DNA of 62,351 bases, the filler included, from Dugesia japonica (taxonomy: Eukaryota), in NCBI GenBank assembly GCA_001938525.1. It is 5 parts of 5 records of this genome, joined end to end, with 100 filler letters (N's around TTAATTAATTAA, not from the genome) between each part and the next. Parts side by side here need not be neighbours in the genome. Positions count along the whole stretch, not along the records: positions 1 to 17,118 come from MQRL01623485.1; 4 more parts are not named here. One strand, given 5' to 3'. Below the pieces are notes generated by a model. It was not told the DNA's origin. It did not search any database and worked only from the letters and a program-made list of their open reading frames with translations. Below are positions 1-62,351 of this stretch, in pieces (position 1 is the first letter of the stretch; the number at the start of each line of letters is the position of its first letter). A program made the position numbers and the translations under genes.

Positions 1-829
1 TAAAAATTCCCCCAAATCGACTTTTAAAAAAACCAACCAAAATAGACTTGATTCAACCTCATAGAGGAAACAAAAAAGTTGACACAATTTGACCTCACCG
101 AGTAAATTATCATCCAAATTCACCTAAAACCACCCAAAAGTAGACCGAATCAATATCACCAATGAAATTTTTAGTCTATTTTAATGTTCCTCGGACAGAA
201 TCTCAAATTAAGTACTTGTTTTTTACTATATAACTTTTTTTCTATAAGGTTTATTGATTTTTAACCGTATTATTCTAACTCACAGTAAAATTTCCAATTA
301 AAAATATACGTTAATGTTCATATTTTAGTTATTTTTTAGTTTTTGAAAAAATGATACCAAATCCAGGAGGACAGCTGTATATCTTTGTTAGGAAGCATTT
401 TTCCGAGACGATATTTAAACTTTGTGAAGTCACTTTTTCCTCTTGAGTTCAATAATACCAGATTTGGGTATACAGTTGTTAATTTGCGCACCGATATTTA
501 AGCGCTAAAATCTGAATTTTGAGATTTTTCCAACACAAAACCTCATTTATTTCATCGATGATTAACTTTGATGATTTTAAGTTCACATATTTGGAATAAG
601 CAAAACGTTCATAGAAACTGTGTTGATCTTTTTTGAGAAGAAAAATGTTTTTCGAAAAAATCTGTCTAAAATACTGGAAAATTGATGTAAAAATACTTCT
701 ATGTTAGAAAATTGCAAAAATTATTTTGGAAAATTTAGGTTGTTCACCCTATAAAAAATAATTAAAAAATTTTCATAAATTTTCACCCGGATTCTTATAT
801 AAAATTCCATATAGGTTTTTTCCCAATAA

Positions 830-930
830 AAAAGCTTGAAAAATATTACCACTTAAAAAGCCTGATAAATAATACTACTTAAAAAGCCTAAAAAATATTA
901 CTCCTTAAAAAGCCTAAAAATTATCCCAAC
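830..930. repeat. Short tandem repeat of about 26 bp (AAAAGCCTAAAAAATATTACTACTT-like), about 4 copies
   Basis: Directly visible repeated aaaagc(c/t)t...ac.actt units. Confidence 0.7.
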
Positions 931-1185
931 TAAATATACAGGGAAATTTAAAAACAGTTACTGAATTTCGACAATAAATTAATCCAAATTACATAATTTA
1001 TGTACAAAATATTTTTGCAAACTAAAAAGCTTAAAGAATTTANAAAAACAGGTNNTCCCATTAAAAATAAAATGTCACTGATTGAATTCGTCTAATAACA
1101 TAATTTGTGTGCAAAATATTTTCTCAACTAAATACATAAGGAAAATTTAAAAGCATTAATTTAATATTACTTAAGATGATGTCAA

Positions 1186-1277
1186 TTTAAATTCCCAACT
1201 AAAAACACTATTATTAAGTTTCATGACATCAATAATCATGGGAGGTACCGAATGTGTGCTGTTTCAAACCCCTCATA
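1186..1277. mobile_element. Terminal inverted repeat end of a non-autonomous DNA transposon, same family as 7981-10030
   Basis: ttaaattcccaactaaaaac...catc...gtgct...aaacccct matches 9946-10029 and the reverse complement of 7981-8073. Confidence 0.65.
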
Positions 1278-1304
1278 TCTATATAATAATAGTATATAAG
1301 TTAC

Positions 1305-3004
1305 TTTATTAGATGCATTTATATCACATTTATTTGCAATCAATAATTTCAGTATATCAATATGACCGTATTTACAGGCAAAATGAATCGGTTGATTTCC
1401 CCACTAAATTATCAGTTATTCATAAATTATTTAGTAAATACTAAATAAATTACTTTATCAGATGCATTCATATCACATTTGTTTGAAATCAACTTATTTA
1501 AAACATCAATATGACCATTTTGGCAGGCCAGATGTATTGGTTGAAAANCATTCTAAATAAGCATTTAGTGTTGAAATATTTCTTAAATACCAAAAATAAC
1601 ATGGTCAGAAGCATTGATATCACAATTGCTTGAAATCAACTTATTTAAAACACCAATATGACCATTTTGACAGGCCAGATGTATTGGTTGAAAACCATTC
1701 TAAATAAGCATTTAGTGTTGAAATATTTCTTAAATACCAAAAATNNNNNNNNNNNNNNNNNNNNNNNNNNNNNNNNNNNNNNNNNNNNNNNNNNNNNNNN
1801 NNNNNNNNNNNNNNNNNNNNNNNNNNNNNNNNNNNNNNNNNNNNNNNNTGAATTATTTCTTAAATACCAAAACTAACAAGGTCAGATGCATTTATATCAC
1901 ATCTATTTTTAATCAACATATTTAAAATATCAATATGACCATATTGACACGCCAAATGAATCGGTTGAACTCCATCCTAAAAATGTTTATCAATTAAGCA
2001 TTTACAAAACCGCAATTACTTCATTAGATGCATTGATATTACATTTGTTTTCAATCAATATTTTTACAATATCAATATGACTGTTTCTTAAAGCCAGGTG
2101 TATTGAGGAATTTGAATTCTAATCAATTAAATAACATTTTTTAGGAAATTTAAATTCACCTCATCATATAAATTGATGTTACATTCGTACGCAATCAACA
2201 TTTTTACAATATCAAAATAACCATTTGCACAGGCTAAGTGTATTGGTTGGTTTATATTCTAAAAATACAATAAATCATAAATTATGCAGAAAAATTTTAA
2301 ATGAGTAACGGATTTCTCAAATTCACTAATATCTATTTTCTTTGTGATGAATATTTGGACAATATCTAAATGACCATGTTTAACCGCTAAATGAAAAGGT
2401 TTATATCCCTTCTAAATTAAAATTTATTCAAAGTATAAATTAATGACAAATAAAATACAGAATCAAATACATTGATATCACATTTGTTTTCAATCAATAT
2501 TTTCACAATATCAATACGACCATTTTCGCAGGCAAAGTGAATCGGTTGACACTTATTCTAATTAATAATTAAAAATTCATAAATTATATAGTAAATAACA
2601 AATAATTACGTTATTTGATGCATTAATATCACATTTATTTTCAATTAATACTTTCACAATATCAATATGACCATTCTCACAAGCCAAATGAATAGGTTGA
2701 CGTCCATTCTAAATTATCGTTTATTTATAAATTGTTTAGCAAATAATAACTAATAACTTCATCAGTTACCCTGATATCACATTTATTTTCAATTAATATT
2801 TTCACAATATCAATATGACCATTCTCACAAGCCAAATGAATAGGTTGGCTTCCATTCTAAATGATCATTTATTTATAAAGTGTTTATAAAATAATAACTA
2901 ATAACTTCGTCTGATAGCCTGATATCACATTTATTTTCAATAAGTAATTTCACAATATCAATATGACCGTTCTCACATACATAATGTATTGGTTGCAATC
3001 CATT
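1305..3004 (-). repeat. ANK exon-intron tandem array, block C (11 visible exons, probably one more in the N gap)
   Basis: Exons 1305-1403, 1454-1552, 1601-1699, [gap 1745-1848], 1878-1976, 2020-2118, 2160-2258, 2310-2411, 2459-2557, 2610-2708, 2758-2856, 2906-3004. Confidence 0.93.
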
Positions 3005-6000
3005 CTAAATTAACATTTTTCAGATATCTTTTGAGATAACGTAAAATAATACAAAACATTGTACATAATTTATAAAATCATTCAAATATACATAGGCATT
3101 GTATAAAACAAACACAATTTGAAAATTCAAAGGACAACAACCTCTGGCTATCTTGTGAATATTATTTTCAGAGCTATCCACCAAAGTTGCAGTCTATCAA
3201 CAGCAAACTCAATTTTAATTGATTATGTATTTTAATCCAGTTGAAAAATTAATAGAGCCAGCTCCCACTGACTAAACGTAGTCCGATTAGGTAATCACAT
3301 AAAGTGGTTTAGTATTTTATACAGTTAATTAGAAAAAGTAGGAAGGTAGTAGCCAATAATCCACCCTTCCCCCGATGGAAAAGTGGTTTGGTTTTTTTGT
3401 TTGATTTGTTGGTTTAGAATTTTCGAAGTTTGATTGGTCGAAAACTCGGGTAGACAAACTTTATGATTTCGCATTTGATTTGCCAAATTTGGCTTGGGAA
3501 GTGCAAAAATTCCAATTTTGTTTAGAAATTTTTTCTGTCAGTATTTATTACATGGTTTCAACTTTGAAATGGTTGAATTCAGAATTAAATTTTCTTTATG
3601 GATATTACTTTTCTTGAAAAAATATTTAGTTCTCTCAGAAAATTTAGTAGTGCAATAAACTACTTTGACTTGGTTTATACATTTCTCGGAGAAAACCTAT
3701 CATATCGCCTTATAAAGGATAATTCTAGATTCAGGATAAAATTCTGAACATATTCTATATAGAGTTTGGTATAAAAATATGCTTCGTTCTCAAATTAGAA
3801 AATTGCCAGATGCCATGTCCCATCTTGGATAAAAAACTATTTGCTTTCGAAATACTTATGATAATCAAACAAATTTGATATCTTTTAACTCAAAATAAAA
3901 ACTAGAACACATTTCGGATTTGCTGTATTAAAATTTTGCATTTAAAAAATGGTATTTAATTATAGAATGAATTATAAATTATAATTCAAATATTTTTAAA
4001 ATATTTTTGTACCAATCAGCTTTATTATTAGGTATGTAACTTTACTTTTTGCAAAACATGTTTGGTTCTCTCAGAAAAGAATATGATCAATCTGCGCTTA
4101 TGTAATTCATAGAAAAAGTTGATTACATTTACCATAAAGCCTGATTTAAGAAGTCAACAAAAATTGATGACGATTTGATAGCTGTTCTTCTTAATAAGGA
4201 TAATGTTTGTTTAGATCGTATGAGCTACATAGGAGAAACTGTACTGGAAAAAAAATTGAAAATAAACAAACTTCAGTACATTGGGTTGGACAAGTACAGT
4301 AATGAAAATGATTGTCAAATAAATATTGTAGCCGGCGATACAGATAGTTTTTTTCTAGAAATAGAAAATATTAGTTTATATAAGTTTAGAAAGACTAACA
4401 GCAAATATAGTGAGTGATCTGATACTTGATACTTCTAATTACGATAAAGATCACGGCATTTATAGTAACAACATGAAATTATTTATAGAAAAAATAAAGG
4501 AATAAAATACATGGAAAAATACCAAGAATAGTCCGAAATGCTATAGCCTGCTTGATGATAAGAACAGTATGAGAGCATAAACACAGAAATTTGTTATCAG
4601 TCTTAACTTGACTGCTATAATGAGAATAAATCGGTCTAGGCTGAACAATTTATGATTACCACCAAAAATAATCAATTAATTAGTATTAAATCAAAGAAAT
4701 TAGCACTTACAAACACAGACGATAAACGCGTATGGGTTGATAAAAATAAAAGAGTGCCACATAGATACTTTACTATTAAATAGTTTTTTCCATCAATTTG
4801 ATCCATCCTGGTCAAGAACAATGTCTCAAATATAGGTAATTTATTATTTTTTTATTAATGTAATTTAAATTATTTAGATTATCATGGAGAAAATGAAAAA
4901 GATTAAAGAAAAATTTGTGAACGTATAACCGGGCGCTTTAGGGCCAAAAAATGAGAATGTACAAACCGGTCTTTATAATAAAAAGTTCTTATTATTTAAA
5001 AAAATTTTTATTTTATTTATCATGAGTTTGTCATGAAAATGACGTAGCCATGGATAATAGATGTCCTGGATGTGACATGAGCATGCATTATAAATTTCAA
5101 TCAAGTAGCGGAATAGGTCCGCACTTCCACTCCCCCCTACCGGGGTAGAATTTTCCAGTGCGTACCTACTTTTTTTGTTGTTTTATATATGATGTCTATG
5201 CGAATTTAGATAAATTGTTATATTAGACATTTTTATTAGACATTGTTAGTTATAAATAATTTAACACGCAATTTAATTCAATATTTATTTAACGCAAAAC
5301 GTTTCGACAGTATATCTGTAATCGTCAGGCAAACTGTTTAAAACGAAGAATNNNNNNNNNNNNNNNNNNNNNNNNNNNNNNNNNNNNNNNNNNNNNNNNN
5401 NNNNNNNNNNNNNNNNNNNNNNNNNNNNNNNNNNNNNNNNNNNNNNNNNNNNNNNNNNNNNNNNNNNNNNNNNNNNNNNNNNNNNNNNNNNNNNNNNNNC
5501 ATGATTCTTTCCCAATAATCTTTAAAATTTCTGCACAGAATTTTGAAATTATTAATATTTATATGACATTTACCTAACCGACTATGTTCTTGAATTCTTT
5601 TACAGAGATGACGGTAAGTCTCATCAATGTATGTGGCATTACACCCATACACTCATATTTATAAATAAGATTAGAAACCAATCCACAAGGAGTCTTAGAC
5701 ATATTACTGAACGCACTTATAATTTTAAAATACCTGGACACAATCTTAAAATTTGGAAGATTTACTGAATATTTAAATTATTAATTAATTATTAGTTATT
5801 TGAATTATATTAGTACATCAAATTATTATTTTGAGGAGAAATTTGAATTCTGTTATAAACTAATTATAGAGTGTTTAGAATTAGTTGTTACAATTTACAT
5901 TATTGAAACTTACAATTACACATTTGAAGTAATAATTTTATTTTTTTCTTTTTTATTTATTTTTACTGCTTAATATTAAAACAATTGGGTTAAAATTAAG

Positions 6001-9000
6001 AGATTCTACATAACGTAAAGAAGAATTTTCTTCGGTAACCAGATTTAAAATAAATTGCAAAAGAAAACATGTAAATGTTAAAGGACATAACCATCCTTAA
6101 TTGTTGGATGTGGGTCGAATAAATACTAATAAATTATATAGGACTCGCTGTGGTAATCACTGTTACCTTCAGCAATATATATTAAATATCAAAATCATTT
6201 ATATTGTTTATCTAATCTAATATATTTAATGAATTACAAATAAATTACATAAAATGCATCGATAGCACATTGGTTTGTTATCAAAATTTTCACAATATCA
6301 ATATTGCCACTCATACAAGCCAAATGTATGGGTTCAATGTCATTCTAAATAAATGCATTAAAAAAAAATATTTTCCAAATAACAATAAAAAAACTTTGTC
6401 CGATAAAGTAATNCCGCATTTATATGCAACTAGAATTTTTAAAACATCAATATGACCATGTTTACAAGCCATTTCTATCGGCATATATAAATTCTAAGTT
6501 AATATTTAAAATTTAATTATACAACAAATAAATCACTTCTTTAGATTCATTCATGCCAAATTTATTAGCAATCAATATTTTCACAATATCAATATGACCA
6601 TTTTTACATGCCAAATGTATTGGATGATAATCAAACTAACCATTTATTAATTATTTAATTCAATTAAATTAAATTACATTAATTATACTGAGATTATTAT
6701 ACTTCTGCGAAATAAAAATTTCCACAATACCACTATAACCATATTCACAAGCCAAATGTATTGGTTGAAGGCCATTCTAAATAAAGATAATTTCCAACAT
6801 CATATAAAAAAAGAAACTTTATCAGGAGCATTGACCTCACAGTTATTTTCAATTAAAAGTTTTATAATATCAATATAACCATTCTCACAGGCAATATGTA
6901 TTGGTTGATATCCTTTCTAGATTTACATTTAATCACAAATTATTTAATAAATATCAAATAAATTACTATGTTATATACATTAATATTACATTTGTTTTTA
7001 ATCAATATTTGCACAATATCAAAATGACCATACTCACAAGCTAAATGAATTGGTTGATTACCAATCTTAATTAAAATTTATAAATATATTTAGAAAAATA
7101 TAAAATACTTCATTGATACTATTGAGATCACATTGGTTTGTAATCAATACTTCAACAATATTGCTATGTCCTTTTTTACAGGCAAAATGTATGGGTGTGT
7201 TTTTATTCTAAATTAGATGTTTTTCACTTCATTTAATAAATAATAAAAAAATACAAATATTGCACATGCATTAATATCACAATTATTTGCAATCAATAAT
7301 TTCAAAATATCCATATAACCGTATTTACAGGCTAAATGTATCGGTTGATATCCATTCTAAATAAATATTCATTCATAAATAATATCAAAAATAACAAATA
7401 GATTACTTTATCAAATACATTAATATCACAAAAGTTAGCAATCAATAATTTCAAAATATCAATATAACCATTCTTACAAGCAAAATGAATAGATTGATAT
7501 CCTTTCTAATAACATGTTTTAATTATTTAATAAATAATAACTAATTTACAAGTTTATCAGATTTGTGCAGATCACATTTATTTTCAATTAATGTTTTCAA
7601 AATATGAGCATGGCCATTATCACAAACCAAATGTATCGGTTCACAACCATTCTAAGTAAGTATGTATAAATTAATAAACAAATAACACAAAATATCACAT
7701 TATCACATGTATTAATATCACACTTATTTTCAATTAATATGTTCACAATATTAATGTGACCATTCTTACAGGCCAAATGTATCGGTTGATGTCCATTCTT
7801 TATTATATGTGTTAAATATATTCAATTAATTAAAGTTACATTATCAAATACATTGATATCACTGTGATTTGCAAGTAATATTTTCACAATTTCAATATGA
7901 TTATTCTCGCAGGCCAAATGAATTGGTTGACATCCATTCTAAAAAAAAGATTTATTTATGAACTATTCAGTAAAAGTTAATAGAGGGATAAAGGGAACAG
8001 CGCACCTATCCCTTCCCTCCAAGATTAGTGATGTGATGAAACTTAATCCCCGAGTTTTTAGTTTGGAATTTAATAATTACATTTTATTAGATAATTTTAC
8101 GTTACTGTTTTTAAATTTTTCCTGTTTTCAGTTGGAAAAAATATTTAGCACACAATTTAGGACATTGCATTAATTTCATCGTCAAAATTTTACTTAATTA
8201 ATAGTGTTAGATGAGTTTGGAGAACTCATAAAAGATATGAATTCACAACTAGCTTCCATTCAACGAAGTTTTATAATGTTTCGTTGAAAACAATGAACAT
8301 AAATTTGTTTTTTTCAAACAAATTAAAAAATTTATATTTGAAAGTCAAAATAAAAAATCTCACCTTTTGAAAAATATTTCATTAATTCATATAATTCGTG
8401 TATTTTAAAATTAAATAAATAACGCAAAATTTAAAAATACAATAAAAATAATTTTTGTTGAAAATCAGAAATTTGATAATTTTACAAATTAAAATAAAAT
8501 TATAAGAATAATAAAATTTTAATATCCATTACAAATTAAAAATTTTATATTTAACACATTATAAATTTCACAATCGCTTCNNNNNNNNNNNNNNNNNNNN
8601 NNNNNNNNNNNNNNNNNNNNNNNNNNNNNNNNNNNNNNNNNNNNNNNNNNNNNNNNNNNNNNNNNNNNNNNNNNNNNNNNNNNNNNNNNNNNNNNNNNNN
8701 ACCAAAAATTTTAATCTGTTTTTAAAAAATAAAAATATAACGGAAATTCAGGGAAAAGATCGATTTGTTTAATTAATTTTTTTTTTTATTTAATTTATTT
8801 TACACTTGTTTTTCGATTTATTACATTGACGGTTCGTCGTTTTTATCCGTACTCATAATAATCATTGGAAAATATTTATTGAATAGAAAGTACAGTAATG
8901 AGAACCTTACTTTTACACTTTTACTGGGTTCAAATCAACTGATTGACAATTTATTTTACACTTTCTTTTTTAATTTTATTTTACTAAGTATAAAGATTAG

Positions 9001-9603
9001 TGATTTTTAATCACGTTTTTCTTACTCAGCGTAAAAGTCTCTATCGAATAGATATTTCAATGTTCAAATTTGAAATATTTTTATTTTTTCAAAACTGTAT
9101 GTTATAATGTTCTTAAGTTGAAACATTATATTAACCACAAGAGCAACCTCTAATATTTTTATAATTACAATTATTGCGAGAATAATTGTTGAAGTTAACC
9201 ATTGATCGCATTTGAGATTTTATTAAAGTAAGGGCTTTGATCAAATTAAATTGTCGTTTTAAAGATATTCAAAAATTTCGAGAATTGTCTTCTTCGGGCA
9301 TATGATGACTTTTTAATAAATTTTAACGATAATAGGACATTGTTACAAAATTTGTTTACATTTTATTAAAATTTTATTGGTTTATTTAAATTATAAATTT
9401 TATTTTAAATTTGATGTCAAAATTTTTAATTAATTTGAAAATTTTTTTAAATGTTTTATTATTAGTTGGATTTTATTTTTTTATATAATTTTTTTTGTAT
9501 ATTTAAAATTTTAAAAATTATTTTTATCATAAGTTAATATAATTTTATTCAATTAATTTTTGTTATATTATATTATATTATCTTTTAAAACTATTTATTT
9601 AAA

Positions 9604-9637
<34 letters not shown>

Positions 9638-12600
9638 TAATATAAATAAATTATTTAAATTATTTACTATTATTTAAATTTTATTTAAATTTAATTTATT
9701 GATTTATTAATTTTTTTAATTTCAGTTATTAAAATTATTGAAAACCACATTGATCTTAGGTTTATCCTCATTAATCATGAACAAATATTGATTAAGTATG
9801 ATTTTGATTTCTCCGATGTATGTGTGTGTGAATTTTTAAAAAAATCAAGGTATGAACTTTTTTAGATGAATGTTCGGCAAATCTAGAGAATTTCAGTAAA
9901 AATTCCATAAAAAACATGAAAAAGTTAAAAAAAAGTAACGTAATATTTAAATTCCCAACTAAAAACAGGGATTAAATTCCATTACATCACTATTCCTGGG
10001 CGGATCGTGCCAGTACGCTAAAAACCCTTAGTGAAGTTTAATATATTACATTATTGCACACGAAAATATCACATATGCTATCAATCAATATTTTCACAAT
10101 TTCTATGTAGCCATATTTACAGGCGACATGAATCGGATTAGATCCATCCTAAATAAAAGCTTTCTATTAATAATTTCGTAAAGAAATGCAAAATGACTTC
10201 GTCGGGTTCATTGATATCACAATTACTTTCAATCAAAATTTTNNNNNNNNNNNNNNNNNNNNNNNNNNNNNNNNNNNNNNNNNNNNNNNNNNNNNNNNNN
10301 NNNNNNNNNNNNNNNNNNNNNNNNNNNNNNNNATTGTAAATAACATTATTAGATGCATTTATATCACAATTGTTTAGGATCAATATTTTCACTATATTAA
10401 CATGACCATGCTTACAAGCCAAATGTATTGGTTGATTTTCTTTCTACATCAAAATTTCTTAAAAAATTATTTCGTAAACATCAAATAAATCACATTATTA
10501 AATGCATTGATATCACATTTATTTTCAATCAATATTTTAACAATATCAATATAACCATTTTTGCAGGCAAAATGTATCGGTTGATATCCAAACTATGTAA
10601 TATTTTATGTAATAAATTATTTAATAAATATCTGAAATCAACATTATTAGATGCATATATATCACAGTTTTGCTCAATCAATTCTAAGACAGTTTCAATG
10701 TGGCCATATTTACAGGCAATATGAAGCGGTTGATATCCATTCTAATTAAACGTCATAAATTATTTTGAATATATAAAATTGATCACATTGTCAAATCCAT
10801 CAATATCACATTTGTTCGAAGTCAAAAGTTTCACAATATCAATATTACCATTCTTACATGCAAGATGAATCGGTTGATATTCACACTAATTTGCATTTAT
10901 TCATAAATTAATTTTAAAATAATAAATAAATAACATCACTAGTTGCATTGATATCACATTCTTTTGCAATCAATTTATTCAAAATACCAATATGACTATT
11001 TTCACAGGCAACATGTATCGGTTGATATCCATTCTAAGTAAACAATTATAAAATTAATAACTAAATATCAAATGAATTACATTGTTAGTNGCATTTAAAT
11101 TACAATGGTAATGACTCAATATTTCTACAATATCTATATGACCATATTGACAGGCAAAATGTATTGGCTGATCACCCGCCTGAATAAAATTTTATACATG
11201 AATCATTATCTAAATACAATAAAAGTACCCCATTAGATGAATTTATATCACAATTATTTTCAATCAATATTTCTACAATATCTATATGACCATATTNNNN
11301 NNNNNNNNNNNNNNNNNNNNNNNNNNNNNNNNNNNNNNNNNNNNNNNNNNNNNNNNNNNNNNNNNNNNNNNNNNNNNNNNNNNNNNNNNNNNNNNNNNNN
11401 NNNNNNNNNNNNNNNNNNNNNNNNNNNNNNNATATTGACAGGCAAAATGTATTGGTTGATCACCCGTCTGAATAAAATTTTATACATGAATTATTATCTA
11501 AATAACAATAAAAGTACCTCATTAGATGAATTTATATCACAATTATTTTCAAGCAATATTTTTACAATATCAATATAACCATATTTACATGCAAAATGTA
11601 TTGGTTGATTTCCATTCTAAAATAGCAATTATTCATCAATTTATAAAGTTAAAAATCAATACTGATTTTTCAGATGCATTAATATTACATTTGTTTTCAA
11701 TCAATATTTTCACAATAAAAATGTGTCCATTTTTGCAGGCCAAGTGTATAGGTTCATTCCCATACTAAATTTTTAATTAAATATAAACTACCAAGTAATT
11801 AACAAATAAATTACCTCATCAACTACATTTATATCACATTTATTTTCAATTAATATTTTCACAATATCATAATGGTTATTCATGCAGGCAAAATGTATTG
11901 GTTGAAATCCGTTCTAAATTAATAAAATATTTAATAATTAGTTGCTCAACAGTTAAAATACAATTTTATCCGCTTTGTTTATATCACATTTGTTTGCAAT
12001 CAATAATTTTAAAATATCAATACGACCATTTTCACATAAAAAATGAATGGGTTGATATCCATTCTAATTTAATATTAGTTTTAAAAAATATTTCAAATTA
12101 ACAAAATAAACTCTATCAGAAACATTGATATCATATTTTTTTCCAATCAATATTTTAACAATATCGATATGACCATTTTTACAAGCTAAATGAATAGGTT
12201 GATATCCATTCTAAATTAAAAATAATTGATAAATTAGTCAAATACAAATGATTTACATAATTTGCATAAATTTTACAATTTCTTGAAATGAGATATTCTG
12301 CGATAAGAATATGTCCATTTTTGCAAGCCAAATGAATGGCTTGATTACCATTCTAAATTATTATTTATTTCTAAATTAATTAAGAAATATCAAATTACTT
12401 TATCACATGCATTGATATCAAAATTGTTGGCAATCAATAATTTCACAATACCAATATGACCATTCTTACATGCTAAATTTATTGATCTATATCCTTTCTA
12501 AATTAATGTTTGTTGACTGACTTTGAAATAACAAATTAAATACCATATCGTCAAATGCGTTGAAATCACATTTTTCTGAAATCAATAACTCCACAATACC

Positions 12601-15600
12601 AATATGACCATACTTACAGGCCAAATGCATAAGATTATATCCACACTTGAGTTAAATATTTGTTTCAACTATAAAAGTAATTAATAAAGACATTACTTTA
12701 GCAGATGCATATATATCAAATTTATTTGCAATTAATAATTTCACGATATTAATATGACAATTTATACATGCAAGATGTATGGGTTGATATTCACACTAAA
12801 TGAAAGTTAATGAATTAAATATAACAAATTAAATTACACCACTAGTTACACTGGAATCACATTTTTCAGAAATCAATATTTTCACAATGTTTATATGCCC
12901 AAATTCACTTGCAAAATGAATCGGTTGATATCCATTCTATATTATCATTTTTCATGAAATTATTTTATAATTATTACTTTATCAAACGCATTAATATTAC
13001 ATTTGTTTTCAATCAATATTTTCACAATATCAATATGACCATTCTTACAAGCAATATGTATCGGTTGATATTCAGACTACATTGCACCTACTCTTAAAAT
13101 ATTTACAATATTTAAAATAAATTACATTAGTAATTGCACTAATATCACATTTCTTTGAAATTAATAATTTGGCAATATATACATGACCCTGTTCACAAGC
13201 AAAATGTATCGGTCGGTACCCGTTCTAAATTATAATGTCTCTGTTCTTCACTTTGTAAATAATTAATTACTTTATCAGGCATATTTATATCAGATTTATT
13301 TGTAATCAACATATTTACAATATCAATATTACCATTCTCACAGGCCAAATGTATCGGTTGACATCCCTTCTAAATTAATATTCAAAATTTTGTTAATAAA
13401 AAATTAAATACTTCGTCAGATGAAATGATATTGCATTTATTTACAATTAACGTTTTTACAATATCAATATATCCATTCTTACAAGACAAATGTATCGGTT
13501 TATATCCATTCTAAGCAAACAATTAATTATAAATTATTTACTAAATATAAAATTAATTACATTATTATTTGTATTAATATTAACTTGGCTTAAAATCAGT
13601 TTGTTCACTATATCAATACGCCCATATTCACAAGCAAGATGTATTGGTTGATTTCCCATCTAAATTTATATTTATTTATATATTATATAGAAGAACTGAA
13701 TAAATTACTTTATTTGATGCATTAATGTTACAATTATTTTCAATCAATATTTCCACAATATCAATGTAGCCTTTCTTACAAGCAAAATGAATTGGTTGAT
13801 TTCCATTCTAAATTAACAATTTTGTTAAGTACACAAAGTCAATAATAAATAAACTACTCGTTTTTCAGAGGCATTAATATTACATTTATTTTCAATCAAT
13901 AATTGTACAATATCGAAATGTCCATTCTTGCATGATAAATGTATCGGTTGATATCTGTTCTAAATTAACATTTATTCAGATAACATTTAAATAAAAAAAT
14001 AACTTCATTATATGTATTAATATTACATGAATTAGCAATCAATATTTTCACAATATCAATATAACCTTTCATACAAGCAAAATGTATCGGCTGATATCCT
14101 TTCTGAATTAACATTTATTCATAAATTAATTGGAAAATAAGCAAAAGTTACATGGTCAGATGCATTGATATTACACTTGTTCGCAATCAATATTTTCATT
14201 ATATCAATTTGTCCATTCCAACTTGCTAAATGTATTGGCTGATAACCATTCTAAATTATTAATTTTCAAAATTTGTTTATTAAATAACAAAAAAAATACT
14301 TTATCAGATGCATTGATATCACATTTATTTGTAATCAATAATTTAGCAATGTCTGTATGATAGGCAAAATGTATTGGTTGATAGCCTTTCTAAATAAAGT
14401 TTATTAAAATTATTTTCTTAAAATAAAATAAATTGCTTTATTAAATTTATTGAGAATACATTGATTTTCAATCAATATCTTCACAATATCAATATGACCG
14501 TTTTTACAAGCAAAATGAATCGGTTGATTTCCACTCTAAATTAATTTATAACAATAAATATATTACTTTTTATGTTATACAAATAAAGTACTTTTTCAAA
14601 TGAATTGATATCACATTGGTTTGCAATCAATATTTGTGCAATATCAATATGACCATTTTTACAAGAGAAATGTATCGGTTGATAGTCATTCTAGCTTAAC
14701 AATAATTATTAATAGTTTTCAGCAATAAAACAAAATTACATTATTTTTTGCTTTAATATCACAATTATTTGCAATTAATATTTTAACCACCTCAATGTGA
14801 CCATGTTCACAGGCCAAATGTATTGGCTGGTTTCCATTCTAGGTTAATATATCCAAATTTTTTAATAATTAAAAGTAAATTACTTTATCAGATACATTAA
14901 TGTCACATTTATTCACTATCAATAATTTCACAATATCACTACGACCATTCTTACATGAGAAATGTATCGGTTGATTTCCATTCTAAATTAATTATTAATA
15001 TATTATTTACTAAATAGCCAATAAATTACGTTATTATTAGCATCGATCTTACATTTGTTTTCAATCAATATTTTTACAATACCGATGTGAGACTTTTCAC
15101 AGGCAAAATGTATCGGTTGATATCCATACTAAAGTTATATTTATTGATTTTAATTAATAAATTACTAAATTACTTCGTTAGATGCATTTACATCACATTT
15201 ATTTTCAATTAATATTTTAACAATATCAATGTTGCCATTCTCGCAGGCCAAATGTATCGGCAGATATCCCTTCTAAAAATAATTATTCATAATTATTAAA
15301 AATCAAAAGCACATTTGTGAAAGAATCAATTTCGCAATGATTTGACAATAATAATTTTACTAGTTCCACTCGACCATAACGGCATGCAAAATGCAAAGGG
15401 CGCCATGAATACTTCTAAAGGTTCAAATATTTAATTATAAGAATCAATGCATGTAATTAGTTCACATTTTCCATTTCTAGAAATGCAATTTTAAATTTCT
15501 TTTTAATTTCTATATCAGAATCCTTTTTGATTGATTCAATAAACAATAGATAATAGCTAAAATTAATTGAAATTATGAAATTTAAATAATGAATTAACTT

Positions 15601-15603
15601 CAT
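1305..15603 (-). CDS. Very long ankyrin-repeat protein, one ankyrin repeat per exon (at least 60 ANK exons); 3' end lies beyond the left edge of the window
   Basis: On the reverse complement each AG...GT-bounded exon translates to a 33-aa ANK unit, e.g. 1403-1305 WGNQPIHFACKYGHIDILKLLIANKCDINASNK and 15414-15313 KYSWRPLHFACRYGRVELVKLLLSNHCEIDSFTN. Exons are 90, 96, 99 or 102 nt, all phase 0. No stop codons in the roughly 20 exons translated by hand. Putative start ATG at 15603 (exon 15603-15599, intron 15598-15557, exon 15556-15466, giving MNYYLLFIESIKKDSDIEIKKKFKIAFLEMEN) is less certain than the ANK exons. Confidence 0.9.
3337..5170 (+). mobile_element. Maverick/Polinton-derived remnant in an ANK-gene intron, carrying a C-terminal fragment of protein-primed family B DNA polymerase
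   Basis: 4050-4780 gives IDDDLIAVLLNKDNVCLDRMSYIGETVLE, GDTDSFFLE (YxDTDS motif), DTSNYDKDH, PKCYSL and KKLALTNTDDKRVW, with stops and frameshifts. Starts AGTAGG at 3337 with sequence similar to the TIRs at 21797 and 24777, and ends TACCTACT at 5170. Confidence 0.75.
5285..5765 (-). mobile_element. Penelope-like retroelement 3' fragment (GIY-YIG endonuclease plus hammerhead-containing end)
   Basis: LIYKYE-C-xGCNATYIDETYRHLCKRIQEH...NFKIL matches the Penelope GIY-YIG pattern (YIGETxRxLxxRxxEH). It is followed by a CTGACGA...GAAA motif. Confidence 0.8.
5293..5332 (-). ncRNA. Degenerate minimal type I hammerhead ribozyme at the Penelope end
   Basis: Minus strand ttgc CTGACGA t tacag-atata-ctgtc GAAA cgtt TT gcg. 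The core is intact but stem I is weak and loop III is not palindromic. Confidence 0.55.
6249..7938 (-). repeat. ANK exon-intron tandem array, block B (12 exons)
   Basis: Exons 6249-6344, 6395-6493, 6537-6635, 6678-6776, 6818-6916, 6967-7065, 7109-7207, 7255-7356, 7407-7505, 7550-7651, 7699-7797, 7840-7938, each with AG/GT boundaries on the minus strand. Confidence 0.93.
7981..10030. mobile_element. About 2.05 kb non-autonomous DNA transposon with about 90 bp TIRs (Mutator-like?) inserted in an ANK intron
   Basis: 7981-8073 is the inverted counterpart of 9946-10029. Removing the element restores an intron of about 50 nt, like its neighbours. The TSD is only degenerate (aagttaata / aagtttaata). 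Confidence 0.7.
10050..15414 (-). repeat. ANK exon-intron tandem array, block A (37 exons, unit about 145 bp)
   Basis: Exon low coordinates: 10050, 10198 (partly gap), 10345, 10494, 10643, 10787, 10935, 11081, 11229 (partly gap), about 11369 (partly gap), 11518, 11663, 11815, 11962, 12112, 12257, 12399, 12544, 12697, 12838, 12978, 13126, 13271, 13412, 13561, 13709, 13858, 14004, 14152, 14300, 14437, 14592, 14740, 14884, 15030, 15174, 15313. Confidence 0.93.
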
Positions 15604-15878
15604 TTTAATGAAATATACAAAATGAGAACTGGCTAAATTCAGTCAGGGTTGGCCTAAAAAACATAAAAGAACTAAATTTTACAAAATTATTTTGTAAATA
15701 ATAATAATATTGAAATAGGAGATGAAACTCAAGTAATACAAAGATATATATGTAGATGAAAATCAAATTCTTAGACCAATAAATAATAATAATAATGAAA
15801 TGGAAGACGATGAATTATTAGAGTTATATAGATGCAGATGATGCAGTAATATAATAGGATTTATATTGCTGCAAAGCA

Positions 15879-16079
15879 TTATGATAAATATATTTTTGAA
15901 ATGGTTTTAAAACTTAAAAAATTATTTTTTTTAAAAAACCATTGATCTGTTAATTAATAAACTCAACTAATAAAAATTTATTTACCGTTTAAAACGACTT
16001 TATTTATTGACAGATCAATGGTTTTTAAAAAAAATAATTTTTTAATTTTAAAACCTTTTAAAAAATATATTTATCATAA
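15879..16079. repeat. Fold-back inverted repeat with arms of about 80 bp, made of the GATCAATGG pLTR-like repeat
   Basis: ttatgataaatatattttt...aaccattgatctgttaat pairs with attgacagatcaatggtt...aaaaatatatttatcataa. Confidence 0.8.
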
Positions 16080-16367
16080 AGATTTGTTTGCATTATTAAT
16101 AGACCCATTTGACAGTTAATTGGATAACAGCTAATCGGACGACAATTCTTTAGGAAAATATGAGTGCACATTTTTTATATAGTGTGAACTTTAACACCTT
16201 AATGTAATTAGTGAATTTTCACTCCATAAAATTTTCAAAATTTTTCGTTTAATTCATATAAAATGATGAGCCTCAAATTATTTATGAATCATGAAAAATT
16301 TTATACTTTAAACATAATTCATCATGAACTTTATTATTATTATTATTATTATTATTATTGTTGTTGT

Positions 16368-17118
16368 TGTTAGGTTATTTCTTCAATTGGTAATTGGTTA
16401 TTCAAATTAGAACTAATATTTTTAGACATTATTTATTTTTCTACTCTAAATGTAATAAGAGAAATTATTGAATAGTAGCTTAAAAATATTTATCCAGAAT
16501 TAACTCAATTTCTATTGGCTCAATAATTATTAAATAATAATTATTTCCTTATATCCCCCTTCTTAAGAAACTTTCTAAGTTTTTCCACATTTCTTTCTAA
16601 TCGCTGTCCATTTTCCCCTTGTACCGCGTATCGTCTTTCGTGAATTTTCTCAATTATTTGATAGGGTCCTTCAAATCTGTCTTCACTTTTATTTCATGTT
16701 TCTACCTTGATGAGTACCATATCGCCCACTTTGAATTCTCTTTTAGTAATCACGTCTGAAGGGTTTTCTTTAGTTCTATCTGAAAAGTCTGACTCGTACA
16801 ACTTTTCTCTGCTAATTTTCTTTTCAAATAAGAGCTCAGCCGGGCTCTTTCCAGTATTCTTCTGTTTTGCTGATGTCATTGTAAATTCTATTTCTGGTAA
16901 AAGATCTGTCCAATCTCTTGAATTTCTTTCCTGAAGTGTTCCATTAATCAAATCTCGAATTGTCCTGAACTGTCTTTCAATTTTTCCGTTGGCATTATGA
17001 TGATATGGACTCTAAAAGCAAAGTTTAATATCTAGCTTCTCTCCCATAACTCTAGATTCAAACGCTTTTCCACAATCTAATCTTATCTCTCTTGGACATC
17101 CAAATCTCAATATCCACT
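16368..17118 (-). mobile_element. Ty3/Gypsy 3' fragment: integrase end, PPT and LTR of about 186 bp (16553-16368)
   Basis: RLDCGKAFES...SPYHHNANGKIERQFRTIRDLIN...WTDLLPEIEFT...TGKSPAELLF...RFEGPYQII (rve core and GPY/F motif). PPT aagaaggggga. The LTR is homologous to 38112-38301. Confidence 0.9.
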
Positions 17119-17218
17119 NNNNNNNNNNNNNNNNNNNNNNNNNNNNNNNNNNNNNNNNNNNNTTAATTAATTAANNNNNNNNNNNNNNNNNNNNNNNNNN
17201 NNNNNNNNNNNNNNNNNN
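17119..17218. other. Artificial scaffold spacer N44-TTAATTAATTAA-N44 (also at 27295-27394, 38595-38694 and 52894-52993)
   Basis: Four identical 100-nt blocks. The 12-mer puts stop codons in all six frames. Confidence 0.95.
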
Positions 17219-18112
17219 AATATTGTTAAAGATGAATAAGTTACAGAATATAATTTTTATAAATAGCGCAATAACTTTAAATATTTGTGATGAATTAAAC
17301 TGATCAAAATAAATTTCAATTAAAAATTCTTGTTAGAGAACGTTTTAATCAGATTTTTCAATTTAATGATGGTGAATAAAATTATTTCTAAAATTTGACT
17401 TTATTTTTCGTTTGCACTATATGAATATCGAATATGATAAACTTAGTTTTTGTGTAATTATATTCTCATTATATTCATTTATTATTATCTNGTTTTCTAA
17501 TAATTAAGCAATAAGTTTAAAGAAAAAGCAGAGTACATTTTTACCAAGGATTTTATAGAACTATACATTTTTTCGATTAGGTAGTTTTCTAATTTATCGA
17601 AATGTTATTGGTAAAATGTTTATGTGCAATTCATTAAAGACATGTCATATGGTAGTACTTTAATGTGCGAAAAATAGTTTCAATAAATTTGGAGCAAATA
17701 TTTTTTACTTTGATCGTTAANNNNNNNNNNNNNNNNNNNNNNNNNNNNNNNNNNNNNNNNNNNNNNNNNNNNNNNNNNNNNNNNNNNNNNNNNNNNNNNA
17801 ATACAATCTTTCATATACGACTTTCAAATTTTGTGTCAACACATATTTCCAGACAGATATTGATTAAAAACACTGCACGAATTCAAATCATTTTCATTCA
17901 TTCATACTTTCAAATACTTTTTTCAGTTCTTCTATATTAAATCGAATAATTATTTCGAACACTATCTTAATTTTTAAATGTTTTTTGTTTTAATCAAANN
18001 NNNNNNNNNNNNNNNNNNNNNNNNNNNNNNNNNNNNTTTTGAATATTTATTGTTTATAATACGATATTGTAGAACGTAATTCAATTGAAAAATTTAGATT
18101 ATGTTTTTGTAG

Positions 18113-18630
18113 ATTATCTAACATTCAAGAACAAGAAAGCAAAAGTTCACAAAATAGTACGTGTGTAATATTTCGTTGAATTTCTCAAATTCTAATCGTA
18201 TTGAATTTAGATTCAAATAATCCTATTTTAATTAACGGGGAATTTCGAGAATTTGGGGAAACAGAATTTGAAGATTGTTGTCTCTCATTGCAGAATGAAT
18301 TTTATTCTTCTCTTAACAATGAATTATCTATTAATCATAATGAAACAACAAGTGAATCAGCTAATCAAATTTTTTTATCTGCCGATCTCTTAGCTGTGGA
18401 ACCAGTTGTTTACAGTTCTTCATATTCAGACTTATCCACTGCTTCACCAACCATAGTTTCGGTTTCTAGTCCAATATCAACAGTAGCTTGTACCAACAAT
18501 GAAAATTTAATTAATAATCATATCCAAGAGAGTCGGGAAATTTTGTTAGAATTTCTAGATTATTTTTTCTACCCTTTAATGTTGATTTTCATGTTTTTTT
18601 CATATTTTGATATTAATGAATGTTTTTTAA
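18113..18630 (+). CDS. Probable host-gene exons (18113-18156 and 18211 onward), Ser/Glu-rich linker; possibly the same gene as 24868-25233
   Basis: ag|aTTATCT...AATA|gtacgt, then a 54-nt intron, then ttag|ATTCA..., joining in frame to SNNPILINGEFREF... The 3' donor is not determined. The poly-Tyr tail of the ORF track is a (TAT)n microsatellite. Confidence 0.45.
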
Positions 18631-18656
18631 GTGGTAATCTATTATTATTATTATTA

Positions 18657-18713
<57 letters not shown>

Positions 18714-18763
18714 NNNNNNNNNNNNNNNNNNNNNNNNNNNNNNNNNNNNNNNNNNNNNNNNNN

Positions 18764-18831
<68 letters not shown>

Positions 18832-18933
18832 AGATTGCGAAATCATAAATATGTTTAGTAATAAGTCTAAAACACCAAATTAATTGTGCTTTGATCTTGT
18901 TTATAAATATGAATGTAATGGGTGTAATGCCAC

Positions 18934-20315
18934 TAGTGCATCCTATACCGGCTATATTTTTAATACCGGTAATTCGGTACTGAAAAATTACAATACCGGT
19001 ATTGAATGTTAAAAAATTAAAACATGAATAATATCTCAAATAAACAGTAAAGATTTACAGTGATTCAATAAACTTTTTTATTTTATATAAAAATTACAGA
19101 TTTATTTTCATTTTCTTTTCCTTTGTAAAATATGCCCGTAAGAAACAAAGGTCGTTGAGAATGTCATCCTCATGAGATGATCGTAATTTGGTGACAATGT
19201 TGCCACTTGCAGATAAACCACGCTCCGATTCGACACTTGTTGGCTTTACTGTTTTCAAGTTTTTGTTGGAGTTTCGCAAATATGTTCCACGAGTTCCTTC
19301 TTCTTCGAAAACTACAATCTCCTTGCGGATAGTTTTTGATAAATCTTTCTACACGTTCAATCTTCACTTATTTTTACACGTCTTATCATTCAAAATTGCC
19401 AATTCAAGCTTTTCTTTCAATGACAAGTTTGTAGGCTGTCAACAGAATCTCTATCAGATGGAACGCTGTTTGAATGGAGAGGCTCACCTGCGCGCTGAGC
19501 CGCTTTTTCAGTCGAACTATGACATTTAGTAAAGCTGATTTGCTAAGTTGCTCAAATGACAGTGCTGGATCCAAATTGTCGTATCGTTGATTACCTTTGT
19601 GCAGATATTGCAGCAAGCTAGAAAAAGTAATCCGTCGATCATTTATTCATAGCCCCAATGTAGCTTTTAATTTAACAGCTAAATCCGTGTCTCCAAGGTT
19701 ATTTACCATGAACAATGGTGTTGTATCGGCTGACAACAGTGTCGCATCATTTCGGCACAATACTTCCACGGCCACTTCACGTCCACTTATCAAATATCAA
19801 ACTGGATCACATTCCTTGCGATCGGAGACTAGTGAACTTCGATATGACCGTCTCTCGGATTGTGTTTGCGTATTTGACTACCAAATTTTGAATTGTCATC
19901 GCCGATTTCGAAACAACAAAAACCAACAGCTTTTAGTGATGTTCTCAGTTCAGCTGATGTAACAAATACGCTAAATAGCAGTCGGTCAAGGGCAGTCAAT
20001 CTAGAGAAAACTGCAGGCAACAACTGGTCATGTTGATTTTGGAAGAAATCGGTGATCGGAGATTTGGGATTTTTGGTCGATGACAACGCAACCGATGAAG
20101 ATGCTGCGTCTTGGGGCGATTTTCTCTTTAGCAAGTCGATTTCATGATTTGTTCTTAGAAGTGTATGGAGTCCACTGGTATTTCCACCATGTGATTTTAT
20201 TTCGTTGTCGCATTTCATACACTTTGCAAGTTGATTTTCTGTATCACGCAGAAAATAAAACCACACAGAATTTTCGTGCGCCGGTGCTGAACTCTTTGAA
20301 TATTTTTTGTGACAT
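18934..20315 (-). mobile_element. hAT transposon, internally deleted and frameshifted
   Basis: BED finger WFYF...AKCMKCDNEIKSHGGNTSGLHTLLRTNH. C-terminal dimerisation motif PTSVESERGLSASGNIVTKLRSS...DLCFLRAYF. Subterminal ATACCGG repeats at 18945-19000. Confidence 0.9.
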
Positions 20316-20828
20316 GTTGGTTGTTTCTGAATAATAAATTAATACAAAACTATCCATTAGACATAAAATATTTATTCTTAAATTAAATCCTTACTATTTC
20401 AATGCGAAGGTTCTAACATTAACGTATTTATTTGAATGAATTTCAATTGGAATTGTCAATAGAAGTGAATTCTTGCGCTGTTCAACAATTCAAGAACATC
20501 GTCGAGTTGGTAGTGGAAGTAATATTGCTGAACATAATATTAATTGTAAATCAGTATAAATCCTTTTAAAATTTTTTGCGAAAACTTTAAAGATTATTGG
20601 GAGAGAGAGTTATGTGTGAAGCATTGGTGATTATTAATTGATCAAAAAATTAATGTTTAAACTGGTCTTTTTAAATCTTTATTGAATGTTTTTAATTAAT
20701 TTGATTTGGAGAGGTTGCATAATTGATTACATAACCAGAACTCTTACAACATAAGCATTCTTTTAAAAAAATTTTAAAAAGGAATAAATATTGTTTTAAC
20801 AAATAATTTTAAAAAATGAATTAAATTA

Positions 20829-20873
20829 TTGTATCTGAAGATGACAGATATTCTGTCGAAACATGTAATACGA
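20829..20873 (+). ncRNA. Minimal type I hammerhead ribozyme, apparently intact
   Basis: ttgtat CTGAAGA t gacag-atatt-ctgtc GAAA CATG TA^atacga: 6-bp stem I, 5-bp stem II, palindromic CATG loop III, predicted cut after 20867. Confidence 0.85.
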
Positions 20874-22559
20874 AAATATATATTTAAATGGCGTTCCAGA
20901 GTTTTTATAAAAAAACTGCCATTTTTCTTCGATTATTTCAATTATTATTTTTATTATTATTATTAGGTATGTGTGTATTTCAAAATAAATGTCATTATTA
21001 TTCATAAAATTCAACTTTTCATACAATCACCTACGTTTCATATTTCACTAATACAATTTTATTTCTGCTAATATTCATATTGATTGGTTTACTGATCATA
21101 TTCTTCAAAAAGTTTAAAACCAATAATTTTGATAACTGTTTAAAGTGATACTAAACAATATATTTTTTAAATCTAAATTTTTATTCATGTATATCTTTAA
21201 TGGACATTTTAATTTTGCGATTAAGAGTTTGATATAGTTGACTGGTTTAGATGAATTGATTTCAAAATTGATTGGACTTCTTGTTTACTTATTATAGAAA
21301 ATGAATTGTTTAGGTATTTTTCCCATTGCATTGATTTTCTATAATTGCATTTTGCATTAAATATCTGAATTTTGATTTCTAAAACAGTGACAATTAACAG
21401 CTTTAAAATTTACAGAAATTTCAATCTTTCCAAAATTCGTCACATTTGAAAAATATGCAAGATAAACTGGAAAATTGTTTTAATAAATGAATTTTCACAT
21501 TTTATCTATGAAGTTAAGCTATTCAGTTTAATGATCTCTAATTATTCAAGTTTGTGGAAACTTCATTAATGAATAATTAAAATTTTGACTTGTTTTAGGT
21601 GTCACTACACTATCTTTGGTAACTAAAAGGCACTAAAAATGTGTGATTCTCATAGTTATATGATTAAATAATGTTTCCATCCTTTTATTAAAATAAATTT
21701 CATGAAGAAAATCTATTTACAATTTTCAATTTGATAAAAAAAATTACCAATTTGAAATTGATATATTTACTTTCAAGAAAAATATCTATTTTTACCAGTA
21801 AGTATATATTGGCACATTTTACCATCCCCCACCGACAGTTTTTTAGAAAATTTGACAGTTAGGATTTTGATTGATCGATACTTGGTTAGAAAATTTTTTC
21901 GATTTCGAATTTTATTGTTAGAAACTCGGCGTTGGAATTTTAATTTAAAATTTGTTTCCGTCAGAAATGGTCGTATAGTTACACATTTGGTACCGTTAGA
22001 CTCCATTAAAATCTGTATACATTTTCTAAAAGACTATCATCGAAAAATGCTTCACTCTTGTCAGAAAAAGGTGTGACGCGCTGGAACACTTTAGATAATA
22101 GTTATTATTTTATTGGCCAAAAATGATCGTACGGTTTCAAATTTAGCACCATTCGAGTCAAAATAAAAAAAACTGTCTAGACGTTTTCTAAAGGAATACT
22201 AACGAAAAATGGTTAGTTTTCGTTCGAAATTATTGTGATGCACTGGTGCATTTGAAATTTGGTTTATAATTTTATGAATTGAAAATAATTCTGTGGCTTT
22301 GAATTTGGTGTCATTAGGCTCAGAACTAAAAACTGCCTATATTTAAATATTTATTTAACTTTTTTTTAAAATAGTAATAAACTCAAAAAATTTGTAAATA
22401 TTTTAAATGTATTAAAAACTTTTAATATTTATTACTTAACATTTTTCACAAACGTAATCATACTTATTTCAATTTAATCTTAAAAAAATATATTTTGTAT
22501 GAAATTTCAACGAAATGATAAAATTTAAAACTCAGTCTTTTTAAACACATTCGTAGAAC

Positions 22560-23260
22560 TCATTAAGTATCATCATGTCCACCTCAAATACATCTACAAA
22601 TACATATCTCGTTATTGGTTATATTGCATTTTGCTCTTTTAATTCTATTTGATGTCCTATCAGTACCGATGATTCAACTCAAACATGTTTCATCATCAAT
22701 TTTGCATCCAACAATACATATTTGGGTTCATCGGTTACAGATTTAAAACACATTCTTGGAGATGATCTTTTCATTCGAATAAGTAAATTAACCCCAGGAA
22801 TAAGATATTTTGGTTGATACATGAAATTAAACTGCAATGAACCACATTTTTCTATCTTTGTCTTCATACCCGATTGCTGAATGACAAATATTCTTACTGT
22901 CTTCATTATAATTCAAAATAGTTTCAATCATTGCTTTTTGAATGAGTTTCATTATCAATTTTTTTTGATATTATTATATGCAAGAATAACATCTTTAAAC
23001 AGAGTAAAAGGCATGTAGTTGATGCATTTTATTTTTCATCCAAACTTTTTCCATTCTTGCCAACTACTTTACCTGGACATACAATAAAGTATCATTTAAA
23101 TCCAAATATTGTGTTTACGATTTATTTATTAAAAACTACATAATTTCTTCCTTCAGAACTAGAATCCATTGGAAATACATCCTCAAATGATCCATATTCA
23201 ATAAAAGCTTCAGGTGATGTTCGATCAAAAATACACAACACAGTTTTTCTGCAAACCATT
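22560..23260 (-). pseudogene. Maverick major capsid protein (double jelly-roll) remnant
   Basis: EYGSFEDVFP, YLDLNDTLLYVQVKVV, GSLQFNFMYQPKYLIPGVNLLIRMKRS, DAKLMMKHV and VLIGHQIELKEQNAIYPITR follow the Maverick MCP pattern, interrupted by stops and frameshifts. Confidence 0.75.
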
Positions 23261-23870
23261 TTTTAAATATAGTTCCCTAGCCATTCATTCGTTTGTTTGT
23301 ACTTGAGTGTTTGCTTTTTATTCCAGCACCTTTAAATTTTGATTCTTTTTTAGTGATGTCTTTTTGAATCATCTTTGATACTTCTGGAGAAGATATAAAA
23401 TTGTTGAATTCAAATATTGCATTTTATTATTTAAATTCAAAACTTTACAACTCTTCATAAGTTTTAATTTATTATCACAAGTTTTTTATTAAAATAAAAT
23501 AAATATAAAGAATACTCCATACTATTCAATCAAATAATCTGAGAAATTTAATTCCGATTTTCAATAAATATTTTTTAAAAATCGATTTTAATTTTACAAA
23601 ATATTTTTACTTTACATATATTTTTAATTATTTTTCAACATAATTTCTTAATATAATTTTATACTTTTATAATTTTGCCTAATATAATATAAATAAATTA
23701 TTTAAATTAATTTGCCTTTAAGAAATGTTTTATATTTTAAAAATCTGTTCTTATTTTTTTACACTAATATTTGAATGTTTCAAAAAATAAATTTTAATAT
23801 AATATAAAATATACCAAATTAAAAAATTTCCCAGATATTTAAAATCTATGAATCACTCTTACACTTTTAA

Positions 23871-24520
23871 TCATGGCAAAATTTTTGCCTTATTTGATAT
23901 TACATCCTGTGCTGTTTTCATTCCAATAGTTCCAATGCATCTTAGAATATGTAGTGCAAATATACAAATTGTTTGTAACCAATCAAATCCACATGGTTTT
24001 CCTACAAAGTATGGCAATTCAGCTTTACTTGTGCTATATAACGATATAATATCTAGATTAGACATTTATTTTTCGAAAATTTAAAGTTAAAATGAGTTTT
24101 TGAGTCTTTAACAAAGTTGATTAATTTTCCACTATCATATTAATTTCTATATTGTTTATACATGAAGTGAACACTGATAAATACATTGGATATTTGACTA
24201 TTATTTTAAAAATGTCTTTATTTTCATATTATTCCAACAATATTACTAATGATGAACATTTGTTGATTATAAATGATTATATTTTGAAGCTTTTAATTTC
24301 TATTTTCTTGTATTGAATAGTGGATATTCTTGTATTTCTAATCCAATTTTTTTTTCAGGATTGTATTAAATCTTACACTTGCAACATTATTTTGTACCTT
24401 AAATTGAAATTATTGATTTTTGTTTAGAACAAGACCATATAATAATTGCGAGCAGTTTTGAACAAAATAATTCTTTAGTTCTTTCAAATCCGATATATAT
24501 AAATCATCTTTGAACTGAAT
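23871..24520 (-). pseudogene. Possible Maverick small core protein and minor capsid (penton) remnants
   Basis: FALHILRCIGTIGMKTAQDVIS resembles the Maverick small-protein motif (A-x-P-x-L...G...AxDV). Fragments IYI.SD, KLLAII and SVHF resemble penton motifs. Highly decayed. Confidence 0.35.
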
Positions 24521-24867
24521 TTCAATATCGGTGCTTACAAAATATGCCACTTTAATTCTGAGTTTAACGATGGGATTATTATAGAAATAAAAAAATCTTA
24601 AACCAAAATTCGAAACCTTCCACGCCGATTTTCAACCAATAAAATTCGAAATCGAAAAAGTTTTCTAACCACAAGTTTCGACCAATTGAAATCCTAAAAA
24701 ATTAAAACACTAAAACTGCCAAATTTTCTACTGCACTGTTAGTGGTGAGTGTTCCAGTGCGCCATTATCTACCTACTTGAACCATATATTTTTGTATATT
24801 ACTTCTAATTTATGTTTAATATGTTCATATAATTCATTCACTTTCAAATTGTATTGTCTTTAAACAG

Positions 24868-25233
24868 AGATCTGAAAAATCAATTACTTGTTCATTCCGA
24901 ACAAAACAATCAATTACGTTCTGAATTAAACAATGTTAAAAAAGAATTACATAATCAAGAGAAACGATACAAATCCGATTTATCAAAACTGTCACGGTTT
25001 TATTTAATTATTTAAAGCTCAAGATCATTTTTCATTTTAGAGAAAATGAATTATTGAAAAAACGATTAAAACTTTTTTTGGTAAATAATGAAGAATTATC
25101 AGACGAATTCCCTGAAAATTGTCGAAAAGTTAATGAATTATTACAAATGCATGCAGATATTTTAGAATTAAATGACCAGCTGCAAAGATCTCTTGTGGAT
25201 AAAGATATCAAACTTAGCAAGCTGGAATCCAAG
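24868..25233 (+). CDS. SNX29: Two coiled-coil exons (24868-24996 and 25041-25233) of a probable sorting nexin-29-like (RUN/PX) host gene
   Basis: A 44-nt GT-AG intron joins them in frame: ...DLSKLSRENELLKKRLKLFL...KVNELLQMHADILELNDQLQRSLVDKD..., resembling the SNX29 segments RENExLKxxLK and EMHGELIEFNERLHRALVAKE (from memory, not searched). Confidence 0.55.
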
Positions 25234-25344
25234 GTAACCATTTCTTTTTTTTATTAGTTGATTTTTCTCTCTTACAAAGTTCATATTTAAAATTACTAAA
25301 TTTCTAGTTTCTTTGTTTTTTTCGCTAAGTTAGATTCCTAATTT

Positions 25345-25545
25345 AATTTGCCTCATCTATTGACTAAAATTAATAAAATGCAACGATTATCCGTCTTCAA
25401 TTCATTGCTTATTCAACACGACAAAGACTCATTTCTTAATTGGTTTATCATTGGTAATAAGAAATGGATCCATTAAGGATCGAAATCGCCTCCGAAACCC
25501 AACATTCACGGAAAAAGGATATTGCTTAGCGTTTGATGGAACTAT
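25345..25545 (+). mobile_element. mariner transposase fragment
   Basis: PHLLTKINKMQRLSVFNSLLIQHDKDSFLNWFIIGNKKWI...PKPNIHGKRILLSV*W matches mariner WVPHxL...TGDEKW...KKxMLxVWW. Confidence 0.7.
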
Positions 25546-25557
25546 TCATTAGCAATA

Positions 25558-25760
25558 GTTCCTGAAGAAGACAGCCGAAATATTGAACGAAATATGAAAA
25601 TAGAAAAACATCGTTTTGATCTTTGCAATTGAAAATAAATTTTACGTATTGAAATTTGTTTTTCAAAATATTTATTTAATTTACAATCAATGGAAAGTTA
25701 ATTTTCAAAAAATAAATTTTGAAATGAAAAATTTTAAAATTTTAATTTCTGAAATGAAAG
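25558..25760 (+). mobile_element. About 200 bp pLTR-like repeat headed by a hammerhead motif (25558-25588)
   Basis: gttc CTGAAGA agacagcc GAAA ta TT^gaac, with a shortened stem II. The downstream sequence matches 47756-47935. Confidence 0.65.
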
Positions 25761-25889
25761 TTACTTTTAAATAACAATTAAATTTCATAATTTATTACAT
25801 TTACTTAAAATAAATAATCTTTAATTATGGAAGTCAATAAAGTGCAACTTAGTTCTCTTATCCTCTACGACAGCTGCAGCCAAGATTAA

Positions 25890-25924
25890 CTTTCTGAAGA
25901 AGAGAATTGTCGAAAATTCGGATT
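25890..25924 (+). ncRNA. Degenerate minimal hammerhead motif
   Basis: CTGAAGA a gag-aatt-gtc GAAA at TC. Core intact, stems mismatched. A related decayed copy lies on the minus strand at about 9270-9300. Confidence 0.45.
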
Positions 25925-26135
25925 ACTGACAAAACAAAATACAACATTTAGATCTAAACCTCTTAATTTATTTAAATATATAATACTTTATTATCAAAAA
26001 ATATTTTGGAATAATGATTTTTATATATTATTAAGAATGAGACGGATAAATTCATTAATAAAAGAGAAAGAATAAAATTTGTTTTTTCAAGCAAATTAAA
26101 ACAGAGCCAAAAACTCTGAAACTCAATTTTAATTT

Positions 26136-27131
26136 TCACTTGTTGGCTTTACTGTTTTCAAGTATTCGTAGAAGTTTCGCAAATATGTTCCACGAGTTCC
26201 TTCTTCGAAAACTACAATCTCCTTGCGGATTGTTTTTGATAAATCTTTTGGAACGTTCAATCTTTGCTTTTTTACACTTCTTATCCTTCAAAATTGCCAA
26301 TTCAAGCTTTTCTTTCAATGACATGTTTGTGGGGCTGTCAACAGAATCGCTATTAGACGAAACGCTAGTCGAATAGAGATGCTCGCCTGGTCGCTGATTC
26401 AGCCGCTCATTCAATTGAACTATGGAATTTACAATGGCTGATTTGCTAAGGTGCTCAAATGACAGTGCTGGATCCAAATTGTCGTATCGTTGATTACCTT
26501 TGTACAGATATTGCAGCAAGCTAGAAAAAGTTGTCCGTCGCTCATTTATTCGTAGCGCCAATGCAGCTTTCAATCTAACATCTAGATCCGTGTCTCCAAG
26601 GTTATTTACCATGAACAATAGTGTTGTATCGGCTGACAACAGTGTTGCATCATTTTATCACAATGTTTCCACAACCAATTTCACCTGGCCCGAGACATTA
26701 TACAACAGATGAAATTGCGTTGAACTCCTTATCAGTTATCTCAATTTCGGACTCAAGATCAATCAACGACTTGCGATTGCAATTTTTCAATTTCATGAAA
26801 CGTGCCAACAATGTGTGCAGGCTACTCCAACGAGTTTTGGAGTCGAGTATTAATGAAAGGGCTTTACCAAACTCATTTCGATGTGAACGTTTACATTTAA
26901 ATATCTGCGATTTTTAATTGACGTCCAACTGAATAATCAAATGTCAAATTGAATCGCATTCCTTGCGATCGGAGACGAGTGAACTTCGATATGACCGTCT
27001 CTCTGATTTTGTTTGCGTATTTGACTACCAAATTTTGAATTGTCATAGCCGATTTCGGAACAACAAACCCACCAGCTTTTAGTGATGTTCTCAGTTCAGC
27101 TGAGGTAACAAATACTCTAAATGATAGTCCT
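26136..27131 (-). mobile_element. hAT transposon fragment, same family as 18934-20315 with a different internal deletion
   Basis: Long near-identity with 19234-19745 and 19810-19985, plus an extra LDSKTRWSSLHTLLARF segment (hAT TRW motif). Confidence 0.9.
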
Positions 27132-27402
27132 GTGTTTTAATGAAATTCTTAAATTGAATGATTTTAATGAACAGGTGATGGTTCATCACAAATTGGTTTT
27201 CACTACTTTGGGAATTATATAATAAATATATTTTGTAACAGTGTGATTAATCTGGCGGACCAGAAAAATGTTCAAGGCCAGCCGCATGCGGCCCNNNNNN
27301 NNNNNNNNNNNNNNNNNNNNNNNNNNNNNNNNNNNNNNTTAATTAATTAANNNNNNNNNNNNNNNNNNNNNNNNNNNNNNNNNNNNNNNNNNNNAAAAAA
27401 GT

Positions 27403-27555
27403 CAATTCCTGACTAAGACAAGGTCGAAATATCGAATTGTTATCAAATTTCAATAAAAAAAACAAATTTTGACCGAAGCTTTTATTTTAAATGAATTCCA
27501 TAAAACGATCAATGGTTACATACAACAATTATTCTGCAAAAATTGCAATTGTAAA
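27403..27555 (+). mobile_element. pLTR-like repeat headed by a hammerhead (27403-27439) with a core mutation
   Basis: caattc CTGACTA a gac-aag-gtc GAAA ta TC gaattg (G8 changed to U), followed by aataaa...gatcaatggtt...aattatt, which is shared with about 9170-9300, 35880-35960, 38935-39010 and 41690-41832. Confidence 0.7.
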
Positions 27556-27559
27556 AATG

Positions 27560-28108
27560 ATTAAGATAAGGTGATATTTCTGGATGAGTTTTGAGTAAGT
27601 TGCAGTTCGTGACAAAATATGGAAGAAGTCTAATTAATACAACACCAAGGAAAATTATTAGTTCAATAACAAGAAAAAATATTTTTGTATTGCCAGCTGT
27701 GTGTAAGAGAAGACTGATAAATTTTGGTATGCATGAGTGAGCATATAATCAACAAACTTTTAATGTTTATTGTACATTTATTGGATTACGTTAAGGAACA
27801 AGGAAAAATTAATTTAAAAATAATTTTAGATAATGCTTCAATTCATAAAGAAAAGGAATTAAAAATTATGACTGAAAACAGAAGACATGAATTAGTATTT
27901 CTGCCGGCATATAGCCCTCCATTGAATCCGATAGAAGAGATTGTTTCAAGATGTAAAAGTTGATGAAGGCGAAAATTCAAATACAAAAGAAGATTTATAT
28001 GCAGCTATTAACTCAACAATATCGAATATTACTGAAATCGATTTTATAAATCATTTTAATCATGTTAGATAGTTTGCAGTAAAAGGTGTTAGAAAAGAAG
28101 ATTTTTAA
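27560..28108 (+). mobile_element. IS630/Tc1-type DDE transposase pseudogene
   Basis: VIFLDE...YGRSL...IILDNASIHK...VFLPAYSPPLNPIEE, with stops. Confidence 0.85.
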
Positions 28109-29982
28109 TAAAATATTTGAAAATTTAATTTTCTTGTTTCAGAATTTCTTTAAAAATTTTTATTATTTTTTAACAGATTAAATTATATATTATTACAAAA
28201 CGATTAAATTAAGTTAAAAACCCTGTATGTTTGTTTATCTGAAATTACAAATGATTAATAAATCACTTTTACAGTCATTTTTTTTTTTGAATAAAATTGA
28301 ATTACAGAAACCAGGATAAAATGTATGTTTCCGGTCAATTCAGGTTTCCCAAGACATCTGAGAGTCCTGATTAATCTAAAAGTGTTTAAACTTAAAATTA
28401 TGTTGTTTATTTCATTCATATTTTTATATGTTAGTTAGACATTTACTATTTTGATAAGTTACATTAAACCTTGATCAAACAAACTATACAAAAAAAAATG
28501 AATTGAAGAGCAATGACAGCTTTTAATATTAAACAAATTTCGTTTCACTCGAGTCACTTAACTTTTGAATTTCCCAGAAAATTATTGAATAGAATACTCT
28601 GTGTTAAATCGGAAGCAGAGGCTGTACATAAAATTTAAATAACAATGTAACTAAGTTTTAGATATAAATTAAAAAGTGAATATCGTTTCGATTTAAAATG
28701 GAACATTTTAATGTGATATTTTCCAAAATATTTCATTGTTTACTTAATTATATTTTTTACAAAGTCTTGAAAAGATTTTAATTTTTCTTTCATTCATATA
28801 ATAAATCCAATATTTCACTTAAGTGTTAACTTCAGGTGTTTTTTTTTTTTAATTGAAATTTTTGTTTTTTTTTAATATTTAACTATAACTCAGTAACTCA
28901 GTAAATAAATATTGTTGTTATTTTCAAACTTTTTTAAAATAAATAATATCTTCTATTTTTTGGAAACAATCCAAAAATGATCCAGGCTTATTTGCAAATT
29001 TTATTTTATTGAAATACAAAAATTAAGATATGTTCAAACATGATTAAAAAATTAACATTAGTTACCAAATTTGGAAACATGTTTTTGTGAGAAAACATTT
29101 TTAGATTCAATTTTTCACTTGACTCCTGAAAAATTAATTGTCTTTGTTGAGTAATTTAATTTTTACGTTTGAATTCTATTTATAAATAATATACAAATAA
29201 ATAATAACAACAAATGAAATTGAAGCAGTATTAATAAGAATAATTATATTAGCAATATAATTATTATTAAAATAAATTATATTTATCAATAATAATCGTA
29301 TTAAAATGACAAAACATTGCTAAATTGTATAATTTAATAAAATTTATCAACAGAAATTATTCTTAGTTTATTGCATATGCATATCGATTGATTGCAGCAG
29401 CTAATGAAAATTCGAATTGATGATTGTTGGCATATAATAATTAAAGTAACTGTTACTTATAATTGATAGTAGTATGCGAATTGATGAGGATCAGTGTCTT
29501 TAGAAATTGTTCGGTGGGGTGAGATAATGATCCTGCTGCACAGGCTATGGGGAAACCGATCAGAGATGACTGCTAAATATTTTCACAGCTGCTGTGAATA
29601 AAAGAGGGAGCGTCTGGTTTTTAGTAATAATGAATGATAGGGCAATTATGGTATTTAGGTTTTCTTTCAGTTAATTAGCACTGACCGCATCGGGTAGATC
29701 ATCTGTCGATGATGATTTCCTGGGAGAATAAAACTAGGAGATGAGCAAGTCTGTCTGTTGGGAAATTATGCTGCATAGGCTGTTAATTATCAGCTAGTAC
29801 AACTTGATATTACTCAATCCATTGCACAACAAGGATTACCAAGGTGAGATAAGACAAATATACACTGGTGTTGACAGTAATTACTCCTGGACAGGACGAT
29901 TTATTTCTAGCTTCCCAATAATGAAAATAATGATAATTCTAATGCTACTGACAATATTCATGCTGAGGAGGATGCTTCTTTC

Positions 29983-30047
<65 letters not shown>

Positions 30048-31941
30048 NNNNNNNNNNNNNNNNNNNNNNNNNNNNNNNNNNNNNNNNNNNNNNNNNNNNN
30101 NNNNNNNNNNNNNNNNNNNNNNNNNNNNNNNNNNNNNNNNNNNNNNNNNNNNNNNNNNNNNNNNNNNNNNNNNNNNNNNNNNNNNNNNNNNNNNNNNNNN
30201 NNNNNNNNNNNNNNNNNNNNNNNNNNNNNNNNNNNNNNNNNNNNNNNNNNNNNNNNNNAAAATATTATATAAATAAAAGTGATCAAATTTTTTCAAAAAT
30301 TAAGCAAAATAATAACTATTTTTGTCTATTTTTATTTAATAATTTAATATAATTATTTTAACTATAATTGGTTTGAATCCAATCTTCGTTCATGTAATCC
30401 AAAAATAATGTTCAAAATTATATAGCTTTTTTGACCACTTTATTTTCAAGAATAATTTATAGAGCATATAAAATAATTAAGACTAGGAATTAAGTTGATA
30501 TAGTTCCATACCAAAGTTCTAATTTTAGCTGATTTCACTGATTTCATACTTGTTTGTGAATACATTGTTTTTTGAAAGTGATATTATAAATTATTTTATA
30601 TAAAAAACCCTTCGTCTATTTATAATTTTATTTCTTTGGCTTTTATGTTGTAACTTTATCTATATTTTCTAAATTAATTTTATACTTTGTCAATTTTGCT
30701 TATAATGTTGTTCACTTATGCCTCGACAAATAATAACACCCTTAATATGATTAATAATACAATTCTTCTTTTAATTTTCTTTTTATTATTTTTTTAATGT
30801 TTATGTACAANNNNNNNNNNNNNNNNNNNNNNNNNNNNNNNNNNNNNNNNNNNNNNNNNNNNNNNNNNNNNCATAGTTCTGACTCAATTCCATTTCGATT
30901 CAGCCAATAATAATTTTAAAGTTCAGCACAAATTTAAATAATCTCTAATAAAACTATTTAATTTAGAAATTGTTAATTACAAATAACCTAATAAAAAAAT
31001 TATAAGAATGTTGTTTCAATAAAAATCGGTTAAGAAAATTCTGTTATTTTATTTTCGTTTATTATTGATCTATTAACATTCTAGAAATGTTTAGTAATCC
31101 AAGTTAAATCGGTGATCTTAAGCCATNNNNNNNNNNNNNNNNNNNNNNNNNNNNCCACAAGGTAATTTTTTATATGATTGGTAATGTAATTTTTTGTGTC
31201 GTTTCGAGGTTTTGTTCAGAATTTATTTACTTTCAAAGATTTTTTCTAGATTATGAAAAAATCCGTTTGATTTACTGGATTTTTATTTTTATGGTTTAAC
31301 AAATAAGACTCCCTGAATTATATAAGTTTGTCTCATTATTTGTTGAACTTTATTTATTATTTTGTTAATATTATTTGGAGTTTCGTCTAATTTTATCATG
31401 TAAATGTTAAATTACAAGAAAATTTACAATGGTTGAAACTTGAATTATCAGTTTATTTAAAAAGTGTTCAGATCTCATCCATTCTAATTTTAAAATATTT
31501 CGTATCTTTATTTGTGTAAAACGGCGAGGTGAAAACAAAAAATTTTCTAACAGAAATAAACAAACTTTATGATGAATCAAAAAAGTTTTATTTAAGCAGA
31601 CAATCTACGATAGTTTATTATAGATAATATTAGACAAGACTGTCCAATCTAATAATCTTTTATATATCACTACATGTTTTCAAAAAGTCTTTATTTTGGG
31701 AAAAAAATTATGTCATATATAAAATTATTTGATAAATAAAGTTTCTATCTCAACAAGGAATAATTATATATTGATGATCTCAATTTATCATCCGATTCCT
31801 AAGAAAATCAGTACTCAAAGCCACTGAAAAAACTAACTAAATAAACACTAATTTTAATTAAATGAAATCAAACTTGAGCCAATAAGCATAATAATAAAAA
31901 CTAATAATTTCGATAAACTCCAATAATTAAAATGTCCGTGA

Positions 31942-32205
31942 CAGAAGCGTAGCTAGTGTGTTTGGCGCCCGGGGAAAAGATTCATATTTTACGGCCCCCA
32001 CTGAAAAATTAAGAGTCATCCAATGTAACAGCAATATTAAATTCACACAATAAGATTGATAAGGTTGACTGTAAGAGATTGACGAACGTTCAATCTTGAT
32101 ATATATCATATTAAAACGATACAAAAAATACACAATACAAATATTTCAAACCCCATTTTGGCGCCCGGAGACACTTGTCCCCCCTGGCCCCTAGCTACAC
32201 CTCTG
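31942..32205. mobile_element. MITE (hAT-like)
   Basis: TIRs cagaagcgtagctag and ctagctacacctctg, internal ggcgcccgg motifs, and a degenerate 8-bp flank (gtccgtga / attcctga). Confidence 0.7.
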
Positions 32206-33120
32206 ATTCCTGAATTTAATATTAATTAATAAAAATATTAATTTAATATTATCTGTTTCATTTACTATCAATTAAATCGTATTCTTGTTTATAGCTTCAA
32301 TTTTTCATGTTAATTTTTTATATAATTAATATTGTATTTTAAATTTTATTTATAATATTTATAAATATAACAATAATATAATAACAAAATAATAATTAAT
32401 AATAATATTAGTAGATATAAAATGACGAGTTAGAATCAAGGGGGTGTGGGGGACCCTTTAAAGAGTAAAAATAGGGTGTTTTTATGAGGTGTTTTGTTTA
32501 TTTGTAAGGTGTTTTTTGGTAATAAGATAAATTGGTTATATTTGTAAAAAATAAAATAAAAAAGCAATAAATATAAAAAGACGTTTTATAATGTAAATTT
32601 TGTTAAATTAGTATTGTGATATTTGACGAGGATGTGTGTTTTGTTGCGTTTTTGACAAAATAGTGTCAAATACAGAGTTTTAATGTGTTTTGGCACAGCG
32701 CTGGAGAACTATAAGACAGATTGATCACGCACTAACCACGCATAAAACACGTGGGGAAAACACGCGAAATGTCTCATGAGTGAGACGGTTGAGGTAACTA
32801 AAAGTGTTTTATTAAATCGTTTTTTTTAGCAAAACAATTTCATGTTTTTTAATGAAGAAAAACTAAAGTGTTTTTTTGTTGTTTTTTAAAAACTTTTTTT
32901 AATAACACAATTAAGTTTTTTAATGAAGAAAAAATAAAAAAGAAAGCGTTATATATTTATTTAGAAAATATAAAATAATTCTTTTTTTAAAAAATGGTTT
33001 TTAAAATTGTTTATTAACATAATAAAAACCCAAAAAAAATTTGTAAAAAAATTTAATAAATAGGAGGTATACACTCTAAAGCGTTTTTGTTACATATCTT
33101 AAAGCAGTAAAACATAAGAA

Positions 33121-34960
33121 ATGTCTGAATTAATTCGCAAAACTTTAGAAAATCTTTTAAAAACAAAGCGGGTTTATCCTCAGATGAAAAATCAAAAATA
33201 TCTGAAACAACCAAAAAAATATTTGTTTTGTGATAATTGTAGTAAACAATTTATAAGCGAATTCGGTTTAAATCAACATTTATCATCAAGAACATGTTTT
33301 AAAAATAATGAATAAGTGTAAGAAATGTTTTTTTGGGTGATACTCAAGCAATACAACATTTTAATATTAAATTACATGTAAAAAAAAGAGGAGAAAGAAT
33401 AACCAATGAATTATTTGATGCACTTCCCAAAGAAGGTGAAATATACTATGAAACAAAAAACGAAAGAAAATTATTTCTAAACAAGCTCCATAACAAAAAG
33501 AATTTGTTTTAGTTAAAAAGATTAATATAAAATTGTTAGATGGTTTGAAAATAGAAACAATTAAAATAATAAAAAAATATTTTGAATATGGGAAAAAAAT
33601 CAATGTTTGGTTAGATATTAAAACCCAACATTCTATAGAAAACGGATTCGAGGAGATTAAATGTGATTTTTTTTCAAAGAACGATAAGATTGTTTTATCT
33701 AGTAATATGATTGATTGTGTAGATAAACAATTAACAGAACTTCAAGATTAAGTTGAAGAATATGAAATGAGCGGGTCGGGATGGATAAAATTATAGAATA
33801 TAATATTGAATTATGTAAATATCAGTCTTTAGTAGGGTCTTGTTATAAAAAACTTCCATTTAAAAAACCAAGAATAATAAATATAAAAAATAGTGATAAT
33901 CGGTGTTTTATTTATAGTGCTTNGGCGCANAAACACAGATTTGAAAAATAAATCAACAAGATTAAGTAATTATTTACAATTTGTGTCTGATTTTAATATT
34001 AGAGGAATTTTATTCCCATTAAGAATAGAAGACGTAAAAAAATTGAGAAAATATAGATTGTTGAAATATGGAAAACATGGAATGTGGTAATGAAATCCAA
34101 CCAAATAACACTAAAATATGCAGAAGAAAAAACATATGACATGTTTTTGAAAATAGAAAGATGTGTTCGGGATAGTTTTTTTTTCACGAGTTTGCAAGCA
34201 CAAATCCAAATTTTAAAGTGATAAATTCGGAAACAAGAGATAATTTGTTGAATTTATTAGAAAATAAACAAAATATTCCAGATGAATATTTAAAAAAAAA
34301 TAATATAAAGTATCTAGATGAAAACAGTCTATATTCGGCGTGAATAACAAAACCACTTCCTTCTTGAGGAAATAAGTAAATTCAAAGAACACATTTATAC
34401 TCTGATAAACTCTTTAGTTTAATTGTTTGATTATATTTATGAGATTGATCTGGAGTATCCGCCAGAAATATACGATAAAATCAAGTATTTCCCGCTGGCT
34501 CCAGACAGAATAAACATTACGGATGACATGTTATCACCATACCAGCTTTCTTTCAACAAAAAGGAAAGTAAAACCCCCAAACTAACCCTAAATCAGTTTG
34601 ATAAAAATAATTACGTGATCTTTGGATCTTTATTAGATCTTTATTTAAAACTTGGTATGAAAATAAAAAAATTGCTCAATATCGCCTTTTATGGAAAGAC
34701 GCTTGAGGACGTTTAAAAAAGAGTAAATGTTGTAATTGTCACAAGTGACAAAATCTTCCAAAAAGAGTCAAGCCAAATATCTTACAAGTATAGTAAGATA
34801 TTTATTAAAAGCATCGCCTCAATACAAGTGAATAATAATATAATAAGTTTCCATATATTGGGTTTGTGGTATTGGAATTTGCCAAATTGGTTATTTATGA
34901 TTCCATATATAATCAATTAGACACCGTAATTCCGAACAAATATAAAATCCATTATTCGGA
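33121..34960 (+). pseudogene. Maverick protein-primed family B DNA polymerase with an N-terminal C2H2 finger, fragmented
   Basis: CDNCSKQF...LNQHL; EMSGSGW; INIKNSDNRCFIYS; YLDENSLYS (motif A); YEIDLEYP...FPLAPD; KLLNIAFYGKTLE (motif B); YIGFVVLEFAKLVIYD. Confidence 0.85.
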
Positions 34961-35626
34961 TAATGAAATAATGAAATTAATTTATTTAAATTTAAATCGT
35001 TTTCCATTTATTTAATTTTTTTCATATAAAAATAATGTTTTATATTTATTATACTTTTTATATGGTTTAAGTTTTAATGATTTTAATTTTTTTAATACTG
35101 ATAAATTTTTTTATCTAAATTATTGTGTCCGACTTTTTTGTTGCTATTAATTTAGATAATTCTGCAAAAAGCAATATTGGATTTGTTGGCCATAATTGTT
35201 TATTATTTTTATTTTTAATTAATTATTTTTTATTTATATTATTAATTAAACGAACTCCTTTAATTTCATCATTTTTTAAACCGGTGCCTTTTGGCGGGGT
35301 TGGGGTTTTTGATGGGTTTGGAGATTTTAATAACTCTTTTGTTGGATGTTTTTTAAAAATCTTGAAACTTTTCGTCATTTTTTAGAAAACGATTTTGTGT
35401 ATTATCTTTTTCGTTTTTGTTTTTATCATACAATTTATATATACACAATTTGTAAATATTTACCAGAACTTTTTTTAAAATTTTTTTTTTATTTTTAAAA
35501 AATCATTTGAATAATTTGAATCATCTTAATCGTTTGAATCATTTAAATTTAAACTTAGTATTTTTAATAAATTTATGAATACCTTCTCCTTGATAAAGAT
35601 TTTTAAAAAAATTTCCATTCTGTTTA

Positions 35627-35870
35627 ATCTTTTGGTTTTTCCTTCTTGATTTTTGCGATTTCAGCTTTTAATTTTTCTTTTTCTAAACCTGTTTTTTGTG
35701 CTTCTTTTCCTTTTGCAACTGTTAATGCTACGCCTCCGTCAATCCCTGCTGCCCCACTTAATCCTACAATTATTGGCGGAAATAATGCTGCTAATGGTAG
35801 GATTCTTCCGGTATGAATCGCATCACCTCCTTCTTTTTCATTAGAAGATAATTTTGATTTAACTGCAGCT
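35627..35870 (-). pseudogene. Maverick/adintovirus pX-like core peptide
   Basis: EKEGGDAIHTGRILPLAALFPPIIVGLSGAAGIDGGVALTVAKGKEAQK resembles the GG-x-LPL-x-x-L-x-P...GG-x-A pattern of adenovirus pX-like peptides. The 5' end is interrupted by a fold-back repeat. Confidence 0.55.
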
Positions 35871-35929
35871 TTTATAATTACAATTATTTTGAGAATAAAT
35901 GTTTGACTTAACCATTGATCTCATTTGAG

Positions 35930-36010
35930 ATTTCATTAAAATAAAGAAAAAGCTTCGATCAAATAAAATGATTTTATTTTGATCGAAGCTTTTTCTTTAT
36001 TTTTATGAAA
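35930..36010. repeat. Fold-back palindrome of the pLTR-like repeat
   Basis: tttcattaaaataaagaaaaagcttcgatcaaa pairs with tttgatcgaagctttttctttattttatgaaa. Confidence 0.8.
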
Positions 36011-36236
36011 TGCAACTTTTACTTTTTTTCCAATTCAATAATTTTTACCATTTATTTCAATTGATTTTGCTTTTTTAGAATTTTTTACTTTTATTAATTT
36101 TTCTTCTTCTGTTAATTTACTTTTTCTTGTCATTTTTCTATAATTATGTTTNNNNNNNNNNNNNNNNNNNNNNNNNNNNNNNNNNNNNNNNNNNNNNNNN
36201 NNNNNNNNNNNNNNNNNNNNNNNNNNNNNNNNNNNN

Positions 36237-36950
36237 GAATAATCAATTATTGCCTAATAATTTTAGATTGTTAATTATTGGTTCTAGTGGTTCAGGTAAA
36301 AATGTTTTATTAATGAACATGCTATTAACTGACAAATTTTATTTGATTATAATCATTTATTATTTATTCAACAACAATAAATAAATTTGAATTACCATTA
36401 TTAATTGAGGGATTTGAGCGGGGATTAACTAAACAAGATATTATATTTATTTTTGAAAAACAATTTTTAGTTCTTGATAGATTAAATGAAACTCCAAAAG
36501 ATGTTATTAAATAGTTTTCAGAAAAAAGATTTATAACAAACAAAAAGCAAATTATTGATATTACATTAAGAAATGAACCAAATGAAATTATTTTTTGTGA
36601 TTTATTAACTAAAGAAAAAAAGAATTTAATTATTTTCGATGATGTTGTTAATGAAAAAAAAATCAAGATATACAAAAATCCTATTTTACAAGGGGGAGAC
36701 ATAATAATTGTAATTTTATATATATATTTTGCAAACATATTTTCGTTTAGATAAAAATTCTATAAGAAATAATTCTAATTGTTTAATTTTTTAATACTCG
36801 AATAAAAACGATAGTGATAAAGTTTATCACTATTTATTTTCAAACAAAATTGATTATGATTTTATATTTAGTAACCATTAGAAAAATAAATATACGTTTT
36901 TTTTATTTAAATCGCGAAACCGAACAAGTTTTAACAACAGATGAATTTTT
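36237..36950 (+). pseudogene. Maverick A32/FtsK-like packaging ATPase remnant
   Basis: LLPNNFRLLIIGSSGSGK (Walker A), NLIIFDDV (Walker B), RGRHNNC and QTYFRLDKNSIRNNSN. Confidence 0.85.
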
Positions 36951-36989
36951 TAATTTATTTTAATGGTTTTAATTTAGTAATTAGATTTA

Positions 36990-38301
36990 AAGTATGTGTA
37001 CAATGTCAAATGTCACATGAATATGCCAAGAAAGGGAAGATTAAAACAAGAATACTGAAAATAATTGAAAAGGTAAAAGAAGAGCAATTAAACATTTCTG
37101 AGGAAACAGATTTAATGGAGAAAATAAAAATTCTAGATGACAAAATACATGAGANNNNNNNNNNNNNNNNNNNNNNNNNNNNNNNNNNNNNNNNNNNNNN
37201 NNNNNNNNNNNNNNNNNNNNNNNNNNNNNNTGCGAAGAATTTTTGGAGCCAAATACAATAGATAGTTCGTAGTTGTGAAATTTGTCAGAAGACTAAAGTA
37301 GTAACGACAGCAACTAAAGAGAAGACATAGATTAGGAGCTACCAATTTATTTGAAGTCATATTCACAGATATATGTAAGCGAAAACGGGAAACAAGTGGA
37401 CGGAAAAAATACATTCTTGGAATAATCTACCAGTTCAGTAAATACCTGCTTCTTATAGCATTGACTAGACAAGACGAGGAAACATAACAAAAAGTTATTT
37501 TTGAAAAGTGGATANNNNNNNNNNNNNNNNNNNNNNNNNNNNNNNNNNNNNNNNNNNNNNNNNNNNNNNNNNNNAAGACTAGATTGTGGAAAAGCCTTTG
37601 AATCCAGAGTTACGATAGAGTTTGCACTGAAGCTAGATATTAAACTTTGTTTTTCGGGTCCCTATCATCATAATGCTAACGAACAAATTGAAAGACAGTT
37701 CAAGACAATTGAAGATTTTATTAATCCAACACTTCAGGAAAGAAAGACAACATATTGACAGATGTTTTACCGGAAATAGAATTTACAATGAACGCAACAA
37801 AGCAGAAGACGACTGGAAAGAGGCCGGCTGAGATCGTATTTGGAAAGAAAATTAGAGGAGAAAAGTGGTACGAGTCAGACGTTTCAGATAGACCTATAGA
37901 AAACACTTCAGACATGATTACTACCAGAGAATACAAAGGGGGAGATTTTGTATTCATCAAGGTAAAAACAAAAAATAAAAGTAAAAACGGATTTGAAGGA
38001 CCTTATCGAATAATTGAAAAAATTCATGAAAGACGGTATGCTGTACAAGGAGAAAATGGACAGCGATTAGAAAGAAATGTGGAAAACTGAGAAGTTTCTT
38101 AAGTAGGGGGATATAAGAAAATAATTATTAATTAACAATTTCAGCCAATAGAAAGTGATTAAATTGAATATTAAGATTTAATTAATTTTAATCAATTACA
38201 ATTATCTTATCAAATATCTGTTTTAGTAGTGAAATAAATGATATCTAAAAATATTAGCTGTGATTTGGAAAATGAATTATCAATTGAAGATTTACCTAAC
38301 A
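36990..38301 (+). mobile_element. Ty3/Gypsy 3' fragment (integrase, PPT, LTR 38112-38301) nested in the Maverick
   Basis: VRSCEICQKTK zinc-binding end, RLDCGKAFES, PYHHNAN, FEGPYRII, PPT aagtaggggga. Same family as 16368-17118. Confidence 0.9.
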
Positions 38302-38557
38302 CTCATCAAATATCACACACAACTAATTTAACAAAATTTACATTATAACACCTCTTTTTATATTTATTTCTCTCTTTTTTACTTTAATTTTTACAAATAT
38401 AACCAACTTATCAAATAACCAACATCTTATCATCAAAAAACACCTTACAAATCAACAAAACACCTCTTAAAAAAACACCAAAAAATACCTCATTAAAGCA
38501 ACCTATTTTTACTCTTTCAAGTGTCCACCTCACCCCTTTGAGTCTAACACGTCATTT

Positions 38558-38594
<37 letters not shown>

Positions 38595-38991
38595 NNNNNN
38601 NNNNNNNNNNNNNNNNNNNNNNNNNNNNNNNNNNNNNNTTAATTAATTAANNNNNNNNNNNNNNNNNNNNNNNNNNNNNNNNNNNNNNNNNNNNAATTTG
38701 ATTGCATAAGCATCATATTGGAAAGTGATGGAAATTAATTAAACGGGTTCTAGACGACTTAATAGCAGAGAATCGCAACTTTCATTTTCGTTTGCTAAAA
38801 ATAGAGCAATTGTTTGGATAGAATCTTGTCTTGCGAAATATTTAAATATTTTGATATTTAAATATGATACAAACGAACANNNNNNNNNNNNNNNNNNNNN
38901 NNNNNNNNNNNNNNNNNNNNNNNNNNNNNNNNNAATTATTGCGTGAATAATTGTTGGACTCAACCATTGATCATTTATCAGAATCCATTTA

Positions 38992-39095
38992 AAAAAAGCT
39001 TAGATCAAAATTTGTTTTTTTTTGGATTTTGAAAATAATAAAATAAAGAATTATTTTCAAAATCCAAAAATAAAAAATTTTGATCTAAGCTTTTA
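38992..39095. repeat. Fold-back palindrome of the pLTR-like repeat
   Basis: aaaaagcttagatcaaaattt...ttggattttgaaaataat pairs with attattttcaaaatccaa...aaattttgatctaagcttttt. Confidence 0.8.
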
Positions 39096-39479
39096 TTTTA
39101 AAAAAAATATGTCAATTTTTAAAAATTCAAAATTGTGTATTTCAGAAAATTAGTTTTTAAAAAATAGAATATACATTTTTAACCTTTTTTTACATCGTAG
39201 CATGTAGTTAAAATGATCTAGTCTGTATTCTAACATAAAATAATTATTTATAATTATTTATAATGATTTTTCAATAATTTAAAAAAATTCGGTAAAATAA
39301 ATATAAATGTACTTAAATATATTTGGTGTTCAAATAAGATTTTGCCGATTTTTCAAATTTGCATTTCATCAAATAATTTATTATTTTTTCCTTAAGATAA
39401 CGTTAAGGATTGAATATATTGCTATAAAATCAATCATGTATTTTTATATTTAAAATATTATAATATCATATTTGAAATT

Positions 39480-40100
39480 TTTATTAGTTAAATTGGTAGA
39501 CAGAAAATAAATTATTGTTCTTGCTTTTTATTTGCATTTTAGCTTTGGTCTAATACCACAAAGACCTGTTAAAACATTGGTTTTGAATTTGAAGAATATG
39601 CAATAAAGAAAAGAACTGCTTGTAATTGGTTCAAAATATTACTTCCAGTGATGAGTATCTGGAAGATGCCCCGAGATTTGGGAAACCAGTTTCCATAAGC
39701 AATAATGATCGAATCGAGTCTAATATGCCAGAAACTTGGTTTGGTATTTAATGTCAACAAAGAAACAATGTGATTGCATATGGATCATATTGGAAAGAGA
39801 TGGAAATTAAGAAAACGCGTTCTACATGACTTAACAGCAGAGAATAGATTCGAAAATGCAACTTTTATTTTAGCAAAAAATAGAGCCATTTTTTTGATAG
39901 AATCTTGACTTGCGACGAAAGTTGGATAATATATTCAAATCGCAAGAAAACGAATTATTAGTTATATTCTACGAATGAGGCCTGGACACAAATTCCAAAG
40001 GCTAGACTATTCTGCAATAGACTTTTACTGTGTGTTTGGTGGAGTTTCTAAAAACTAAAGAAACAATTATCACCGACATCTATAGTGCTCAATTAGAAAA
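39480..40100 (+). mobile_element. mariner transposase fragment (related piece at 38695-38879)
   Basis: LHDLTAENR...FFDRILTCDESWIIYSNRK...LLCVWWS...ETIITDIYSAQLE. Confidence 0.75.
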
Positions 40101-40215
40101 TTATTATTATTATTANNNNNNNNNNNNNNNNNNNNNNNNNNNNNNNNNNNNNNNNNNNNNNNNNNNNNNNNNNNNNNNNNNNNNNNNNNNNNNNNNNNNN
40201 NNNNNNNNNNNNNNN

Positions 40216-40264
<49 letters not shown>

Positions 40265-43200
40265 GTTATTATTATTATTATTAATATTTCATAAATTTTA
40301 ATTATTATCTGAAGAAATTATTGAATTTGATGAAAATATTTCTGTTTGGAGAAATTAACATTAATCTGCCTTTTCTTGATGGGAAATAATGTAATCCGTA
40401 TTATTACGGTGAAATGTCTAATTAATCCAAATCTTAATTTGGTAATTTTTTGGATGTTTTTATTTAAACTTTGCTTTTCGATTTACAAAATGAGCTTTCA
40501 TTTTAATGTTAAATTTTTCAATAATTTCATTAAAGAATAATAATATTAAAGATAATGATTTAATAAGTTGTAATTAAAATAATTATATTGATAAAAATTA
40601 ATAATTAATTTATAATTAATGAATTATATTATTATTATTATTAATAATAATTATTATTATAGCAATAATAGTATAAAGAAAATAAAAAATAAATAATAAC
40701 AAAACATTAAAATTAACAATTTTTAAAACAATGATTATTAATTTTAAAAGTTAATAAAATAGAATTATAATATAATATTAAAAAAATTTAAAAAATAAAC
40801 ATTACATATAAGAAAACAAGTTAAGAAGAATGATTTATGACCAAAAATTATAATATTAAAAATTATAATTATAATAATTTTATCAAAATTTTATTAAAAA
40901 TTTTACGAAAGGAATTATAAAACGTATAATTATAAAAAAACAAGTAGTAAAAGAATACAATATGAATAAATGAATGAATAATATAATTATATTATGCATT
41001 AATCTATATAATAAGAAATGTTGTATGATGAAATGAAGTGTCGAGGATGTTCTTTCTGCTCAAAAACACAAAATGAATTCACTCGTAATTAAAAAACCTC
41101 CTCAAATTATGCATTTACTCTAGCAACGATTAATTACAATTTTTTTTGATATTATTAACNGTAAACATAAAATAAATGGCAAATAAGCCAAAAAAAATCT
41201 AATTTAAATATTGATACGAGTAAAGTCTTGGTGATTGGATAATTTGAAGGAATTGGATAATTAATAAAAGAATTAATATTTAAAGAACATATAACCTTAG
41301 CATTAGACCAGTGGTTCTTAACTCTTTTATAGTTAACGAATAAATACGGGTGTGTGATAAATTCCCTTGTTTTTTTTAATACAGAATATACATAAATAAT
41401 AATATTAAAAATAATAATTTAATTTGTTAGTTAATTCGCAAGTTGGTGTTAATTTTAATCAATTTTGTAATTAATGAATTTGAATCAATTTTCAGACATT
41501 TGAAATAAATAATTCCAGGAGGCCGAAAAATTACATAATATAAATGACATCATAATACATTTACTAATTTAAATTTAGAATAAGCACACTTTCGTTCTTT
41601 TTTAAATTAACACAACTAAGTACAACAGATTAAAAAAAATAAAATAATCAAAAATAAAGTTTACAATTATAATACTACTAATTTACAATTACAATTATTG
41701 AGAGATTAATTGTTGGACATAACCATTGATCGTAATTCAGAATTCATTAAAATAAAAACTTCAATAAAAATTTGTCTTTTTGTTTTTGATGATAATACTA
41801 ATTTTCGATTTTTTCTTCACCAGGAATTGTCTTTATTAATATGACTAATTTTTTTTATAATACAAATAATTAAAAAATTCTATTAATCAAAAATCAATAA
41901 ATTAAAACATTCTTTAAGAAATTTTTAATTTTCTCAACATTCTTTTAAATTTACATCACGTTTTCTCTAACTCTATGTAAAGAATAAATATTGACTAGCG
42001 ACTATGTCTTGACTCTTAATTCTAAATACTAACATTCAACTAATTTCGATTATCCAAATTCGATTCTTAATTCCCATATTCATTTATGTGATAGATCATT
42101 AGTTATTTGACCGATTTCTTGTAAATACTTTTCACTGCTGTTGGTGTTTCGTGAAGTCACGAGACTTTTTAAATGATAATTTTAATAATTTTAAAATAAT
42201 GAACAGATCAGATTTATCAATTCGCTACGTTTCATTGGTTCTGACTTTTTATTTTAAATACGTTTTTTCTTTTAGTTTATTATTCTTTTTTTGAATACTG
42301 TATGTGTTGATAGAATTTGGCTTGTTTCAAAGCAAAATATTCATCAACATTTTCTGGCACCACTTGGGCTTGTACACTAGTACGAACAATTAGCGATTTT
42401 TCATTTTTTGGTTCTACATTTGAGATTGGTATTACATGATTTCATTTCAAAAATTTGTCATCTCTAGCAACAACTGATAAATTTTGATGTTCATCATTAC
42501 AAGTTGAATTGATTACAAATTTATTCATTAAACATAATTTTTCATTCTTAATAAATGTTGGATTACATTAATTTAAATTTATTTTCTTGATTATTTATTT
42601 TATTATTAATTACTATTTTTGAAATTGTTGAATTATCTGGCGATTTCATTCATTTATTAAATATGTTATTTGGAATTTTAACTAACCGATAACTCCTAAT
42701 CGTATGACTACTTTTATTCAATAGTCATACTAATACATAGTATGACCATTTTTATAATAATTCTTAAATTTTAAATCCAAATAGTATGACCAAATTTTAT
42801 GAAAATTCAAAAAAAAACTATTTTAATAATAGTTATATTTTGTAAACGTGATGAATCAACATAATAAACATTATTAACTTGTTCATCAGACTTTATATTT
42901 TTTAATAGATTTTTTTGAATGGATTAATAATAATTAATTATAATTATGTTTATAATAAATATGATGATAATAATTATTTTGAATTTTAATTCACTTGCTG
43001 ATTCTTTGATCATTTTCACAATTAAATGACTTTTCTATGCAGTACAATATTCTTATTTTCTGAATAACAAGGAAAGAATAACAACGTGTAAATATGGTGT
43101 TTTTTGTAAACATGCTTGATATCTCATTTGATGCATGTAAACTCAAACTTTCTTTAGGTGTGTTACTTTGTTTAATGTATCACACACTCGATAGCTAATA

Positions 43201-44559
43201 GTGGTAATGTTGAACCACTATTACCAGTTTGTAATTTTCTCATTAATTAATAATTGGTTTTCCAGCTAACCGGTAATGTTTTTTATAATACATTTCCAAA
43301 TATTTCAGCTGATTTATTTAGTTAAATATGCTCACAATTGATCAATACAAAATATACAACAAAAATCAGTAATTAACTATAAGTCTACGAAGATAGTTTT
43401 CATTCTTTTCTAAAAAAGAATAAAACTTTACTTAGATCTTATTAATAAGTAATTCGGTTTCCAACATTTGATAATGACAAAATCGATTAAATTAAAATCC
43501 ATAAAGTTTAAAAATACGTCTTAAAACTATTAAACGCTTATTTGCATTAAAAACACTAATTTGTAAATTGCTTACGTATTTTGTTTTAAAGTGATTCGAT
43601 TGGTTCTATTTAAAATGTATTTTAAATTACACTTGATTGTAGAAAACTAGTTTTTAAATGAAAAATGAAAATGTAGATAACAATACATTTTAAATAAACC
43701 GAAAACCTTTGTTAATTTTTTTAATTCTTAATTAGAAAATTAAATACGTTTTTTTTATTTTCATAAACAAAATAAATATCAAATTAGGGAAAAATGAAAA
43801 TTACTGTAATACTTCCATTAAATGGATTAATTACCTGAACCACTATAATTACTTCAAATAATAATGCTCTATTTAACAAAAAAATAAAATTTTTAATATA
43901 GGCTTATAATTGATAAACAAATTAGATTTCTCTTTAATTAAAAATGTCTGTCTGTGTTGTTTTTATAATTTAGTATCGATACAATTTAAAATTATTTATC
44001 TTTCAAAGAAAAACAGTTCAAAAATAATATAATATTGAATTTTCTTTTACCGGATTAATAAAAATTATAATTAAATGTAAAGAAGAGTGACAGAAATTTC
44101 ATTGACTTAAACCATGGGTGATCAACACGAGGCCCGCGGGCCGCCTTGAACATTTTAATCACAGATTCATCACACTTTTACAAAATATATATTCCGGTAT
44201 ATATTTTCAATAATATATATATTTTTAATTTCATTTTTAGTGTAATATATTTATTTTACAATGTGCGTTTAATATCATTATTATTATTATTATTATATTA
44301 TCTTTTAATATAAAAGCTAAATGTTAAAAAGAAATTAATAGAAAAGTAGAGTTTGTTACATGTACTAATCAAACCCTGGATTTGTCCGTTTACACGTGGG
44401 TTCAGTGGGTATCAATCCTGTTACTTTTATTTAGAGTACTAGACTGCCTTTATGCATTTTTTCGTTTTTCATTGATCGATGATACATTCTGACCTCAGCA
44501 ACTTTTTAAAGCCTGAGTGTTATAAATAAAATTCTCAAACATTTAAAATTCTTTGAAAG

Positions 44560-46215
44560 CTTTGACTAGCGAAGAGGAAAAAACATGCATCAGATCAGAA
44601 ACTGGTTTCCTACTTGGTGTGTTGCAATACTGAAACTTTTCAAGAATTAATGACCAAAGTATTTTGAAGATTGAGAGGAATGATGGTATACATGGATGAT
44701 ATATTGATATTTTCAGAAAATTTAAAGTAGCACTACAATATCCTAAATCATGTTTTTAAAAGAATTCAAGAATCAGGATTGAGAATTAATCCAGGAAAAT
44801 ATCATTTATTGCGAGTAGAAATCAAATATTTAGAACATGTCATAGACAAGAATGGAGTTCGAGCTGATCCAATAAATATTGAAGCAATAAAATATTTTGG
44901 AAGACCTAAATAAGTGAAGAACTTGAGAAACCTTTTGGAAATATGCAATTACTATAGACAGTTTATCAATAATTACTCAAAGAAAGCTAGACGCTTGAAA
45001 GAACTATGTAGAAGTAATAATACAAAACTAGTGTGGCCTGAAAGTGGCGATAAAGCTTTTAATGAGATGGAAGAGACATTAACAGAAGCACAGATATTGA
45101 GTTTTCTAGATATCAAAAAGATGTTTGTACTAGATATATATGCAAGTTTTGATGCCATCGGAGCAGTTTTACTACAAGTAGATGAAAGAAGTTCTGTACA
45201 AGTCATTGCATTTGAGTCACATGCAATGTCAGCTCATGAAAAAGGATATTATATAAAAAAGAATTATTGGCTATTTACTATTTATGTAACNATTTTAAAC
45301 ATTATTTGTATGGAAAAAGACTTTTGGTGAGAACAGATCACAAGGCGATATCATTTATGAAAAAGATACACAAGCCAATTACTCCGCAATTCCAGACTTG
45401 GATAGATTTTCTTAGTAGCCTAGATATGGTTTTGGAATTTAGACAAGGTGTGAAACATACAAATGCAGATATGGTGTTGACAATGAATTATATACGTGTG
45501 TACAATTCTTAAGAGATCATGAGAATCCAAACGAAGGAAAAATAAAAACAAGAACAATTAATGATATATCAGGTTCAGATACATATAAATGGCCAAATAA
45601 CGTAGAAGAAATTGACCAGATAAAGAATGATACAAAAACTGAAACATGCAAAAAGTTTCCTTTATAGAAAATATAATAAAAATCACAAACGGAAACATAT
45701 GGATCCCGACAGAAAAGAAAATTCAAATGGTACAAGAAATGCATAATTTATTTGTGCACGCAGGCTCGAAAAAAGTGATAAATTATTTGGAAAATGAATA
45801 TGATATTGAAAATTGGAGAGAAACTGTGTCAAAAGTAATTAAAGAATGTACAGCGTGCCAAATGAACAAATTAACAACAGTTAGAACAAATGAGGAAACT
45901 ATAAAATTAAAGACTAATGAACCATGTGAGAGTATTTATATTGATATCTGTGGCCCATTCCAAGAAACCTTAGAAAGAAAAAGATATATATGTCCCATAA
46001 TAGATAAATTTAGTAGATACATTTGCTTAACAGCCCTAATTAAACAAGATGAGTGATCAAAAAGAAAACGATGATGAATAAATGAATAGTGAGATTTGGT
46101 GCTTCTAATGATTGTGGGAAAATCTTTGAATCGGAAGTCTTCAAAGAGATGACAGATTCAATGAAAATAACGTTTCGTTTTTCAAGTCCATATCATGATA
46201 ATACAAACGGAATAT
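44560..46215 (+). mobile_element. Ty3/Gypsy pol fragment (RT, RNase H, integrase), decayed
   Basis: VYMDDILIFS; FVLDIYASFDAIGAVLLQ; HYLYGKRLLVRTDHKA; MHNLFVHAG...CTACQMNK; IDICGPF; SPYHDNTNG. Confidence 0.92.
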
Positions 46216-46600
46216 TGATCTATTGATTTTAACAATAAATTAGGTTTTTCACCGAAATTATTTGAATTATCCAATTTAAATTTCATTTTCATAATTCCAT
46301 ATGAAATTTCTTTGATAAATTATTTACTATTTATTCGTGATTTACAAATAATCAAAATTGCTAAATGACTCTTATTAAGTTATAAAATTATTTTTGTGGA
46401 AATTCTTTTCCAGCTAATTTATTGAAGAATTTAAACAAAATAAAAAATAATTAATCAGGAATAAAAATAAATTACTTTTATTTCAAAAAATTTATTTATT
46501 AAAATATCTTTGTTAGAAGATTTGTATTCAAAACTAGTTTCTATAACGATTTTTTTAAAAAATAAAACTATACATATAAATTTGTTTTATTAAAAAAAGT

Positions 46601-46637
46601 CAATTCCTGACGAAGACAAGGTCGAAATATCGAATTG
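46601..46637 (+). ncRNA. Minimal type I hammerhead ribozyme, apparently intact
   Basis: caattc CTGACGA a gac-aag-gtc GAAA ta TC^gaattg: perfect 6-bp stem I, 3-bp stem II, ATAT palindrome in place of stem III, predicted cut after 46631. Confidence 0.82.
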
Positions 46638-47624
46638 TTATCCAATATCAATAATTTTCATCTAAGCTTTTATATTATATAAATTTGTTTTATTCAAACA
46701 AATAAAAAAATTTATATCTGAAACGATAAAGAAAATATCAGCATTTTAAAAAATATTTTATTAACTTAAAAATTTAAAATACAAGAAAAAATATATTTTT
46801 CCTGAAAATCAGAATTTTTTTATAATTTCACAAATCACAGTAAAATTATCAAAATTTAATAGCTTTCTGAAAATAAATTTTAAAACCCATAAAATTTTCA
46901 AGTTCAGTCTACAAATTATTTTAATGATTCAATTTAAAATATTTAACAAATCTGATTTTAATATAGATTCCGTTTGAAAATGCAAAAAATTTAAATCTGC
47001 TTTTAAAAACTATCTTTCTATTCTTTATTAAAATAATATAAAAAGTAAAAAATATCTGATGAACAAAAAAAGTTAATTAAAATTCCAAATTATATATTTA
47101 ATAAATGGATGAAAGTATTTTACTTGGAAAGCTAAAAAATAAGACTTTCAACAAAACCTTTAAAAATGAGTAAAATACTATCAACACAAAAAATTGTCAA
47201 GCAGTATTCAAAAAAAGAAAAATAAACTAAAACAAAAAACGTATTTTAAATCGGCCCAATTTGATCTGTTCATTATTTGAAAAGTCATAATATCATCTGA
47301 AGTCTCGTAAACTTAACGAAACAAACACCAACATCAGTGAAAAGTATTTTACAATAAATCGGCGAAATAACTAAATTCTATCATCAGCGAATGTGGGAAA
47401 TAAGAAACGAATTTAGACATTACAACTAAAATCTTAAAATTTTTTTATTGTTTTATAAATATAATAATATTAAATAAATAAAAAATATCAAATAATATAA
47501 TATAATATTAATCAAAATAATAATATAATTTTCCAAAAATATTATAATGAATAATTTTACATAAAAATAATTTTATTTGAAAATTCAAAAAACAATCAAA
47601 TAGCAAATATCTTCTAACAATTAA

Positions 47625-47935
47625 TTAAATTGTACAAATATTTTGAAAAACAAATTTAATAAGTAAAATTTATTTTCAATTGTAAAGATCAAAATTGTTG
47701 TTTTTCTATTTTCATAGAGAGTTCAATATTTCGGCTATGCTTTCTTCAGGAAATTTTGAACTCTCTATGAAAATAGAAAAACATTGTTTTTAATATTTGC
47801 AATTGAAAATAAATTTTACTTATTAAATTTGTTTTTCAAATATTTGTTTAATTTACAGATCAATGGAAAAGTTAATTTTTAGATAATGAAATTTTTGAAA
47901 TGAAAACTTTAAAAATTTTAATTTCTGAAATGAAA
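47625..47935. mobile_element. Inverted pLTR-like pair with arms of about 100 bp and a minus-strand hammerhead (47721-47753) at the centre
   Basis: 47625-47726 is inverted relative to 47756-47855. The minus strand reads ttc CTGAAGA aagc-ata-gcc GAAA ta TT^gaac. Confidence 0.75.
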
Positions 47936-48253
47936 TAAATTAAATTGTATTAAAATCAATTTATAATAATTACTAATTAATTATTGAATAAATTTGTAAT
48001 GTAATATAGTAAATATTAAAAACTGTGGTATTAATATCAGGGGTTAAGCCCACAAACTCTACATTTAAAAGATCTTCTTTCTCAGGCAATATTTATTAAT
48101 ATTAAAAATATTGATTAGATTACGATATAAATTTCTAAAAACTATGAAATTCAAAATAAAAAAGATAATATACAATTTTATTATATTATACAATATATAT
48201 ATATATAAATATATATAAAATGTCAAATTTTTTATTTATTGTTTTTTGGAGAT

Positions 48254-48290
48254 TGATTCGATATTTCGATTTTGTCTTCGTCAGGAATTG
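48254..48290 (-). ncRNA. Minimal hammerhead motif, same family as 46601-46637
   Basis: caattc CTGACGA a gac-aaa-atc GAAA ta TC gaatc, with one stem II mismatch. Confidence 0.65.
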
Positions 48291-49173
48291 ACATTTTATT
48301 TTAAATATATATATATAATATCATGCGGTTATTATATAATAATCTTATTATATATTATATAAAAAAGAAAAACAAAAATCGATTTACCAAAAAATAAAAA
48401 AACTGTAATTTTAAAAATCTTATGTATTCAAATACCGCTTCGTAAATATAGGTTCTCAATAAAATCAAGTAACCTATTGAAATTATTTACCAAATCTAAA
48501 AGAATTTCCACAATACTTTTTAAAAACTCACTAAACACAATATTTTAATAACTGTTATATAATTTAAAGTAAAAAAAGCCATACTAAATTAATTTACATA
48601 ATTTATTTACATAACCTAAAAAATTCGATTATCACATATTTCCTCATATGATCTATTCATAAATTATTCACGCATGATTCATTTCCACTAATCTTTAAAA
48701 TTTAACTGATAAATTATAATATTGCAAACATTATATATATATATATATATATAAACAAACAATGAAACAAATTAGCTATCATTTGCATATCAGATTATTT
48801 GTGGAATATAATTTAAATCTTTTGTCTTAGAAATAATAAAAATAACGATAAATTTGCAGAAAAACTTTCCCACAATAATTAATTTCAATTTTTTAGAAAA
48901 TTATTTTGTAGTATTATTAAAACCGTTAATTAAATTCAGAAGATTTTTATAGTTTACAAATTCATGTGCTTGAGTCACTTTTATTTATTTATGATGTTGA
49001 AGTAGTACAGGAGGAAATACAAATAAGATCTATTTACTCTAAGCTAATAAACTTTCAGATAAATTAAACATTTTTTGTAACGATTTTTTTTCCAAAGACA
49101 TTAAAATAATTAAGTTTTATTAAAAAATAATTGGATACTAAATATAAATATTATATAACAAATTATAGATATA

Positions 49174-50287
49174 TTAAGTTGAGTCATAAATAACTTTTTT
49201 TAATAAGACTTTTATTATATTATAATAAAATATAAAAAGTACATTAATGTTTTATATAATTAGCATTATTGAGTATAGATTTTCCTCATCTTCCCGGTAA
49301 CTTTTCAATTCCTGCCCATAAAACTTGTTGGCTTTTGACTCGAAAGAATTTTTGATAACTTCATTGATTTCTTGGTCGGTTTTGATCATTATCCCATTCA
49401 AACAGTTCTGTAAGAATCGGTAAAATGCTAAACAGTCAGGGCAAGGTCCAAGGAGTAAGGTGGATATTGAGTCACGTTTGCTGCATATGGTTTGGTATTG
49501 CGATTCACCAGAGATGGATGTTTTTCTTGAAATTTATTTTTTTTATATTTATCTCTTTTCAGTTTCTGAACATATTTATCTGTAGTAATTTTTTAATTAC
49601 AATTTTAACCCCTTAACAACCCCACCTTACAGACAATAACATTTTCTTTCCATGTTTGTTTGGTTTTGGATCTGTTAAAGGTTATTCATCTTTATAAAGC
49701 CATTGTCTTTTTCAAACAATATTTCTTTATGTTATAATTCTGTCTAAAAAGGCTCAGGTTTTTTGGCCGTGAGATAAGAGTTGTAGAAATTGAGATCTAC
49801 TTTGCTTATTTAGATTTACTGACTTTCCTACATTTTTTATGTTTGTGACACACACTTCATTGGAATGTATTAAGCCTCAAAGTCAAGTCCCTTGTTGTTT
49901 CTTGTGGATTCTGTTCCGATATTGCCTTTAAAGTGTTGTCATTAGAGTCGGAATAAAAACTCGTCCTTGGTTCATATAATAAGGACTCATTCCCATAACT
50001 AGATTTAACAATCAAAATTCTAATATTAAACATTTAAAGTAAAGATTAATTACTTTTTCAGCAGTCACTGCAGCACTATAACCTTGTTTGAACCCCCAAA
50101 GCATTGCACTTTAAGTTCACCATTCTAAATATTTAAAGAACGATTTAATTTTTCAAACAACACACCAGCCAGTTGTCTAATGACAAACAAAACACTTTTT
50201 CATAAAATAATCATTTGTCATGTAAAAAAAAGACTAATGAATATATACTTTATATATCCACCGGAAATTATTTATGACTCAACATAA
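49174..50287 (-). mobile_element. mariner element with TIRs, transposase decayed
   Basis: TIRs ttaagttgagtcataaataa and ttatttatgactcaacataa, TA on the left flank, QYPPYSLDLAP (YSPDLAP motif). Confidence 0.85.
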
Positions 50288-50302
50288 CGTGTTAAATTGC
50301 TA

Positions 50303-51744
50303 TATAGAGTTTTCATGTTTAAATTTATTGTTTTTTAATTGATGTTTATCTTGTTTTAATTGATTAATATTTTTTTAAATGATAAATATTTTTTAAATAA
50401 TGAATATTTTTAAAATATAAATACACTGAATTTTAAACAGATAAAACATTAACATATAAATAATAACAATAAACAAATAAAATATTATAAATAATTTTAT
50501 TCTTCAAATACATTTACATCTCCTAAGCATTTTATGGTGTTATTGGTAACACGCCTTACATAGTTTTTGGATTGTCCAGTTGTTAAAATGATATCAAAAG
50601 TATTAATTATTCTTAAAAGTTCTTCGCCGTTTTTGGGTTTTTGAGACCTCACAATGCTTTTCCATTTGGAAAACATAAACTCAATTGAATTAAAAAACTG
50701 GCTATATGGTGATAAAAATTTGATGCATAGTTCTTTGGATTGAATGAAACGTGAAATTTCACTACATCTCTGAAAAGGAACGTTATCCATAACTATAATT
50801 GGTTAGATTCTTCGAAATGAAAATCTCTTACATATCTCCTAAAAGGTCTAAACAAGTGGTTCGGTTCCCAGATGCATTCAATATTTCGTAATGAATTAAT
50901 CCACCTTTCCACATACAAGCTATGACCGTTTTGTTTCTTGACTTAATACCGAGAGTTATTTCAATTGCTTTTTTCTGATCTTCCATAATATCTTCTCATA
51001 TTAACTTGGAATCCAGTTTCATCAAAAATCAAGATTGTTCGTCCATTTGTTTGTTCAAAAGACCAACCACAGTAGCTTTTTCTTTCATCAGCTAAACTGT
51101 CAGTAGTCGCTGCATTAGAAACATTTGAAATTCTTTTAATCGAATAATTAAATGTATCAATATAACTCGATAATGTTATCAATATTGCTGTCAACAGACG
51201 AGAAATTTTCAAAAATCTATTCTTAAATTTCCCGTAATGTAATACTACAAATTTCAATTAATAAACCTTTAATAAATGCTATCTATCCATAAGATAACTT
51301 TTTCGGCCTCTTTCCTTCTACATTCAATTTTGCAATTTTGCCTGTTTTACAATAATCACTATAAATTTTAACAACACTATGGAACAAGCAGTCATACATT
51401 GAATGTCTTAGCCACTGAAGCACAAGTCGATTCCCCTTTTCTAATGCTTGAATTACATCAAGACGTTTATCATCCGAAATGTTTTTAAATTTTCTTTTTG
51501 ATATTATATCATAAGAATCCATGGCAATTTTTACAGACAAGTTAATATATATCTAAAAATACGAAACAATTAAAATTAATATTTATTATTAAAAAAAAAC
51601 TAATCAATTAAAATTAAATATTTTTTATTTAAAAAAAATATCAATCAATCAAAATTACATATTTATTATTTTAAAAAATATGAATCAATTAAAATTAAAT
51701 ATTCATTAATTAAAAAAGAATAAATTTATACCAAAAACTCTATA
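50303..51744 (-). mobile_element. IS630/Tc1-type element with TIRs, transposase fragmented
   Basis: LIFDETGF...YGRS, MDNVPFQ...FLSPYSQFFNSIEFMFSKWK. TIRs tatagagtttt...aaatttatt and aataaattt...aaaactctata. About 40-bp subterminal tandem repeats at 51565-51715. Confidence 0.85.
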
Positions 51745-52993
51745 TGTTAATATTTGAAAATTTTAAATATTAAATTTTAATAATTAATTAATAATTTGTA
51801 TTACAACCATGGTAACAAATATTATATATGTATAATTTGTTTACCTTTAGGGTATAAACTATTTCTATCAATAAAATAATCACTGTTATAAATAAATTTT
51901 TTTTAGAAAAATTGTGAAATTAAAAAATAATTTAGAATAAAAATATTTAACTATTTATTTTAATTAGAAAGAATTTTGATATAAATAAAAAGAATAAATA
52001 TATATATTCTAAAGACTTTCTCGTTCTTAAAACTTTTCAATATTTTATTGTATTTTCCAAAAATACGAATTAAATTCCATTAAGAAAATCCAATTTATTA
52101 ACTAATTTTACTAATGAGTTGCTTTATATTATTTATTTACAGAAAGAAATATTTCCGTTTCCATTGCAAAACTAAATGCCATTTTATAATCCTCTCGTTG
52201 TCATTTTGCAACTTGATTTATATGAGATTCGCGCAAATATAATTAACTGGAGTGTATCACTGTCAACTATTAATTATCATCATCATCAACTTATTACTGC
52301 CTATACAAATCATTAAAGACAAGGTAACAATCACCCACCACAAGCCATTTTGTATTGTTATATTTTACAGTTAATATATATTTTGATAATTTTTTCTAAG
52401 AAAATACAGTCATATTTGGTTCTTGTCATTTTCTATGACATATATCTTCTTTTCCTGCCCAGACGTCATCGGAATTACAAATAAAAGAAAATATATTCCT
52501 TTATTGACAAAGTTATTAAAATATAACAAATCTATTTTATGTATGTTGAATTCCATTAATTTTATTTCCTAAATTATAGAGTCGGCAAATTTTTAAAATT
52601 AGAAATTGAAATGTTTACCAGCACTAAAGGAGAATCTTAAAATTTATTAACTTAAGTTGATTTATACTTTATAAATATTTTAAAATTTATAAATAATAAT
52701 ATTTTCAAGTAAATTATGTTTAAAAAAGATAAATTAATATTAATTATTACCAATTAATACATTTTAAACTTGAAATTATTGATCAAGATTGTTTTTTCTC
52801 TTTTATTTATAAGTAATAATAATAATAATAATAAAAATAAAAATAAAAATAAAAATAAAAATAAAAATAAAAATAAAAATAAAAATAAAAATANNNNNNN
52901 NNNNNNNNNNNNNNNNNNNNNNNNNNNNNNNNNNNNNTTAATTAATTAANNNNNNNNNNNNNNNNNNNNNNNNNNNNNNNNNNNNNNNNNNNN

Positions 52994-54238
52994 AATGATT
53001 TTATGCTAATTTCAGAAATAATAGAAGTACTTGAGCCAATGAAACTAGTTCTAGATGCATTATGTAGGCAAGATGTTAATTTTTGTACTACAAATAAAAA
53101 AATTGATTGAAAAACCAGTCGTACTAACTAAAGATAATTTTGAAAACTCTGGTATTGACGAGGAAAATAATGAAGAATCATTTAATTTCATTTAAAACAA
53201 GTTACAAGAGAAAATAAGAAAAAGCATTGAGACTGTTAAACCTCAAACACAAACACCTTATTTAATTGATACTATTAAGAAGGAAATAAATATATTTGAA
53301 AATGGTTAAATCCGAGAAAAAAATTTAGAATTAGTGTATAAGTGTTTGTTATCAATTCCATGAACAAGCATTGCATCTGAGGGGGTATTTTCTGTAGCTG
53401 CATATTTGAACAATATAATAAGATGTAGGGTAAAGGATCATACCTTAGACCAGGGCTTTGGAGCAGTTCAATTTTTATGGTGCTCCTCTACAGCTCCATC
53501 CGGCCCTTTATCCCTGCTCCACGCTCTACTTCATGCTCCAAGGAAAATTTATAAATATTAAAAATCTTCCAAAGTTGAAAGAAAAAAGTTTTTTACTGTA
53601 AATTAACTAAATGAACATTATTTCAAGTTTTTAAATAGTCTTATCTTTCAANNNNNNNNNNNNNNNNNNNNNNNNNNNNNNNNNNNNNNNNNNNNNNNNN
53701 NGGTTATTCCGTTGGTTTTAATTACCTATCTTGATTTTTCATTTTCATTATTTCCCTCCTTTCAGTCAATGATTTAGTTTCTTGGCCATCGTTTATTATT
53801 TTTGTTGTTCCAATTACCACTTCTTTTGTTAGTTTGCTTTAATTCTTCGTTATCTCCTGCTGTAGTTCCAGTTCTTGCATCCCTTATACGAGTTTTGATC
53901 TTCCAAACCGATTTTGGTTTTCATAATTCTTTTCCCCAACTTGACTCTGCCCTTTTGGGGTCCGAATTCTTCATTTTCTTTTCTTATATAGATCTTTCGA
54001 ATTCCGTGTTTACTCACGCCATTATTTTTTCCTTAATCCGGTGTTTCACCCCAACAATACTATTAAGAAGGAAATAAATATATTTGAAAATGGTTAAATT
54101 CGAGAACACAATTTAGAATTAGTGTATAAGTGTTTGTTATCAATTCCATGAACAAGCATTGCACCTGAGGGGGTATTTTCTGTAGCTGCATATTTGAACA
54201 ATATAATAAGAAGTAGGGTAAAGGATCATACCTTAGAC
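52994..54238 (+). mobile_element. hAT transposase 3' fragment, with the end present twice (53270-53449 and 54057-54238)
   Basis: LEPMKLVLDALCRQD and LELVYKCLLSIP*TSIASEGVFSVA...RVKDHTLD. Confidence 0.8.
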
Positions 54239-54694
54239 CAGGGCTTTGGAGCAGTTCAATTTTTATGGTGCTCCGCTACAGCTCCACTCCGGCCCTATAT
54301 CCCTGCTCACGCTCTACTTCATGCTCCAAGGAAAATTTATAAATATTAGAAATCTTCCAAAGTTTAAAGAAAAAAGTTTTTTACTGTAAATTAACTAAAT
54401 GAACATTATTTCAAGTTTTTAAATAGTCTTATCTTTCAAATTTTGCGATGAGCTCAGTAAAATTCTATAGCGTAGATCGACATAAGCTCCAGAAAGAAAT
54501 CATGTACGCAATGCATGTATGACATACATTGTATGTACTAGTTTAGTATATCTACTTTAGTACGTTTAGTAAGTTTATTAAATAATGTATTTTTAATAAA
54601 CTGGAGCAGCGGAGCAATCAAAATTATTGTGTTCCAATCTCCGCTCCAGCTCCGGGCAAAACCTTGTGCTCCGAAGCTTCTGTCCAAAGCCCTA
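54239..54694. mobile_element. hAT-type MITE with an 8-bp TSD, inserted in the hAT transposase (partial second copy at 53451-53652)
   Basis: TIRs cagggctttgga and tccaaagcccta, TSD ccttagac / ccttagat, internal gctcc/ggagc repeats. Confidence 0.85.
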
Positions 54695-55864
54695 CCTTAG
54701 ATACATACACATATTTTCAAAAATAAAAAAAGGATAAATGATACATTAAGCATCTCATAAATATAATTCTGTTTTGTTCTTATTATTTACTTTTGTTATG
54801 TATGAATAGACAATATAAAAAACCTCTCCTTACCTTTTGAATTAAAAATGTATTTAGTATTTTTGAAAATTGTTTATTTTGCACTTGTTACTTATTAAAT
54901 GAAGATTAGATAGGCATATAGAAAATATATTATTCCACATGGGCATTGTGAAACAAAGCTGTCCATTGTACAATACAAAGCAAANNNNNNNNNNNNNNNN
55001 NNNNNNNNNNNNNNNNNNNNNNNNNNNNNNNNNNNNNNNNNNNNNNNNNNNAATCCCACAAATTATTAATTGTTTAAACTTTTGCTCGCTTGTTGTTTGT
55101 AGTTCTTCACTTAACACGTTCACTAAATTCGTTCAATTTTGCGCCACGTTGGCAGAATTTGACCCCTTAATCGTTTTTCGTTTATAATCCATACATGTTG
55201 ATCCCGTACTTCTTTGTTGTCTAATTGTAGTTGAAACAATATTATCACATCAATAACCGATAGATTATTGGCTCGGTAGGAATAATAATAAAATACTGGA
55301 TATTCCTATGACGTTTCCAATTATTGTAATTTTCTCAAAGTTTTCTGCTTGCTATTGGTTTTATTTTTTAACTATGAAATTAACTCTGTTGCTTTTCTCA
55401 GTAACTCATGAAAATTCAATTCCACTTAATGTACAATTTTAAATGCAATTACTCTGAATCTATACTTTGACTGTCTATAATACTCTACGATTACTTTAAT
55501 AAAATACACTTCGGTTATTTTTCTTTACTTTCATTTAATTTTGATAAGTTTTTACACTGTAAAATACAGTTATTTATACGTTAGCCACCTCTTCATCCCT
55601 TAATACTATTTGCACAACTCCGTACATTATGAATATTTTCATTAACATTTAATATTGTTGAATTTCTAGGCAATTTTGTAATACACAATGAGTTGTTGTA
55701 GTCCATCAATTTGTACTCGCAATTTCTCTATTATTCGACATAGTTGTTGTATTTGATCCATGTAATGTCCTTTGTTTTCTGCATTCCGAGTTCTCCAATT
55801 TCTTTAATTTTATGCCATCGGTGTATAAAGTCCACTTAGAAGTTTTATTTTCTTATAATTTGTA

Positions 55865-58800
55865 ATAGTTACAAAATTTTCATCAATCTTCATAATTAAA
55901 TAATAATAATGAAATACTGAAAATATTTATTAAATTAAATTAAATTAAATGTCCACTTGTTAAAATATTATTTAAACCAATCTCTTTAAATTTTCATAAC
56001 TCACCCTCAATTAAAGTGTTTACAATCGCTTTAGCCGCTCTATTCTCCTGGTTTTCAAACCATTTGGATACTTGATTTCCACTTGATGTGCTGACACTAA
56101 CCTCACTATCTGATATAGTCCTTCATATTGAAAATCATTTTTTTCCTTCTGAGTGGTTCTACCCTTACTAATACCCACTCTCCCTCCTTGAAATATCGTT
56201 GTCCACGTCTCTCTCTCAAAATTCGTCGTTTTACCTACTACTTCATCCAAATTTTGCTTCACTGTATCTGTTCTGTCTGTCATATTTTCTGCAATTGTTA
56301 CTTCCTTGGCATGTAAGTTTATCTTCCGACCAAACACGATTTCGAATAGTGAGAACTTTTTCGAATCTTGAAATGTTGTGTTAACGCTGAATTCTATTCT
56401 TGGCAATCTTTCTCGATACATTTCCCTTTCAATGTTGTCATAATTATATCTGTTACCGTACATATCATCCGTTCTACCAAACCGTTCGATTGATGTTGAT
56501 ACGGGGAGCAAAACTCCTGCTTATTTACAAACTGTTTTAGTTTATTTGCATATATGTACCCTCGAATACCTTTCCACTATCAGTCAGAATATTACTCAGT
56601 TTGNCAGAACAATATTTCTATTTGTTCAGAATTATTCCAAAAATAGTTTCGTCATAGAATTTCGAAACCGCTGATAGACTGACTAATTTACTAAACCCAT
56701 CAAAAATCACAACCATTTATTTCTTTCCATACCTGCTCTGTTTCATATGTTCTATATCCACTACAATTTCTTCTAGAAAATCTAAACTCCTTCGTGGTTT
56801 AAGTTCTTTTTTTCGTTCGATCCTGAACTATCTTCCTCTTAGCATAAATCTTGCATTTATTCAAAACTTTACTGATTGTTTCTTAAATTACTGACAAAAC
56901 TTAGTTTTTATGTACAAATGAAAATAATTGTTTTCTTTCTACATGGCACAAATCCTTGTGAATCTTTTTTTTCACTTCATCAATCATGTCCGACAGAACC
57001 ACTATAAGATTTTTGTTTCCTTTTTTACACTACTTATAAATCCTCAACTATTTTCAGCTCGTATTTCACTTTGTCTATATAATTTCTTTGATCAGATCTA
57101 TTTGTGTCTTTCACTTTACTTTGAAACGCTGTAAAGTTTCTTTGAATCATTGAATTTATGTTTTGAACCTTTCTATTTGCTGCTATATTATTGGTTTCTT
57201 GCTGAATTTCATTGAAAAATTTCACCCTTGATTTCTCACTTTTTGCATTCATTTGTTTGATGCTACATTGTGAACATAAACTCTCATTTAATCTGTATAA
57301 TCCATCAGTATTGTCGTGTTCTTCACCATTCCAATAATTGAGCTCAAAATAATATTCTTTCAATTTTGCCATTCATGTCTCGAATTGTGGACTTTAAATA
57401 TACTAAATATGAAATCGGTTTCAAACAACAATTTCTTGTGATCCGTCCGCAATACGAATTTCTCCCCGTAAATATATTGTTTGAAATGTTGCACATACTC
57501 GTGTACTACTAGTAATTTCTTCACTCTAACACAATATACTTTTTTTCGAGAGCTGCCAGGTGTCTAGAACCATAGGCTATCACTAATTCACCTTTCTCCG
57601 ACCTTTGACCAAGAACTGCACCGATAGTTCCAAAACTGGCATCTGCATCCAAGATAAACATCCGTTCCTTCCTTGGATACTTTAACACCAGTGCACAGCA
57701 TAGGTTGTTCTTTAAATTATCAAAACTGCTTTGGCACGCATCTGTTGAAATATTGCTTCTTAAAAAGAAGCTTCGATCTTAGTCTAGTTCTTTATAAACC
57801 GTCTGTAATAATTGGATAATCCGAGAAAGGTACGAAGTTTTGATGAACATTTTGGAACTATAGCTTGTTTAATCTCATGAATCTTAAATTTATTCGTTCA
57901 TATAACAGCTGTTCTCCCCGTATGACCTAGGAGCACCAATTCTTCTTGAATAAATTTCCATTGTTCTGGGTTCATACTCAAACTGCAGAAAACTGTCTAA
58001 ACGATGGCCGGACAAAACGGTACGGATAAAATGGTACGGACAAAATGGTATGAAGACAAAATAGTACAGATAACATGGCATTTACGAAATACAATTTTTT
58101 AATTTATTTTTAGGATTCTTAAAAATAATAGTATATACAGGTTATTTTAAACAATATAATTTATAGTATTTTTTAAAGTTTAAATTAGGGTTGCACGATT
58201 TTGTAAACAAAATTGTCAAACATTTATATCATTGATTGTTCTGAAATTGTTTCTCGTTCCATTTGTCGACGACGTAGTTGAGTGCAATGCTGCTCTTGTT
58301 GCAGTTCTTGTCAATTTAGTAAAAGAAGAATGCACCATACCAACAGTGTTGTTAAAAGCATTATGCCAACCCTCAAGTGCATTGTTGCTGCGAGTCAAGT
58401 TATCAATAACTCTTGAATATTGATTTTATGATGTTTTCAAATTTTAAATAACTGTATATGAAATTATTACTGGTGATATCCAGAAAAAATAGTATCTAAT
58501 TATTATGTTATATGATGTCAATACCATTTTGTCCTAGAACTGTCTATAACACATCGTTTTGGCTTTCCATCGATCTCCCATAAACTAATATATCGTCTAA
58601 ATATCCAATAGCTCCTTTGAAAATCAATCGTTATAGTATGTTGTGCACCAATTTCTGAAATGTAGCCGGCGCTGTAGTTAATCCAAATGCCATCCTAATG
58701 AACCTGAACTAACCTTCTTCTGTACTAAATGCAATGGCATCCCTTGATGTTTCTTTCAAATTCATCCGTTAATATGCTTATCCCAGATCAATAAATGAAA

Positions 58801-60810
58801 ATAATTTCGCTCTTGATAGGCAATCCAACAATAACAAAATGTCGGGTATAGGAAAAGATACTTTTTTCTGTTCATATGTTAAATTGTTTATAATCTAGTC
58901 ACTTCCTTATTGAACCATCCTTTTTACCGACAATAACTAGAGAATAATTCTATGGACTATTGCACTTGCTAATCACACCTATTTTAAAAATATGCTTTAT
59001 CAGGTCTTACTGCTTTCATCTCCAAATGCTTTGGTTGCCGTCGAGGGTGTTGTACAACTGGATCGCCCACCACTTTTATTTCATGTACCATTTTCTTTTT
59101 GTGCCCAATATCAAACTTCGACGCCATAGATACTCCACCAAATTTAGTAATCATGTGTAATAAACTTTTATTGTCGTTATCTCAGAAAATCTTTAAAACA
59201 AAATTCTTTCTCTCCCCATCTGAGTGAGTTTTCTTCAAACAATCAACTTCAATGTTATTTATTTCAACCAATTTTATTTCAAATATATGCATCGTGTCAA
59301 TGCCACCTATAAATTCTAAGTGAATTTGTTTAACTATGATGACTTGAACTGTCCTAATTTTTTTATTTCAATGAATTTCCAGTTCTACTGTGCTTAATGA
59401 TTCTTCTCCTATATTTCTAAACGCCTCATTCAATTTGATATCACATGATGTTAATAGACGTTTCCCAATTTTTATCCAATACCCTTTGCTTATAACTAAA
59501 CCAATGCTCCCGAATCCCATAACATTTCTAAACTGACTCCGTTAATATATACTTCACTCTACTCTCAACCATCTTCTTTCTCCAACATCTCTCATCTTTC
59601 ATTATAATTTCGATTTGTTTTGCCATTCTTTATGATAATTCTATTGACGAAATGAATGCAATGTACTCTTTTTAGTTTTTTTCAATCACAACATCATATG
59701 CTTCTATACTTCCATCTTCTTCTTTTCGTTTTCTCAATTCTTACTGAATACACACAATTTTAGCATTACTCCTACTCCGACCAGTTTTACCGCACACTAA
59801 ATATCTGTCCTTCGATGGACATCGATATCGACTGTATTCGTGTTCTTCGCAACAATAACATTATCAATCATGAGGTTTCTCATCCTGGGACTCTGGGATC
59901 CTTCTGCTCTTGTTAAAATTGCATCTTGCTAAGTGTTTCATTGATACTGTGAATCTTGACATCCTATCTGTGTTCTACTTTTCGTCTACACCGGTTTTGC
60001 AATTCTCTCATACAAAATTTCTCAAATTTTAGGCATTTCTACTCTCATTGTTCCATAACTATGATTAGTACTGGTGGGAAAATTACTCACATGTAGCCGC
60101 TTACATTATTTTTTTTAAACTTCACCGCATTTGCATAAATCGTATTTTGTATAATACAAACATCTTCATTACCAGCTGCTTGTTGAGGATGTTCCTTGTA
60201 TTGGTAAAAGTTTGTGAGTAATCGTATTTCAGTGATCTTAATGTCGTCAGTGCCTTTCTAAAATTCTTATTTCTAACCTTTTTTGATAGTAAATCGTTTA
60301 CTATTTCATCCGTGCTTGACCCTGAATTCACAACATTAATTATCAAAGTTCCTACGCGAATCTCGCAGGTTGCAAATCTTTCGTCACTTTTCTGTCTTAA
60401 CATTGCAAGTTCTAATATAAGTTCTGAAAATAATTTTTTTACTGTGATTGTATCCATAAAACATTTCTTGGCATCATCAATCGTGACACCATCACATTTA
60501 TAATTTTTCCACAGAATACTAGCTTCATCGAACAATAACTATTGAAAAATACCCAGCATCTTTAAGTCTTTTAAAGCAATCCATTCTTCTATGTCTTTGA
60601 ACAACTTTAATGCTTCTGATGCATCCTTACCATCGTATTTTCTAATATTTAAATTTATTAATTTAAGTGCCTTCTTTGATAGAGCATCAAAAATTAATTT
60701 TCGTTGTTTCTGTCACGTTACACCATTAACATTTTTGACGTGGTCGCCAATCATAAATCTTCATCAATCTTCATAATCAAATAATAATAATGAAATAAAT
60801 GAAAAACTCA
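55865..60810 (-). mobile_element. Near full-length decayed Ty3/Gypsy element (gag, protease, RT, RNase H, integrase)
   Basis: PBS TGGCGACCACG at 60749-60739; shared LTR sequence at 60760-60806 and 55878-55923; gag-like ORF 60535-60122; MAFGLTTAPATFQ; YLDD; FILDADASFGTIGAVL; LRTDHK; FEIVFGR; YEGLYQI. Confidence 0.9.
58002..58539 (-). mobile_element. Mutator-like (MULE) deletion derivative nested in the Gypsy RT
   Basis: RSNNALEGWHNAFNNTVGMVH (MULE C-terminal motif), GGACAAAATGGTA terminal repeats, 9-bp TSD ctgtctaaa / ctgtctata. Confidence 0.8.
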
Positions 60811-60958
60811 ATGGTGTATGTTTGCTGGTTTTTATGTTTGTGCTCAATATGATTTATAAAATTTCAAAAAATTTTAAAATTGTGATTTTTCATTATAATT
60901 TTTAAAATTTTCAATAATTGTATTAAAAATTCAGTGGTGTATGTTTGTTTGTTTGCTT

Positions 60959-61430
60959 TTATTGAAAATTTATTAAAGTTTAAAAATTTTTAAAGATATA
61001 ATGAAAATAATTCAGAAAATCACCAAGAGAAGTATTCAGAAATGGTTAACTTCAGTTATAATTTTAAAAATTTTAAAGAAAATTTTAAATCTTTCAATNN
61101 NNNNNNNNNNNNNNNNNNNNNNNNNNNNNNNNNNNNNNNNNNNNNNNNNNAAGAACAAGAAAAATTTATGAAAGCAAATAATTTAAAAAATGAGAATAAA
61201 ACATCTATAAATTTTGAAAATAATTCTCAAAATTTTAAGTTTTAAATATCAAACTAATGATACAGATTTGTATTTATTTTATTGAAAATTGATTATAGAT
61301 TAAAACTTTCTAAAGACTTGAACAATAAAATAAAAATAATTCAGAAAATTACTAAGAAAAGTATTCAAAAATGGTCAACTTCAATGATGATAATTTTAAA
61401 AATTTTAATAAAAATTTTAAAACTTTTAAA
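60959..61430. repeat. Diverged direct duplication of about 140-150 bp (60959-61098 and 61279-61430)
   Basis: ttattgaaaatt...aaaataattcagaaaat.ac.aaga.aagtattca.aaatggt.aacttca... occurs twice. Confidence 0.65.
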
Positions 61431-61559
61431 TGAAAGTTATTGATTGCTGTATCAAGTCAAGTCCATTTTTGGCGCCACAATGAGACTTTTTCTTTAATAT
61501 TAAGATTAGAATATTGAGATTAAAATAATGAAGTTAGAGTACGTCAAAAGCATCAAAAT

Positions 61560-62351
61560 TATGGGGCGAATATTTTGACAGGTAATGGTTACACGTTTAG
61601 AAAAGAGTAGATTATTAACACTAAAACAATTTGGACATGTATGTAATATCGTAGTGATAGTACCAAAGAAAGATGATTATATCCGTATGTGTTAGAATTT
61701 TTGACGATTGAATGAAGTAACTGAAAAATTCTCTTTTCCGGTACCTGATATAAACACACTTTTGGATACTTTAAATGGATCAACTATTTGTTCATCTATA
61801 GACTTAGGACAAGTTTATTATCAAGTTGTGTTAGACGAAGATTCACAAACAGCCTTTAGTACAAAAATTGGACAATTCTGTTTTAATCGGTTGCCCTTCG
61901 ATTTATGTACAGCGCCAGCAACCTTTTAGAGTTTATTGAATTTGATTTTTAAAGAAATGCTGTATAAAAGTGTAATTGCTTATTTGGATGACATTTTAGT
62001 TTATGGAAAAACTGTCGATGAACATAATCAAAGAGTAGAAAAAGCATTTGAATTAATTAAATCAGAAAAATTAAAAGTTAATTCAGGAAAGTGTGTTTTT
62101 GAAACTGATAAATTGAATTTTTTGGGCCACACAATTAGTCAAAAAAGAATTCAAACAAACGATGATAGAATTCAAAAAATATAAAAGCATCAACTCCAGA
62201 TTGTGTTACGCAGTTAAGATCATTTATCAAAGATTATGCTACTATTATTGCGCCGCTGTATGCAATGAGATCAGGACATGTAAAGTTGATCGAATGGTCT
62301 AAAGAGGCTGAAAGTAGTTTCCAAAAGTTAAAGTTTGAATTATCTGCAGCA
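61560..62351 (+). mobile_element. Ty3/Gypsy reverse transcriptase fragment
   Basis: LNEVTEKFSFPVPDINTLLDTL...IDLGQVYYQV...TAFST...RLPFDLCTAPATF*...AYLDDILVYG...FLGHTIS. Confidence 0.92.

Follow-up and report, generated by a model that had tools for sequence, protein, structure and literature searches.

The array of ankyrin exons at positions 1305-15414 of the window (the whole 62,351-nt stretch of DNA that was analysed) is a real eukaryotic gene that is maintained by selection. We propose, with a probability of about 0.6, that it is a nuclear protein-coding gene for one giant, almost all-ankyrin protein that is constitutively spliced, rather than a library of binders. Within the contig, the product would comprise ~2,000 residues made nearly wholly of ankyrin repeats, and the host would be a eukaryote whose genome is AT-rich and whose introns are very short.

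Anatomy of the ankyrin exon array

A frame-aware scan recovered 58 units of 33 codons, which scored 53-161, whereas the best score in the shuffled window was 13. After boundary refinement, the minus strand showed 57 complete ankyrin exons as well as 3 that are truncated by gaps; together they form three blocks (37, 12, and 11), which reproduces the 60 exons counted in the earlier note. The blocks are located as follows.

10050-15414, minus strand: block 1, 34 complete ankyrin exons and 3 partial pieces (scan and boundary refinement)
10198-10242, 11229-11296, and 11432-11467, minus strand: the partial exons of block 1, abutting gaps
6249-7938, minus strand: block 2, 12 complete ankyrin exons, numbers 36-47 (scan and boundary refinement)
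1305-3004, minus strand: block 3, 11 ankyrin exons, numbers 48-58, with gap 1745-1848 inside

Block strand and order are common to all three blocks. A tandem repeat finder detected periods of 144-149 bp at 1288-3018, 6837-7979, and 10337-15306.

The complete exons are nearly uniform: 47 of the 57 are 99 nt long (33 codons), and the others measure 102 nt (7), 96 nt (2), or 90 nt (1). Every length is divisible by three and all 57 are in phase 0, as had been described. Each is flanked by AG and by GT or GC, the GC donor occurring once. The 51 short introns range from 40 to 56 nt and average 47 nt. Taken modulo 3, these lengths are distributed 12/18/21, and the frame constraint thus lies on the exons alone; retention of any of the 51 would lead to a stop or a frame shift. 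Exons have a GC content of 28.3%, introns one of 15.1%. Since all exons are symmetric and in phase 0, loss or duplication of any one of them leaves the frame intact, and the premise that exons can be skipped or duplicated without a frame shift holds.

The ankyrin identity of the exons is evident from Pfam. Exon 50 alone matches Pfam Ank (PF00023) with E = 2.7e-10 and 40.4 bits (cut-off 21.1) over model positions 1-33 of 33, so the exon boundary coincides exactly with that of the Pfam repeat, at the beta-hairpin tip, and the exons are cut at a constant hairpin position as claimed. The first exon (15313-15414) is divergent and cap-repeat-like, with E = 3.3e-7 against Pfam Ank, and the last exon also matches this family. 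The repeat framework reads QPIH..AC..GH.DIVK.LI.NKCDIN and includes two conserved cysteines; P5, I6, H7, C10, I17, and L21 are each at least 90% conserved.

Ranked by variability, the leading exon positions are 31, 33, 23, 3, 30, 1, 32, 11, 25, and 20, and the diversity at each position is low (Y/N at position 3, K/E at 11, N/Y at 12). Of the variable positions named in the earlier note, the hairpin and positions 3 and 11 stand, whereas position 8 shows a mere L/F alternation. The outer-face positions 20, 23, and 25 of helix 2 are equally variable. The more variable positions do overlap those randomised in DARPins, but the profile is generic for ankyrin repeats.

Gene ends and long interruptions

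The following features lie around and between the blocks.

16544-17116, minus strand: C-terminal remnant of an LTR-retrotransposon integrase, broken by stop codons and lying upstream of the gene (weak Pfam matches, ORFs)
15466-15603, minus strand: candidate first coding exon, read from the sequence
7939-10049, minus strand: 2.1-kb interruption between exons 35 and 36, an intron with a ~2-kb inverted-terminal-repeat element (roughly 7996-10013)
3005-6248, minus strand: 3.2-kb interruption between exons 47 and 48, presumably a long intron full of decayed mobile-element debris
4145-4414, plus strand: family-B polymerase-like fragment in the 3.2-kb interruption (Pfam DNA_pol_B, E = 0.0058, below the cut-off)
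5341-5777, minus strand: GIY-YIG-like fragment in the 3.2-kb interruption (resemblance by eye)
1101-1270, minus strand: end of a second copy of the inverted-repeat element, beginning ~35 nt past the GT donor of exon 58

At the upstream end, two starts are candidates: a 3-codon ATG exon at 15466-15474 (M-E-N), which precedes the first repeat exon by ~50 nt, and a longer in-frame ORF with its ATG at 15601-15603, in a frame open from 15642. The candidate first exon is followed by a GT at 15464-15465 and a 51-nt intron, and it has no Pfam match. Further upstream, the integrase remnant gives sub-cut-off Pfam matches to SH3_Tf2-1 and Integrase_p58_C, and its atlas neighbours carry rve/MLVIN_C; it lies outside the gene and marks its likely 5' limit. 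Pfam revealed no other domain in either flank of the array, the upstream 1.7 kb consisting of low-complexity ORFs and this remnant. In particular, no NACHT NTPase precedes the repeats in the NLR-like manner of the database protein P0002, the upstream 1.7 kb being without such a Pfam match, and no signal or signalling domain was found. Rfam detected no non-coding RNA in the sequence on either side of 9493-9528, and the local self-BLAST likewise covered the two sides of this segment.

The downstream end is less clear-cut. The array may form only the N-terminal portion of a larger protein with several domains, whose C-terminal domain, for example a channel, death, or enzymatic module, would lie beyond the low end of the contig, a possibility that we regard as real though unlikely. 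The GT donor that follows exon 58 is intact. The element end shortly past it (1101-1245 versus 8159-8016, 78% identity; 1185-1242 versus 9945-10000, 81%) is oriented as in intron 35/36, which points to a transposon-bearing intron and not to the end of the gene, so the gene may extend past the low end of the contig. Moreover, many giant ankyrin proteins bear another domain, P0002 for example combining NACHT with ankyrin repeats. However, Pfam identified nothing recognisably coding in 1-1304, and reading through from exon 58 meets a stop after 22 more codons that could be the true terminus. No ZU5/UPA/death or channel domain was found in the window, and the gene may have its 3' end off the contig. 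On the downstream side, where a six-transmembrane TRP channel domain would follow in a TRPN/NompC protein, the sequence runs out in transposon DNA at the contig edge. An ankyrin-only protein with no further domain offers little hold on function.

Both transposon-filled stretches would be enlarged introns of a single gene, the 3.2-kb one presumably so. In the 2.1-kb stretch, local self-BLAST paired 8019-8083 with 9999-9937 and 8093-8128 with 9947-9911 in inverted orientation; because these ends match on both sides of the assembly gap at 8581-8700, the stretch is one element. A translation scan of the whole window showed no ankyrin-like exon inside either long interruption. Since this gap and the one at 5352-5499 in the 3.2-kb stretch lie within the long interruptions, the joining of the three blocks rests on scaffolding only.

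It is therefore conceivable that scaffolding joined, through repeats and gaps, what are really two or three distinct ankyrin genes or arrays of paralogues, or that the copy number is wrong through collapse of near-identical units; we consider such an artefact improbable. Both long interruptions contain N gaps as well as transposon sequence, and their lengths are ~45-70 times that usual for introns in the array. In addition, the three gaps inside the array are located exactly at the most-alike units. Nevertheless, strand, exon phase, and family consensus are common to all blocks, with nearest relatives intermixed between them. Splice signals also bracket the joins, as GT follows exons 35 and 47 and AG precedes exons 36 and 48, and the 2.1-kb insert has matching inverted ends across its gap.

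The flanks of the three in-array gaps make the copy number there uncertain. Gap 11297-11431 lies inside a tandem duplicate of ~154 nt that is 94% identical and has its breakpoints within exons, and the sequences on the two sides of the gap share a 5-nt overlap. At gap 1745-1848 the flanks overlap and the intron type is identical, while gap 10243-10332 accommodates exactly one absent unit (a 48-nt intron and 54 nt of exon). The frame is safe at all three gaps because every exon is in phase 0.

Selection and growth of the array

The open frames of the array are maintained by selection. No in-frame stop occurs in the 44 clean 99-nt exons, whereas the other two frames hold 107 and 255. Overall, ~1,900 codons run without a stop in 23%-GC sequence whose synonymous sites and introns are near saturation. 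Exon-exon identity is 0.69 (0.70/0.80/0.60 by codon position), and the similarity of intron interiors is 0.607 as against 0.568 in shuffled controls. The dN/dS ratio is 0.37 overall and falls to 0.13 at framework positions.

We take DARPin positions 2, 3, 5, 13, 14, and 33 to correspond to exon positions 33, 1, 3, 11, 12, and 31. At these positions dN/dS is 0.63 over all pairs and 0.60 in 17 independent close pairs (bootstrap CI 0.38-0.92), the power being limited by short and partly saturated sequences. The excess of amino-acid change at the binding face that the binder idea called for is thus not seen at this limited power, and the ratios indicate relaxed constraint and not diversifying selection. 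Hairpin and loop positions are nearly neutral, with dN/dS of 0.94-0.99. Near-neutral hairpin positions (dN/dS ~0.95) are compatible with a binding surface that is free to change. Position by position, the variability profile correlates (Spearman 0.79, p = 6e-8) with one computed from a pool of 406 repeats of unrelated giant ankyrin proteins, so the pattern is a property of the fold. This fold-inherent variability is why DARPin design randomised those positions.

The array grew by repeated in-register tandem duplication of a ~148-bp unit, made of a 99-nt phase-0 exon and a ~47-nt intron. Most copies are old, with a few recent ones around exons 27-29, 48-50, and 55-57. For most of the array dS is ~0.86, and adjacent repeats are not more similar than distant ones, identity remaining flat at 0.69-0.70 at lags 1-8; higher-order repeat units were rejected on this flat profile. 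That neighbours are no closer and dS is near saturation indicates no ongoing homogenisation or rapid turnover. The youngest duplicates in block 3 are exons 48-50 and 55-57, where units 48/49, 49/50, and 56/57 are 82-85% identical. The open exons and intact splice sites are preserved through purifying selection that acts on the ankyrin framework, and intron sequences have diverged to saturation by drift.

Known repeat arrays and the binder-library reading

A profile of 55 exons was compared with 1.84 billion representative proteins and returned 122,752 ankyrin hits. Among the best 150 of these (at least 285 bits), no QPIH motif or family member was present; fragments of up to about 8 repeats score lower than those listed. 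With no framework relative among the matches listed from these very large protein collections, the family is probably lineage-specific. A search for homologues of a 74-aa ORF around exon 37 gave no candidate in the 41-129 aa range. A metagenome search with a 55-aa ORF gave three loci, two of them AT-rich; all three are uninterrupted intronless ankyrin ORFs, and none is related to the array in architecture. A literature search on arrays with one ankyrin repeat per exon found nothing specific.

Sixty repeats are less exceptional than previously suggested, since database proteins contain 50-97 ankyrin stretches (P0001, 97; P0008, 61; P0003, 57; P0026, 54). These giant ankyrin ORFs match or exceed the array in repeat number, vary at the same positions, and often carry a Cys following PLH.A. 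However, the four that were looked up (P0002, P0050, P0026, and P0008) are single intronless ORFs, none of the matches listed has QPIH, and the best consensus match covers 20 of 33 residues. The canonical ankyrins (ANK1/2/3, unc-44) and the 29-repeat spring of NompC/TRPN likewise form a long uninterrupted solenoid of 33-residue repeats, and in vertebrate ankyrin genes many repeats each occupy one 99-nt exon. The array differs from them in having at least 60 repeats in place of 24-29, introns of only ~47 nt throughout, and its own framework with the two conserved cysteines.

Arrays of equal-sized exons are also known from other folds. Fibrillar collagen exons measure 54 nt. Like these collagens and nebulin (PMC1553488), the ankyrin array is a large set of equal-sized, frame-preserving exons that arose by duplication of a unit and would be constitutively spliced, whereas the fold differs, each exon is exactly one Pfam repeat, and micro-introns lie between them.

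The earlier note had proposed that the array could be a natural DARPin-like library that generates variable binders for immunity or host interaction by alternative splicing or unequal recombination. On this reading, exon choice, or unequal recombination in soma or germline, would yield many binders with different surfaces. We judge this highly improbable, and hold the same view of a combinatorial cassette in which cells or individuals carry differing subsets or orders of the ~60 exons through regulated skipping or recombination of the 148-bp unit. The idea has attractions: each phase-0 exon is one structural repeat and all combinations stay in frame, the hairpin and loop positions evolve almost neutrally, and unequal exchange does occur, as is seen from a small number of recent in-register duplications. 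Nevertheless, the DARPin-equivalent dN/dS is not above 1, the variability profile is the generic ankyrin one with low diversity per position, and dS near saturation without extra similarity between neighbours argues against rapid turnover. The array resembles DARPins in its consensus-like framework and in variation at hairpin and helix-1 surface positions; however, DARPins are synthetic, with 2-3 internal repeats and fully randomised positions, whereas the array has 2-3 common residues at these positions and dN/dS below 1.

Splicing considerations point in the same direction. Introns of 40-56 nt usually imply intron definition and constitutive splicing, with rare exon skipping. The ~60 micro-introns would accordingly be removed constitutively by intron-definition splicing. 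Seven studies contributed 14 runs that could not clearly be classed as DNA, of which 8 were tentatively taken as RNA and 6 were left unclassed. These runs contain 0.28-0.39 of the words sampled, an indirect sign that the array is expressed. All 14 lie below the exon-only ceiling of 0.473, while DNA runs contain 0.64-0.86 of the words. Expressed as 59-82% of that ceiling, their range largely overlaps the 64-86% of all words in DNA runs, which fits bulk inclusion of most exons.

Precedent for shuffling exists in brown-algal LRR exon arrays (PMC3341825, PMC11378527). The ROCO-type receptors of Ectocarpus similarly place one repeat on each small symmetric exon and can gain or lose repeats in frame, and their exon shuffling is marked by repeat exons on the non-coding strand and inactivated copies in introns (PMC3341825). 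Such marks are absent here: in a translation scan of the whole window no plus-strand score exceeded 28, compared with 53-161 for the units, and no score reached 25 for dead repeat copies in the long interruptions or flanks. The ankyrin array also differs from these receptors in repeat type, in showing no diversifying selection at the ligand face (at limited power), and in having no attached signalling domain; the absence of a signal or signalling domain equally speaks against a binder library. Taken together, the library idea gained no support from dN/dS, variability profile, or marks of shuffling, and is unsupported rather than refuted.

Finally, an unexpressed dead array, either a pseudogene or a satellite-like expansion of an ankyrin exon, is scarcely credible and was rejected, since the missing homologue in protein databases and the transposons within and around the array are outweighed by ~1,900 stop-free codons despite near-saturated synonymous sites and introns, splice sites that are all intact, exon lengths that are all multiples of three, and the framework dN/dS of 0.13.

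We therefore return to the single constitutively spliced gene, whose product may be a single extended ankyrin solenoid that acts as a scaffold, an interaction platform, or an elastic element. If the cassette reading were true, the locus would be a counterpart of DARPin libraries and of the variable LRR receptors of lampreys and brown algae, and transcripts that mix exons, if they exist, would make it the first natural repertoire of binders built on ankyrin repeats; the current evidence leans the other way. What the array represents is an unusually clean and extreme case of protein growth by tandem exon duplication, with ~60 one-repeat exons separated by micro-introns, old and yet kept perfectly open by selection. 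It offers a natural case for studying how repeat proteins lengthen, how a spliceosome faces ~60 consecutive introns of ~47 nt, and how far an ankyrin solenoid can extend.

Anatomy of the ankyrin exon array

The very AT-rich piece at 1-17118 (GC of 18-28% per kb) carries tandem repeats at 1288-3018, 6837-7979, and 10337-15306, whose period is 144-149 bp. Upon translation of the minus strand, each period gives a single stop-free stretch of 33 codons with the pattern N-G-Y-Q-P-I-H-L-A-C-K-N-G-H-I-D-I-V-K-I-L-I-E-N-K-C-D-I-N-A-S-N-K. After boundary refinement, an AG...GT model fits 57 complete exons, with a single GC donor, and their lengths are 99 nt (47 exons), 102 nt (7), 96 nt (2), and 90 nt (1). 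As all of these are multiples of three, both ends of every exon are in phase 0. The 51 short introns range from 40 to 56 nt (mean of 47) with the consensus GTAATT...ATTTAG, and their lengths are spread 12/18/21 modulo 3, so the multiple-of-three constraint applies to the exons only. A single exon matches the whole 33-position Pfam Ank model (E = 2.7e-10; 40.4 bits, cut-off of 21.1); each exon thus corresponds precisely to one ankyrin repeat, with its boundaries at the tip of the hairpin. Together with three partial exons adjoining assembly gaps, this bears out the earlier note's count of 37+12+11 = 60 one-repeat exons, the sole correction being that the gene runs from high to low coordinates.

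Each repeat has two conserved cysteines, C10 (93% of exons) and C26 (84%), at sites that are alanine in the typical ankyrin consensus, and K or N takes the place of the usual glycine at the end of helix 2. Two units of the array depart most from the canonical form.

14437-14535, minus strand, exon 7: donor is GC, not GT
14300-14389, minus strand, exon 8: only 90 nt, three codons absent near the helix-1/loop junction

Copy number is uncertain at three gaps because the copies are most alike there. The gap at 10243-10332 has exactly the room for a missing intron and 18 codons. The two sides of 11297-11431 share 5 nt and might even belong to a single exon, and those of 1745-1848 are two overlapping versions of one intron. 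Because of the uniform phase 0, none of these gaps can disrupt the reading frame. Two longer interruptions separate the three blocks of exons.

8019-8083 versus 9999-9937: inverted ends of an element in the 2.1-kb interruption between exons 35 and 36
Between exons 47 and 48: 3.2-kb interruption of decayed mobile-element debris
4145-4414, plus strand: family-B DNA polymerase-like fragment with a GDTDS motif (Pfam E = 0.0058, below cut-off)
5341-5777, minus strand: GIY-YIG-like fragment, frameshifted and seen by eye only

The inverted ends indicate a transposon inside intron 35/36, and the two fragments in the 3.2-kb intron look like Polinton-like and Penelope-like debris. No hidden ankyrin exons were found by a translation scan of both stretches. 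As both contain N gaps, the linkage of the blocks rests on scaffolding; the agreement of strand, phase, family consensus, and block-edge splice sites makes it quite probable that they form one gene. The inverted-terminal-repeat family has two copies (about 7996-10013 and 1101-1270) in the same orientation, each ~25-35 nt into the intron after an ankyrin exon (exons 35 and 58), a shared placement that may reflect target preference or an old duplication.

At the low end, the GT donor of exon 58 is kept and the inverted-repeat element starts ~35 nt later, oriented as in intron 35/36, suggesting that the gene may continue off the contig. Alternatively, it may end by read-through of exon 58, where a stop follows 22 further codons. 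The features at the high end are listed below.

15472-15474, or in frame 15601-15603, minus strand: candidate start ATG, then GT and a 51-nt intron into a divergent first repeat
16544-17116, minus strand: C-terminal remnant of an LTR-retrotransposon integrase with many stops and sub-cut-off SH3_Tf2-1 and Integrase_p58_C matches

Ahead of the first repeat, an ORF (15466-15603, minus strand) stays open for 61 codons, and its in-frame ATG is followed by a hydrophobic stretch that could be a signal/anchor sequence or AT-rich noise. Further upstream of the candidate ATG, only the integrase remnant, which is truncated by the high contig edge, and low-complexity sequence were found. Between this remnant and the gene start lies a palindrome/MITE-like hairpin (15872-16086), a 219-nt stretch 83% identical to its own reverse complement. 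A 26-nt tandem repeat (3.6 copies, 829-921) and two ATT/TTA microsatellites that match each other exactly (9604-9643 and 16331-16359) are also present.

Coding status and selection

No in-frame stop occurs in the 44 clean 99-nt exons, compared with 107 and 255 in the other two frames, and GC is 28.3% in exons versus 15.1% in introns. Mean exon-exon identity is 69% (0.70/0.80/0.60 by codon position), and intron interiors are 0.607 identical versus 0.568 in shuffled controls. Nei-Gojobori comparison among exons gave dS of ~0.86 and dN/dS of 0.37 overall and 0.13 at the conserved framework positions. Although the array is old and its introns have become saturated by drift, ~1,900 codons have stayed free of stops and ~115 splice sites have been preserved, which shows that it is under purifying selection; on these grounds, pseudogene and satellite readings were rejected.

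When 31-mers sampled from 11432-15414 were sought in a run index, six DNA runs contained 0.64-0.86 of them, and 14 runs from 7 studies that are not clearly DNA (8 guessed RNA and 6 unclassed) contained 0.28-0.39. Of all words, a fraction of 0.473 lies wholly within exons. All 14 runs fall below this exon-only ceiling and reach 59-82% of it, a range that overlaps the word recovery of the DNA runs. As an indirect hint that depends on guessed library types, this share is the one expected if mRNA includes the bulk of the exons. We favor, with a probability of about 0.6, a giant ankyrin scaffold gene that would be transcribed and constitutively spliced: the exons would be joined into one giant scaffold protein, and the micro-introns would be removed by intron definition.

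The binder-library reading

The earlier note proposed that the array could be a cassette library of ankyrin binders resembling designed ankyrin repeat proteins (DARPins). Its structural premise holds, since all exons are phase 0 and any of them could be dropped in frame; nothing found here positively supports the library function, and several observations speak against it. The most variable exon positions (31, 33, 23, 3, 30, 1, 32, 11, 25, and 20) do overlap the DARPin-randomised set, which maps to positions 33, 1, 3, 11, 12, and 31, but outer helix-2 positions vary too and the diversity is shallow (Y/N, K/E, N/Y). The variability profile correlates with that of 406 pooled repeats from unrelated giant ankyrin proteins (Spearman 0.79, p = 6e-8), so by sequence comparison the pattern is one of the ankyrin fold. 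At DARPin-equivalent positions, dN/dS is 0.63 when all pairs are used, and 17 independent close pairs give 0.60 (bootstrap CI of 0.38-0.92). For the entire hairpin, it is close to 1. Such values reflect relaxed constraint rather than diversifying selection.

Introns as short as these (40-56 nt) imply splicing by intron definition, where exons are seldom skipped and alternative splicing usually takes the form of intron retention, and retention of any of the 51 short introns stops or shifts the frame. Exon shuffling in Ectocarpus ROCO genes was argued from opposite-strand repeat exons and dead intronic copies (PMC3341825), whereas a translation scan of the array, its interruptions, and its flanks found neither. 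Nor is the repeat number unique: 60 is large, yet the profile search matched proteins with 50-97 ankyrin stretches. A cassette library is therefore very unlikely.

Growth and relatives of the array

Exon identity is flat at lags 1-8 (0.69-0.70), neighbors being no more alike than distant exons, and nearest relatives are scattered over all three blocks; thus, most duplications are ancient and homogenisation is not ongoing. A few are recent: the two units on the sides of 11297-11431 share 94% identity over 154 nt that take in intron sequence, their breakpoints lying within exons, and units 48/49, 49/50, and 56/57 are 82-85% identical. The array grew by in-register duplication of a 148-bp exon-plus-intron unit.

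A profile search of 1.84 billion representatives gave no protein with the QPIH..AC framework among the matches listed, where the best consensus match was 20/33 residues. The framework was likewise absent from proteins of 41-129 aa in a homologue search and from the metagenome contigs searched, so that this negative result applies to proteins outside the range of ~130-270 aa. All four giant ankyrin matches whose gene was fetched are single intronless ORFs, whereas the array has one repeat per exon; this layout at the ~60-exon scale is thus unusual among those inspectable. Vertebrate ankyrin genes have 99-nt repeat exons. Conceptually, the array is grouped with vertebrate ankyrin genes, nebulin (PMC1553488), and collagen-type exon arrays, and we file the gene as a putative lineage-specific ankyrin-repeat protein with an extreme tandem-exon architecture.
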